Assembly (NCBI GenBank): GCA_964016885.1 | Contig: OZ024752.1 | Location: 40,424,001 to 40,488,000, forward strand | Origin: Eledone cirrhosa | Taxonomy: Eukaryota | Direction: 5' to 3' | Length of the DNA: 64,000 bases | In this document: positions 1-64,000 of the stretch, in pieces | Position numbering within the stretch: position 1 is the first letter of the stretch | How the letters are laid out: each line of letters opens with the position of its first letter | Program-made: the position numbers and the translations under genes | The notes under the pieces: generated by a model | Database searches by the model: none | What the model was told of the DNA's origin: nothing | The model's input: the letters and a program-made list of their open reading frames with translations, nothing else

Positions 1-320
1 TCATCATCATCATCATCATTTTACGTCCGCTTCTCCCTGCTTGCAAGGGTGGGACGGGAACTGATTCTGGCTTGATTTCTACAGCTGGATGCCCTTCCTA
101 ACACCAACCTCATTTACAGTGAGTGCTGGGTGCTTTTTTGCCGTGGCACCTACACGACCACTTTGCAGTCCCTATCATCTCATTTCTACAGCTGAGTAAA
201 CTGGAGCAATGTGAAATAAAGTGTCTTGCTCAAGGAAACAACACATCACCCGGTCTGAGAATTGAACTCACAACCTTTCGATTGCAAGCCCAATGCTCTA
301 ACCACTAAGCCATGTGCCTC
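1..320 (-). mobile_element. tRNA-headed SINE, family B (CORE-like body, RTE-type 3' tail with (GAT)n)
   Basis: Reverse complement reads GGCACATGGCTTAGTGGTTAG (A box), GAGTTCAATTC (B box), CCTTGAGCAAGACACTT (CORE-like), then GGACGTAAAATGATGATG. Near-identical copies occur elsewhere in the window. Confidence 0.85.
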
Positions 321-654
321 CAAATAAATGTATCATTGATACGTTTACTCAACGGATGTCCAACTACATATTTTTCTATATATATATATATATCTATCTC
401 TATCTATTTCCTCTCTCTATATATATCTCTCTCTGGTTCTTTACATGAAGTTCTTCTCTTTATCTATCTTTCCATCTCTCTATTTTGTTCCATGCATTTC
501 TTCTTTTTCTTCTTTTTCTTCGTTTTCTGTCTTTCTTTTTTCTCTCTTTCTTTCTTTCTGTTTACAATTTTTTCACTGCCAATTCAACTTTTCAAATACA
601 AGTCGATGTTATACGGTATGTCAAATCTATTTATCTATAAAACTGTTTATATTG

Positions 655-720
655 TATTTTGTCTGAGGAAGGCATATCATATTGTTAATATGATATCCCT
701 GAAATATATATAACGAAATA
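655..720 (+). ncRNA. Type I hammerhead ribozyme, family 1 (PLE-type, palindromic stem III)
   Basis: Stem I tattttgt/acgaaata; core CTGAGGA 663-669; stem II agg...cct enclosing an atatcatatt/aatatgatat hairpin; GAAA 701-704; self-complementary stem III atatatat; predicted AUA cleavage after 712. Confidence 0.8.
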
Positions 721-773
721 AATATGGTTTTATAAATATAGTTTCCATTTATTTAATATCGTATATATATATA

Positions 774-1458
774 TCATCATCATCATCATCATCAGGATTA
801 GCATCCGTGTTCCACGCTTGCATGGGTTTGGACGGGGGTTTTCCCACTTGAGGCAAGAGTGGTTGTCTTGCTCGCATAGGACTGTCTGGCGGGTTTTCTA
901 CAGCTGGATGCCCTTCCTAACACCAACCACATTTACAGTGTGGGGCTGGGAGGTTTTTACCGTGTTGCCTACACGGCCACATTACAGCGTGGACTGTCTG
1001 GCGGGTTTTCTACAGCTGGATGCTCTTCCTAACACCAACCACATTTACAGTGTGGGGCTGGGAGGTTTTTACCGTGTTGCCTACACGGCCACATTACAGC
1101 GTGGACTGTCTGGCGGGTTTTCTACAGCTGGATGCCCTTCCTAACACCAACCACATTTACAGTGTGGGGCTGGGAGGTTTTTACCGTGTTGCCTACACGG
1201 CCACATTACAGCGTGGACTGTCTGGCGGGTTTTCTACAGCTGGATGCCCTTCCTAACACCAACCACATTTACAGTGTGGGGCTGGAAGGTTTTTACCGTG
1301 TTGCCTACACGGCCACATTACAGCGTGGACTGTCTGGCAGGTTTTCTACAGCTGGATACCCTTCCTAACACCAACCACATTTACAGTGTGGGGCTGGGAG
1401 GTTTTTACCGTGTTGCCTACACGGCCACATTTACAGCGTGGACTGTGTGTTTTTTTGT
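774..1458 (-). mobile_element. RTE-tailed non-autonomous element, family C, with internal 112-bp tandem array (~5 units)
   Basis: (CAT)n end at 774-793. The 112-bp period matches ORF starts at 1020, 1132 and 1244. Relatives at 24656, 25811, 34233 and 57400. Confidence 0.8.
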
Positions 1459-1659
1459 CATATATATATATATATATATATATATAAATTGTTGATGTTA
1501 TTTGATACTAAATACTAGATATTAGAGGTTATCAAGTAGTAAATGTGAGATAAACAATAGGATAACTTAGTACATTAAATGATAATGGTTTTGGTTATCT
1601 AGTAGACATGTGATATAGTCGCTTGATGGTAGTCAGGGGTTGTCTAAGTAAAATAAAAG

Positions 1660-1990
1660 GGTTAGCTGAAATGTTCATAGGCTGACCAAGATACTCTCAT
1701 GGAATGACCAAATGAGGTTTATTTTTTAACATAGTTCCTGGAAAGAAACAATGCAGTTATTAATAAGAAGAGTTGAAATTAATGCAAGATTTCACAGCTC
1801 TAATATCACTCCGTTATAGGCTGATGAAGAATGACCAAATGAGGTTTATTTTTTAACATAGTTCCTGGAAAGAAACAATGCAGTTATTAATAAGAAGAGT
1901 TGAAATTAATGCAAGATTTCACAGCTCTAATATCACTCCTTTATAGGCTGATGAAGAATGACCAAATGAGGTTTATTTTTCAACATAGTC
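1660..1990. mobile_element. Mariner-like MITE fragment with internal duplication
   Basis: gctgaaatgttcataggctgaccaagatactctcatggaatgacc matches the family at 19463, 35830-36000, 36505-37220 and 44182-44520. Confidence 0.6.
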
Positions 1991-2041
1991 TCTGGGTAAC
2001 TCTGTATTGTTTCAACCAGTTCCTAAGTTTTTTTATGGCTG

Positions 2042-2210
2042 AAATATAGGACAGGTTTATGGTGTAGATATAGGACAGATTTATAGTGTAGATATAGGAC
2101 AGATTTATAGTGTAGATATAGGACAGATTTATAGTGTAGATATAGGACAGATTTATAGTGTAGATGTAGGAAAAATTTATAGTGTAGATGTGGGGCAGAT
2201 GTATGGTTTA
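2042..2210. repeat. 24-bp minisatellite (gatataggacagatttatagtgta)
   Basis: About 7 visible tandem units. Confidence 0.85.
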
Positions 2211-2375
2211 GTATCTTCCAAGATTGATGAGGGAAAGAGGAGGAAGAAACCCTGATTCATGGTTTGTTGCTATAGGAAACCGTGCATAAAGAGATATCTG
2301 GTCTGAATACTTGCTATAGTGGACACTAGGATTAATGGCACAGTGGTTTTAAATCAGGTGACATTATGTCCAAGA

Positions 2376-2524
2376 TGCTTTGACGCATAGAGTTACGGCC
2401 CTTGCCATTCTGAGTTCAAATCTCGCCGAGGTTGACTTTGCCTTTCATCCTTACGGGGTCGATAAAATAAAGTACCAGTAATACACTGGGTAATTGCTGG
2501 CCTTGTGCCTAACGTAGAAACAAT
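2376..2524 (+). mobile_element. 5'-truncated tRNA-headed SINE, family A, with target-site duplication
   Basis: B box GAGTTCAAATC; body gcctttcatccttacggggtcgataaaataaagtaccag; tail gtagaaacaatt; flanked by the direct repeat attatgtccaagat. Confidence 0.85.
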
Positions 2525-2753
2525 TATGTCCAAGATACATTACCACATTTTAATGTAATACTTGGGAAAATTTATTTACAGTAGTAAATTGATGTTTATA
2601 TAAGTTAAAAACATTCAACAGACATGCCACTCCCTTATACTATAGTTAATAGTAACAGGATATACTTATGGCTTGAATTATTTTCTTTTGTAATGCACTG
2701 GGTAATTGCTGGCCTTGTGCCTAAAGTAGAAACAATTATTTTCTTTTGTCAAG

Positions 2754-2821
2754 GATTCATCTTGACAAAAGAGGAGGAGGAGGCGATCATGCAGTGTTCA
2801 AGTGTTGATAACTTGAAATGA
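2754..2821 (+). CDS. Possible terminal coding exon (FILTKEEEEAIMQCSSVDNLK*), product unknown
   Basis: Pyrimidine tract ttttcttttgtcaag precedes a unique, protein-like frame ending in TGA, followed by unique UTR-like sequence. No upstream exon or homology recognised. Confidence 0.2.
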
Positions 2822-3287
2822 CTTGAACCAGATATCAATCTAGATTACAGACTTTGTTTGATTATTATTGCCTGAGACTCTGTCTCAGGTTGTTGTCATT
2901 TGCCTGAACAAGATCAGAGATCAGTGATCAGTTTCCAAGGCCTACCATGTGGGGGTCAACAAAATTGGGCCCTGAAAAAAGTGGAAATGATTACGACTGG
3001 AATGCTTTTGACAACAAAATGATAAATTAATAGTTATAGTTTTCTAACAAGTATCTTAGAGTTTAAAACGCCACTGCAATTGACCATGACTCTTCAAACT
3101 CATAAAGAAGCACTTGAAAGGTCAAAAGCTTCTTTTGAATTGTACATTTTTCTTGCTAGCTATTTCATCTTACGATCAACCACAACAAGATTAGAACAGT
3201 TTTGAAAGATTTCACTATTAAAACAAAACACGATGACAGACAACATTCTTTGTAGATATGTATATATACAAACATTATATATATATC

Positions 3288-3338
3288 AGATTCCTGATGA
3301 TTTCTAAAGAATGAAACAGTTCTAGTCCTGTAGAATCT
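3288..3338 (+). ncRNA. Type I hammerhead ribozyme, family 2
   Basis: Stem I agattc/gaatct; CTGATGA 3294-3300; short stem II ttct/agaa closed by U-U; GAAA 3313-3316; stem III cag/ctg; predicted GUA cleavage after 3332. Confidence 0.78.
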
Positions 3339-3533
3339 CATCTATATTAAAAAAATTTGTATACTCTGCTATGTATTGAGTACCTTACTTACTGTGGTTA
3401 CCGCCGATTCAACGCGGAATAACTTACCTATATATATATATATGTATATAAATTTCTTCTTCTGACCCCTGACCAATTCTTCCTGCCTAGTTATTCCTGT
3501 TTTTCCTGGTACCATATATATATATATATATAT

Positions 3534-3830
3534 CATCATCATCATCATTTTACGTCCGCTTTTCCCTGCTTGCAAGGGTGGGACGGGAACTGATTCTGGC
3601 TTGATTTCTACAGCTGGATGCCCTTCCTAACACCAACCTCATTTACAGTGAGTGCTGGGTGCTTTTTTGCCGTGGCACCTCCACGACCACTTTGCAGTGG
3701 AATGATAGGGACCCCAGTCCCTATCATCTCATTTCTACAGCTGAGTAAACTGGAGCAATGTGAAATAAAGTGTCTTGCTCAAGGAAACAACACATCACCC
3801 GGTCTGAGAATTGAACTCACAACCTTTCGA
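3534..3830 (-). mobile_element. SINE family B, 5'-truncated
   Basis: Same sequence as 32122-32472, ending inside the tRNA-like head. Confidence 0.85.
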
Positions 3831-3964
3831 TGGTTGAATTTTACTTGTTCTGCTTATCTTGATATTAAGATCTGGTATATCAAATTATTACCATAGAACC
3901 ACCTTGAATCATAGACAACCTATGTATTTCTGGGGGTACCTTGTACCCTCAGATATATTAACTT

Positions 3965-4008
<44 letters not shown>

Positions 4009-4039
4009 TATATTATATTCATTTTATTATAGAAATGAC

Positions 4040-5075
4040 TTGTACAGGACTAGAGAGAGACTAGCCAAGTACATGGATGTTATCTAACCATCTTGCTTGG
4101 GGTCTACCCCTGGGTCTCCTGCCGGTTAGTTTTGCCCATAAAATCTGTCTGACGATTCTTTCCTGAGACATTCTAACCACATGTCTATAGTATCGGAGCT
4201 GTGATCTCTCAATTCGGAGAAGTAGCAGCTCTACCTGGAGTGACTCTCTGATTTCAGAGCTACAGATCTGTCCAGCGATTCCTTCCTGAGACATTCTAAC
4301 CACAAGTCTATAGTATCGGAGCTGTGATCTCTCAATTCAGAGAAGTAGCAGCTCTACCTGGAGTGACTCTCTGATCTCCGAGCTACAAATCTGTCCAGCG
4401 ATTCTTTCCTGAGACATTCTAACCACATGTCTATAGTATCGGAGCTGTGATCTCTCAATTCAGAGAAGTAGCAGCTCTACCTGGAGTGACTCTCTGATTT
4501 CAGAGCTACAAATCTGTCCAGCGATTCTTTCCTAAGACATTCTAACCACATGTCCATAGTATCGGAACTGTAATCTCTCAATTCGGAGAAGTAGCAGCTC
4601 TACCTGGAGTGACTCTCTGATTTCAGAGCTACAGATCTGTCCAGTAATTCTTTCCTGAGACATTCTAACCGCATGTCTATAGTATCGGAGCTGTAATCTC
4701 TCAATTCGGAGAAGTAGCAGCTCTACCTGGAGTGACTCTCTGATTTCAGAGCTACAAATCTGTCCAGCGATTCTTTCCTGAGACATTCTAACCACATGTC
4801 TATAGTATCAGAGCTGTAATCTCTCAATTCGGAGAAGTAGCAGCTCTACCTGGAGTGACTCTCTGATTTCAGAGCTACAGATCTGTCCAGCGATTCTTTC
4901 CTGAGACATTCTAACCACATGTCTATAGTATCGGAGCTGTGATCTCTCAATTCGGAGAAGTAGCAGCTCTACCTGGAGTGACCCTCTGATCTCTAAGCTA
5001 CGCACTTTATCGAGTAATGTTATTCCAAACACCTTTCTGAGGAACCCCATTTCGGTCACTTTTATTCGGGATTGT
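4040..5075 (-). mobile_element. RTE-clade LINE 3' ORF fragment with in-frame 123-bp tandem amplification (~7 units)
   Basis: Translation TEMGFLRKVFGITLLDKVRS...IERSQLRYYRHVVRM...GRRPRGRPQARWLDNI is a typical RTE C-terminus. ctctcaattc recurs every 123 bp. Confidence 0.85.
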
Positions 5076-5353
5076 ATTTTATCCTATCATTTAAATTCAG
5101 TTACATGTTGAATTTAGTTTTATCACTCTCGTTTCTTAGTTTTACTCCCCCCCCCCTCTCTCTCTGCTACCTTTGTCACTCTCATACCTAACTTTATTCT
5201 TTTTATAGTACACAATATCACCCCCTACTCTTGAACACTCTTTGCTATTCTTACTCTTTCAGTCTTTTTTTTTTTTTACTATTTCTTTCTTTCTTTCCTT
5301 TAAACTCTTTCTGTTTGGATATCTATCTATCTACCTCTCTATCTATCTACCTC

Positions 5354-5385
<32 letters not shown>

Positions 5386-5454
5386 CTTCTCTATCATATC
5401 TATTTCTCTAGCTACTTCTCTATCTATCTATCTATCTATTTCTCTAGCTACTTC

Positions 5455-5533
<79 letters not shown>

Positions 5534-5534
<1 letters not shown>

Positions 5535-6021
5535 ACGAAGGAGAGGCGGTTTTCCTTTGTGTGATAGCTATGGCGAAAGAGGTTGTATGGTGGACAAGGT
5601 TGAAAGGGCTGAGGTCAGACACCTTTCTCTCCGGCCAACAACTGATTCTTTTTTTCAAATACCACTTTGGAAGAAGAATCAGGATGGAGAGAGAGGTGCT
5701 GTACCCCAGCAAGTTTTATGAAAGGTGGGTGAAAGTGGCGAGAATGGCCCGAGTGAATGGGCCTTCTCTCTATATCAGCCTGTAGATTGAGGAAAAGGAG
5801 GAGGAGAGGAAAGGAGTACAAACTCTTCGTACTCCTGGAGATGAGGGTTGCACATTTTTTCGGGGGTATGTGTTACCCATATGAACTGTCTCCCCCTATT
5901 GAGGAAAATCGACTAATTTTTTAAATTACATTTGTGATAACATTTTACACGCTTTTATTGTATGTAAATTCCCCCTTTGTATTTGTCCCCTTCTTTTGTG
6001 CCCCTGTGGCTAATAAAGAAA
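5534..6021 (+). mobile_element. Tx1/L1-clade LINE 3' fragment in (TATC)n
   Basis: AMAKEVVWWTRLKG...FFKYHFGRRIRMERE...FYERW resembles an L1/Tx1 ORF2 C-terminus. The 3' UTR ends aataaagaaa next to TATC repeats. Confidence 0.65.
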
Positions 6022-6059
6022 CATATCTATCTATATCTATCTGTCATCTATCTATCTAT

Positions 6060-6333
6060 CTTCTCTGTATATAAACCTGTAGGTTGAGGAAGATAAACAG
6101 ATGGAAGACAGGAACCCCTACAAAACGTGTTCCTGGTGTTGAGGGTTGTTCTATCCAACAACCCTGCAGTAACGTTCCCCCCTATTGGGGATTTCAATTG
6201 TTATTTTATTATCTATAGTTTATTGTTATTTATTAATGTTAAAGTTATTTTTATGTACCCCGCCGCCCGCTGTCGCCCGCCGTCGCGTCTTGTAATGTCC
6301 CATTTTTGTACGCCCCTGTGGCAAATAAAGAAA
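6060..6333 (+). mobile_element. Shorter Tx1/L1-like 3' fragment in (TATC)n
   Basis: Shares cctgtag, gttgagggttg, ccccctattgggga and tgtggcaaataaaga with the flanking copies. Confidence 0.55.
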
Positions 6334-6335
6334 GA

Positions 6336-6397
<62 letters not shown>

Positions 6398-6412
6398 CCT
6401 ATCTATCTAACT

Positions 6413-6907
6413 ATCCTCTTTCAAAAACGAAAGAGAGGCGGTTTTCCTCTGTACAGTGGCTATGGTGAAAGAAGTTATATGGTGGACGAGGTTGAGAGGA
6501 CTGAGGACAGATGCCTTTCTCTCCGGACAACAACTCATTCCCTTCTTTAAGTATCACTTTAGAAGGAGAATCAGGGTGGAGAGAGAGAGAGGCACTGCAC
6601 CCCAGTAAATTTACTGAAAGGTGGGTGAATGAAGCGAAAATGGCCCGAGTGATTGGGCCTTCTCTGTTTATAAGCCTGTAGGTTAAAGAAGAGAGCAAAA
6701 GGAAGAAGGGAGCACTTGCACAACACGCTCTTGGAGTTGAGGGTTGTTCTATCGACAGGGTATTAAACAAGGTGCTTTCCCCCTATTGGGGATTTCGATT
6801 GTTATAATTGTTTGTTTTATATTTTTTACGCGACTGTATGTAAAATCCCCGGCATGTGTCTTTGTATTGTCCCCTTATCTTGTGCGCCCTTGTGGCAAAT
6901 AAAGAAA
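6413..6907 (+). mobile_element. Tx1/L1-clade LINE 3' fragment in (TATC)n
   Basis: Diverged paralog of 5534-6021, ending aataaagaaa followed by tctatctatc. Confidence 0.65.
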
Positions 6908-7159
6908 TCTATCTATCTACCTCCCTCCCTGTCTATCTAACTATATATCCCTCTATCCACCCTTCTTTCTTACATATGTTTGTCCCCTCCCCCCCGAACC
7001 CTCTCTATTTTTCTGCTTTCTTTATCCCTCAGCTTTCTTATTCTCCTTCCCCATATCATTTATTTTAGGGCTTAAATTTTCCTGCCCCTGGCCACTAATA
7101 AAATCTCAGCAGATCACCCCCCCACCCATATTTAGTTTATCTCTTCATCACCCCCCCCC

Positions 7160-8315
7160 CATTCTCTCTCTCTCTCACACTCTCTGCCTCTGACTCTCTA
7201 TCTGTCTCTCACCCTCTCTCTCTCACACCCACCCAGCCCGTCTCTCTGTCTGTTTCTCCCTCTCTCTCTCACATATAACACACCCTCTCTCTCTCTCTCT
7301 CTCACACATAAACAGACCCCCTCTCTCTCTCTCCCTGTCCCTGTCTCTCCCTCTCTCTCCCTGTCTCTATGTCTCACTCCCTCTCCCTGTCTCTCTCTCT
7401 CTCACTCCCTCTCCCTGTCCATGTCTCTGTCCCTGTCTCTCTCTCTCACACTCTCTCTGCCTCTGACTCTCTCTCTCTATCTGTCTCTCACCCTCTCTCT
7501 CTCACACCCACCCAGCCCATCTCTCTGTCTGTTTCTCCCTCTCTCTCACATACACACCCTCTCTCTCTCTCACATATAACACACCCTCTCTCTCTGTCTC
7601 TCTCTCTTTCTTTCTCTCTCACACACAAACAGACCCTCTCTCTCTCTCTGTCTCTCTCTCTCACTCCCTGTCTCTCTCTCTCACTCCATCTCTCTCTCAC
7701 TCCCTCTCCCTCTCTCTCTCACTCCCTCTCCCTGTCTCTCTCACTCCCTCTCCCTGTCTCTCTCTCTCTCACTCCCTGTCCCTGTCTCTCTGTCTCTCTC
7801 TCACTCCCTGTCCATGTCTCTCTCCCTCTCCTTGTCCCTGTCTCTCTCTCACTCCCTCTCTCTCTCACTCCCTCTCCCTCTCTACTCCCTCTCCCTGTCT
7901 CTCTCTCTCTCACTCCCTCTCCCTGTCTCTCTCTCTCTCACTCCCTGTCCCTGTCTCTCTGTCTCTCTCTCACTCCCTGTCCATGTCTCTCTCCCTCTCC
8001 TTGTCCCTGTCTCTCTCTCACTCCTTCTCCCTGTCCATGTCTCTCTCTCACTCCTTCTCCCTGTCCATGTCTCTCTCCCTCTCCCTGTCCCTGTCTCTCT
8101 CTCTCTCTCCCTCTCCCTGTCCCTCTCTCTCTCTCTCTCTCACTCCTTCTCCCTGTCTCTCTCCCTCTCCTTGTCCTTGTCTCTCTCTCACTCCTCCCTG
8201 TCCATGTCTCTCTCTCTCTCTCCTTGTCCCTGTCTCTCTCTCTCACTCCCTCTCCCTGTCCATGTCCCTGTCTCTCTCCCACTCCCCCCATCTCCCTCTC
8301 TCCCCCTCTGTCCCT
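7160..8315. repeat. Compound CT-rich low-complexity array
   Basis: Mixed ctct, ccctgt and ctcact units. Confidence 0.9.
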
Positions 8316-8544
8316 AGGTCGTACCCCCATCAGTACCCCCAAGTGCCAGTATGGGTGACAATGTAGTAATTCTCTCATAAAACTCACACAGTAGCAGCTC
8401 TGTTGATCTTTACTTTGCAATACAACCCCTCCTATGTGGTGGTGGTGGTAGTGGTGGTGTGGTGGTGGTGTGGTGGTGTGGTGGGGGGGAGTTCGGCCAA
8501 GTCAGTCATTTAACTACTACAAGTGGGTTGGTTTAATTGCTATC

Positions 8545-8561
8545 TATCTCTCTCTATATAT

Positions 8562-8611
<50 letters not shown>

Positions 8612-8636
8612 GAGACGTATAGAGATTGTTTTAGCA

Positions 8637-8667
<31 letters not shown>

Positions 8668-8697
8668 ATATACATATATATATATAGTATTAAGCAG

Positions 8698-8745
<48 letters not shown>

Positions 8746-8758
8746 ATATAATATAAAC

Positions 8759-8789
<31 letters not shown>

Positions 8790-8835
8790 AAGATATAAAC
8801 ATATAATATAAACATATATATATATATATATACAA

Positions 8836-8868
<33 letters not shown>

Positions 8869-8960
8869 CATATATATATAGGAGTAAGTTCGGCCAAGTC
8901 AGTCATTTAACAACCTACTACAAGTAGGTTGGTTTAATTGCTATCTATCCCTCTATATAT

Positions 8961-9030
<70 letters not shown>

Positions 9031-9091
9031 ATATATATATATTGTTATACTTTGGGAGGGTCATGTTGCCAATATATATATATATATATAT

Positions 9092-9146
<55 letters not shown>

Positions 9147-9374
9147 ATACATATATATATATATATATAAACATATATAATATTAAGGATACTATTTATG
9201 GTTATGTATATACTAAAACTTTTTATAGTTATATATATTTTAAACCCTAAACAGTGAAGGTCAGTAATTTATTACTACCTTATTACCAGTAAGATAAATA
9301 GCTCAATGTAATAACATCAGTTACTCTACAGAGCAGTTATATAGAATATATATATATATATATATATAAATATA

Positions 9375-9442
<68 letters not shown>

Positions 9443-9511
9443 TACATATATATATATATGTAAACATACATATATATATATATGTAAACATACATATCTA
9501 TATATATATAA

Positions 9512-9558
<47 letters not shown>

Positions 9559-9727
9559 CATATATATATAAACATACATATATATATATATATAAACATA
9601 CATATATATATATATATAAACATACATATATATATATATATAAACATACATACATATATATATATATTTATTAAAATAACAGATTAAAGTTTAAGCAAAG
9701 AATCGCTGCTTTCACCCTTTAAATATA

Positions 9728-9768
<41 letters not shown>

Positions 9769-9958
9769 CATACAGATATATATATATATAAACATACAGA
9801 TATATATATAAATATAAACATATATATAAATATAAACATACATATATATATAAATATAAACATATATATATAAATATAAACATATATATATATATATATA
9901 TATGTTTAGTTTTAAATATATAAATATATTTAGTTTTATCTATTACACACACACACAG

Positions 9959-9990
<32 letters not shown>

Positions 9991-10030
9991 ACACACAAAC
10001 TCACACTCTCTCTCTGTATATATATATATT
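8545..10030. repeat. (TA)n/(TACA)n microsatellite field with short repeat fragments
   Basis: Seen directly. The segment 9180-9290 recurs at 59671-59770, and 8490-8545 recurs at about 8888-8950. Confidence 0.85.
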
Positions 10031-10214
10031 TATTTTCTCAGGCTACCGAACTTTAGCTTCTTTCACTTTGTAACGTGGAACCACTTCCATAAACTCCATC
10101 ACTCGTGTTAGAATATAATACAGCGTTGCTAGGCGATGGACGGACTGATGGACGAGATTGGATTTATCGCCAACAAATTACTTTCTACAGACCGCAGTCC
10201 TTCTAGTTAAAACC

Positions 10215-11300
10215 GAACACACACACACACACACACACCACACCACACCGCACACACCACACCTCACACACCACACCACATCTCAACACACACACCACAC
10301 CACACTACACACCACAGACCACACCACAGACCACACCACAGACCACACCACACCACACCACACACACCACACCATACACACCTCACCACACACCACACAC
10401 ACACACACCACACCACATCACACCACACCACACCACACCACACCACACCACACCACACCTCACCACATAACACCACACCACACCACACCACACCACACCA
10501 CACTACACACACCACACCACAGACCACACCACACACCACACCACACACACACTACACCACACACCACACCACACCACACCACACCACACCACACCACACA
10601 ACATCACACCACACCCCACCACACCACACCTCACCACACCACACCACACACTCCACACCTCACACACACTACACCACACACCACACACCACACCACACAC
10701 ACCACACCTCACACACCACACCTCACACACACCACACCTCACACACCACACCTCACACACCACACCTCACACACACACACACTACACCACACACCACACC
10801 ACACACAACACCACACACCACACACACCACACACCGCACACCACACCACACCACACCACACACACAGATTTAGCGGCAACAAATTACTTTCTACAGACCA
10901 CAGTCCTTCTGGTTAAAACCGAACACACACACACCACACCACACCGCACCTCACCACACCACACCACACCACACCACACACACCACACCACACCTCACCA
11001 CACCACACCACACCACACCACACCACACCACACCACACCACACCACACCACACCACACCACACCACACCACACCACACCACACCACACCACACCACACCA
11101 CACCACACCACACCACACCACACCACACCACACCACACCACACCACACCACACCACACCACACCACACCACACCACACCACACCACACCACACCACACCA
11201 CACCACACCACACCACACCACACCACACCACACCACACCACACCACACCACACCACACCACACCACACCACACCACACACACACACACACACACACACAC
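10215..11300. repeat. (CACCA)n pentanucleotide array in two duplicated blocks
   Basis: A near-pure CACCA run at about 10995-11275. The leader caacaaattactttctacagacc occurs at about 10171 and again at about 10877. Confidence 0.9.
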
Positions 11301-11868
11301 ACCACATACACACCTTCTCTCTGTTTCTCTCTCTCTCTCTCTCTTTTTCTTTCTATCTCTTTCCCACCCGAGGAAGATCTTGATTCCATGTAAAATGTCG
11401 ACTGTTCACACCGACAGCAATTCCTTCCTCCACGAGGAGTGTTCGATAAATACAAGTGTAGTGGAGAATTCAACGTTTCGGAGTTTTGTCCTTCACCCGA
11501 ATCAGAAAGCGGCGCCGTTGCTTTGATCGCATTACACAAACATATACATGATAAATAGACACAAACTAATATACATCCTACTATATATATATATATGTGT
11601 GTGTCTACCCCGTACCTATTGAGTACGCTGAGATACAACCGGTCCTAGCAGTGATACCCATGCTAGTTCCGTCGGTCGATAAAATAAAGTACCAGTAATG
11701 TACTGAGTAATTGCTGGCCTTGTGCCAATAGTAGAAACAATTATATATACTTTGCATACATTCAATATATTTATATATATACAGTATATGTGGTTAAACT
11801 TTGGAAAATTTAATGTGAAATGTACATTCATTCATTCACACAGATTTTCTCACGCTAGTCATTAATGC

Positions 11869-11920
<52 letters not shown>

Positions 11921-12355
11921 TGTAAAAAGTAAACAGAAATAACAAAGCAAACGACATAGTACAATGAAAAAATACATTAGTTTAACGCTTGACATAATAG
12001 GAAAAGAGACACTAATATAGTTTATATGCTTTGTAACGAATCTTAATTAAATAGGCGTGTGTGGACACATACATACAGTCTATTCATACATATGCACACA
12101 CTTACACACGCACATTTCATGCACACTTGACTGTCACGTTCATACAGTACTTAGTCTCTTCGTTTATACACATTCTAACGCATTCATATATATATACGGA
12201 CTCTGACACGCGTACATATATACATATATACACTAATACAGTCATACACACACACACACACACTAATTCAAGAACATACATACATACACACACACATACA
12301 CACTAATTCAAGAACATACATTCAGACAGAAACACGCACCTAGATAGATGTAAAC

Positions 12356-13180
<825 letters not shown>

Positions 13181-13518
13181 CAAACTCATTAACACCACTG
13201 TCGTACACGTAAAAATGTATACTTTTATTTGTACAGTCTTAAATTAAATTTAAAAAATACGCGCGCACACACACACACACATATATCCATACATACACAC
13301 ACACATATATCCATACATACACACACATATCCGTACATACGCACACATATATCCATACATACGCACACATGTACATGTACACATACACACACACACACAC
13401 ACACATACATTCTCAAACTTATCAAAGCAACAGGTTCATTTCTTTTCCAACACTACTCGTCGTCACGCTGATGAACTACACGACGCTGTTTCTATAACTT
13501 GCTACACAAAAGTAAATA

Positions 13519-13588
<70 letters not shown>

Positions 13589-13788
13589 GAGAGGTATAGA
13601 GATTGTTTTAGCAAGAAGCTAACGGCATTCTATAACATATATGCGACTATAACGTCAAGATGGGAAAAGTAGTTAACGAAAGATTTAGGAAAAATAACTC
13701 AAACTCATCTCAAAAGAGAATCAGGATATAAATTCATCCACAGAATTTAGTAAAATCCAGGGAAAAATCTATAGACCTTTAACTCATG

Positions 13789-13819
<31 letters not shown>

Positions 13820-13828
13820 CATTTAAAT

Positions 13829-13868
13829 CGAGCTGATGATCCGTCTTAGGTGAAACAAATTGTTCTCG
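13829..13868 (+). ncRNA. Minimal type I hammerhead ribozyme, family 3
   Basis: Stem I cgag/ctcg; CTGATGA 13833-13839; stem II cc/gg closed by U-U; GAAA 13852-13855; near-palindromic stem III acaaattgt; predicted GUU cleavage after 13864. Confidence 0.65.
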
Positions 13869-13930
13869 GAAATGGCGAATTAACTGTCGTGGAACTACTT
13901 CTACCAAGCTCGTCCCATGGACTGAGTGCT

Positions 13931-13961
<31 letters not shown>

Positions 13962-13993
13962 GGATATACGTAACCCACCACTGTCCTACTATA

Positions 13994-14040
<47 letters not shown>

Positions 14041-14188
14041 TTATATAAAATCCTTATCGGACCCTTTTCGGATTTTAGTCTTCACGTTTATTATTACTAT
14101 ATACTATATATAATTTTCTTGAGATGTCAACAATGAGTTCAATCGGAGAAGTTTGTTAGTTTCTAAAGTGTGTGATAAATTACACACA

Positions 14189-14222
<34 letters not shown>

Positions 14223-14259
14223 TCATCTCTCTCTCTCTCTCTCTGTCTCTGTTAAGCCT

Positions 14260-14385
14260 ATGGCTTGGATTTATACGAGTAAACCTGAAACACTCTACTA
14301 TTTACAATGTCAAAACCACGAACCAGGTCAACTAATAGTACGCAGACACATCGCAGTAGTTCAGGAAGTACATATTCTATCTCAG
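14260..14385 (+). other. Candidate first exon (ATG at 14260 or 14307, donor CAG|gtatgt)
   Basis: Unique CpG-containing sequence with two frames open to a strong donor (MAWIYTSKPETLYY... or MSKPRTRSTNSTQTHRSSSGSTYSIS). No homology recognised. Confidence 0.25.
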
Positions 14386-14425
14386 GTATGTTAGCCCAAC
14401 CATTTGTACCATGCATGCATGCATG

Positions 14426-14484
<59 letters not shown>

Positions 14485-14486
<2 letters not shown>

Positions 14487-14657
14487 TCGATGAAATTGAC
14501 TCCAGTGCATGACTGGTACTTTAATTTATCGACCCCGTAAGGATGAAAGGCAAAGTTAACCTGGGGCGGGATTTGAACTCAGATCATAAAGGGCCGTAAC
14601 TCTGTGCGGCAAAGCATGGCGTCCGACCCTCTACCGATACTGCCAATCCACCGCCCT
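14485..14657 (-). mobile_element. SINE family A
   Basis: A and B boxes plus the family A body. Confidence 0.8.
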
Positions 14658-15139
14658 ATAATTGCCAGAAATAATAACAGAACACACTCACTCCATAGTT
14701 AATTCATTTGGCCATCTATGTTTATCATTGACTGAAACAGATAGAGTTATACTTTGGGAGGGTCAAGCTGCCAATAAAAACACACACACACACCTGTTGG
14801 TTTCCAATTCAATTTATAAGTTTCCGGTTGGTTGGTTGAAGGAATTAGACATTTCAGTCAGAATCGTCTAATTTCGTGAAACCTTGAGTAATGGAATAAT
14901 TATAGTGTTGTTTATTATATAATTAAATAGCTCTTTACTATACACAGAGCACTCTTCTTACCATTACCTTTACTACGGAAATACATAGCACACACACACA
15001 TATATGGACAGTCGATCGACTTTCGTCAAATCGGACCGAGGAAACAATGTTTCCGTTGGTCTTTCCAATTGCTAGTACTCTCTATCGGTCGCAACTCCAG
15101 GTAGAAGGAGCAACGTGAAATAAAGTGTCTTGCTCAAGG

Positions 15140-15192
<53 letters not shown>

Positions 15193-15236
15193 ATGTATTG
15201 TGTATGTATGTATGTATGTGTGTGTATATATATATA

Positions 15237-15479
15237 TCATCATCACCATTTTACGTCCGCTTTTCCCTGATTGCAAGGGTTGGACAGGTCCTATTCAGCA
15301 CAGCATCTCTCCACCCGCCACGGTCCTTCGTCCTCTCCTCGGTGAGTTTCAGCGATCTGAGGTCAGCTCTCACCACCTCCACCCATGTTTTTCGTGGTCT
15401 TCCTCTACTGCATCTTCCCTCCACTTGGACTTCCTGGCACTTCTTCACCCATCGGCCATCCTCCATGCACATCACATGT

Positions 15480-15482
<3 letters not shown>
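15237..15482 (-). mobile_element. RTE LINE 3' end
   Basis: [16 protein letters not shown]...[15 protein letters not shown]...DRGGWR with tail ggacgtaaaatggtgatgatga; same family as 32785-33256. Confidence 0.85.
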
Positions 15483-15538
<56 letters not shown>

Positions 15539-15563
15539 ATGTATTGTGTATGTATGTATGTAT

Positions 15564-15598
<35 letters not shown>

Positions 15599-15626
15599 CC
15601 ATGTATTGTGTATGTATGTATGTATC

Positions 15627-15672
<46 letters not shown>

Positions 15673-15750
15673 ATGTATTGTGTATGTATGTATGTATCTA
15701 TGTGTATATATATATATATATACCATGTATTGTGTATGTATGTATGTATC

Positions 15751-15790
<40 letters not shown>

Positions 15791-15808
15791 ATGTATTGTG
15801 TATGTATC

Positions 15809-15866
<58 letters not shown>

Positions 15867-15890
15867 ATGTATTGTGTATGTATGTATGTA

Positions 15891-15921
<31 letters not shown>

Positions 15922-15932
15922 CATGTATTGTG

Positions 15933-15985
<53 letters not shown>
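15483..15985. repeat. Tandem array of ccatgtattgtgtatgtatg units separated by variable (TA)n
   Basis: About 7 units. Confidence 0.85.
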
Positions 15986-15987
<2 letters not shown>

Positions 15988-16054
15988 CCGTGTGTGTATG
16001 TGTACGCTGTATCTATTGTGTGTATATGGATATGTGTCATATAAACAATGATAA

Positions 16055-16094
<40 letters not shown>

Positions 16095-16618
16095 AACCAC
16101 CCCTCATCCCTCATTCTGATTTAGGAAGGAAAAAATAGTGAATTGCGAGCATCTCGGAGGTGAGATTAGTTGAAAACAATGCAAAAACCCTGAGGGGGTG
16201 GGGGAATTCTTAGCGAATCCCAGCAGATGCTTTTCTATAATTTTATCCAAACAATATATTTGTGCTGATAACTAAAAATAAATACTTCAACAGAAATCAA
16301 AACAATGGGAGTAATTTATATATTTAGGTTCGTATTGTCAAGGTTTGCTCTCTTCCGAACCCCATTTGGGGTCTTGGGGTACGCTATCTTTGTGCGTCCA
16401 TCCCACGCATCTCTGGACAGGTCGTAGGCCCATCGCCAGTTTTTTTTGCGGCATGAAATAGAGACTGTGATATATTTTTTGAACAGGCCCCCCTCTACCT
16501 TAAGGTCTGAACATATCCTTTGTTAACTCACACGAAGGACAATATGGCATAGTATGTATGTACGTGCGTAAGAGTGTATTCATTTATCAAATAAAACAAC
16601 GTTGTTAAATTTTAATTA

Positions 16619-16796
16619 CCGTATTTCCCAGTGTCGAAGGTGCTACTTTTTTTCCTAAAATAAGTTTCAAAAATCTACTATGAGTCCTGGAGGCCGAACG
16701 TTGTTTATTATTATTTTTTTCAAACTTTTGGTTGTCAAAATAGGGTGCTAGGGTGCGTCCTTGCGGACGAAGCGTCTTCGGCACCGGGAAGTACGC
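16619..16796. mobile_element. pogo/Tigger-like MITE
   Basis: TA|ccgtatttccc ... gggaagtacgc|TA imperfect terminal inverted repeats. Confidence 0.55.
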
Positions 16797-17393
16797 TAGC
16801 TATTACAAATTTGATATCATATTTTGTCAAATATACAGAACATGAAAGCAGCATTGGTAAGGACTATAAATGCTATAAATGAGAGGAAAAAAAGGGGGGG
16901 GGGACAAGCAAGGAATATTGGGTAATGGAAGAAAGAAAAGTGGAAGCAGAGGGGTAACAGACTGTACACCTTAGTCAGAGTGGTATTTCGGCTGTGTCCT
17001 GTGGACAAAATGGCAAAGGCATTCCCGCAGACTATGGTCAGTGACACCCACTGCAACAATCACCTCACCTCGCGGGCTCCTTCCTTAGACGGATTGCTTG
17101 CGTCTTACATGACCAGTTCTATTTCCTTTAAGAATTTGTCTGAGAGTGTCAGAATGAGAGACATTTCTTAACGTTTGTAGATAATTTTAAATGTAATATA
17201 AGGTATACCTTTTAATAAATATACACAGTAGCTTCACCCCAGGTTTTATTTCTTGAAGGGCAGAGGTATGGGAATCAATCTAACTAGTTTCTAGTTTTCT
17301 TAGAGCTTCATCAGAGGAAGAATATCGATCTTCTGTCAGGAGCTATTTGATAATAATCTCTGTGGACAGAAGATGATTGGGTATTATTTCTCT

Positions 17394-17582
17394 GGGTGGT
17401 CGATTGGCAGTATCGGTAGAGGGTCGGGCACCATGCTTTGCAGTGTAGAGTTACGGCCCTTTATGGTTTGAGTTCAAATCTCGCCGAAGTTAACCTTGCC
17501 TTTCATCCTTATGGGGTTGATTAAATAAAGTACCAGTAATGCACTAGGATAATTGCTGGCCTTGTGCCTAAAGTAGAAACAA
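17394..17582 (+). mobile_element. SINE family A, full length, with target-site duplication
   Basis: A box TGGCAGTATCGG, B box GAGTTCAAATC, flanking duplication attatttctctg. Confidence 0.85.
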
Positions 17583-17704
17583 TTATTTCTCTGATAAAGA
17601 TTTAACAAGACTGGAAATTAATCAGGTGGATCCAACATTATCTGTCCATGAAAAGATAAAACATTCTTATAGCAGCTGCTGGCAACTTCTTTTCCCATCT
17701 TTAA

Positions 17705-17914
17705 CCCTTTAATGTTCAAAGTGGCCAAAATTCTCTACCTCTATCTGTTGAAACTGGCTGTAACTGGTCACTCAAACTGATGTTAAGGTATTGTTCTCAA
17801 AATAAATACTTTCAAAATCTCATAGATTCGATATTATGTGAGATAATTATGCGAGGTAAAGCCTTTGCCATGAAAATATAATAGAATATATAGAGTAATG
17901 TGAATGCTAAAGGG
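17705..17914. mobile_element. piggyBac-like MITE
   Basis: TTAA|CCCTTTA ... TAAAGGG|TTAA. Confidence 0.7.
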
Positions 17915-17988
17915 TTAAGGGTTTTCACCTTATTTTATAATCTATTTTATAGCATCTCTATACATAAGCACTCTACTCTTTATATTAA

Positions 17989-19059
17989 CTCCTTAACATT
18001 TAAACCGGCCATATCTTGCCAGAAATCTCTTGCCCCTTTTTGTTCAAACTGGTTGTAACTGGATGTTCATACTGATGTTAAGGTATTGTTCTCAATATCA
18101 ATAATATTAAAATCTCATAAATTCCATATTATGTGAGATATTATGTGAGGTAAAGCCTTTACCATGAAAATACAATAGTATATATAGAGTAATGTGAATG
18201 TTATGTGAGATATTATGTGAGGTAAAGTCTTTACCATGAAAATACAATAGTATATATAGAGTAATGTGAATGTTATGTGAGGTATTATGTGAGATAAAGC
18301 CTTACCATGAAAATACAATAGTATATATAGAATAATGTGAATGTTATGCGAGATATTATGTGAGATAAAGCCTTTACCATGAAAATACAATAGTATATAT
18401 AGAGTAATGTGAATGTTATGTGAGATATTATGTGAGGTAAAGCCTTTACCATGAAAATACAATAGTATATATAGAGTAATGTGAATGTTATGTGAGATAT
18501 TATGTGAGGTAAAGCCTTTACCATGAAAATACAATAGTATATATAGAGTAATGTAAATGTTATGTGAGATATTATGTGAGGTAAAGCCTTTACCATGAAA
18601 ATACAATAGTATATATAGAGTAATGTAAATGTTATGTGAGATATTATGTGAGGTAAAGCCTTTACCATGAAAATACAATAGTATATATAGAGTAATGTGA
18701 ATGTTATGTGAGATAAAGCCTTTACCATGAAAATACAATAGTATATATAGAATAATGTGAATGTTATGTGAGATATTATGTGAGATAAAGCCTTTACCAT
18801 GAAAATACAATAGTATATATAGAGTAATGTGAATGTTATGTGAGATATTATGTGAGATAAAGCCTTTACCATGAAAATACAATAGTATATATAGAGTAAT
18901 GTGAATGTTATGTGAGATATTATGTGAGATAAAGCCTTTACCATGAAAATACAATAGTATATATAGAGTAATGTGAATGTTATGTGAGATATTATGTGAG
19001 GTAAAGCCTTTACAATGAAAATACAATAGTATATATAGAGTAATGTAAGTGCTAAAGGG
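17989..19059. mobile_element. piggyBac-like MITE with internal 72-bp satellite (~13 units)
   Basis: Same body as 17705-17914, right end gctaaaggg|TTAA; accatgaaaatac recurs every 72 bp. Confidence 0.75.
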
Positions 19060-19462
19060 TTAAATAAATCATTCTGTTTTCGACAGAGTTTCTTCCTCCT
19101 TCTCATCCTCTTCTTCCTCCTTCTCATCCACCGCATCATCGTTATCCTCCTTACCATCATCACCATCATCAATTAATGTCTGTTCTCTCTGCTAGCAAAA
19201 GTTAGATGAGTCATTACAGACCAAGGCCAGTTCTTGATTGGAGCACTGTGAAATGAAGTGTCTTGCTCAAGGACACACTGCTATGTTGGATAGCTGAAAC
19301 ACTCCTAAACAATACATGTCCAATGAAAGGAAATTAATTAGTAGAAAATCTAATTAGTAGAAATCTAATTAGTCTATCATGCCACAGTCAAAACCAATTC
19401 TACATCCTCCTTCCTATATTGGGTTAACTTAGTGCAATTAACACTTTCAGTTGGTAATTCTA

Positions 19463-19650
19463 CGAGAGTCGGCTGAAAAGCTCATAGGCTGACCAAGATA
19501 CTCTCATGGAATGACCAAATGAGGTTTATTTTTCAACATAGTCCCTGGAAAGAAACATTGCAGTTATTAATAAGAAGAGTTGAAATTGGTACATGCAAGA
19601 TTTCACAGCACTAGCACCACTCCTTCATAGTCAGCTTATGAACTTTTCCT
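19463..19650. mobile_element. Mariner-like MITE
   Basis: TA|cgagagtcggctgaaaagctcataggctgac ... gtcagcttatgaacttttc. Confidence 0.65.
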
Positions 19651-19820
19651 TGTAAATGAAAGACTCATACCTCACTATTGTTTTGGAAACATTGTTTTCC
19701 TTGGTCCAATTTGACAAGTTCCACCCTACTGGGTAAATGAGTGAGGTCTGGGATCTTGTTCAATCAAACCATTCAAAACCATCTGGAGAATTCTATCAGA
19801 CTAAGTCATATATCATTAAT

Positions 19821-20009
19821 TGTTTCTACTTTAGGCACAAGGCCAGCAATTATCCCAGTGCATTACTGGTACTTTATTTTATCGACCCCGTAAGGATGAA
19901 AGGCAAAGTCAACCTCGGCGGGATTTGAACTCAGCTCGTAAAGGGACGTAACTCTATGCTGGAAAGCATGGCGTCCGACCCTCCACCGATACTGCCAATC
20001 CACTGCCCT
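19821..20009 (-). mobile_element. SINE family A with 19-bp target-site duplication
   Basis: taagtcatatatcattaat at 19802-19820 and 20010-20028. Confidence 0.9.
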
Positions 20010-20249
20010 TAAGTCATATATCATTAATGGAGTCTGTTTGAGATGCAAGCCCAACAATTTTGGCCAGAGGGGGGAAAGCCAATTAACCTTTTAGCATTTA
20101 AACCAGCTGAATCTGGCCAGAGTTCTTCAAGCAGGGAACAGCGGATGTAAAATGATGATGATGATATATATATATATAATGAAAAGGACCTCTATACATT
20201 AATTGATATAAAACACAATTCTCATTATACAATTAACTATAACTAATTA

Positions 20250-20835
20250 ATAGTTTCTACTTTTGGCACAAGGCCAGCAATTACCCAGTGTATTACTGGT
20301 ACTTTATTTTATCGACCCCGCAAGGATGAAAGGCAAAGTTAACCTCGGCGGGATTTGAACTCAGAATGGCAAGGGCCGTAACTCTATGCGTCAAAGCATG
20401 GCGTCCGACCCTCTACCGATACTGCCAATCCACCTCTCATTAATTTAATTGTTTCTACTTCAGGCACAAGGCCAGCAATTACCCAGTACATTACTGGTAC
20501 TTTATTTTATCGACCCCGCAAGGATGAAAGGCAAAGTTAACCTCGGCGGGATTTGAACTCAGAATGGCAAGGGCCGTAACTCTATGCGTCAAAGCATGGC
20601 GTCCGAGCCTCTACCGATACTGCCAATCCACCTCTCATTAATTTAATTGTTTCTACTTCAGGCACAAGGCCAGCAATTACCCAGTACATTACTGGTACTT
20701 TATTTTATTGACCCCGCAAGGATGAAAGGCAAAGTTAACCTCGGCGGGATTTGAACTCAGAATGGCAAGGGCCGTAACTCTATGCGCCAAAGCATGGCGT
20801 CCGAGCCTCTACCGATACTGCCAATCCACCGCCCT
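20250..20835 (-). mobile_element. Tandem trimer of SINE family A (~199-bp period)
   Basis: Three head-to-tail copies joined by ccacctctcattaatttaattgtttc. Confidence 0.9.
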
Positions 20836-21019
20836 AATTAATGCATCATCATCATTGTCTGACATCTGCTTTCCCTGCTAGCAATGATTGGATGGGTCTT
20901 GATAGACCAAGTCAGTACTGAAGCAAGGATGCTGACCTTCCCAGTCTGACCAGGGAGACTGCATCTTGCTTACGTATGGTCTCACATTCTACCAAAGTGC
21001 ACAGGAGAAGTTGTCATGT

Positions 21020-21690
21020 CTTTGACACAACTGAAGGGTCTCCTCTTAACTCCTTATCTGACAAGCTTTCTACAGCTGGATGCCCTTTCTCACAGCAACC
21101 ACTTTACAATGTCTATTGGGTGCTTTTATCATGTGGATCACCAGCACTAGGGAGGTTGAGGTTGTGTACTTGACACAACTGAAGGGTCCCCTTAACTCCT
21201 TGTTTGGCAAGCTTTCTACAGCTGGATGCCCTTTCTCACAGCAACCACTTTACAATGTCTATTGGGTGCTTTTATCATGTGGATCACCAGCACTAGGGAG
21301 GTTGAGGTTGTGTACTTGACACAACTGAAGGGTCCCCTTAACTCCTTGTTTGGCAAGCTTTCTACAGCTGGATGCCCTTTCTCACAGCAACCACTTTACA
21401 ATGTCTATTGGGTGCTTTTATCATGTGGATCACCAGCACTAGGGAGGTTGAGGTTGTGTACTTGACACAACTGAAGGGTCCCCTTAACTGCTTGTTTGGC
21501 AAGCTTTCTACAGCTGGATGCCCTTTCTCACAGCAACCACTTTACAATGTCTATTGGGTGCTTTTATCATGTGGATCACCAGCACTAGGGAGGTTGAGGT
21601 TGTGTACTTGACACAACTGAAGGGTCCTCTTAACTCCATGTTTGGCAAGCTTTCTATATTTGGATGCCCTTTCTCACAGCAACCACTTTA
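21020..21690. repeat. 146-bp tandem array derived from the tttctacagctggatgccc module
   Basis: ORF starts at 21080, 21226, 21372 and 21518. Confidence 0.9.
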
Positions 21691-21899
21691 CAGTCCAGAA
21701 TGGACTTTAAAATGTGTTTGCTATGGTGTCATGGTTTCTGATTTGGGCACAAGGCCCCCAATTCTTTGGATAGGAAAGTCTATGAAATCCTCCCCCAGTG
21801 CATTACTGGTACTTTATTTTATCGACTCTAAGGATCAAAGGCAAGGCTTACCTCAGCAGGATTTGAACTCAGAATGTAAAGTGTTATAATTATATGGTA

Positions 21900-22475
21900 T
21901 TTGGCAGTATCGGTAGAGAGTCGGTCACCATGCTTTCTAGCATAGTTACGTCCCTTTACAGTCTGAGTTCAAATCCCGCCGAGGTTAACTTTGCCTTTCA
22001 TCCTTACGGGGTCGATAAAATAAAGTACCAGTAATGTACTGGGTGATTGCTGGCCTTGTGCCTAAAGTAGAAACAATTAAATTAATGAGAGGTGGATTGG
22101 CAGTATCGGTAGAGGGTCGAACGCCATACTTTGGCGCATAGAGTTACGGCCCTTGCCATTCTGAGTTCAAATCCCGCCGAGGTTAACTTTGCCTTTCATC
22201 CTTACGGGGTCGATAAAATAAAGTACCAGTAATGTACTGGGTAATTGCTGGCCTTGTGCCTAAAGTAGAAACAATTAAATTAATGAGAGGTGGATTGGCA
22301 GTATCGGTAGAGGGTCGGACGCCATACTTTGGCGCATAGAGTTACGGCCCTTGCCATTCTGAGTTCAAATCCCGCCGAGGTTAACTTTGCCTTTCATCCT
22401 TACGGGGTCGATAAAATAAAGTACCAGTAATGTACTGGGTAATTGCTGGCCTTGTGCCTAAAGTAGAAACAATTA
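21900..22475 (+). mobile_element. Tandem trimer of SINE family A
   Basis: Three copies joined by gaaacaattaaattaatgagaggtgg. Confidence 0.9.
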
Positions 22476-23654
22476 AATTGTGAGGTAAATCTACATTCCC
22501 ATTTCTCAGATAGGATGAGGGTCTGTTACTATCCCTAGAGCAGCATTTTTCAACCTTTTTTTTTTTTTTTTTTTTTTTATCTTTGTGGAACCCTTGGAAT
22601 AGTTTTTATGTCTTAGGGAACCCCTGCATAAAAATTATTCTATACCATTATTGATATCTATTTGATATTTTTATATTTTCTGGGCTCTATCTTATGAGTC
22701 ACTGTAAATAATAGTTTGGATAAGTCCATGGCGGGATCCAAATCTGATTGGTGTATATTTACCTTGAAATCTTATTTGTAACTTGCAGGTGGTATTTCTA
22801 CATAGGACCCCCTAACTCCTATTATGAAGTAACACATTACACTATAGCCTGTTCTATTTTAGTTAGTTTGTTATTTCCACTTACATAACATGCTTTTATT
22901 TTTTAACAATTAATTGTCCCCCCCCCCCCCCCCCCCGCGCCTCATTTTTTATCAGTTCCTGTTTACAATAAAAAGAGTTGGGGGGTATTCGTCAAATGTG
23001 TATGTGGATATTATTTTTACTGAATTCCATTACATTTAGGACTTACGGGTTTTTTTTTTTTATTGAAATTCTTTTACATTTAATCACTCCCAAAGTTCCT
23101 CTTTGCGCTATAGAATTTCTTCTTAGTAATGAAAAAAAACCCACAAAACTATATTTTATCCTATGGTGATGGTTAGTAACAGAAGAGAAAAGAGAAATAT
23201 ATATATATATATAAGGGTAAGTAAGTGATTTGATGGCTTGGAAGAAAATTGTAAACAAGAAAGAAAGACACAGTGTGTCAAGTGAGAAATCATTTGGTTC
23301 TGTCATGAGTGCAAAAAAGAATATAAATAGTAATATAAAAATAATTAGTTTTTCTGGGTTAAAATTTTGTAGAAAAATGAAACCCACTTGTTTGGACAAA
23401 ACAAGGAAGCTTTATTTAAAGTGAAAGACAGACAGACGAAAATTTGTGAGAAAGAGATATTATTAGGAAGAAATAATGAGATCAAGGCAAAAAAAAAAAA
23501 AAGTTTCAAAGTAAGCATGTTCTCTTCCTGTTAAACTACAAACAATTCTAATCTTTTAACATTCACATTACTCTATATATACTATTATATTTTCATGGTA
23601 AAGGTTTTACCTTACATAATTATCTCACATAACATTTACATGACTCTATATATA

Positions 23655-24144
23655 AGGCGGGTAAAATTCCCGAGATCCATGCCATATCCTGCATCTCCAA
23701 CAGACCAGTGTCTGTCCTTAGGGCATCAACATATGTTAACCTTGGTCTTCCTCTTCTAGTGTGTCCATGTAGGGGCTCCCAAAGGAGCACTGAGTGCAAT
23801 GTCAACTCTGGATGTCGGTGAGCATGTCCAGCCAACCTCAGTCTCCTCTGTGTCACTTTTGAGCTGACTTTTGGGATGCTCCCATACAGCTCTGAGTTTT
23901 TCATCCTCAGTGTATACTGATTAATGTTCAGAGCCATCCTCAGCATTCTCGTGTAGCACCCATCCACCATCTGAGTGAGTCTCTTGGTCAGTGTCCAAGT
24001 CTCAGACCCATACAGCAGCACAGACTCCACTACAGCAATGAAGAGGCGGATTTTCAGGTCTCTACGAAGGTCCGACTTCCACACCGATCTCAAGCTGTGG
24101 ACACGCCGCCCAGGCCTGGGAATACGGAAGATGATGTGGTTGAG
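23655..24144 (-). mobile_element. RTE LINE fragment inserted in a piggyBac-like MITE, 15-bp target-site duplication
   Basis: LKIRLFIAVVESVLLYGSETWTL...RRLRLAGH...GRPRLTYVD; atgactctatatata at 23640-23654 and 24145-24159. Confidence 0.85.
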
Positions 24145-24655
24145 ATGACTCTATATATACTATTATATTTTCATGGTAAAGGCTTTACCTTGCATAATTA
24201 TCTCACATAATATCAAATCTATGAGATTTTGCAAGTATTTATTTTGAGAATAATACCCTAACATCAGTATGAGCGACCAGTTACGGCCAGTTTCAACAGA
24301 TGGAGGTAGAGAATTTTGGCCTGTTTGAATATTAAAGGGTTAAATTATTTTTTTAAGAATGTTCCTTTTCTCAGGGGTATGCCATGAGAAAATATAGAAA
24401 CTGGATTAAGTGTGGATGTTCTGCATTGATTAATTTCATATTTTGTATTTTAATGTACTTTGTTTTAATCTTTCTGTTCCCTTAATATCTGATGTCTTTG
24501 TATTTTGAAATATAGTGTAACATCGGTTCACGAATGCCTCGCATCATAAACAATTCAGTTCACGTACAATTTTTACTAATATAAAACATAGCTATATATA
24601 TAAGTTGTGTATGTATGTATGTATGTATGTATGTATGTATATATGTGTGTATATA

Positions 24656-25460
24656 TCATCATCATCATCATCATCGTTTAATGTCCATTTTCCACGCTTG
24701 CATGGGTCTGGACAGGAATTGTCCCACTTGAGGCAAGAGTGGTTGTCTTGCTCGTATAGGACTGTCTGGCGGGTTTTCTACGGCTGGATGCCCTTCCTAA
24801 CACCAACCACGTTTACAGTGTGGACTGGGAGGTTTTTACCGTGTTACCTACACGGCCACATTACAGCGTGGACTGTGTTTTTTTTGTCGTGACACCTACA
24901 CGTCTGGCGGGTTTTCTACGGCTGCGTGCCCTTCCCAACACCAACCACGTTTACAGTGTGGACTGGGAGGTTTTTACCGTGTTACCTACACGGCCACATT
25001 ACAGCGTGGACTGTGTTTTTTTTGTCGTGACACCTACACGTCTGGCGGGTTTTCTACAGCTGCGTGCCCTTCCCAACACCAACCACGTTTACAGTGTGGA
25101 CTGGGAGGTTTTTACCGTGTTACCTACACGGCCACATTACAGCGTGGACTGTGTTTTTTTTGTCGTGACACCTACACGTCTGGCGGGTTTTCTACGGCTG
25201 CGTGCCCTTCCCAACACCAACCACATTTACAGTGTGGACTGGGAGGTTTTTACCGTGTTACCTACGCGGCCACATTAGAGCGTGGACTGTGTTTTTTTGT
25301 GGTGACACCTACACGTCTGGCGGGTTTTCTACGGCTGCGTGCCCTTCCCAACACCAACCACATTTACAGTGTGGACTGGGAGGTTTTTACTGTGGTACCT
25401 ACACGACCACATTACAGCGTGGACTGTGTGTTTTTTTTTGTCGTGACACCTACACGACCT
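24656..25460 (-). mobile_element. Family C element with 138-bp tandem array
   Basis: (CAT)n end; cgtctggcggg at 24901, 25039 and 25177. Confidence 0.8.
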
Positions 25461-25464
25461 CATT

Positions 25465-25495
<31 letters not shown>

Positions 25496-25810
25496 ATATA
25501 CATACACACACACATAACATTTACATTACATATATATTTACATATATATTTACATTACATATATATTTACATATATATATATATATATAATACAAATAGT
25601 GAAAACAATGAAATTAAACAAAATACGGGTAATTCATAGTAAAACTCATTATTTTACAATCGTTTCTGGGGGGGGGGGGGGTAGTTTTCCGTATGTTCAT
25701 TCTATTATTAATCTATGTAAAATATATTACAAATTATCAAAGTAAGAAAATATACATATGTCTTCTCTACCCGCCATCTTCAGAAATAATGAGTATATAT
25801 ATATATGTGT

Positions 25811-26361
25811 ATCATCATCATCATCATCATCAACGTTTAACGTCCGTGTTCCACGCTTGCATGGGTTTGGACGGGGGTAGTCCCACTTGAGGCAAGAGTG
25901 ATTGTCTTGCTCGCATAGGGCTGTCTGGCCGGTTTTCTACAGTTGGATGCCCTTCCTAACACCAACCACATTTACAGTGTGGGTCTGGGAGGTTTTTACT
26001 GTGTTGCCTACACGGCCACATTACAGCGTGGACTGTGTGTTTTTTTGTCGTGACACCTACACGATCTCATTTGTTTCGGCCTGGATGGCGCGGCACCAAC
26101 ATAACTTTACATAGAACGGGGTGGTGTGGGTGGGGTGGTGTGGGTGGGGTGGTGGTGGTGGCGGGACGGGGTGTATTTTGTTAGAGATGCCTACTGGCAA
26201 GGCGGGTCTTCTCTGTTACTGAGTACCGCCAAAGGTCTCGGTCCAGTGACATTGTCTTGGAGAGGTGTAAGTGTGTTGTCGGTGATGGCAAGTATGCCAT
26301 CATCGTTAAGTACACACTTCTCCCCGACAATATCACGGTTTTCCTTGACGCATTGCCTGGC
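25811..26361 (-). mobile_element. Longest family C copy, carrying an RTE ORF remnant at its 5' end
   Basis: Minus strand 26361-26270 translates [28 protein letters not shown], like an RTE EN-RT linker; (CAT)n tail at 25811. Confidence 0.7.
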
Positions 26362-26384
26362 ATATATATATATATATAATCATA

Positions 26385-26434
<50 letters not shown>

Positions 26435-26784
26435 GTAAATATGTATATATATATGTAAATATGTATATATATATGTATATATGTATATATAAGATATGTA
26501 TATATGTATATATAAGATATGTATATATGTAAATATGTATATATGTATATATATATATATACATAATATATATATATGTATATATAAGATATATATATAT
26601 ATATATATAATATATATATATGTATATATAATATATATATATATATGTATATATAAGATATATATATATATATATATAAATACATATATATATAATATAT
26701 ATAATATATATACACATATATAATATATATATAATATATATACACATATATAATATATATATAATATATATACACATATATAAA

Positions 26785-26841
<57 letters not shown>

Positions 26842-27090
26842 TACACATATATAATATATATATCATATATACATATATATATTATATATATATTTATATA
26901 TATTATATATATATATGTAATATATATAATTATATATATTATATATATATATGTAATATATATAATTATATATATGTATATATATGTATATATATATAAT
27001 ATATATTATATATATGTATATATATATAATATATATATATATATAACAACTAAGCCATGTGCCTCCATATATATATATATATATATTTAC
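26362..27090. repeat. (TA)n-rich low-complexity tract
   Basis: Seen directly. Confidence 0.9.
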
Positions 27091-27354
27091 AAACCAAAGT
27101 ATCATCTCCCTGTTTTCCTTTGGTTGCAACGTTTTTCGAAATATTTACTTCTGCGTTCACAAATTGATTTTTTTAGTTTTAGAAGACCCCGTTAAGGGTG
27201 AAAGAAACGATTCTTTGCTTAAATTTTAATGTTATTTTAATAAATATTTGTTCTAGGGTTCTTATATATATGATATATATTTATCCTTATCGAACCCTCT
27301 TTGGATTTTAGTCTTCAAATTTATTATTATTACTATTATTATTATTGTTGTTAT

Positions 27355-28026
27355 TACTCTTTGAGTCTCAGTCATTGATGTTAGTTAACTGGAAAGTTTG
27401 TTGAGATGAATATCAAGCCACTACCTACAGCCTCAGATATTCAGGACGTATCGGAGGGTTCTTGCTGTTCCCAACAAGCATGCCTTTTGAAGCGTTCCAA
27501 AAAGCGTGAAGGGGCCAATTTTCTTTAACCATCCCTGGAAACTTTTTGAGATAGTCCCTAGTGCGCCTATGACAATCGGGATCACTTTGACTTCATGGCA
27601 GTTCCAAATCCTTTTTACCTCCCACTTTAAGTCCTGGTATCGGTTAATTTTCTCCCTCTCCTTCTCTTGCACTCTCGTGTCGAATGGACAGGCCACATCC
27701 ACAATCAGGCACGATCTTTTTTCTTTGTCCAAAACCACCAGGTCAAGTCAATTGTGTTCCAGTTTCTTGTCCGTCTGTATCCTAAAATCCCACAGCACCT
27801 TCACCTGATCGTTTTCTATCACCGCCTCTGGCCTATGCTCATACCACTTCTCAGAATGTGGTAAACTGTTTACTTTGCACAGGTGCCAGTGGATCACCCT
27901 GCCCATCACATCATGTCTCCAGCCCTTATAGTGGGTCTGGGCTAGGTGTTTACACTCGGATACAATGTGAGCCACAGTCTCCTCTCTCTCTCCACAGATC
28001 CTGCACAGTGGGCTAGCCTCCTCCTT
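27355..28026 (-). mobile_element. R4/Dong-clade non-LTR retrotransposon 3' fragment (CCHC knuckle plus restriction-like endonuclease), inactivated
   Basis: CRICGEREETVAHIVSEC, RHD, LWDFRIQTD, HN*LDLVV (expected RPD), IVDVACP, KINRYQDL, PIVIGALG, LQKACLLGTARTLR; (TAA)n on both sides. Confidence 0.85.
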
Positions 28027-28231
28027 TATTATTATTATTATTATTACTGTATATATATATATAATCTCCCCCTTCCCCGGGTTAGTTAGAGAAGCAAGGT
28101 CAATGTTGAGGGCTGGAGTGAGGGAAGGGGGAAGTTATTATATGAGAGATCTGGCTTGAATGCTTGCAACAGAAGCAACTATGCTTACCATCACCATCAG
28201 CAATTCCTATGCTACCATCAACACCACCACC

Positions 28232-28263
<32 letters not shown>

Positions 28264-28779
28264 CACCACCAACCTACATCATCACCACCATCACCACCGC
28301 CACCTACACCATCACCACCAACACCATTATAACTACAGCAAGAGTGGAATTCTTCCACTAACACCTACACCAACACGACAACCACCACTAATACCATTAC
28401 TACAATCACCACCACAACAAAGGACCATGTGGTAGTATTAAAGCAGTCGACACTGCTAAGGGCACTAACGACCATGTGATAGTATTAAATCAGTTGCCAC
28501 TGCTAAGAGTACCCAAGGACCATGTGGTAATGTTAAATCAGTTGACAGAATGAGTCTATTACACAAGAACTCGGCATTCAAAAAGCTGGAAGAAATACCA
28601 CAAGGCATCAAATTTTCTGCTTTAATAATTCTGCCGTTCCATTGGCTTGGACAAATACTTTATTACTGTATTATATTGATCCCCAAAAGGATGAATGGCA
28701 AAGTTGACCATGGTGAGATTTGTACTCTGACTGTAGAGAGCTAGAATAAACATAGTAAGGCATTTATCTGATGGTCAAA

Positions 28780-29128
28780 TGGTTCCACTTTTTAAAGTGG
28801 TCTAGTCCATTGTAAACAGAGAATTGCCACAAAGTAGGAATAACTTAAGGCTGGAGGTGTTGACAACATTTATTTGTCTGATACTCAAATGATTCCACTT
28901 TTTAAGGTGGTCTAGTCCATTGTAAACAGAGAATTGCCACAAAGTAGGAATAACTTAAGGCTGGAGGTGTTGACAACATTTGTCTGATACTTAAATGATT
29001 CCACTTTTTAAGATGGTCTAGTCCATTGTAAACAGAATTGCCACAAAGTAGGAATAACTTAAGGCTGGAGGTGTTGACAACATTTGTCTGATACTCAAAT
29101 GATTCCACTTTTTAAGGTGGTCTAGTCT
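28780..29128. repeat. ~105-bp tandem repeat (3+ units)
   Basis: ttccactttttaa at 28783, 28893, 28999 and 29103. Confidence 0.85.
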
Positions 29129-29227
29129 ACTTGACTGTAAATAGATAATTAGAATGGAATAGGAATGAGTTAGGATTGAAAGCATTGACAACATTTGATC
29201 CATGTTGAGATTACATGCAGTGTTTAA

Positions 29228-29435
29228 CCCTTTAGCATTTACATTACTCTATATTTACTATTGCATTTACACAGTAAAGGCTTTATCTCACATAATATCA
29301 TATCTACAAGATTTTGATGTTATTTATTTTGAGAACAATACACTAACATCAGTATGAGCAGCCAGCTATAGCCGGTTTGAACAGAAAGAGGTGAGAAAGT
29401 TCGGGCTAGATATGGTTGGGTTAAATGCTAAGGGG
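29228..29435. mobile_element. piggyBac-like MITE
   Basis: TTAA|CCCTTTAGCATT ... AATGCTAAGGGG|TTAA. Further copies at about 29650-29855 and 44767-45260. Confidence 0.7.
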
Positions 29436-29904
29436 TTAATGGTGAGTATGCCACAGCTTGTGATACACTAAACTCATCTAGCATGGGACTCCAACCACCA
29501 CTAAGGAGATATCCTACTTGACAATAAGGAATTCCAAATCAATTTTTATGGTGGATAAATAACTAATCTTAATAATACTGTGATCGATTTAATTGACTTT
29601 CCCCTCCCTTTCAAATTGCTGGCCTTGTGCCAAATGTAGAAAAAATTAAGTTAGTGTTTACATTACTTTATATTTACTATTGTATTTCCATGGTAAATAC
29701 ATTATCTCACATAATATTGAATCTATGAGATATTCATATTATATATTTTGAGAACAATACCTTAACATAAGTATGAGCAGCCAGTTATGGCCAGTTTGAA
29801 CAGAAAGAGGTGAGAGAATTCTGGCCGGATACCGCCAGTTTAAATGCTAAAGGGTTAACAAATAGTTCTGACATAAAATTAATAAAGGATTTATATTAAA
29901 TAAT

Positions 29905-30089
29905 TGTTTCTACTTTAGGCACAAGGCCAGCAATTATCCAGTGCATTACTGGTACTTTATTTTATCGACCCCGTAAGGATGAAAGGCAAAGTCAACCTCG
30001 GCGGGATTTGAAATCAGATCGTAAAGGGACGTAACTATGCTGGAAAGCATGGCGTCCGACCCTCTACCGATACTGCTAATCCACCGCCC
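29905..30089 (-). mobile_element. SINE family A with 13-bp target-site duplication
   Basis: tatattaaataat at 29892-29904 and 30090-30102. Confidence 0.9.
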
Positions 30090-30854
30090 TATATTAAATA
30101 ATAACATTTTAAAACAGGATTTTTATTTTAAATCATAGAAACAGAGTGTGTTCAAAGAAAATTGAGATGAAGAGGGTTAAATGGTTATAACTTAGAATTA
30201 CAATCACAGCATTGGTTTACCAGTAATTTATATCTAACTCACATTACCACCAGAATGATTATCAGAAGGTTTAGAATTCCAAAGAATGTCAAATTAGATT
30301 TTTTTCTTTGTTGCCTCACTTTTTTTGTTTTACAAATTCTACATACAACATTGAAACTAATTTTGAGAGAACAAGATAAGCTGAGAATAAAACAAAGTTG
30401 AGAGGGTACAGATGGTCAAGTTGATAGGGTAACAGGCAGTCAGTTGAAAGGTGAGCAGTTCTTATTTTGACATCTCATCTCTGTATTATATCAATGGGCA
30501 TGACACTATAGTAGCTTTTAATAATCAACAAAACTTGAAGGAAGCTACCTTAAAATGGAACAACTTACTGTATGAGTCAACAAATCAGTATGTGGTCACT
30601 CCAGACTTAAAAGATGTAAAAATAAATATTAAAAAGATGCTGTTGACTCTGGGAAGTGAGAAAGAGATATAGAGGAAGAACTCACCATTAGTACTAGACT
30701 GGTACTTTTTTTTTTTATCGACCATGAATGGATGAAAGGCAAAGTTGACCTCAGCGGGATTTGAACTAAAAGAGTTGACCGCCGGAATGAATACCGCAAA
30801 GCATTCTATCTGATGTTCTAACGACTCTGCCAATTTGCTGCCTCAAATTACACT

Positions 30855-31157
30855 CAGACTCAGACTCAGGAGCTCCCGCGTCTTGCGACGCAGGAGGCAA
30901 TCATACTGTTCCACCGCGTTCGGTCAGCAGCCAGTTGCACAGCGTCCCGCCATTGTCTGTTTGTCGCTCGCAGGTCCCTCTCAACCGTCTGGCGCCAGTT
31001 CATTTTGGGTCGCCCTCTCTGTCTGCTTCCCTGCGGGCTCCATTTAAGTACTTGGTTCGCCAGTCTCTCCGGGGGAAGTCTCAAAGCGTGCCCAAACCAG
31101 CCCAGGCGTCGCTTGCAGATGGCAGAAGAGACTAGCTGCTGGTTGGTGCGGTTCCTG
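30855..31157 (-). mobile_element. RTE LINE 3' end with (CTGAGT)n tail
   Basis: RRLGWFGHALRLPPERLANQVLKWSPQGSRQRGRPKMNW...AADRTRW; possible duplication aattacact on both sides. Confidence 0.8.
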
Positions 31158-31791
31158 AATTACACTAGTATCTTTAAAAAGAAGAGACATAGGATGACTA
31201 ATACACTATGCCTGAAAACAAAATAGGTCTGCTCAATTAGGACTGTCTTGGACCTAAAGTAAGGACTTTAATTCAGAGTACAGATAGCCTGAACAAATAC
31301 TACAGAGCATTCTATCTGATGTTCTAACGACTCTGTCAATTTGCTGCCTCAAATTACATTACTAGATAGGTTTATGTATTCTTCAGTCTCATCACTTCAG
31401 TTGTTGTGAGGAATGTCAGGGTTTGACCTGTTATTTTATTAGTCTAAATAAATGATAACTGGTAAATGTAGTTCAGTTCAGTCTTACATCTAGATTGATT
31501 TACTTATATTATCATATCAGCAAAGATTAAGATTGCATCTGCTATCACTAACAGGCACCATCTTACACTAAGAATTCTACACTCAACATTCTTTAATGCT
31601 TTACAGATACAGATATTTAGGCGTGGAATCAAGTTAAGGGTTACAAGATAATAGATAAGCCTATAGATAGATAAAAAAGAGAAAAACAAACAAAAATGGA
31701 AAAGAAAAAGAAAATTGACTTTCCCCAGGAATAATATTAACTTCCTCCATATTGAAGGACCAGTGAAAGTATAGAAAATGGCTTATTAGTA

Positions 31792-32121
31792 CGGTGGAAC
31801 TTCGGTTCATGGATGCCTTGCATTACAAACAAATTGGTTTGTGAACAATGTTTCCGAACATAAAACGTCTTGGTTGACGAATAGTGTCTTGAGTAACAAA
31901 CACGCAAGCTGGCAACAATGGTTGGCGATAAGCTGGGAGTATCGACGGGAAAGCATAATTTACTGTGTAGTTAGTTACTATGGTGATATCTATCTGCTTT
32001 TCACACACACTGTATTTCTCTCTCGACATTTCATGTGCGAAAAATAGTTTCGGTTTATGAACATTTTGGATAACGAACGAACAGCCTTCAGGAATGAATT
32101 AAGTTTGTGAACTGAAGTTCC
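31792..32121. mobile_element. pogo/Tigger-like MITE interrupted at its right end by a SINE
   Basis: TA|cggtggaacttcggttca ... tgaactgaagttcca; a remnant ccactg|TA follows the SINE at about 32502. Relative at about 48934. Confidence 0.6.
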
Positions 32122-32472
32122 ATCATCATCATCATCATCATCATCATCCTTTCCTTTTACGTCCACTTTTTCCCTGCTTGCAAGGGTGGGACGGGAACTG
32201 ATTCTGGCTTGATTTCTACAGCTGGATGCCCTTCCTAACACCAACCTCATTTACAGTGAGTGCTGGGTGCTTTTTTGCCGTGGCACCTCCACGACCACTT
32301 TGCAGTGGAATGATAGGGACCCCAGTCCCTATCATCTCATTTCTACAGCTGAGTAAACTGGAGCAATGTGAAATAAAGTGTCTTGCTCAAGGAAGCAACA
32401 CATTACCCGGTCTGAGAATTGAACTCACAACCTTTCGATTGCAAGGCCAATGCTCTAACCACTAAGCCATGT
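32122..32472 (-). mobile_element. SINE family B, full length
   Basis: A and B boxes, CORE-like segment and RTE-type tail. Confidence 0.88.
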
Positions 32473-32784
32473 ATATATATATATCCATGTATATATATAA
32501 CCACTGTATATATATATATACCCTTCCTTGGTCCCGTAACTCCTGATAGAGTCGCAGGGGCACCATATTAATATACAGCCCATCCCTTTCCAGGCCTTTC
32601 TACAGCAGATTTCTTCCAGAGAAAGCTAGAAAGTGAGAGAGAGAAGTGAGAAAGAGATATTGAGGAAGAATTGATCCCAGTACTTGACTGGTATGTTTTT
32701 TATCAACCTCGAAAGGATGAAAGGCAAAATTGACCTCTGCGGGATTTGAACTCAGAAAGCAGAGAGCTGGAATATATATATACA

Positions 32785-33256
32785 AAAGGAATGGTTATAT
32801 GATGCCTGTGTGAGATGCGCGATGCTGCATGGTAGTGAGACATGGGCAGCAACTGCAGAGGATGTGCGACGGCTGGAGAGAAATGAAGCAAGTATGCTCC
32901 GTCGGATGTGCAATGTCAATGTGCGTGAACGACCAAGCATAGACGAGTTGAGAAAGAAACTGGGTATAAGAGGGATAAGTTGTGGTGTGCAGGAGAGAAG
33001 ACTGAGATGGTATGGACATGTGATGCGCATGGAGGATGACTGCTGAGTAAAGAAGTGCCAAGAAATCCCAGTAGAAGGAAGACGCAGTAGAGGTAGACCA
33101 CGTAAAACATGGGCGGAGGTGATGAGAGCAGACCTCAGATCGCTGAAACTCACTGAGATGACGAAGGACTGTGACAAGTGGGGGAGATGCTGTGCTGAAT
33201 AGGACCCGTCCAACCCTTGCAAACAGGAAAAAGTGGACGTAAAATGATGATGATGA
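32785..33256 (+). mobile_element. RTE LINE 3' end
   Basis: LYDACVRCAMLHGSETWA...LERNEASMLRRMC...RLRWYGHVMR, in-frame TGA, GRPRKTW; tail ggacgtaaaatgatgatgat. Confidence 0.88.
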
Positions 33257-33932
33257 TATATATATATTTCCATTTCAACTGTCACCTCATTTTAGTGTAG
33301 TCAAATCAAGATGGGCCTCTTCTATGTAAAGTGACTAACTAGCATGACTCACTCTCTCTTACAACAAACAATAAAAACCAGGTCACTTCTTTCATATCTG
33401 GTATTGAACTAAATTAAAATTAAATTCTGTAGTTCAAGAAAGTTACCTTTGCATGTGTATATTCTCAATCAGTAAATGATAATATCTTGTTTTTCTTTTA
33501 CTTCCAACATTCACCAATGAAATATGTATATCGTGTATGTATATATATATATATATATCCTCTTGGCTATATAAATTTTAACTATATACCCTACTTTACT
33601 ATATATGCCCCTGGATATATAAACTTAACTATATATCCCGCTGGCTATATAAACTTAACTATGTCTTTGTATACTATTTCTTATTGAAAGACTGTGTCTA
33701 TGATTTTCAAATAATAAAAAAAATTATTATTCAAGAATAATGATTTCTTTCATACTGGGGCACCACCGCCCTTTATATATATCTCTATATATATATATGC
33801 AGAGGTTATATTTAATTTGTTGGGATTCAACAAGCTTAAACATTTTTATAACTTATATAAAGCACTCAACCGTTTAGTGGAGTAAATACACAATATATTA
33901 ATAAATGGAAACTATATTTATAAAACCATATT

Positions 33933-33998
33933 TATTTTATTATATATATTTCAAGGGCAACCAAGGCAAATTATGGTGCGCTTTCATCAGATAAAATA
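33933..33998 (-). ncRNA. Type I hammerhead ribozyme, family 1b
   Basis: Reverse complement: tattttat CTGATGA aag...ctt GAAA tatata TA ataaaata. Confidence 0.8.
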
Positions 33999-34109
33999 CA
34001 GATTTGTTTTATAAATAAATATTGACATACCCGGAAAAAAAGACAGCCCCAACCGTTAAGGTTGTCTTTTTTTCCAGGTATGTCAATATTTATTTATAAA
34101 ACAAATCTG

Positions 34110-34175
34110 TATTTTATCTGATGAAAGCGCACCATAATTTGCCTTGGTTACCCTTGAAATATGTATAATAAAATA
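34110..34175 (+). ncRNA. Type I hammerhead ribozyme, family 1b
   Basis: tattttat CTGATGA (34118-34124) aag...ctt GAAA (34156-34159) tatgta TA ataaaata; predicted AUA cleavage after 34167. Confidence 0.78.
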
Positions 34176-34232
34176 AATATGGTTTTATAAATATAGTTTC
34201 CATTTATTAATATATTAATATATTGTATATAT

Positions 34233-34951
34233 ATCATCATCATCATCATCATCATCATCATCGTTTAACGTCCATGTTCCACGCTTGCATGGGTTTGGAC
34301 GGGAGTTTTCCCACTTGAGGCAAGAGTGGTTGTCTTGCTCACATAGGACTGTCTGGCGGGTTTTCTACGGCTGGATGCCCTTCCTAACACCAACCACATT
34401 TACAGTGTGGGGCTGGGAGGTTTTTACCGTGTTGCCTACACGGCCACATTACAGCGTGGACTGTCTGGCGGGTTTTCTACAGCTGGATGCCCTTCCTAAC
34501 ACCAACCACATTTACAGTGTGGGGCTGGGAGGTTTTTGCCGTGTTGCCTACACGGCCACATTACAGCGTGGACTGTCTGGCGGGTTTTCTACAGCTGGAT
34601 GCCCTTCCTAACACCAACCACATTTACAGTGTGGGGCTGGGAGGTTTTTACCGTGTTGCCTACACGGCCACATTACAGCGTGGACTGTCTGGCGGGTTTT
34701 CTACAGCTGGATGCCCTTCCTAACACCAACCACATTTACAGTGTGGGGCTGGGAGGTTTTTACCGTGTTGCCTACACGGCCACATTACAGCGTGGACTGT
34801 GTGTTTTTTTGTCGTGCCATCTACACGATCTCCTTTGTTTCGGCCTGGATGTTGTGTGGCACCAACATAACTTTACATTGAAAGGGGCGGTGTGGATGGG
34901 GTGGGGGTGGTGGGACGGGGAGGGGGAGTATTTTGTTAGAGATGCCTACTG
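34233..34951 (-). mobile_element. Family C element with 112-bp tandem array
   Basis: Same unit as 880-1445. Confidence 0.8.
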
Positions 34952-34966
34952 ACTGTAGTAGGTTTT

Positions 34967-35004
<38 letters not shown>

Positions 35005-35355
35005 TATTAGACAGGAACAACAAACAGAGAGGCAGTACAAATGGTAGTTTATTATTAGGTTCACGTGTTTGAGAGGGGGGGGGGTTATTATCACAATTCA
35101 ACATTTCTTTTCTTGTCGTAAACCTAGTTAGTTCTTAATCAACTCCAAGATTGGCAAGGGGGATGAGGGTGCATCTTGCTCACAAACTTCTGGTTTTAGT
35201 GTGTTCTTTGCAGCTGGAGGTTGTTTTTTTTTTCTAACACCAACCTCTTTATAGAGTGTACTGGATTCATTTTATCATGGGAAACAACACTAGGAAAAAT
35301 TGCCATATCTTTGACACAACCAATGACTCCTCTCTACTCTTTGTATGAGAGCAAA

Positions 35356-35615
35356 GGCACATGTCTTAGTGGTTAGAGCATCAGATTCATAATTGTGTAG
35401 TCGTGAGTTCAATTCTTGGACCAGGTGATGCGTTGTGCAAGACACTTTATTTCACATTGCTCCAGTTTTACTCAGCTGTAGAAATGAGTTACGATGTCAC
35501 TAGTGCCAAGCTGTATTGACCATTACCTTTCCTTTGGACAACATTGGTGGCACGGAGAGGGGATACTGGTATGCATGGGTAACTGTTGGTCTTCCACAAA
35601 ACACCTGGCTTGGAC
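35356..35615 (+). mobile_element. Diverged CORE-like SINE with a different 3' half
   Basis: ggcacatgtcttagtggttagagc, gagttcaattc and caagacactttatttcacattgctccag, followed by a tail unlike family B. Confidence 0.65.
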
Positions 35616-36504
35616 ATAGGCTGACTATGAAGGAAGTTATCAGAGCCAGGTATATGTGATATTCCAGTTGTTTTATCTTCTTGAGTTGCTTCCTGTCTAT
35701 TTATCTTGACTTGTAGTTAATATAAGAGATAAGAAACAAACAAATATGGTGGCAATATTTACTGTTTTAATTACATTTAAAGCCATATAATATATTATTC
35801 CATTGTAGTGTACAAAGTCTGGCTGAAAAGTCCATAGGCTTACTATGAAGGGCTGATTGATGCTAGAGCTGTGAAATCTTGCATGCATTAATTTCAACTC
35901 TTCTTATTAATAACTGCATTGACTATGTTGAAAAATAAACCTCATTTGGTCATTCCATGAGAGTATCTTGGTTAGACTATAACCTTTTCAGTTGACTCTC
36001 ATATATATTTATTGCAAGTTTTTCTCCATTTCAAAACTTGAGTTCAAATTTCCTTGGTAACAATAGAAAAATTTAACATAAAATGGTACCTGTTTACAAC
36101 CTAGTGTACTGGGCCATTGAAACTCAGTGTTTTTGCCATGGAAACAGCACAATAGTAATATCAAGAGAGCAGCTACATGAACCCCTTGTCAGTTAGCATA
36201 TTTTTTTGAATAGGTCACCTGTGTCAGTTGTGATACAAGTTAAATAAAAAAAAAAAAGAGGAAAAAAGTCACAAATAATTTGACTACTAAGTTCAATAGT
36301 CACCTCATCCCATTGTTGTAAACATAACACATAACCAAAAGAAATATTTAATCTATTATTAAATTCTCTGTCACTTCAAATCCTTAACAATGACAAGTAA
36401 TGGCTTTTGGTATTCTTGTAGTAGTGCAATGAGTTCTTTATTTACAGGTATAGACTAATAGCCAAACCTATAAGTAACTCTCTGTAATGGTTTGATATCT
36501 AATG

Positions 36505-37225
36505 ACAAGAGTCAGTTGAAAAGTTCATAGGCTGATCAAGATACTCTCATGGAATGACCAAATGAGGTTTATTTTTCAACATAGTCCCTGGGAAGAAACA
36601 ATGCAGTTATTATATGAGAGACAGCTGAAAAGTTTATAGGCTGACCAAGATACTCTCATGGAATGACCAAATGAGGTTTATTTTTCAACATAGTCTCTGG
36701 GAAGAAACAATGCAGTTATTATATGAGAGACAGCTGAAAAGTTTATAGGCTGACCAAGATACTCTCATGGAATGACCAAATGAGGTTTATTTTTCAATAT
36801 AGTATCTGGAAAGAAACAATGAAGTTATTAATAACTGTTTCTACTTTAGGCACAAGGCCAGCAAATACCCAGTGCATTACTGGTACTTTATTTTATCGAC
36901 CCCGTAAGGATGAAAGGCAAAGTCAACCTCGGCGGGATTTGAACTCAGATCGTAAAGGGACGTAACTATGCTAGAAAGCATGGTGTCCGACCCTCTACCA
37001 ACACTGCCAATCCACCGTAATAACAATAGTTGAAATTAATGCATTCAAGATTTCACAGCTCTAGCATCACTCCTTCATAGACTGACCAAGATACTCTCAT
37101 GGAATGGCCAAATGAGGTTTATTTTTCAATATAGTCCCTGGAAAGGAACAATGTAGTTATTAATAAGAAAAGTTGAAATGAATACATTCAAGATTTCACT
37201 GCTCTAGCATCACTCATTCATAGTT
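36505..37225. mobile_element. Mariner-like MITE with internal tandem units and a nested SINE A (36833-37017, minus)
   Basis: Repeated gctgaaaagtttataggctgaccaagatactctc units; the SINE splits ttattaataa...agttgaaatt. Confidence 0.7.
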
Positions 37226-37297
37226 CACTGTTTTTGTTTATGTGTCTGTTTTCTTTTGGAGGGGAGGAGGTGGGCAGGACTGCACTCCCTTAACATT

Positions 37298-37648
37298 GAT
37301 GTGAATATTACACCTGTTTCACTTTGGAGGTGAATATTACACCTGTTTCACCTTTGGAGGTGAATATTACACCTGTTTCACTTTGGAGGTGAATATTACA
37401 CCTGTTTCACTTTGGAGGTGAATATTACACCTGTTTCACCTTTGGAGGTGAATATTACACCAGTTTCACCTTTGGAGGTGAATATTACACCTGTTTCACT
37501 TTGGAGGTGAATATTACACCTGTTTCACTTTGGAGGTGATTATTACACCTGTTTCACTTTGGAGGTGAATATTACACCTGTTTCACTTTAGAGGTGAATA
37601 TTACACCTGTTTCACTTTGGAGGTAATTATTACATCAGTTTCACTTTC
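37298..37648. repeat. ~29-30-bp minisatellite (ggaggtgaatattacacctgtttcacttt)
   Basis: About 11 contiguous units with no spacers. Confidence 0.9.
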
Positions 37649-39105
37649 AGTGTGAAATTTTGATGTGTTTTGAATGAATATGGCCTTCAAAACAGTTGGA
37701 AATTGGCAAACAAATCATTATGTAATGGAGTTCTAAAAGAAATACTATACTCTAAACAACACTGAACACATTTTAAAAATCAAAATATTGATACTTCATA
37801 AGTATATTCTTCACTCAAAACTGCACCATCTAAACATGTTGATTAGTTGCTTCTGCTTATAAACAGGATTTTAATATTTTCTCATTTCTCAGTCACAAAA
37901 TACGAGTCAGCTTATATTTAAGTATATATGGTAACTGGTCAGATTATATGTTAGTGTTACAGTCATACAATAATTAAGCAAAGCAGGAACCTGTGTGATG
38001 AGTTCTGTATAGAAGGTTGTGCTATTAAATGACAGTTCTGTAGAACTAACATAAATTTTATTTTGTGCTCCATAATTGTGATTAATTATACATATCTTAT
38101 TACCTTTAATTATGATACGCATTTTCACATCACAATACATAATCACATTATAGATAATTGACTGCTGATTAATTGGTCATCATCCAATTTGTCTATTGGT
38201 TTAACTTTACTCTCTTTTGGGTCATATATCTACTAAAGTTTATCCTTTTTTTGCCCGTTGTAAAGTTTTAATTTATCCCAATTTATAAAGATGGATTTCT
38301 TGTGGCTGACATAATGGGTTATAAGATTGCTGTATGGCATCTGAATAGAGTATATTCAAGAGTATATTAGTTTAACAATTGTTTCTACTTTTGGCACAAG
38401 GCCAGCAATTATACCAGTGTATTACTGGTACTTTATAGTTTAATAATGGTTTCTGATTTAGACACAAGGCCAACAGTATGAAATGAAGTGCCATGCTTGA
38501 AGACACAAAATTGAACTCACAACTTTATGAAACATCTGTCCAACTCCCAAACCACTAGACTATGCACTTTCACAATAAAATATAATAATTAATGAATACA
38601 GGGTCAGGAAAGTCGATTAAATCAACCCCTGTGTATTACTGCTACTTTATTTTATCGGTAAGGATGAAAGGCTAAGCTAACTATGATGGGATTTGACCTC
38701 AGAATGCAAAGGGATGTAACCCCAGCGCGTTACTGCTACTTTATTTTATCGGCCCTATAAGGATGAAAGGCAAAGCTAACCTAAACGGCATTTAACTTCA
38801 GAACACAAAGGGACGTAACTATATACCATAAAACATGATGTCTGACACTCTATTAGTTTAATAATTCAAGCAATACATACAAATAATATTTTAATTTATT
38901 ACTATAGAAAAAGGTAAGAAAATATCTACATTTTGTTGGGCAACTAGAAAATATATTTACTATGTTTCAATACAGTCAGCTCCAACTAAATACAGACCTG
39001 TGAACTCTCCCCATGGGACGGGAGATCTCCCACCCACTTTGGGGTGGGTGGGAGATGTCTTCTTTTGTGAAAATGGGTATTGCTTTCATTATGTAAAATC
39101 TCCCC

Positions 39106-39293
39106 GGGCGGTGGATTGGCAGTATCAGTAGAGGGTCGGACGCCATGCTTTGACGTATAGAGTTACGGCCCTTGCCATTCTGAGTTCAAATCCCGCCGAG
39201 GTTAACTTTGCCTTTCATCCTTACGGGGTCGATAAAATAAAGTACCAGTAATGCACTGGGTAATTTGCTGGCCTTGTGCCTAAAGTAGAAACA
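39106..39293 (+). mobile_element. SINE family A with 18-bp target-site duplication, nested in a TIR element (38993-39392)
   Basis: attatgtaaaatctcccc at 39088-39105 and 39294-39311; host element ends cagacctgtgaactctc and gaggttggcatgtctg. Confidence 0.85.
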
Positions 39294-39539
39294 ATTATGT
39301 AAAATCTCCCCATTTTGCCCCATTTCTCCTCATTTTTGGGTCATTTTCATCATAGTACTCCCTGTTTGGGTTTTTAGAGGTTGGCATGTCTGTAAATATT
39401 AACTTGATCTATGGTAGATGACCTATCCAACCCTTGCTAACAGGGAGAACAGATGTTAAATGATAATGATGATGGTGATGGTGATGTGTTATACTGGTAT
39501 CATCTGGACATATTATAGATAATGTTCTCTTGTATTTAG

Positions 39540-40285
39540 ATATGTATGTGTATGTGTATGTGTGTGTAAGTGTTTCTCTGTGTGTGTGTGTAGATGTTTC
39601 TCTGTGTGTGTGTGTGTGCGTAGGTGTTTCTCTCTGTGTGTGTAGGTGTTTCTCTGTGTGTGTGTGTGTGTGTGCGTTGGTGATGGTACTGGTATCATCT
39701 GGACATATTATAGATAGTGTTCTCTTGTATTTAGATATGTGTGTGTGTGTGTGTGTGTGTGTGTAGGTGTTTCTGTGTGTGTGTGTGTAGATGTTTCTCT
39801 GTGTGTGTGTGTGTGTGCGTAGGTGTTTCTCTCTGTGTGTGTGTGTGTAGGTTTCTCTGTGTGTGTGTGCGCGTAGGTGTTTCTCTGTGTGTGTAGGTGT
39901 TTCTCTGCGTGTGTGTGTGTGCGTGCGTAGGTGTTTCTCTGTGTGTGTGTGTAGGTTTTTCTGTGTGTGTGTGTGTAGGTTTCTCTGTGTGTGTGCGCGT
40001 AGGTGTTTCTTTGTGTGTGTAGGTGTTTCTCTGTGTGTGTGTAGGTGTTTCTCTGTGTATGTGTGTGTGCGAAGGTGTTTCTCTGTGTGTGTGTGTGTGT
40101 AGGTTTTTCTCTCTCTGTGTGTGTGTGTGTAGGTGTTTATCTGTGTGTGTGTACGTAGGTCTTTCTCTCTGTGTGTGTGTGTGTGTGTAGGTTTTTCTCT
40201 CTCTCTCCATGAGTGTGTGTGTAGGTGTTTCTCTGTGTGTGTGTATGTATGTTCTCTCTCTCCATGGGTGTGTGTGTATGTGTGT
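39540..40285. repeat. (GT)n interrupted by aggtgtttctct units
   Basis: Seen directly. Confidence 0.9.
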
Positions 40286-40654
40286 ACATGCATGCTTGGG
40301 TATTTTGTATCTGTTCCTGTATAGTGTTTCATTGTCATTATCTCCGCCCACTAAAGTTTTTTTCAAATCTGTTGGTGTTCCTTTTATCTGTTTCTGATAG
40401 GTTCCCTCTCCCCTAACACTTGTTACACCCCCCTCACCTCTTCTGGTAACCCTCTCCCCTAACACTTGTTACACCCCCCTCACCTCTTCTGGTAATTTAT
40501 TTATTATCTTTCAATGCCAGTTGGCATTTCTTTTTTCTCCCATAAAGGGTTCTGCTCTGGAAACAAAATGTCTTTTCTTCCTCACTAAATAAATTTTTAT
40601 TCCACAGTTAGAATTATTTGTATAACTTTTTAGCCCACATAGAATATCACTATT

Positions 40655-41030
40655 TAGCAGCATCGGTAGAGGGTGGGACACCATGCTTTGCAGCATAGAG
40701 TTACGGCCCTTGCCATTCTGAGTTCAAATCCCGCCGAGGTTAACTTTGCCTTTCATCCTTACGGGGGGGGTCGATGAAATAAAGTACCAGTAATACACTG
40801 GGATAATTGCTGGCCTTGTGCCAAAAGTAGAAACAATTATTATTATAGGATTGGCAGTATCGGTAGAGGGTCGAACGCCATGCTTTGCAGCATAGAGTTA
40901 CGGCCCTTGCCATTCTGAGTTCAAATCCCGCCGAGGTTAACTTTGCCTTTCATCCTTACGGGGTCAATAAAATAAAGTACCAGTCACGCACTGGGTAATT
41001 GCTGGCCTTGTGCCAAAAGTAGAAACAATT
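40655..41030 (+). mobile_element. Two tandem SINE family A copies
   Basis: Two B boxes and two gtagaaacaatt tails. Confidence 0.85.
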
Positions 41031-41814
41031 ATTGTCGTTAGTATCTTACTGTTGTACTTACTAACTTATACTCCATTGGTGGGGGATGTAGTGTAAAATA
41101 TTGGTGCCTATTAGGTTGGTAAATTGGCAGAGTTGTTAGAACGCTGGATAGAATGCTTTGCAGTATTTGTTTCGGTTCTCTGCTCCCTAAGTTCAAATCC
41201 TGCTGATGTCAACTTTGCCTTTCATCCATTCGAGGTCAATAAAAAAAGTACCAGTCTAGTACTGGGGTTGATTCTTCCTCTATATCTCTCACTTCCAGTC
41301 TCTCACTCTATCTTTCCGTGGAAGAAATCTGCTGTATTCAGACAAAAACAGGAGATGGGCTCTGCCAGGTTTAAAAATGCCCTAGAAACGCAGTATGTCA
41401 ACACGGTGACCCTACGACTCCCCCCGGGAGTTATGGGACCATGTGAGCATACAGTCCAACAGCTTAGCTCAGGCACACAGCTCAAATTTACATTCTACAG
41501 GTTTAAAAAATGCCCTAAGAAATTCCGTATGTCAACATGGCATCCCTACAACTCCCAGGAGCCCAGGAGTTACAGCATCCATACCATTAGGTCAGCAGTA
41601 ATGATATATCTCTTACATGAATCTGTATTATTAAAAATATATTCAGTTATAGGAGGAAAGGCAGTGGTTATAAATCATATATTCTTTGCAGGTCTTCACT
41701 GAACTTGTGAGATCTATGTGGTTGATGTCTGCAGGAGTAAAATGTGGGCAGAGAATTTATTTCAGAAGCCTGCAGTTTTAGGAAGGAACACTATGATCAT
41801 TTTTACCACTATCA

Positions 41815-42450
41815 CTAACATGACCACTTTACAGGGTGAACTGGGTGGTTTTTGTTGTGTCACCAGCATGACCACCTTACAAGGGTGGACTGGATGTTTT
41901 TGTGGTGTCACCAGCATGACCACCTTACAAGGGTGGACTGGATGTTTTTGTGATGTCACTAGCATGACCACCTTTCAGGGTGAACTGGGTGGTTTTTGTT
42001 GTGTCACCAGCATGACCACCTTTCAGGGTGAACTGGGTGGTTTTTGTTGTGTCACCAGCATGACCACCTTTCAGGGTGAACTGGGGGTTTTTTGTTGTGT
42101 CACCAGCATGACCACCTTTCAGGGTGAACTGGGTGGTTTTTGTTGTGTCACCAACATGACCATCTTTCAGGGTGAACTGGGTGGTTTTTGTTGTGTCACC
42201 AACATGACCATCTTTCAGGGTGAACTGGGTGGTTTTTGTTGTGTCACTAGTATGACCACCTTTCAGGGTGGACTGGGTAGTTTTTGTTGTGTCACCAGCA
42301 TGACCATCTTTCAGGGTGAATTGAGTGATTTTTGTTGTCACCAGAATGACCACCTTACAAGGGTGGACTGGATACCTTTTGTCATGTCACCAACATGACG
42401 ACCTTACAGGGTCAACTGGGTGGTTTTTGTTGTGTCTCTAGCATAACCAC
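41815..42450. repeat. 48-bp (some 45-bp) tandem array
   Basis: Unit catgaccacctttcagggtgaactgggtggtttttgttgtgtcaccag, about 13 copies. Confidence 0.9.
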
Positions 42451-42524
42451 CTCACTGGGTGCTTTTTTGATAGAGTAAAATGTTTATTAAGAGTGTTTGT
42501 TGGATAAGATACATATTAGGATGC

Positions 42525-42712
42525 AGTTTAGAGACATTATATCTGATAGTTCAGTTTAGGGACATTACATCTCATAGTTCAGTTTGGGGACATTACATCT
42601 CATAGTTCAGTTTAGAGACATTACATCTGATAGTTTAGTTTAGGGACATTATATCTGATAGTTTTGTTTAGGGACATTAGATCTGATAGTTTAGTTTAGG
42701 GACATTACATCT
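42525..42712. repeat. 28-bp minisatellite
   Basis: Unit gacattacatctgatagttcagtttagg. Confidence 0.85.
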
Positions 42713-44181
42713 CCAAGTTGAAGTATTTCAAATCATGACAGTTATTTTGAATTAAATTCATTCACTTAAAAGCTGTCTTTCTATAAATAATGTTAAAGAT
42801 TATTTATGTTTTATTTAATAAGATTTCTTTCATCTGCCACTGCATCAAAAGGGTCTGTTTGTATAACTTGCTTGCTAGAGATTTATGTTTATTCTGGTTT
42901 GTACTGTAAAACTTTCTACTGAATAGGTTCTTTGTTTAATATATATTACAGATAGGGAGGCTACAAAGAAGCAATTACTACAGCACACTAACTACAGCTG
43001 AAATACTAATGATTCATTAGATTATTAACTGTTAAATATACAGCAATTAGATTTTATAGCCTCTCTCTTATAAATGTCACTCTAGTTTTTGATAGAACTG
43101 AAAAAATATGACATACTTTGACATTTGAAAAAGTGGTGTAATCATTAATCAGGTTATATATCTTTATATTGTAAAGAAAAGTTTAATTCCCCTTAAAACG
43201 CCATTGTTGGTGGATTGGCAGTATCGGTAGGGTGTCAAGAAACCATGATTTGCAGCATAGAGTTATGGTCCTTTACGTTCTGAGTTCAAATCCCGCCGAG
43301 CTTAACTTTGCCTTTCATCCTTGTGGGGTCGATAAAATAAAGCACCAGTAATGCACTGGGGGGTAATTGCTGGACTTGTGCCTAAATTAGAAACAATTAT
43401 TAAAAAAGGTTGGGACACATAAATAATTGGTAGAGACTCAGACGACATTTTTTGTGGCAAATAATTACTTACATCCCTTTATACGTTCTGAGTTCAAATC
43501 CCACTGAAGTTAGTTTTACATTTCATCCTTATGAGGTCGATAAAATAAAGTACCAGTAATGCACTGTGGGCCAATTTAATTGACTTTCCTGGCCTTTCAC
43601 CAAAAATTGTTGGCCTTGTGTCTAAATCAGAAAGTGTTATTAGAAACAGCTGGGATATAGAAAGATCCCTCTAGCTTATAACTAAATGTTATACATATAT
43701 ATCTAATATATAACATAAGAAGCAATGTAACCCATTTATTTTTACTATAAAAAACCCAGCAAGCTATATAATAGCAGGGGTAGTATCATAAACATGACAC
43801 GATTATGAAAATTTGGGTTTATGTGTTGATTTAAAATATATACAGAGTATATCAAAATGAATCATCGCATTTTTATTTATAATTTCTTACAACTTTATAA
43901 AAATTTATACAAGTTACCACATGATTATATGGTCATTGGTTTTAAAATATATAGCCTTTTGAAATATAGCCATTTTCATACACTTTGTATTCATTACATT
44001 GAAGTTGGTTAGCAATGTACTCTGAGGTTTACTGACATGGAAAATTAGGTGATGCTAACACAACAGATGTTCAATTTGAAAATTAAAGATGTGAAGAGAA
44101 TTCTAGAAGACTTCAAGATGTTTACTTCAGATGTCGTGAGGTGAGATATATTTAGGATGAAGAAAGACAAAGACATACTTA

Positions 44182-44520
44182 TAAAGGTCGGCTGTAAAGT
44201 TCATACGCTGACTATGAAAGAATGATGCTAGGGCTGTGAAATCTTGCATGCATTAATTTCAACAATTCGTATTAACAACTGCATTGTTGCTTTCCAGGGA
44301 CAATGTTGAAAGATAAAGCCTCATTTTGGTCATTCCATGAGAGTATCTTAGTCAAACTATGAAGAAGTTATGCTAGAGCTGTGAAATCTTGCATTAATTT
44401 CAACTCATCTTATTAATAACTGTATTGTTTCTTTCCAGGGACAATGTTGAAACTTAAAGGCTCATTTTGGTCATTCCATGAGAATCTTGGTCAGCCTATG
44501 AACTTTTCAGCCGACTCTCG
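44182..44520. mobile_element. Complete mariner-like MITE
   Basis: gtcggctgtaaagttcatacgctgac ... gtcagcctatgaacttttcagccgactctcg|TA. Confidence 0.7.
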
Positions 44521-45865
44521 TATATTTACTTGATTTAGATAGAGGTACAAATTTTGTTAGAAATATTATAATAAAAGGGTTTTAATGATTTTATAGCGAT
44601 CTGAATTGATCAAATTTTAAACTAATCTGATAACAACAAGGTCTACAAATATCAGGTGAAAACAGGATTAAAATAATCAAAAAGCCCCCACAAAACCAAT
44701 TGTTTCCAAGTACAGGTGTGCCCAAATTATCAACTATGAAATATGGATGTTGTAAATGTTAGGGTTAACCCTTTAGTATTTACATTACATTCAGTGGAGA
44801 GATACTGTGCTGTATAGGACCTGTCCCTCCCTTGCAAGCAGGGAAAACTGGATGTAAAATGATGATAATGGTGATGATTACTCTGTTTACTATTGTATTT
44901 TCACAGTAAAGGCTTTATTTGACACAATTATCTCACATAACATAGAATCTACGAGATTTTAATATTATTTTTGGCAGTAACGGTAGAGGGTCGGATGCCA
45001 TGCTTTGACGTATAGAGTTACGGCCCTTGCCATTCTGAGTTCAAATCCCGCCGAGTTTAACTTTGCCTTTCATCCTTATGGGGTTGATAAAATAAAGTAC
45101 CAGTAATACACTGGGTAATTGCTGGCCTTGTGCCAAAACTAGAAACAATTATTTATTTTGAGAACAATGCCTTAACATCATGAGTATGATTGGCCAGTTA
45201 CGGCTGGTTTGAACTGGTTTGGCTGGATGGGATGTGTGGTTCAAATGCTATTGGGCTAAGGTTAGTATAAGTGAGTCATGTAAAATGACATTTTCACATT
45301 GTGTTTAACAGGCAGGAGAAATGTCAATGTCACTTAACAACTGAATTAAAGATGTGCACTATTGATGTTTCATAGTTGAATGAGGAGTTATTTATGTACC
45401 AGTTGAAACTCCTAGTGAAAATACTTGGTTATTCTACGACTTAGCCTCGCTATCACCGGCAGCAATGTTTCAAATAAGTTAGCTTACCTGAAAAATCATT
45501 GGAGTATGTCTTAACGTTCCTAAATAAGTCGTTTTCTTCTATTTGCCTTGGATATAATTTAATCCTTATCCAACAATGTTGAAGTTTCAACCATGTTTAG
45601 TAATGTACATCAGATATGAGAGTTCATTACTCAAAGTGAGGCTTAGTATTTCCTCTAACAATATTTACATACACCATAAGTTGCATGATGTATTTAATAA
45701 TCTTAGATGTTCTTTTTTAAATTCTGTAATATTGAAGAAATTGTTGATTATCTAACCCCCCCCCCCCCCAAAAAAAAAACCCACGTCTTGTGAGCTCAGT
45801 ATAGAGTATGTTAGATGGCAGCTATAGTATTACTGCAAAATTTGAATTTATATTATATATATATA

Positions 45866-45910
45866 TTCCTGATGATTTCCTTCAAATGAAACAGTTCTAG
45901 TCCTGTAGAA
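45866..45910 (+). ncRNA. Hammerhead ribozyme, family 2, with stem I truncated to 3 bp
   Basis: ttc CTGATGA tttccttcaaat GAAA cag ttctagtc ctg TA gaa; downstream flank matches the 3340-3425 family. Confidence 0.65.
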
Positions 45911-45991
45911 GCCATTTCTATATTAAATCTTGAATACACTCTATGTATTGGGTACCTTACTTACTGGTTATCCCCGATTGAACCCTGGACC

Positions 45992-46028
<37 letters not shown>

Positions 46029-47015
46029 GCATCCATGCATACATACATACATACATACATACATACATACATACATACATACATACATACATACATACAT
46101 ACATACATTCTCAACATAAGAGAAAATCAAGTTTATTCCCTCTCTATCCTTCCTCTCATTCTAACTCTCTCAACATAGGAGATACAAATCTTGAGAAGCT
46201 GGGCTTCACAGGAACAGAAAGAACACAACTAGTTAGGAAATTACAAGTACAATCCATTAATGGAACAGTAAAAATATGTAAAACATTCCAAAAATTTTGC
46301 ATCTAATAACTGCATATGCACATGTACAGATACAAAGCATATACACATGCACACATACAACTCAAAACATACACCTTCACACATACAATAACATCCATAC
46401 CTACACACACATGCATGCAGACATACATACATATCTACCTAGTTGATGTTGTGTAAATTCCAATGAGAGAGTCTTGTGTCTATGTTAGAAACCGTTTCTC
46501 TCTCTCTATTGGTAAAACTTTGTGAAATTATAAAACCAGAAGAACATACATAATACATAAATACATACATACTTACATACATACATACATACATGGTGGC
46601 TGCCAACTCGTTTTCGAGTACGGCCACTACTTTATATCCATGTAGGAGAACCCCTACCGATGCGCTGAACGAGTGTGACTTTTTAGTCCAGCCAGCGACT
46701 TGAAAACTCTGGTACAAACACTACACTTGTGACAATTATTGACACTTAGTGCTGGGCCCATGGTACCATGTGACGACAAGTGCAGAGAGATCTCCAGATA
46801 TAAAGCAATGCCTGTGCCGTGAAGCTTTTATAGTGAGCAAAGGCACTGCACAAAGCCATTCCCACTCTCTTAACCAAGATGATATTTACCAAAAAGAAGA
46901 ACAAGTCAACATCATTGGATACCATCAGGGTTGCAGGTGTTATATCAGAGTTTTCCTTCTCCATACATACATACTTACATACTTACATACATACATACAT
47001 ACATACATAAATATA

Positions 47016-47197
47016 ATTGTTTCTACTTTTGGCACAAGGCCAGCAATTATCCCAGGGTATTACTGGTACTTTATTTTATCGACCCCGTAAGGATGAAAGG
47101 CAAGGTTATCCTCGGCGGGATTTGAACTCAGTCCGTAAAGGGACGTAACTGTGCTGCAAAGCATGGCGTCCGACCCTCTACCGATACTGCCAATCCA
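47016..47197 (-). mobile_element. SINE family A
   Basis: A and B boxes plus body. Further copies at 43210-43400, 44970-45150, 49710-49800 and 59097-59288. Confidence 0.85.
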
Positions 47198-47571
47198 AAA
47201 TAAATAAATATAATGTGATTTTATAGTCCATAGCAAGATAGGTAATATTTAAATGATTCAAAAAGATTTAATTCAAATCTGTGTCAATCTTTTTTCTTAT
47301 ATATAGATCACCAGCACTAGGAGGTTATCATGTCTTTGACACATCTGGAGGCTTCTCTCAGGTAGAAACAGTTTTAGAGCTGGCCTGGGGCTAAACAACA
47401 AGAATACAATTATTATTATTATTATATATATGTGTGGGCGAGAGATTGTACATAAGCAAGACCACAGATCCATGGCCTGTCTGGGAGATCAGTAGCCCCA
47501 CTTCAATACTGACTTGGTCTATTACCTGGACATTTGTAGCCCATGCTGAGGAAACAATTTCTATTTGTAAT

Positions 47572-47747
47572 AAAATAGAAATAAAAGCTTTCGCCGTATT
47601 TTTGACTAAAGAAATTTTAGCCTGATAGTGGGGTTTAACCCTCTAAGAAATGGAAAAAGATGTCAATTTATTAGAGGGTTCTAAACCCCTCTATTGGGCT
47701 AAAATTTCTTTAGTCAAATATATGGCAAAAGCTTCTATTTCTATTTT
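47572..47747. repeat. Imperfect palindrome (~80-bp arms)
   Basis: aaaatagaaataaaagcttt...ttgactaaagaaattttagcc pairs with ggctaaaatttctttagtcaa...aaagcttctatttctatttt. A single arm recurs at 60560-60680. Confidence 0.75.
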
Positions 47748-47782
47748 CAAACTCGCTCGCTGTTTCAAAAACAAACTTATTA

Positions 47783-48404
47783 TCTATATATGTAAAACTG
47801 AGGATGTCTGTCTGTGTGTGTGTCTGTGAGTTTGAATCTCTAAATCTCGAGAAGTACCCAACTGATTTTTTTCAAACTTTACATGTGTATTATGTTTCAG
47901 GTAGTGTTATGCACATAAAACAATTCAACTTTTTGATCCCCTCGGGCCCGCATTAGGTGAAAAACTGCATTTTTTTCCAGCTTTTTAGGGTTTTTTTGAG
48001 GTGTTACGTCAGACCGATTTCCTTGAAATTGTAACTATGTATTAGTTAGTCTCTTCTTCATACCGTGAGCAAAGAAAATCCAACTTTTTCATGGCCTAGG
48101 GCCTGCATTAGGTGAACAACTTCATTTTTTTCAGCTTTTTAGGGCTTTTACGTCTAGCCGATTTTCCCGAAATTTCAAGGCATAAAAAAAATTCATTTTC
48201 TTGATCTCCTAGGGCCCACATTAGGTGAAAACCTGCATTTTTCCTGCTTCATCGAGGAAAATCTTAAAGATTATCCAGCCATCAGAGTATTCGGTTTATT
48301 TTCTTTACATATTGTCCAGGCATGCAGTTTTTCCACGATTAGGTCTGTTGGCTGCCCGCGTTCCAAAATACCTTATCCCATGCAACGCCGGATACCACTG
48401 CTAG
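47783..48404 (+). mobile_element. Non-autonomous Helitron-like element
   Basis: Inserted between A and T; starts TC; subterminal (GTCT)/(GT) microsatellite; internal repeats; tatcc...ggata hairpin shortly before the terminal CTAG. Confidence 0.7.
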
Positions 48405-49051
48405 TTTGTTATATTTGTAACTAAAATCGTTCTGTTAGGATAAATTTTATTTTGTAAATCTTCACTTGGGCCAAGTGTAAAGAATATGGGTTGTTGTTTA
48501 CGATTGAATCTACCATGGAATTTTATTTATAGACTGAATTTTCAGGGTAAAACATTTTGTAGAATATATGTACTTGTTTAACTTAACCTGTGACATACAT
48601 AGTTCAGTTGAACCTTCAAATGTTGTTTTTGCAACTAATGGAGATATCAAAGATCAACTCTTTTGATATAACAGTAATGATGTCAAACAGTGTGAGATAT
48701 GTAAGAGGCTCACCTATATCTATACCATTTATTAATCTAGAAATAAACTCTTTTCTCTATTTAACAACATCAACACGCTTATTGTTTTCATTTCACACCC
48801 TTCTGCTGGGAGTATGATATTTCTTGTAATGTTTACAACTATGCACAAGAAAGAAAAATAAAATGGGAGTTTCTCTTCTTTGTTTAAAAAAAGAAAAACA
48901 TTGGTAACTAAGTGAGGTGAGGTAATTAGAAATACAGTGGAACTGGGGTTCATGAACACCTCTCATCACAGACAAATTGGTTCGCGAACAATTTTGCCAA
49001 ACATAAAACATAGTTGTATATATAAGTTGTAAATACAAGTATAGTTGTGTA

Positions 49052-49093
<42 letters not shown>

Positions 49094-49141
49094 TATATAC
49101 AGTATTAAATAAATGGAAAACTATATTTATAAAACCATATC

Positions 49142-49207
49142 TATTTCATTATATATATTTCGGGGATATCATATTAACAATATGCTATGCCTTCATCAGA
49201 CAAAATA
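49142..49207 (-). ncRNA. Type I hammerhead ribozyme, family 1
   Basis: Reverse complement: tattttgt CTGATGA agg...ccc GAAA tatata TA atgaaata, with an A-C mismatch at the base of stem II. Confidence 0.72.
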
Positions 49208-49315
49208 CAATATAAACAGTTTTATAGATAAATATATTCGACATACCGTAATAAACATCAACTTCATTTGAAGAGGTTTACTCTAGCAGTGTATTATATT
49301 ATATATATTATATTG

Positions 49316-49381
49316 TATTTTGTCTGATGAAGGCATAGCATATTGTTAATATGATATCCCCGAAATATATATAATGAAATA
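49316..49381 (+). ncRNA. Type I hammerhead ribozyme, family 1 (inverted twin of 49142-49207)
   Basis: tattttgt CTGATGA (49324-49330) ... GAAA (49362-49365) tatata TA atgaaata. Confidence 0.72.
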
Positions 49382-49627
49382 GATATGGTTTTATAAATAT
49401 AGTTTTCCATTTATTTAATATTGTAAATATACTCCAAATATTTGTCGAGTGCTTTTATATCAGTTATAAATATTTACTAGTTGTAACCCAACAATTTTAA
49501 ATATAACTTTACATACATATATATATATATATTTATGTGTGTGTGTGTATATGTATATTATATATATATATATATATGTGTGTGTATATTATATGTATAT
49601 TATATATGTGTGTGTGTATATGTATAT

Positions 49628-49658
<31 letters not shown>

Positions 49659-49800
49659 ATATTGTATGTATATTATATATATATATGTATATTATATATT
49701 ATATATATAATTGTTTCTATGTTAGGCACAAGGCCAGCAATTACCCAGTGTATTACTGGTACTTTATTTTATCGACCCTGTAAGGATGAAAGGCAAAGTC

Positions 49801-49872
49801 ACAGGACTAGAGCTGTTTCATTTGGGAGAAATCATTGATGATTTCTCCCAAATGAAACAGTTCTAGTCCTGT
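49801..49872. repeat. Palindrome of two family 2 hammerhead 3' halves fused at the core
   Basis: acaggactagagctgtttcatttgggagaaatca-t-tgatgatttctcccaaatgaaacagttctagtcctgt. Confidence 0.85.
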
Positions 49873-50020
49873 AGAAGCCATTTCTATATTAAATATTTAC
49901 ACTCTGTTTTGTATTGAGTACCTTACTTACTGTGGTTACCCCCAATTGAACCCAGGATAAATATATATATATATATATACAATATTAAATAAATGGAAAC
50001 TATATTTATAAAACCATATT

Positions 50021-50086
50021 TATTTCATTATATATATTTCAGGGATAACATATTAACAATATGCTATGCCTTCCTCAGACAAAATA
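50021..50086 (-). ncRNA. Type I hammerhead ribozyme, family 1
   Basis: Reverse complement: tattttgt CTGAGGA agg...cct GAAA tatata TA atgaaata. Confidence 0.78.
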
Positions 50087-50369
50087 CAATATAGTTAATA
50101 TGTTATCCCTGAAATATATATAATGAAATACAATATTGTTAATATGATATCCCCGAAATATATATAATTAAATAAATATGGTTTTATAAATATAGTTTCC
50201 ATTTATTTAATATTGTAAATATACTCCAAATATTTGTCGAGTGCTTTTATATCAGTTATAAATATTTACTAGTTGTAACACAACAATTTAAATATAACTT
50301 TCCATATATATTTCGTTTCTGAATTTGTTTAGCAAGATTCTTTATCTGAAATCGTGTGTTGAAACCGAT

Positions 50370-50812
50370 ATTGTTATACTTTGGGAGGGTCATGTTGCCA
50401 ATAAGAAACACACACACCAGTTGCTTTCACTTCAATTTAATTTATTATATATTTATAAATTTACAAATTTATAAATTTCTGGTTGGTTGGTTGGTTCCAC
50501 AACCAGATAGTTGTTTATATATATATATAGTCATAGTTCTTTCGTCACACACTCTGTGACCTCTTCAGTGACTGGGGATTTCTTTCTTCGTTTCTGTGCC
50601 TTTCCTTTCTTCTATCCTACGCCATTTTGTTTGTGTGTGACGAAAGAACTATGACTATATATATATAAACAACTATCTGGTTGTGGAACCAACCAACCAA
50701 CCAGAAATTTATAAATTTGTAAATTTATAAATATATAATAAATTAAATTGAAGTGAAAGCAACTGGTGTGTGTGTTTCTTATTGGCAACATGACCCTCCC
50801 AAAGTATAACAA
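50370..50812. repeat. Inverted repeat, ~180-bp arms (50370-50551 / 50634-50812)
   Basis: ttgttatactttgggagggtcatg...ctttcgtcacaca versus tgtgtgacgaaag...catgaccctcccaaagtataacaa. Confidence 0.9.
50529..50573 (-). ncRNA. Minimal type I hammerhead ribozyme, family 4
   Basis: Reverse complement: agtca CTGAAGA g gtcaca-gagtg-tgtgac GAAA gaac TA tgact; predicted CUA cleavage; very short stem III. Confidence 0.7.
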
Positions 50813-50815
50813 TTT

Positions 50816-50879
<64 letters not shown>

Positions 50880-50977
50880 GCAATGAGAGAAAGGGACAAA
50901 GTACCACCCTGGTAAAGCACATAAAAACTACTGATGGAGGGGACTATTTTGAGTTTCTAACTCTACCTTTTAATTTG

Positions 50978-51008
<31 letters not shown>

Positions 51009-51312
51009 AGGCCGAGTGATGCAACTTCGTGCTATTAGTGGCCTTTAGACTCACCTGATTAATGAAACGATTGTTAATACTAGAAATAAAACCCTTTTTG
51101 TACAGCCGACCATGTTATTCTTCAATCTTTCACTATTATTACTCCAAGAATAACGTCCATAGGAATTCTCACGAACTCGCTATCTAACTATGGAAACCTC
51201 TTGTTGAGTCAAACAATGCTGTACCCTAAAACTATCCCTAGTACAGAGTACTCACAACCTCTAACTGGATTACCTAAAACGATAACTTGTTATCCCATAT
51301 ATATATATATAT

Positions 51313-51437
51313 ATAGGAACGAGTAGGACCCCGACGGCTGAGCTCAAGCCGTTTCGACGGCTAATTCTGGTCTAAATTAGTCAGAATTAGTCCAGAAACG
51401 GCTTGAGCTCAGCCGTCGGGGTCCTACTCGTTCCTAT
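51313..51437. repeat. Palindrome of two hammerhead-like 3' halves (family 5) lacking CUGANGA
   Basis: GAAA cggc ttgagctca gccg TC ggggtc is present on both strands; arms ataggaacgagtaggaccccg and cggggtcctactcgttcctat. Confidence 0.75.
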
Positions 51438-51513
51438 TACCCACTCTACTACCCTAAGTATTGAGTACTCTGGTGCGTTATGGTCCACCTGGTTCCTTAC
51501 CACATTTCCTTCG

Positions 51514-51556
<43 letters not shown>

Positions 51557-51625
51557 TATCCAGGGTTCAATTGGGGGTAACCACAGTAAGTAAGGTACTC
51601 AATGCAAAGCAGAGTGTAAATATTT

Positions 51626-51733
51626 AATATAGAAATGGCTTCTACAGGACTAGAACTGTTTCATTTGGGAGAAATCATCAATGATTTCTCCCAAATGAAA
51701 CAGCTCTAGTCCTGTAGAAGCCATTTCTATATT
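51626..51733. repeat. Palindrome of family 2 hammerhead halves (reverse complement of the 49801 copy)
   Basis: The junction atcatcaatgat is the exact reverse complement of atcattgatgat at about 49831. Confidence 0.85.
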
Positions 51734-51769
51734 ATATTATATTATATATATATATAATATACATATATC

Positions 51770-52036
51770 ATTCATTTCATTTCATTTCATTTTACGTCCG
51801 CTTTTCCCTGCTTGCAAGGGTGGGACGGGAACTGATTCTGGCTTGATTTCTACAGCTGGATGCCCTTCCTAACACCAACCTCATTTACAGTGAGTGGTGG
51901 GTGCTTTTTTGCCGTGGCACCTCCACGACCACTTTGCAGTGGAATGACAGGGACCTCAGTCCCTATCATCTCATTTCTACAGCTGAGTAAACTGGAGCAA
52001 TGTGAAATAAAGTGTCTTGCTGAAGGAAACAACACA
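51770..52036 (-). mobile_element. SINE family B, 5'-truncated, (TTTCA)n tail
   Basis: Family B body. Confidence 0.85.
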
Positions 52037-52046
52037 TATATATATA

Positions 52047-52096
<50 letters not shown>

Positions 52097-52570
52097 CTTT
52101 GTTTGGCTGGAGACTCTTTCTATCACCAACCACATTACAGACTGTACTGGGTACGTTTATAGTGTAGATCACCAACTTTAGGGAGGCTGTCATATCCTCG
52201 ACATGACTGAAGGGTCCTCTCAGCCCTTTGTTTGACCAACACTCTACTGTGGATGTCCTTTATACCACCAACCTCTTTACAGCGTGTAGGAGTAGATCAC
52301 CAACTTTAGGGAGGCTGTCATATCCTTGACATGACTGAAGGGTCCTCTCAGCCCTTTGTTTGACCAACACTCTACTGTGGATGTCCTTTATACCACCAAC
52401 CTCTTTACAGCGTGTAGGAGGTGTAGGAGGAGGAGGAGGGGGGGGGGGGGGGGCTGTGTTTATCATGTAGATCACCAGCACTAGGGAGGTTATCATGTCT
52501 TTGACACATCTGGAGGCTTCTCTCAGGTCGAAACAGTTTTAGAGCTGTCCTGGGGCTAAACAGCAAGAAT

Positions 52571-52630
<60 letters not shown>

Positions 52631-53170
52631 GCAACAACAATAACAAATATATCATTCTCTTGAAGCCAACCACATGTAGTCTCTTTGGACTGGAAAGATT
52701 ATTCTCAGATTAGGCTTAGGGTTTTAATCAGTAATTCTAAATTTATGAGTGAAGCAAATATCAAAACATTTCTGTTTGATTCATATGACCTTTGATTAGC
52801 TTCAGGCAGTGTGTTAAACTACAATGACCTCAGAGAGAGAGAGAGAAACCTTTTGAGTATAATAGAAAGACCTGAAATATATAATCTTTCCATCAGCTAC
52901 CTTCTCCCTATCTATCTCTAGCTAACTCTCTTTCTTTCTCTCTTTGTGGCTTTCAGTATTTTAACAATAGAACCCACAAGTGGTGAGGTTTTGTTAAATT
53001 TCTATGTCAGGTTGATGCCTAGGCGGGGGGGGGGGGGGCTTATAGTGTTGAAAACTAGGTGAGAATCTACTTCCAGTGTGTGTGTTTGTGTGGGGTGTAT
53101 ATATATATATATATATATATGTTTTACTACCAGGGAAAACAGTATATATACTATGACTACATCACATCTC

Positions 53171-53216
<46 letters not shown>

Positions 53217-53220
<4 letters not shown>

Positions 53221-53345
53221 AACCAGTAAGACCCCGATGGCTGAGCTCAAGCCGTTTCGACGGCTAATTCTGAACGGCTAATTCAGTACAGAATTAGCCG
53301 TCGAAACAGCTTGAGCTCATCCGTCAGGGTCTTACTGGTTCCTAT
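53217..53345. repeat. Second family 5 palindrome of hammerhead-like halves
   Basis: taggaaccagtaagacccc ... gggtcttactggttccta; right flank matches 51455-51515. Confidence 0.75.
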
Positions 53346-53744
53346 TACCCACAAGTATTGAGTACTTTAGTGCGTTATGGTCCACCTGGTTCCTTACCAC
53401 ATTTCCTTCGTTATATATATATATATATATATATATGCAAAAGTTCTATTTAAATTGTTGGGATACAACAAGCAAATATTTTTATAACTGATATAAAGCA
53501 CTCAACAAGTATTTGGAGTAAACATACGATATTAACAAATGGAAACTATATTTATAAAACCATATTTATTTCATTATAAATGGGACAACTCGCCTAACCC
53601 ATGCTAGCATGTTAAATGATGATGATGATGATGATGATGTGATAATTCCATTAACCCCAACCACTTTATTATATAGTTAGGTACAATGGTGAAGTACAGG
53701 CTCCTAGCCAATTTTTGAAAACTAGGATTTTTTTCAACACGCTG

Positions 53745-55452
53745 ACATGTATGTGTATGTGTGTATATGCATACATTTATATGTATGTGTGTATGTGTGT
53801 ATATGCATACATTTATATGTATGTGTGTATGTGTGTATGTGTGTATATTTATATGTATGTGTATGTGTGTATATGCATACATGTATATGTATGTGTGTAT
53901 GTGTGTATGCATACATGTATATGTATGTGTGTATGTGTGTATATGCATACATTTATATGTATGTGTGTATGTGTGTATATGCATACATTTATATGTATGT
54001 GTGTATGTGTGTATATGCATACATTTATATGTATGTGTGTATGTGTGTATGCATACATGTATATGTATGTGTGTATGTGTGTATATGCATACATTTATAT
54101 GTATGTGTGTATGTGCGTATGCATACATTTATATGTATGTATATATGTGTATATGCATACATTTATATGTATGTGTGTATGTGGCATATGCATACATTTA
54201 TATGTATGTGGTGGTATATGCATACATGTATATGTATGTGTGTATATGCATATGCATACATTTATATGTATGTGTGTATATGCATATGCATACATTTATA
54301 TGTATGTGTGTATGTGTGCATATGCATACATTTATATGTATGTGTGTATGTGCATATGCATACATTTATATATATGGTGTATGTGTGTATATGCATACAT
54401 TTATATATGTGGTATGTGCATATGCATACATTTATATGTATGTATGTGCATATGCATACATGTATACGTGTAAGTATTTAAATATAAACACGTAACAAAG
54501 ACATACTTACAAAAATACACACACAGACATACACACATTCACACAAACACACATACACATTCACACAAACACACACACACATTCACACAAACACACACAC
54601 ATTCACACAAACACACATACACATTCACACAAACACACACACACATTCACACAAACACACACACATTCACACAAACACACACACACATTCACACAAACAC
54701 ATTCACACAAACACACACACGCATTCACACAAACACACACACACACATTCACACAAACATTTACACACACACACACATTCACACAAACACACACACACAT
54801 TCACACAAACACACACACATTTAATGCCGTCTAACCCATGCTAGCGTGGAAAATGGATGTTAAACGAAGATGATGATGATGATGATTTACACAAGCACAC
54901 ACACACACACATTTACACAAACACACACATTCACACAAACAAAAACACACACACATTCACACAAGCACACACACATTTACACAAACACACACACACACAC
55001 ATTCACACAAACACACACATTTACTCACACACACACACACACATTCACACACACACACATTCACACCCACACAAACACACATTCTCACAAACACACACAT
55101 ACATTCACACAAACACACATGCATTCACACAAACACAAACACACACATTCACACAAACACATTCACACAAACACACACACACACATTCACACCTACACCC
55201 ACACACATTCACACAAACACACACATTCACACAAGCACACACATTCACACAAGCACACACACATTTACACAAACACACACACACACATTCACACAAACAC
55301 ACACATTCGCACAAAACACACACACACATTCACACAAACGCACACACACATTCACACAAACGCGCACACACATTCACACAAACACACAAACATTCACACA
55401 CACACACACATTCACACAAACATACGCACACATTCACATAAACACACACACA
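53745..55452. repeat. Compound microsatellite arrays (atgcatacatttatatgtatgtgt; cacattcacacaaa)
   Basis: Seen directly. Confidence 0.9.
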
Positions 55453-55508
55453 GATTGTGTGACAGAAGGACTGGATGCATGGAAGTCGCTTAAATTTATA
55501 TATATATG

Positions 55509-56205
55509 GCGGCACATGGCTTAGTGGTTAGAGCATTGGCCTTGCAATCGAAAGGTTGTGAGTTCAATTCTCAGACTGGGTGATGTGTTGTTTCCTTGAG
55601 CAAGACACTTTATTTCACATTGCTCCAGTTTACTCAGCTGTAGAAATGAGATGATAGGGACTGGCGTCCCTATCATTCCACTGCAAAGTGGTTGTGGGGG
55701 TGCCACGGCAAAAAAGCACCCAGCACTCATGTAAATGAGGTTGGCGTTAGGAAGGGCATCCAGCTGTAGAAATCAAGCCAGAATCAGTTCCCGTCCCACC
55801 CTTGCAAGCAGGGAAAAAGCGGACGTAAAATGAAATGATGATGATGATAAATGGAGTCACATGGCTTAGTGGTTAGAGCATTGGCCTTGCAATCGAAAGG
55901 TTATGAGTTCAATTCTCAGACCGGGTGATGTGTTGATTCCTTGAGCAAGACACTTTATTTCACATTGCTCCAGTTTACTCAGCTGTAGAAATGAGATGAT
56001 AGGGACTGGGGTCCATATCATTCCACTGCAAAGTGGTCGTGGAGGTGCCACAGCAAAAAAGCACCCAGCACTCACTGTAAATGAGGTTGGTGTTAGGAAG
56101 GGCATCCAGCTGTAGAAATCAAGCCAGAATCAGTTCCCGTCCCACCCTTGCAAGCAGGGAAAAAGCGGACGTAAAATGAAATGAAATGAAATGAAATGAA
56201 ATGAT
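55509..56205 (+). mobile_element. Two tandem full-length SINE family B copies
   Basis: Heads at about 55509 and 55854; tails (GAT)n and (GAAAT)n. Confidence 0.9.
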
Positions 56206-56799
56206 GAAAATGTGTACAGTTAATTTTAATAAATACCCGTATATATCTTCTATTTAATTTCACTGCTTTCATACAGGATGAATTTTCAGCATTCAAGAAC
56301 ATACCTAATTCTAAGAAACATCAAACCTAGCATTGGTTTCGTGGTAGATCAGCTATATTTTCCTTGTAGATCAACTATATTTTCTTCACCTGCAATGAAG
56401 GCTGTTTTGATGCTTGCTGTATCTTCTCAGTTCCCCTTTCCCTAATCTGTTTGGTATCAACCTTAATTAAATAATTATTATACAGCTGTGTACTGGATGC
56501 AACCATTTTTCTTATCTAATATAAAATTCATTATCTTGTCTGATTTACTTGGTTTCAACAAATATTTTGGTCATTTTTTTTCTTCTTCTCTTTCTTGTTG
56601 CTCACGAGAGGAAGGAAAGTTTTCATAATCTCTTAGATCTGGCTTAGAATGGTTGAGTAGAATGGTTGTAGAATGGTTGTAAGGTCTGTGGAATTATTAT
56701 TACTATCATTCCTGAAGTTTTGGATCTTACTAACGAGTGTAATGCATGACACAGTTTTAAGAGGTAAGATTAATTACACATATTATTGGCTATAGCTAT

Positions 56800-57155
56800 T
56801 GTTGAGTGTAACTTAATGTGTTGAGTGATTGACTATATTTACTGTTGAGTGTAACTTAATGTGTTGAGTGATTGACTATATTTACTGTCGAGTGTGACTT
56901 AATGTGATGAGTAATTGACTATATTTACTGTCGAGTGTGACTTAATGTGATGAGTGATTGACTATATTTACTGTCAAGTGTAACTTAATGTGATGAGTGA
57001 TTGACTATATTTACTGTTGAGTGTAACTTATGTGATAAGTGATTGACTATATTTACTGTCGAGTGTGACTTAATGTGATGAGTAATTGACTATATTTACT
57101 GTCGAGTGTGACTTAATATGATGAGTGAGTGACTATATTTACTGCCGAGTGTGAC
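56800..57155. repeat. 43-bp minisatellite (~8 units)
   Basis: Unit gagtgtaacttaatgtgatgagtgattgactatatttactgtc. Confidence 0.9.
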
Positions 57156-57399
57156 AAACCCCCAGCCTGTGAAGGACTTTTGTCTGGCCTGCCAACAGGT
57201 TTTAATCTTAGGCTAAGTGATCCCTGAGAAAATGCTCATAATTATTTTGGATTAGAATAGCGACGACATAACACATCTAACCACAAGACTCACTGAGCTG
57301 AATATAATTTTTTAATGTGACAGTAACAACCAATCAGACTCAGACTTAGACAGGATATAGTCAGACACCTTTGTCAAGATGACAGTGTTTGTGTATATA

Positions 57400-57584
57400 C
57401 CTCCAGCCCCACACTGTAAATGTGGTTGGTGTTAGGAAGGGCATCCAGCTGTAGAAAACCCGCCAGACAGTCCTATGCGAGCAAGACAATCACTCTTGCT
57501 TCAAGTGGGAAAACTCCCGTACAAACCCATGCAAGCGTGGAACATGGATGTTAAACGATGATGATGATGATGATGATGATGATA
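57400..57584 (+). mobile_element. Family C element 3' part
   Basis: ttaggaagggcatccagctgtagaaaacccgcc ... ggatgttaaacgatgatgatg. Confidence 0.8.
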
Positions 57585-57684
57585 GTATGTGTATAGCAGT
57601 GATGTGGATTGATCCAGACTTAACCTAAAAAGGTCAGCGTTTCTGGCATAGTTATTTCATTTGGGTTTGCTGTCTGGTAATAAA

Positions 57685-57744
57685 ACACACACACACGGAC
57701 ACACTCTCACGCTCTTTCTCTCTCACTCACACACTCACACACAG

Positions 57745-57843
<99 letters not shown>

Positions 57844-57861
57844 GGCACACACTCTCTCTCA

Positions 57862-57911
<50 letters not shown>

Positions 57912-58570
57912 CACTCTCTCTCTCTCACAAACACACACACACACACAAGCACACTCAATCTCACTCACCCCCTCTAACAAACACACACACAGGCACACAC
58001 ACACCCTCTCTCCCTCACAAACACACACAGGCACACACTCTCTCTCTCTCTCCCTCACACACACACACAGGCACACTCTCTCTCTCTCACACACACACAC
58101 ACACATACACAGGCACACACTCTATCTCACTCTCTCTCTCTCTCTCACAAACACACACAGGCACACACACACTCTCTCTCTCACAAACACACACACACAC
58201 AGGCACACACACTCTCTCTCTCTCACAACCCCCCCCCCACACACACACAGGCACACAGTCTCTCTCACTCTCTCTCTCTCACAACCCCCCCACACACAGG
58301 CACACAGTGTCTCTCTCACTCTCTCTCTCTCACACACACACACAGGCACACACTCTCTCTCCCTCACAAACACACACACACACAGGCACACACACACTCT
58401 CTCTCCCCCCTCTCACAAACACACACAGGCACTCTCTCTCTCACACACATGCACACACACTCTCTCCCCCCCCACACACACAGGCACACACTCTCTCTCA
58501 CTATATCTTTCTCTTTCATCCCCCCCCCCCACACACTCTCTCTTTCTCTCTCTCTCACACACACACACCA
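57685..58570. repeat. (CA)n/(CT)n compound array
   Basis: Seen directly. Confidence 0.9.
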
Positions 58571-58722
58571 AATGGTTTTAGTAGTGAAACTGTGTACCTC
58601 AGCTGTGTGTATTAAATAAGAGAAATGTAAGTTTGGGATGATTCATCTTTAACATATTTTCTATTGCATCAGCTACCACACCATTGTGGAGTCACTAAAA
58701 TACAACATCCTGCTTCTTTTAA

Positions 58723-59084
58723 TCATCATCATCATCACCATCATCATTATCATCATTTCATTTTACGTCCGCTTTTTCCCTGCTTGCTAGGGTGGGACGG
58801 GAATTGATTCTGGCTTGATTTCTACAGCTGGATGCCCTTCCTAACACCAACCTCATTTACAGTGAGTGCTGGGTGCTTTTTTGAGGTGGCACCTCCACGA
58901 CCACTTTGCAGTGGAATGATAGAGACCCCAGTCCCTATCATCTCATTTCTACAGCTGAGTAAACTGGAGCAATGTGAAATAAAGTGTCTTGCTCAAGGAA
59001 TCAACACATCACCCGGTCTGAGAATTGAACTCACAACCTTTCGATTGCAAGGCCAATGCTCTAACCACTAAGCCATGTGCCTCC
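58723..59084 (-). mobile_element. SINE family B, full length
   Basis: A and B boxes, CORE-like segment and RTE-type tail. Confidence 0.88.
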
Positions 59085-59424
59085 ACTGAGGCATATAATT
59101 GTTTCTACTTTTGGCACAAGGCCAGCAATTACCTCAGTACATTACTGGTACTTTATTTTATCGACCCTGTAAGGATGAAAGGCAAAGTTAACCTCGGCGG
59201 GATTTGAACTCAGAATGGCAAGGGCCGTAACTCAATGCGTCAAAGCATGGCATCCGACCCTCTACCGATACTGCCAATACACCACCCCTTATGTGTGTGT
59301 GAGAGAGAGAGTGTGTGTGTGTTTGTGAGTGCTGGAGCATTGTCTTCAAGATGTCAACTTCCTCTATATTCATTTATTATTTTGACAAAGGTTTAACATA
59401 TTTTTTAAAGTTAAACTCTCTCTC

Positions 59425-59457
<33 letters not shown>

Positions 59458-59497
59458 GCCTCTCTCTGCCTCTCTCTCTCTCTCTCTGCCTCTCTCT

Positions 59498-59531
<34 letters not shown>

Positions 59532-59638
59532 CTCTCTCTCTCTCTGCCTCCCTCTCTCCCTCCCTCTCTCCCTTCCCCCCTCTCTCTCTCTCTCCTCTCT
59601 GTCTCTCTGTCTCTCTCTCTCTCAGTCCCCCCCCCCCC

Positions 59639-59669
<31 letters not shown>

Positions 59670-59841
59670 GTATTAAGGATACTATTTATGGTTATGTATA
59701 TACTAAAACTTTTTATAGTTATATATATTTTAAACCCTAAACAGTGAAAGACAGTAATTTATTACTACCTTGATTACCGGCTTAAAGTGCTTGTATTGCA
59801 TATAACACCTTGCCGCACAATAATCATATATAAATAAGACG

Positions 59842-59860
59842 CACGTGCATGCCCCACGTG
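59842..59860. promoter_or_regulatory. Tandem CACGTG E-boxes with a 7-bp spacer
   Basis: CACGTG-catgccc-CACGTG in a unique, CpG-containing stretch. Function is inferred only. Confidence 0.25.
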
Positions 59861-60123
59861 TAACTATTGCATACAATAACTACTACAACTGACGAACAAA
59901 CTATCCTCTTGCATTATCTACGTTAACTGCCGATGTATTTTATAATGGATGTCACCCCACTGTGCATCAATATATACTTATGTATCTGTGTGTCTCTTGT
60001 GTTGGAAAGGAGGTCATGTATATAAACAAACATTGAAAAATTGCTCCAAAGACTCCAAACCTCGGTTTGGATGAAACAATTGTAAGCGAATAAATGCTTT
60101 GAACAGAACTTTGATTCATGTGA

Positions 60124-60159
<36 letters not shown>

Positions 60160-60436
60160 TATAATACCAAACAGCACCAGGCTTTAACACCACAAGAGTT
60201 TAACAGCCATAACATGTCATCTGACAAACATGTCAATTTCCCCTGTTAGTCATTTATATTTTGACAGGGTTCAACATTTTTTTTTTAAAGCAGGATCTGA
60301 TCAATTCTTTTCTTTTGTACTTTTACTGGTTTGTGACATTGGACTGGTCATGCTGGAGCATTGTCTTCAAGATGTCAACTTCCTCTATATTCATTTATAT
60401 TTTGACAAAGGTTTAACATATTTTTTAAACAAAGTT

Positions 60437-60548
<112 letters not shown>

Positions 60549-60987
60549 AGATGAGTATTTTTTCCATTTCTCCGAGGGTTCTTAACCCCACTATCAGGCT
60601 AAATAATTTCTTTAATTTCTTTAGTCAACATACGGCGATAGCTTATATTTCTAATTTCAAACCCGCTCGCTGTTTTGAAAATATTCTTACTTGATATATA
60701 TATATTGTAAGAAAAACATAAGGACAATATTTATTAGTAACTACACAACACCTTTGTTGATTTTAATTCATATATGTATATATATGTATATATAATGAAG
60801 GCTTGAGCTCTCCATCGGGGTCATACATTTTCCTCTCTCCCTATATATATATATCATCATCACTGTTTAACATTCATTTTTCCATGTTAGCATGAGTTAG
60901 ACGAGTTGTCCTGTTGACCATGTCTTGCTCATACAGAACAGATTTTGGCTTAGTTTCTACAGCTGGATGCCCTTTCTAATGCCAACC

Positions 60988-63900
60988 ACATTTTAGTGTG
61001 GACTGGGTGCTTTTTGTCGTTACACCTACAAGTCCATTTTAGTGTGGACTGGGTGCTTTTTGTCGTTACACCTACATGTCCATTTTAGTGTGGACTGGGT
61101 GCTTTTTGTCGTTACGCCTACATGTCCATTTTAGTGTGGACTGGGTGCTTTTTGTCGTTACGCCTACATGTCCATTTTAGTGTGGACTGGGTGCTTTTTT
61201 GTCGTTACACCTACATGTTCATTTTAGTGTGGACTGGGTGCTTTTTGTCGTTACACCTACATGTCCATTTTAGTGTGGACTGGGTGCTTTTTTGTCGTTA
61301 CACCTACATGTCCATTTTAGTGTGGACTGGGTGCTTTTTGTCGTTACGCCTACATGTTCATTTTAGTGTGGACTGGGTGCTTTTTTGTCGTTACACCTAC
61401 ATGTTCATTTTAGTGTGGACTGGGTGCTTTTTGTCGTTACACCTACATGTTCATTTTAGTGTGGACTGGGTGCTTTTTGTCGTTACACCTACATGTCCAT
61501 TTTAGTGTGGACTGGGTGCTTTTTGTCGTTACACCTACATGTCCATTTTAGTGTGGACTGGGTGCTTTTTGTCGTTACACCTACATGTCCATTTTAGTGT
61601 GGACTGGGTGCTTTTTGTCGTTACGCCTACATGTCCATTTTAGTGTGGACTGGGTGCTTTTTGTCGTTACGCCTACATGTCCATTTTAGTGTGGACTGGG
61701 TGCTTTTTGTCGTTACACCTACATGTCCATTTTAGTGTGGACTGGGTGCTTTTTGTCGTTACGCCTACATGTCCATTTTAGTGTGGACTGGGTGCTTTTT
61801 TGTCGTTACACCTACATGTTCATTTTAGTGTGGACTGGGTGCTTTTTGTCGTTACACCTACATGTTCATTTTAGTGTGGACTGGGTGCTTTTTTGTCGTT
61901 ACACCTACATGTCCATTTTAGTGTGGACTGGGTGCTTTTTGTCGTTACGCCTACATGTCCATTTTAGTGTGGACTGGGTGCTTTTTGTCGTTACGCCTAC
62001 ATGTCCATTTTAGTGTGGACTGGGTGCTTTTTTGTCGTTACACCTACATGTTCATTTTAGTGTGGACTGGGTGCTTTTTGTCGTTACACCTACATGTCCA
62101 TTTTAGTGTGGACTGGGTGCTTTTTTGTCGTTACACCTACATGTCCATTTTAGTGTGGACTGGGTGCTTTTTGTCGTTACGCCTACATGTTCATTTTAGT
62201 GTGGACTGGGTGCTTTTTGTCGTTACACCTACATGTTCATTTTAGTGTGGACTGGGTGCTTTTTGTCGTTACACCTACATGTTCATTTTAGTGTGGACTG
62301 GGTGCTTTTTGTCGTTACACCTACATGTCCATTTTAGTGTGGACTGGGTGCTTTTTGTCGTTACACCTACATGTCCATTTTAGTGTGGACTGGGTGCTTT
62401 TTGTCGTTACACCTACATGTCCATTTTAGTGTGGACTGGGTGCTTTTTGTCGTTACACCTACATGTCCATTTTAGTGTGGACTGGGTGCTTTTTGTCGTT
62501 ACACCTACATGTCCATTTTAGTGTGGACTGGGTGCTTTTTTGTCGTTACACCTACATGTCCATTTTAGTGTGGACTGGGTGCTTTTTTGTTGTGACACCT
62601 ACATGTCCATTTTAGTGTGGACTGGGTGCTTTTTTGTCGTTACGCCTACATGTCCATTTTAGTGTGGACTGGGTGCTTTTTGTCGTTACGCCTACATGTC
62701 CATTTTAGTGTGGACTGGGTGCTTTTTTGTCGTGACGCCTACATGTCCATTTTAGTGTGGACTGGGTGCTTTTTGCCGTTACACCTACATGTCCATTTTA
62801 GTGTGGACTGGGTGCTTTTTGCCGTTACACCTACATGTCCATTTTAGTGTGGACTGGGTGCTTTTTGTCGTTACACCTACATGTCCATTTTAGTGTGGAC
62901 TGGGTGCTTTTTGTTGTTACACCTACATGTCCATTTTAGTGTGGACTGGGTGCTTTTTTGTCGTTACACCTACATGTCCATTTTAGTGTGGACTGGGTGC
63001 TTTTTGTCGTTACGCCTACATGTTCATTTTAGTGTGGACTGGGTGCTTTTTTGTCGTTACACCTACATGTTCATTTTAGTGTGGACTGGGTGCTTTTTGT
63101 CGTTACACCTACATGTCCATTTTAGTGTGGACTGGGTGCTTTTTGTCGTTACACCTACATGTCCATTTTAGTGTGGACTGGGTGCTTTTTGTCGTTACAC
63201 CTACATGTCCATTTTAGTGTGGACTGGGTGCTTTTTGTCGTTACACCTACATGTCCATTTTAGTGTGGACTGGGTGCTTTTTGTCGTTACGCCTACATGT
63301 CCATTTTAGTGTGGACTGGGTGCTTTTTGTCGTTACTCCTACATGTCCATTTTAGTGTGGACTGGGTGCTTTTTGTCGTTACACCTACATGTCCATTTTA
63401 GTGTGGACTGGGTGCTTTTTGTCGTTACACCTACATGTCCATTTTAGTGTGGACTGGGTGCTTTTTTGTTGTGACACCTACATGTCCATTTTAGTGTGGA
63501 CTGGGTGCTTTTTGTCGTTACACCTACATGTCCATTTTAGTGTGGACTGGGTGCTTTTTTGTCGTTACACCTACATGTCCATTTTAGTGTGGACTGAGTG
63601 CTTTTTTGTCGTTACGCCTACATGTCCATTTTAGTGTGGACTGGGTGCTTTTTGTCGTTACGCCTACATGTCCATTTTAGTGTGGACTGGGTGCTTTTTT
63701 GTCGTTACACCTACATGTCCATTTTAGTGTGGACTGGGTGCTTTTTTGTCGTTACGCCTACATGTCCATTTTAGTGTGGACTGGGTGCTTTTTGTTGTTA
63801 CGCCTACATGTCCATTTTAGTGTGGACTGGGTGCTTTTTTGTCGTGACACCTACATGTCCATTTTAGTGTGGACTGGGTGCTTTTTGCCGTTACACCTAC

Positions 63901-64000
63901 ATGTCCATTTTAGTGTGGACTGGGTGCTTTTTGCCGTTACACCTACATGTCCATTTTAGTGTGGACTGGGTGCTTTTTGTCGTTACACCTACATGTTCAT
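60988..64000. repeat. 46/47-bp satellite (~65 units, runs off the window end)
   Basis: Unit ccattttagtgtggactgggtgctttttgtcgttacacctacatgt, starting directly from a (CAT)n-tailed element at 60855-60990. Confidence 0.95.

What the first reader, a model, noticed from the sequence alone, without database searches (positions are those of the whole stretch)
49100..51733. Nested cluster of palindromes built from four different hammerhead families
Seen within about 2.6 kb: twin family 1 ribozymes (49142-/49316+), a fused family 2 palindrome (49801), another family 1 inverted pair (about 49980-50215), a 180-bp inverted repeat with a family 4 ribozyme (50370-50812), a family 5 palindrome (51313) and a second family 2 palindrome (51626). 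Blocks are separated by (TA)n. Inference: a landing hotspot where each insertion preserves or regenerates TA targets. As RNA it would be a highly branched dsRNA with several self-cleavage sites.
Basis: partly seen in the sequence, partly recalled or inferred. Interest (0 to 1): 0.78.

Follow-up and report, generated by a model that had tools for sequence, protein, structure and literature searches.

The report
Retroelement stubs piled in TA repeats
This stretch is a row of eight short, mostly mirror-image stubs of a known kind of jumping gene (Penelope-like elements) sitting between TA repeats; such stubs lie all over this genome, each was likely made by copying one RNA into both ends of a cut, and their ribozymes are predicted to be folded shut.

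Summary
They lie side by side, not nested. Four hammerhead folds are intact (three family 1, one family 4); the family 2 and 5 copies here lack the catalytic 5' part. Two more insertions (X, Y) were missed. Families 1, 4, 5 and Y are the 3' repeats (pLTRs) of Penelope-like retroelements: longer copies elsewhere carry RT plus GIY-YIG coding sequence upstream. The layout (TA)n, inverted tail-less arm, variable junction, ribozyme arm with tail, (TA)n is the published PLE insertion form. Copies occur once per 8.6 kb, 81 of 92 beside (TA)n. The locus is the upper tail of that target preference, with a residual excess (P about 0.002-0.0003 given its TA tracts). The two family 2 copies are one local inverted duplicate. 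As RNA the arms would pair and are predicted to block cleavage. By-catch: both arms share one template, one arm has the tail, and 5' ends pile up at a likely promoter, in family 5 inside the ribozyme. Read support and expression are untested.

The parts
49062..49100 (.). (TA)n tract left of the first insertion
49101..49508 (+). F1a: head-to-head family 1 insertion; tail-less inverted arm 49101-49275, filler 49276-49308, arm 49309-49424 plus tail to 49508
   Evidence: arms 113 of 114 identical
49142..49207 (-). type I hammerhead fold, family 1 (2-bp palindromic stem III)
49316..49381 (+). type I hammerhead fold, family 1; predicted cut after 49373
49705..49800 (-). piece of an abundant SINE-like repeat, its head missing, joined directly to F2a
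   Evidence: over 20 matches in the window; SINE label is inferred from tRNA-like heads and recall
49801..49958 (+). F2a: family 2 palindrome plus tail; core broken at the junction; outer arm about 22-27 nt short
49981..50311 (+). F1b: family 1 head-to-head insertion with a 44-nt fold-back insert at the junction; arms differ at 5 of 87 bases
50021..50086 (-). type I hammerhead fold, family 1
50321..50812 (-). F4: pLTR of an RT-Cys linker-GIY-YIG element; tail 50321-50366, full arm to about 50640, inverted tail-less arm 50633-50812 ending in stem II
50529..50573 (-). minimal hammerhead fold, family 4, with an extra base before stem II
50877..50977 (.). X: two pieces of a further TA-flanked repeat family joined in opposite orientation; no hammerhead seen
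51007..51296 (+). Y: single 5'-truncated pLTR of a further PLE family, starting in loop II of its hammerhead-like motif
51313..51514 (+). F5: palindrome plus tail holding only the 3' half of a U3-A8-type hammerhead
51558..51737 (-). F2b: inverted local twin of F2a, same private junction and substitution

Best explanation
The cluster is a row of eight short insertions of six repeat families between (TA)n tracts, four of the families being the hammerhead-bearing 3' repeats (pLTRs) of Penelope-like retroelements, and each palindrome was likely made by the element's enzyme cutting a TA tract and copying one RNA into both cut ends. Steps. Shown: parent elements with RT and GIY-YIG coding sequence (families 1, 4, 5, Y); TA adjacency; two fixed 3' ends per family, 75-85 nt apart; one tail per palindrome; arms share sequence variants; junctions vary; 5' ends pile up at one site in families 2 and 5. 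Inferred: a promoter in the pLTR makes 150-350-nt RNAs; the (predicted dimeric) RT-endonuclease primes one target end from the tail end and the other from the inner start site; the two cDNAs meet head to head by microhomology or short filler; TA is left on both sides, expands and is hit again. The two family 2 copies are one insertion copied locally at DNA level (templated repair or conversion; inferred). The ribozymes are passengers, predicted to be locked in the hairpins. Odds: PLE origin plus TA targeting about 0.9; two-ended priming about 0.6.
For: ORF link: F4 (L032, L034, L037; L040 tail runs into the next ORF), F5 (L151: inverted arm, 394-aa ORF piece, UTR, pLTR), F1-type (L095, L259), Y (L254, L255); both test proteins fall at 0.96-0.97 among RT/HTH_animal/GIY-YIG clusters. 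One tail: F5 47 of 50, F2 33 of 34, F4 10 of 10, F1 6 of 11 pairs. Arm concordance: F5 40 of 42 (shuffled mean 13.9), F1 12 of 16 (1.4), F4 11 of 12 (6.4). Either arm can reach further 5': tail-less longer in 15 of 54 F2, 21 of 74 F5, 5 of 12 F4 pairs; tailed longer in 19, 13, 2. 5' pile-up in the unselected sample: 22 of 27 F2 arms within 15 nt, 28 of 39 F5 arms within 20 nt. 92 copies in 790 kb, 81 beside TA. Literature: PMC8557442 Fig. 2 legend (inverted 5'-truncated copy, tail at one end, microsatellite bias); PMC11167929 (both strands cut and extended, two RT starts define the tail, predicted dimer); PMC4209133 (opposite-strand hammerhead pairs 100-700 bp apart; U3-A8 core).
Against: No ORF link for family 2: 0 of 30 longer copies had one in 1.5 kb upstream; one copy (L251/L290) has GIY-YIG-like coding DNA upstream, but 0 of 14 relatives of that DNA lead to a family 2 core. 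X not linked and shows no hammerhead. Pfam gave no match at its cut-off for the F4 and F5 ORF pieces. Arm concordance could also come from fold-back copying or later arm-to-arm conversion; it was weak for F2 (19 of 20 against 13.0, shuffled maximum 19; second site 17 of 24 against 15.5). F1 tail asymmetry is only 6 of 11. Tails are 75-85 nt, published ones 30-40. The locus exceeds the TA-density expectation. No RNA or read evidence.
Confidence: 0.8

Rival explanations
1. Same PLE origin, but the inverted arm comes from one cDNA folding back and priming on itself, with the endonuclease trimming the second end at the tail boundary (self-priming idea of PMC3846280).
For: Explains shared variants between arms, junction overlaps of up to 5 nt as the commonest class in F2 (26 of 51) and second in F5, and the 44-nt fold-back insert in F1b.
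Against: A fold-back of a tail-primed cDNA cannot give a tail-less arm with more 5' sequence than the tailed arm, seen in 15 F2, 21 F5 and 5 F4 pairs. Joins of two different families exist (6 of 121 F5 arms, all six from a pattern that selects for them; 1 of 82 F2 arms).
Confidence: 0.25
2. The locus is a true hotspot beyond TA density (open germline chromatin, fragile hairpin DNA that attracts repair and more insertion), and local copying made F2a/F2b and perhaps the right arm of F1b.
For: 7 copies in 12 tracts, P 3e-4 to 2e-3; none of 237 bins of 2.7 kb had 6 or more. F2 junction only here, twice. F1b right arm matches F1a at 164 of 167 while its own arms differ at 5 of 87.
Against: Chosen after the fact; about 7% of bins have 9 or more tracts, so tens to a hundred or more such loci are expected in 3 Gb by chance (inference). 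Dispersion is only 1.27. Neighbours of picked copies average 0.69 per 3 kb.
Confidence: 0.35
3. A selected branched RNA with several working cleavage sites.
For: Four intact folds; a whole-locus RNA would be 76-79% paired with helices over 100 bp.
Against: Hairpins outcompete every hammerhead; cores face both strands; three units lack the core; metazoan PLE hammerheads are weak alone (PMC4209133) and protein-assisted (PMC11167929); the parts are ordinary family copies.
Confidence: 0.04
4. DNA transposons (MITEs) with TA target duplication.
For: Short, inverted ends, TA flanks, very high copy number.
Against: Variable centres, one-sided tails, 5'-truncation series leading to RT-GIY-YIG ORFs, conserved hammerheads.
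Confidence: 0.03
5. Assembly artefact, above all the family 2 twin.
For: Read support untested; listed runs hold at most 49% of the sampled words.
Against: The twins differ at 3 of 158 bases; each unit has the family-typical ends seen at many other loci.
Confidence: 0.05

Closest known systems
EN+ Penelope-like elements, Neptune/Nematis type (PMC8557442, passages and Fig. 2 legend; PMC3846280, passages)
   Same: RT followed by a Cys-rich linker and GIY-YIG; pLTR with hammerhead; inverted 5'-truncated copy next to it; tail at one end; partial tandem; microsatellite bias.
   Different: Tails 75-85 nt instead of 30-40; products mostly 150-500 bp with no coding DNA; about one copy per 8.6 kb for five families alone. 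Clade not fixed by a tree.
Minimal PLE hammerheads (PMC4209133, parts 1-2 of 4 read)
   Same: Type I, 1-2-bp palindromic stem III (F1, F4), extra base before stem II, U3-A8 core variant (F5), opposite-strand pairs 100-700 bp apart.
   Different: F2 and F5 have 3-5-bp stem III; F2 and Y close stem II with U-U; F5 and Y have a 40-60-nt loop II; 5-6 of 16 long F5 rows read C3-A8.
Anolis Poseidon element PAc in vitro (PMC11167929, main text read)
   Same: AT-rich target, both strands extended, two RT starts bounding the tail, uncleaved RNA as template.
   Different: That study did not show how inverted copies form and found no strand difference in start site; here nearly every palindrome has one long and one short end.
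Animal non-LTR retrozymes (10.64898/2026.07.22.740005, part 1 of 5 and passages)
   Same: Short non-coding PLE-derived units with type I hammerheads.
   Different: Retrozymes are head-to-tail tandems; these are head-to-head pairs whose ribozymes are predicted to be blocked.

Membership tests
EN+ Penelope-like element (PLE) | Parent copy with RT and C-terminal GIY-YIG ORF directly upstream of the repeat | tested here: met
   F4, F5, F1-type, Y; no ORF at this locus itself
EN+ Penelope-like element (PLE) | Same feature for family 2 | tested here: inconclusive
   X not examined for it
EN+ Penelope-like element (PLE) | Hammerhead in the pLTR | tested here: met
   51 folds in 790 kb against 0-4 in 5 shuffles; F2 stem I has 2 compensatory pairs in 10 distinct rows, related rows; F5; Y by eye; none seen in X
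EN+ Penelope-like element (PLE) | Inverted 5'-truncated copy beside the pLTR | tested here: met
   94 of 121 F5 arms, 71 of 82 F2 arms, each pair counted from both arms, sets partly chosen by similarity to the window; 36 of 92 copies in the unselected sample
EN+ Penelope-like element (PLE) | Optional tail at one end only | tested here: met
   length 75-85 nt, longer than published
EN+ Penelope-like element (PLE) | Partial tandem (tail is the start of the next unit) | tested here: met
   F4 only: L040
Neptune or Nematis clade | Cys-rich linker before GIY-YIG; placement in an RT tree | tested here: inconclusive
   Linkers seen in both ORFs, which are only distantly alike; no reference sequences, no tree; clade names from PMC8557442 and recall
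Non-LTR retrozyme | Head-to-tail tandem units each with a whole hammerhead | tested here: not met
Non-LTR retrozyme | Circular RNA made by self-cleavage | not testable with these tools
   no RNA holder listed
MITE | Symmetric terminal repeats around a fixed interior | tested here: not met

The most novel reading that the evidence does not exclude
This genome holds several hundred thousand natural products of a two-ended PLE insertion reaction: a short RNA from a promoter inside the pLTR (in family 5 inside loop II, so the transcript carries half a ribozyme and cannot cut its own 5' end) is copied by one dimeric enzyme into both ends of a cut TA tract, one end from each start site, and each event makes new TA targets. 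That would settle how PLE inverted repeats form and define a class of head-to-head, non-autonomous PLE miniatures.
Probability: 0.4. Interest if true: 0.6.

Novelty: new member of a known kind. Interest (0 to 1): 0.35.

Why it matters
The cluster itself matters little: it is a dense patch of a very common insertion. The family-wide pattern matters more. How PLEs make their inverted repeats is named as open in PMC8557442 and PMC11167929, and the counts here (one tail per pair, shared template, either arm longer, fixed 5' ends) can be scaled to the whole genome to decide between two-ended priming and fold-back. It also warns repeat annotators that many MITE-like palindromes beside (TA)n in such genomes may be retroelement stubs, and offers a source of TA expansion and of double-stranded RNA if read through.

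Tried and rejected
Rfam: no hammerhead match at gathering or E up to 10; only generic hairpin models. Family 1 DNA search of the genome returned nothing, not even the window (common words skipped), so family 1 numbers come from sampled regions. My first guess that family 5 has a CUGAnGA core: 23 heterogeneous hits only; the real core is U3-A8 or C3-A8. My guess that X was the original target DNA: rejected, it is a repeat. A family 1 5' pile-up at -80 was the end of my reference; 4 of 6 such copies continue. Nested model with the F2 pair as oldest outer shell: not supported, X and Y are at most 94% like their relatives and F1b arms are more diverged than the F2 twins. Search for a family 2 parent ORF failed. 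53 of 79 window ORFs scanned in Pfam: two weak matches, both under cut-off, none near the locus. Earlier findings of the scan: three look-ups, nothing. Paper searches showed no paper on one-tail, shared-template head-to-head miniatures or on a promoter inside a PLE hammerhead; the library lacks most subscription papers and I opened no supplements. PMC12602865 and PMC13282606 (passages) had nothing on this. I dropped blast hits over 62% TA/AT dinucleotides or under 50 bits before counting copies, and loci duplicating the window before pair counts.

Full report
Setting. The window is G000:C12:40424001-40488000 of a 3.0-Gb genome, rich in simple repeats. I think it is a cephalopod, from recall; this was not tested. 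No convincing host exon was found near the locus (53 of 79 ORFs scanned).

Observation. A type I hammerhead descriptor finds four folds in the locus, three of family 1 and one of family 4, 7 in the window against 0-2 in 20 shuffles. Rfam finds none. Family 2 is a hammerhead family elsewhere (755 exact matches to a stem I-core motif; two compensatory pairs in stem I among 10 distinct related rows), but both copies here are fused through the core. Family 5 is a hammerhead with a U3-A8 core in 9 of 16 long rows and C3-A8 in 5-6, and a long loop II (rows partly redundant); the copy here holds only the 3' half. X and Y are two more TA-flanked repeats (45 matches from 51 candidates, and 47 from 2729 candidates, 40 scored each). 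So the 2.6 kb is eight insertions of six families plus a SINE piece, side by side.

Identity. Longer family 4 copies run upstream into an ORF with RT, a Cys-rich linker and GIY-YIG-like residues, and in L040 the tail runs on into the next ORF. L151 is a whole family 5 insertion: TA, tail-less inverted arm, 394-aa ORF piece, 1.3-kb UTR, hammerhead, tail, TA. Family 1-type hammerheads follow decayed ORFs of that kind in L095 and L259, Y in L254 and L255. The two test proteins are nearest to RT/HTH_animal/GIY-YIG clusters; Pfam gave only weak RVT_1 or nothing. Family 2 has the same layout but no proven parent. The layout matches the PLE insertion forms in PMC8557442 (passages) and PMC3846280 (passages); PMC4209133 (parts 1-2 of 4) already reports opposite-strand hammerhead pairs 100-700 bp apart as truncated PLEs.

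Clustering. In 79 evenly spaced 10-kb regions (80 asked, one did not exist) five families give 92 copies, one per 8.6 kb, about 350,000 if extrapolated (small chromosomes over-sampled). 81 of 92 lie within 30 bp of (TA)4+, control 14%. Mean copies per 2.7 kb rise from 0.03 with no TA tract to 0.7-0.8 with six or more; dispersion 1.27. One of 237 bins has 5, none 6 or more; 2 of 79 regions reach 4-5. The locus has 7 (X not counted) with 12 tracts: P 3e-4, or 2e-3 with family 2 counted once. It is an upper-tail case; tens to a hundred or more like it are expected genome-wide (inference). All hammerhead families together give 51 folds in 790 kb against 0-4 in shuffles.

Mechanism. Each family has two fixed 3' ends, about +65/+140 (F2), +100/+185 (F5), +205/+285 (F4) from the core. 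Palindromes carry one of each: 47 of 50, 33 of 34, 10 of 10; family 1 only 6 of 11. Arms share variants far above shuffles for F5 and F1, less clearly for F4 and F2. Junctions vary from short overlaps to short fillers, and either arm may be longer. PMC11167929 (main text) shows a PLE protein extending both strands of an AT-rich target from two start sites that bound the tail. I infer one complex priming both ends from one RNA or sibling RNAs. Fold-back is the main rival; it does not fit longer tail-less arms or two-family joins (six of the seven came from a pattern that selects for them).

Why so short. 5' ends pile up: 22 of 27 F2 arms and 28 of 39 F5 arms in the unselected set; 24 of 30 pattern-picked F2 copies stop at the first base of stem I, 19 with a G before it that may be cap-derived but is often ambiguous (the pattern excludes copies cut further in). 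A TATA-like box lies 25-30 nt before an initiator-like motif at these sites in long copies (the expression required the motifs, names recalled). A pLTR promoter is known in Penelope (PMC2377424, passages). For family 5 the inferred start lies in loop II.

Local feature. The family 2 junction occurs twice in the genome, both here, inverted; the copies match at 155 of 158 and share a private change. Since junctions differ between events, these are one insertion copied at DNA level. F2a lacks its outer end and abuts a headless SINE piece, which fits templated repair with deletion better than conversion (inference, about 60:30, artefact the rest).

RNA. A read-through RNA would be 76-79% paired, but each hammerhead follows its own complement and is predicted shut (27-102 kcal/mol). 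Alone, F1b and F4 fold (P 0.74, 0.88), F1a does not (0.008). Expression and read support are untested.

Verdict. New member of a known kind; interest 0.35. The family-wide counts are the part worth following; my eight paper searches did not show them in print, and supplements were not seen.

Noticed in passing
L064:1400-1560, L073:1400-1580, L063, L068, L071, L081, L011: Two different hammerhead families joined in one insertion (family 4 or a further family with family 5; family 4 with family 2); in L064 and L073 the join falls in stem II and gives a hybrid hammerhead.
   Followed up: partly
L151:9355-9460; L254; L133: Family 5 hammerhead with U3-A8 core and 40-nt loop II that holds a TATA-like and an initiator-like motif at the site where most short copies begin.
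   Followed up: partly
tails of families 1, 2, 5 and Y (window 49430-49460, 49900-49925, 51445-51470, 51240-51260): All carry a similar ACTC...GAGT inverted motif in the tail, a possible shared RT or endonuclease signal; seen by eye.
   Followed up: no
window 33791-34223, 588-772, 3288-3430, 45870-45989, 53216-53581: Further family 1, 2 and 5 copies in the window; 3288-3338 is an intact family 2 hammerhead fold; at 53.2-53.6 kb families 5 and 1 again flank one TA tract.
   Followed up: partly
L087-L223 sample, e.g. L090:9421-9862, L103:7696-7738, L188:7733-7792, L190:7950-8119, L093:9214-9292: At least five more hammerhead families, several also as opposite-strand pairs; about one fold per 16 kb.
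   Followed up: no
L180/L181 (G000:C1:126118273 and 126118518): A family 2 palindrome duplicated in direct tandem, 245 bp apart, with the same junction.
   Followed up: no
window 255-312 and 55515-55578; 51782-52037: tRNA-like heads (Rfam tRNA just over cut-off) of an abundant SINE-like repeat.
   Followed up: no
window 879-1446, 20247-20830, 21901-22479, 24764-25456, 60989-64000: Many tandem arrays of 46-198 bp built from pieces of dispersed repeats, one of 65 copies running off the window end.
   Followed up: no
window 4064-4336 (-): 27-residue match to ribosomal L5/L18 family (E 5.5e-5, under cut-off); possibly a pseudogene scrap or lone exon.
   Followed up: no
L256:1327-2661: A 1.3-kb family 1 head-to-head palindrome, the same layout at larger size.
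   Followed up: no
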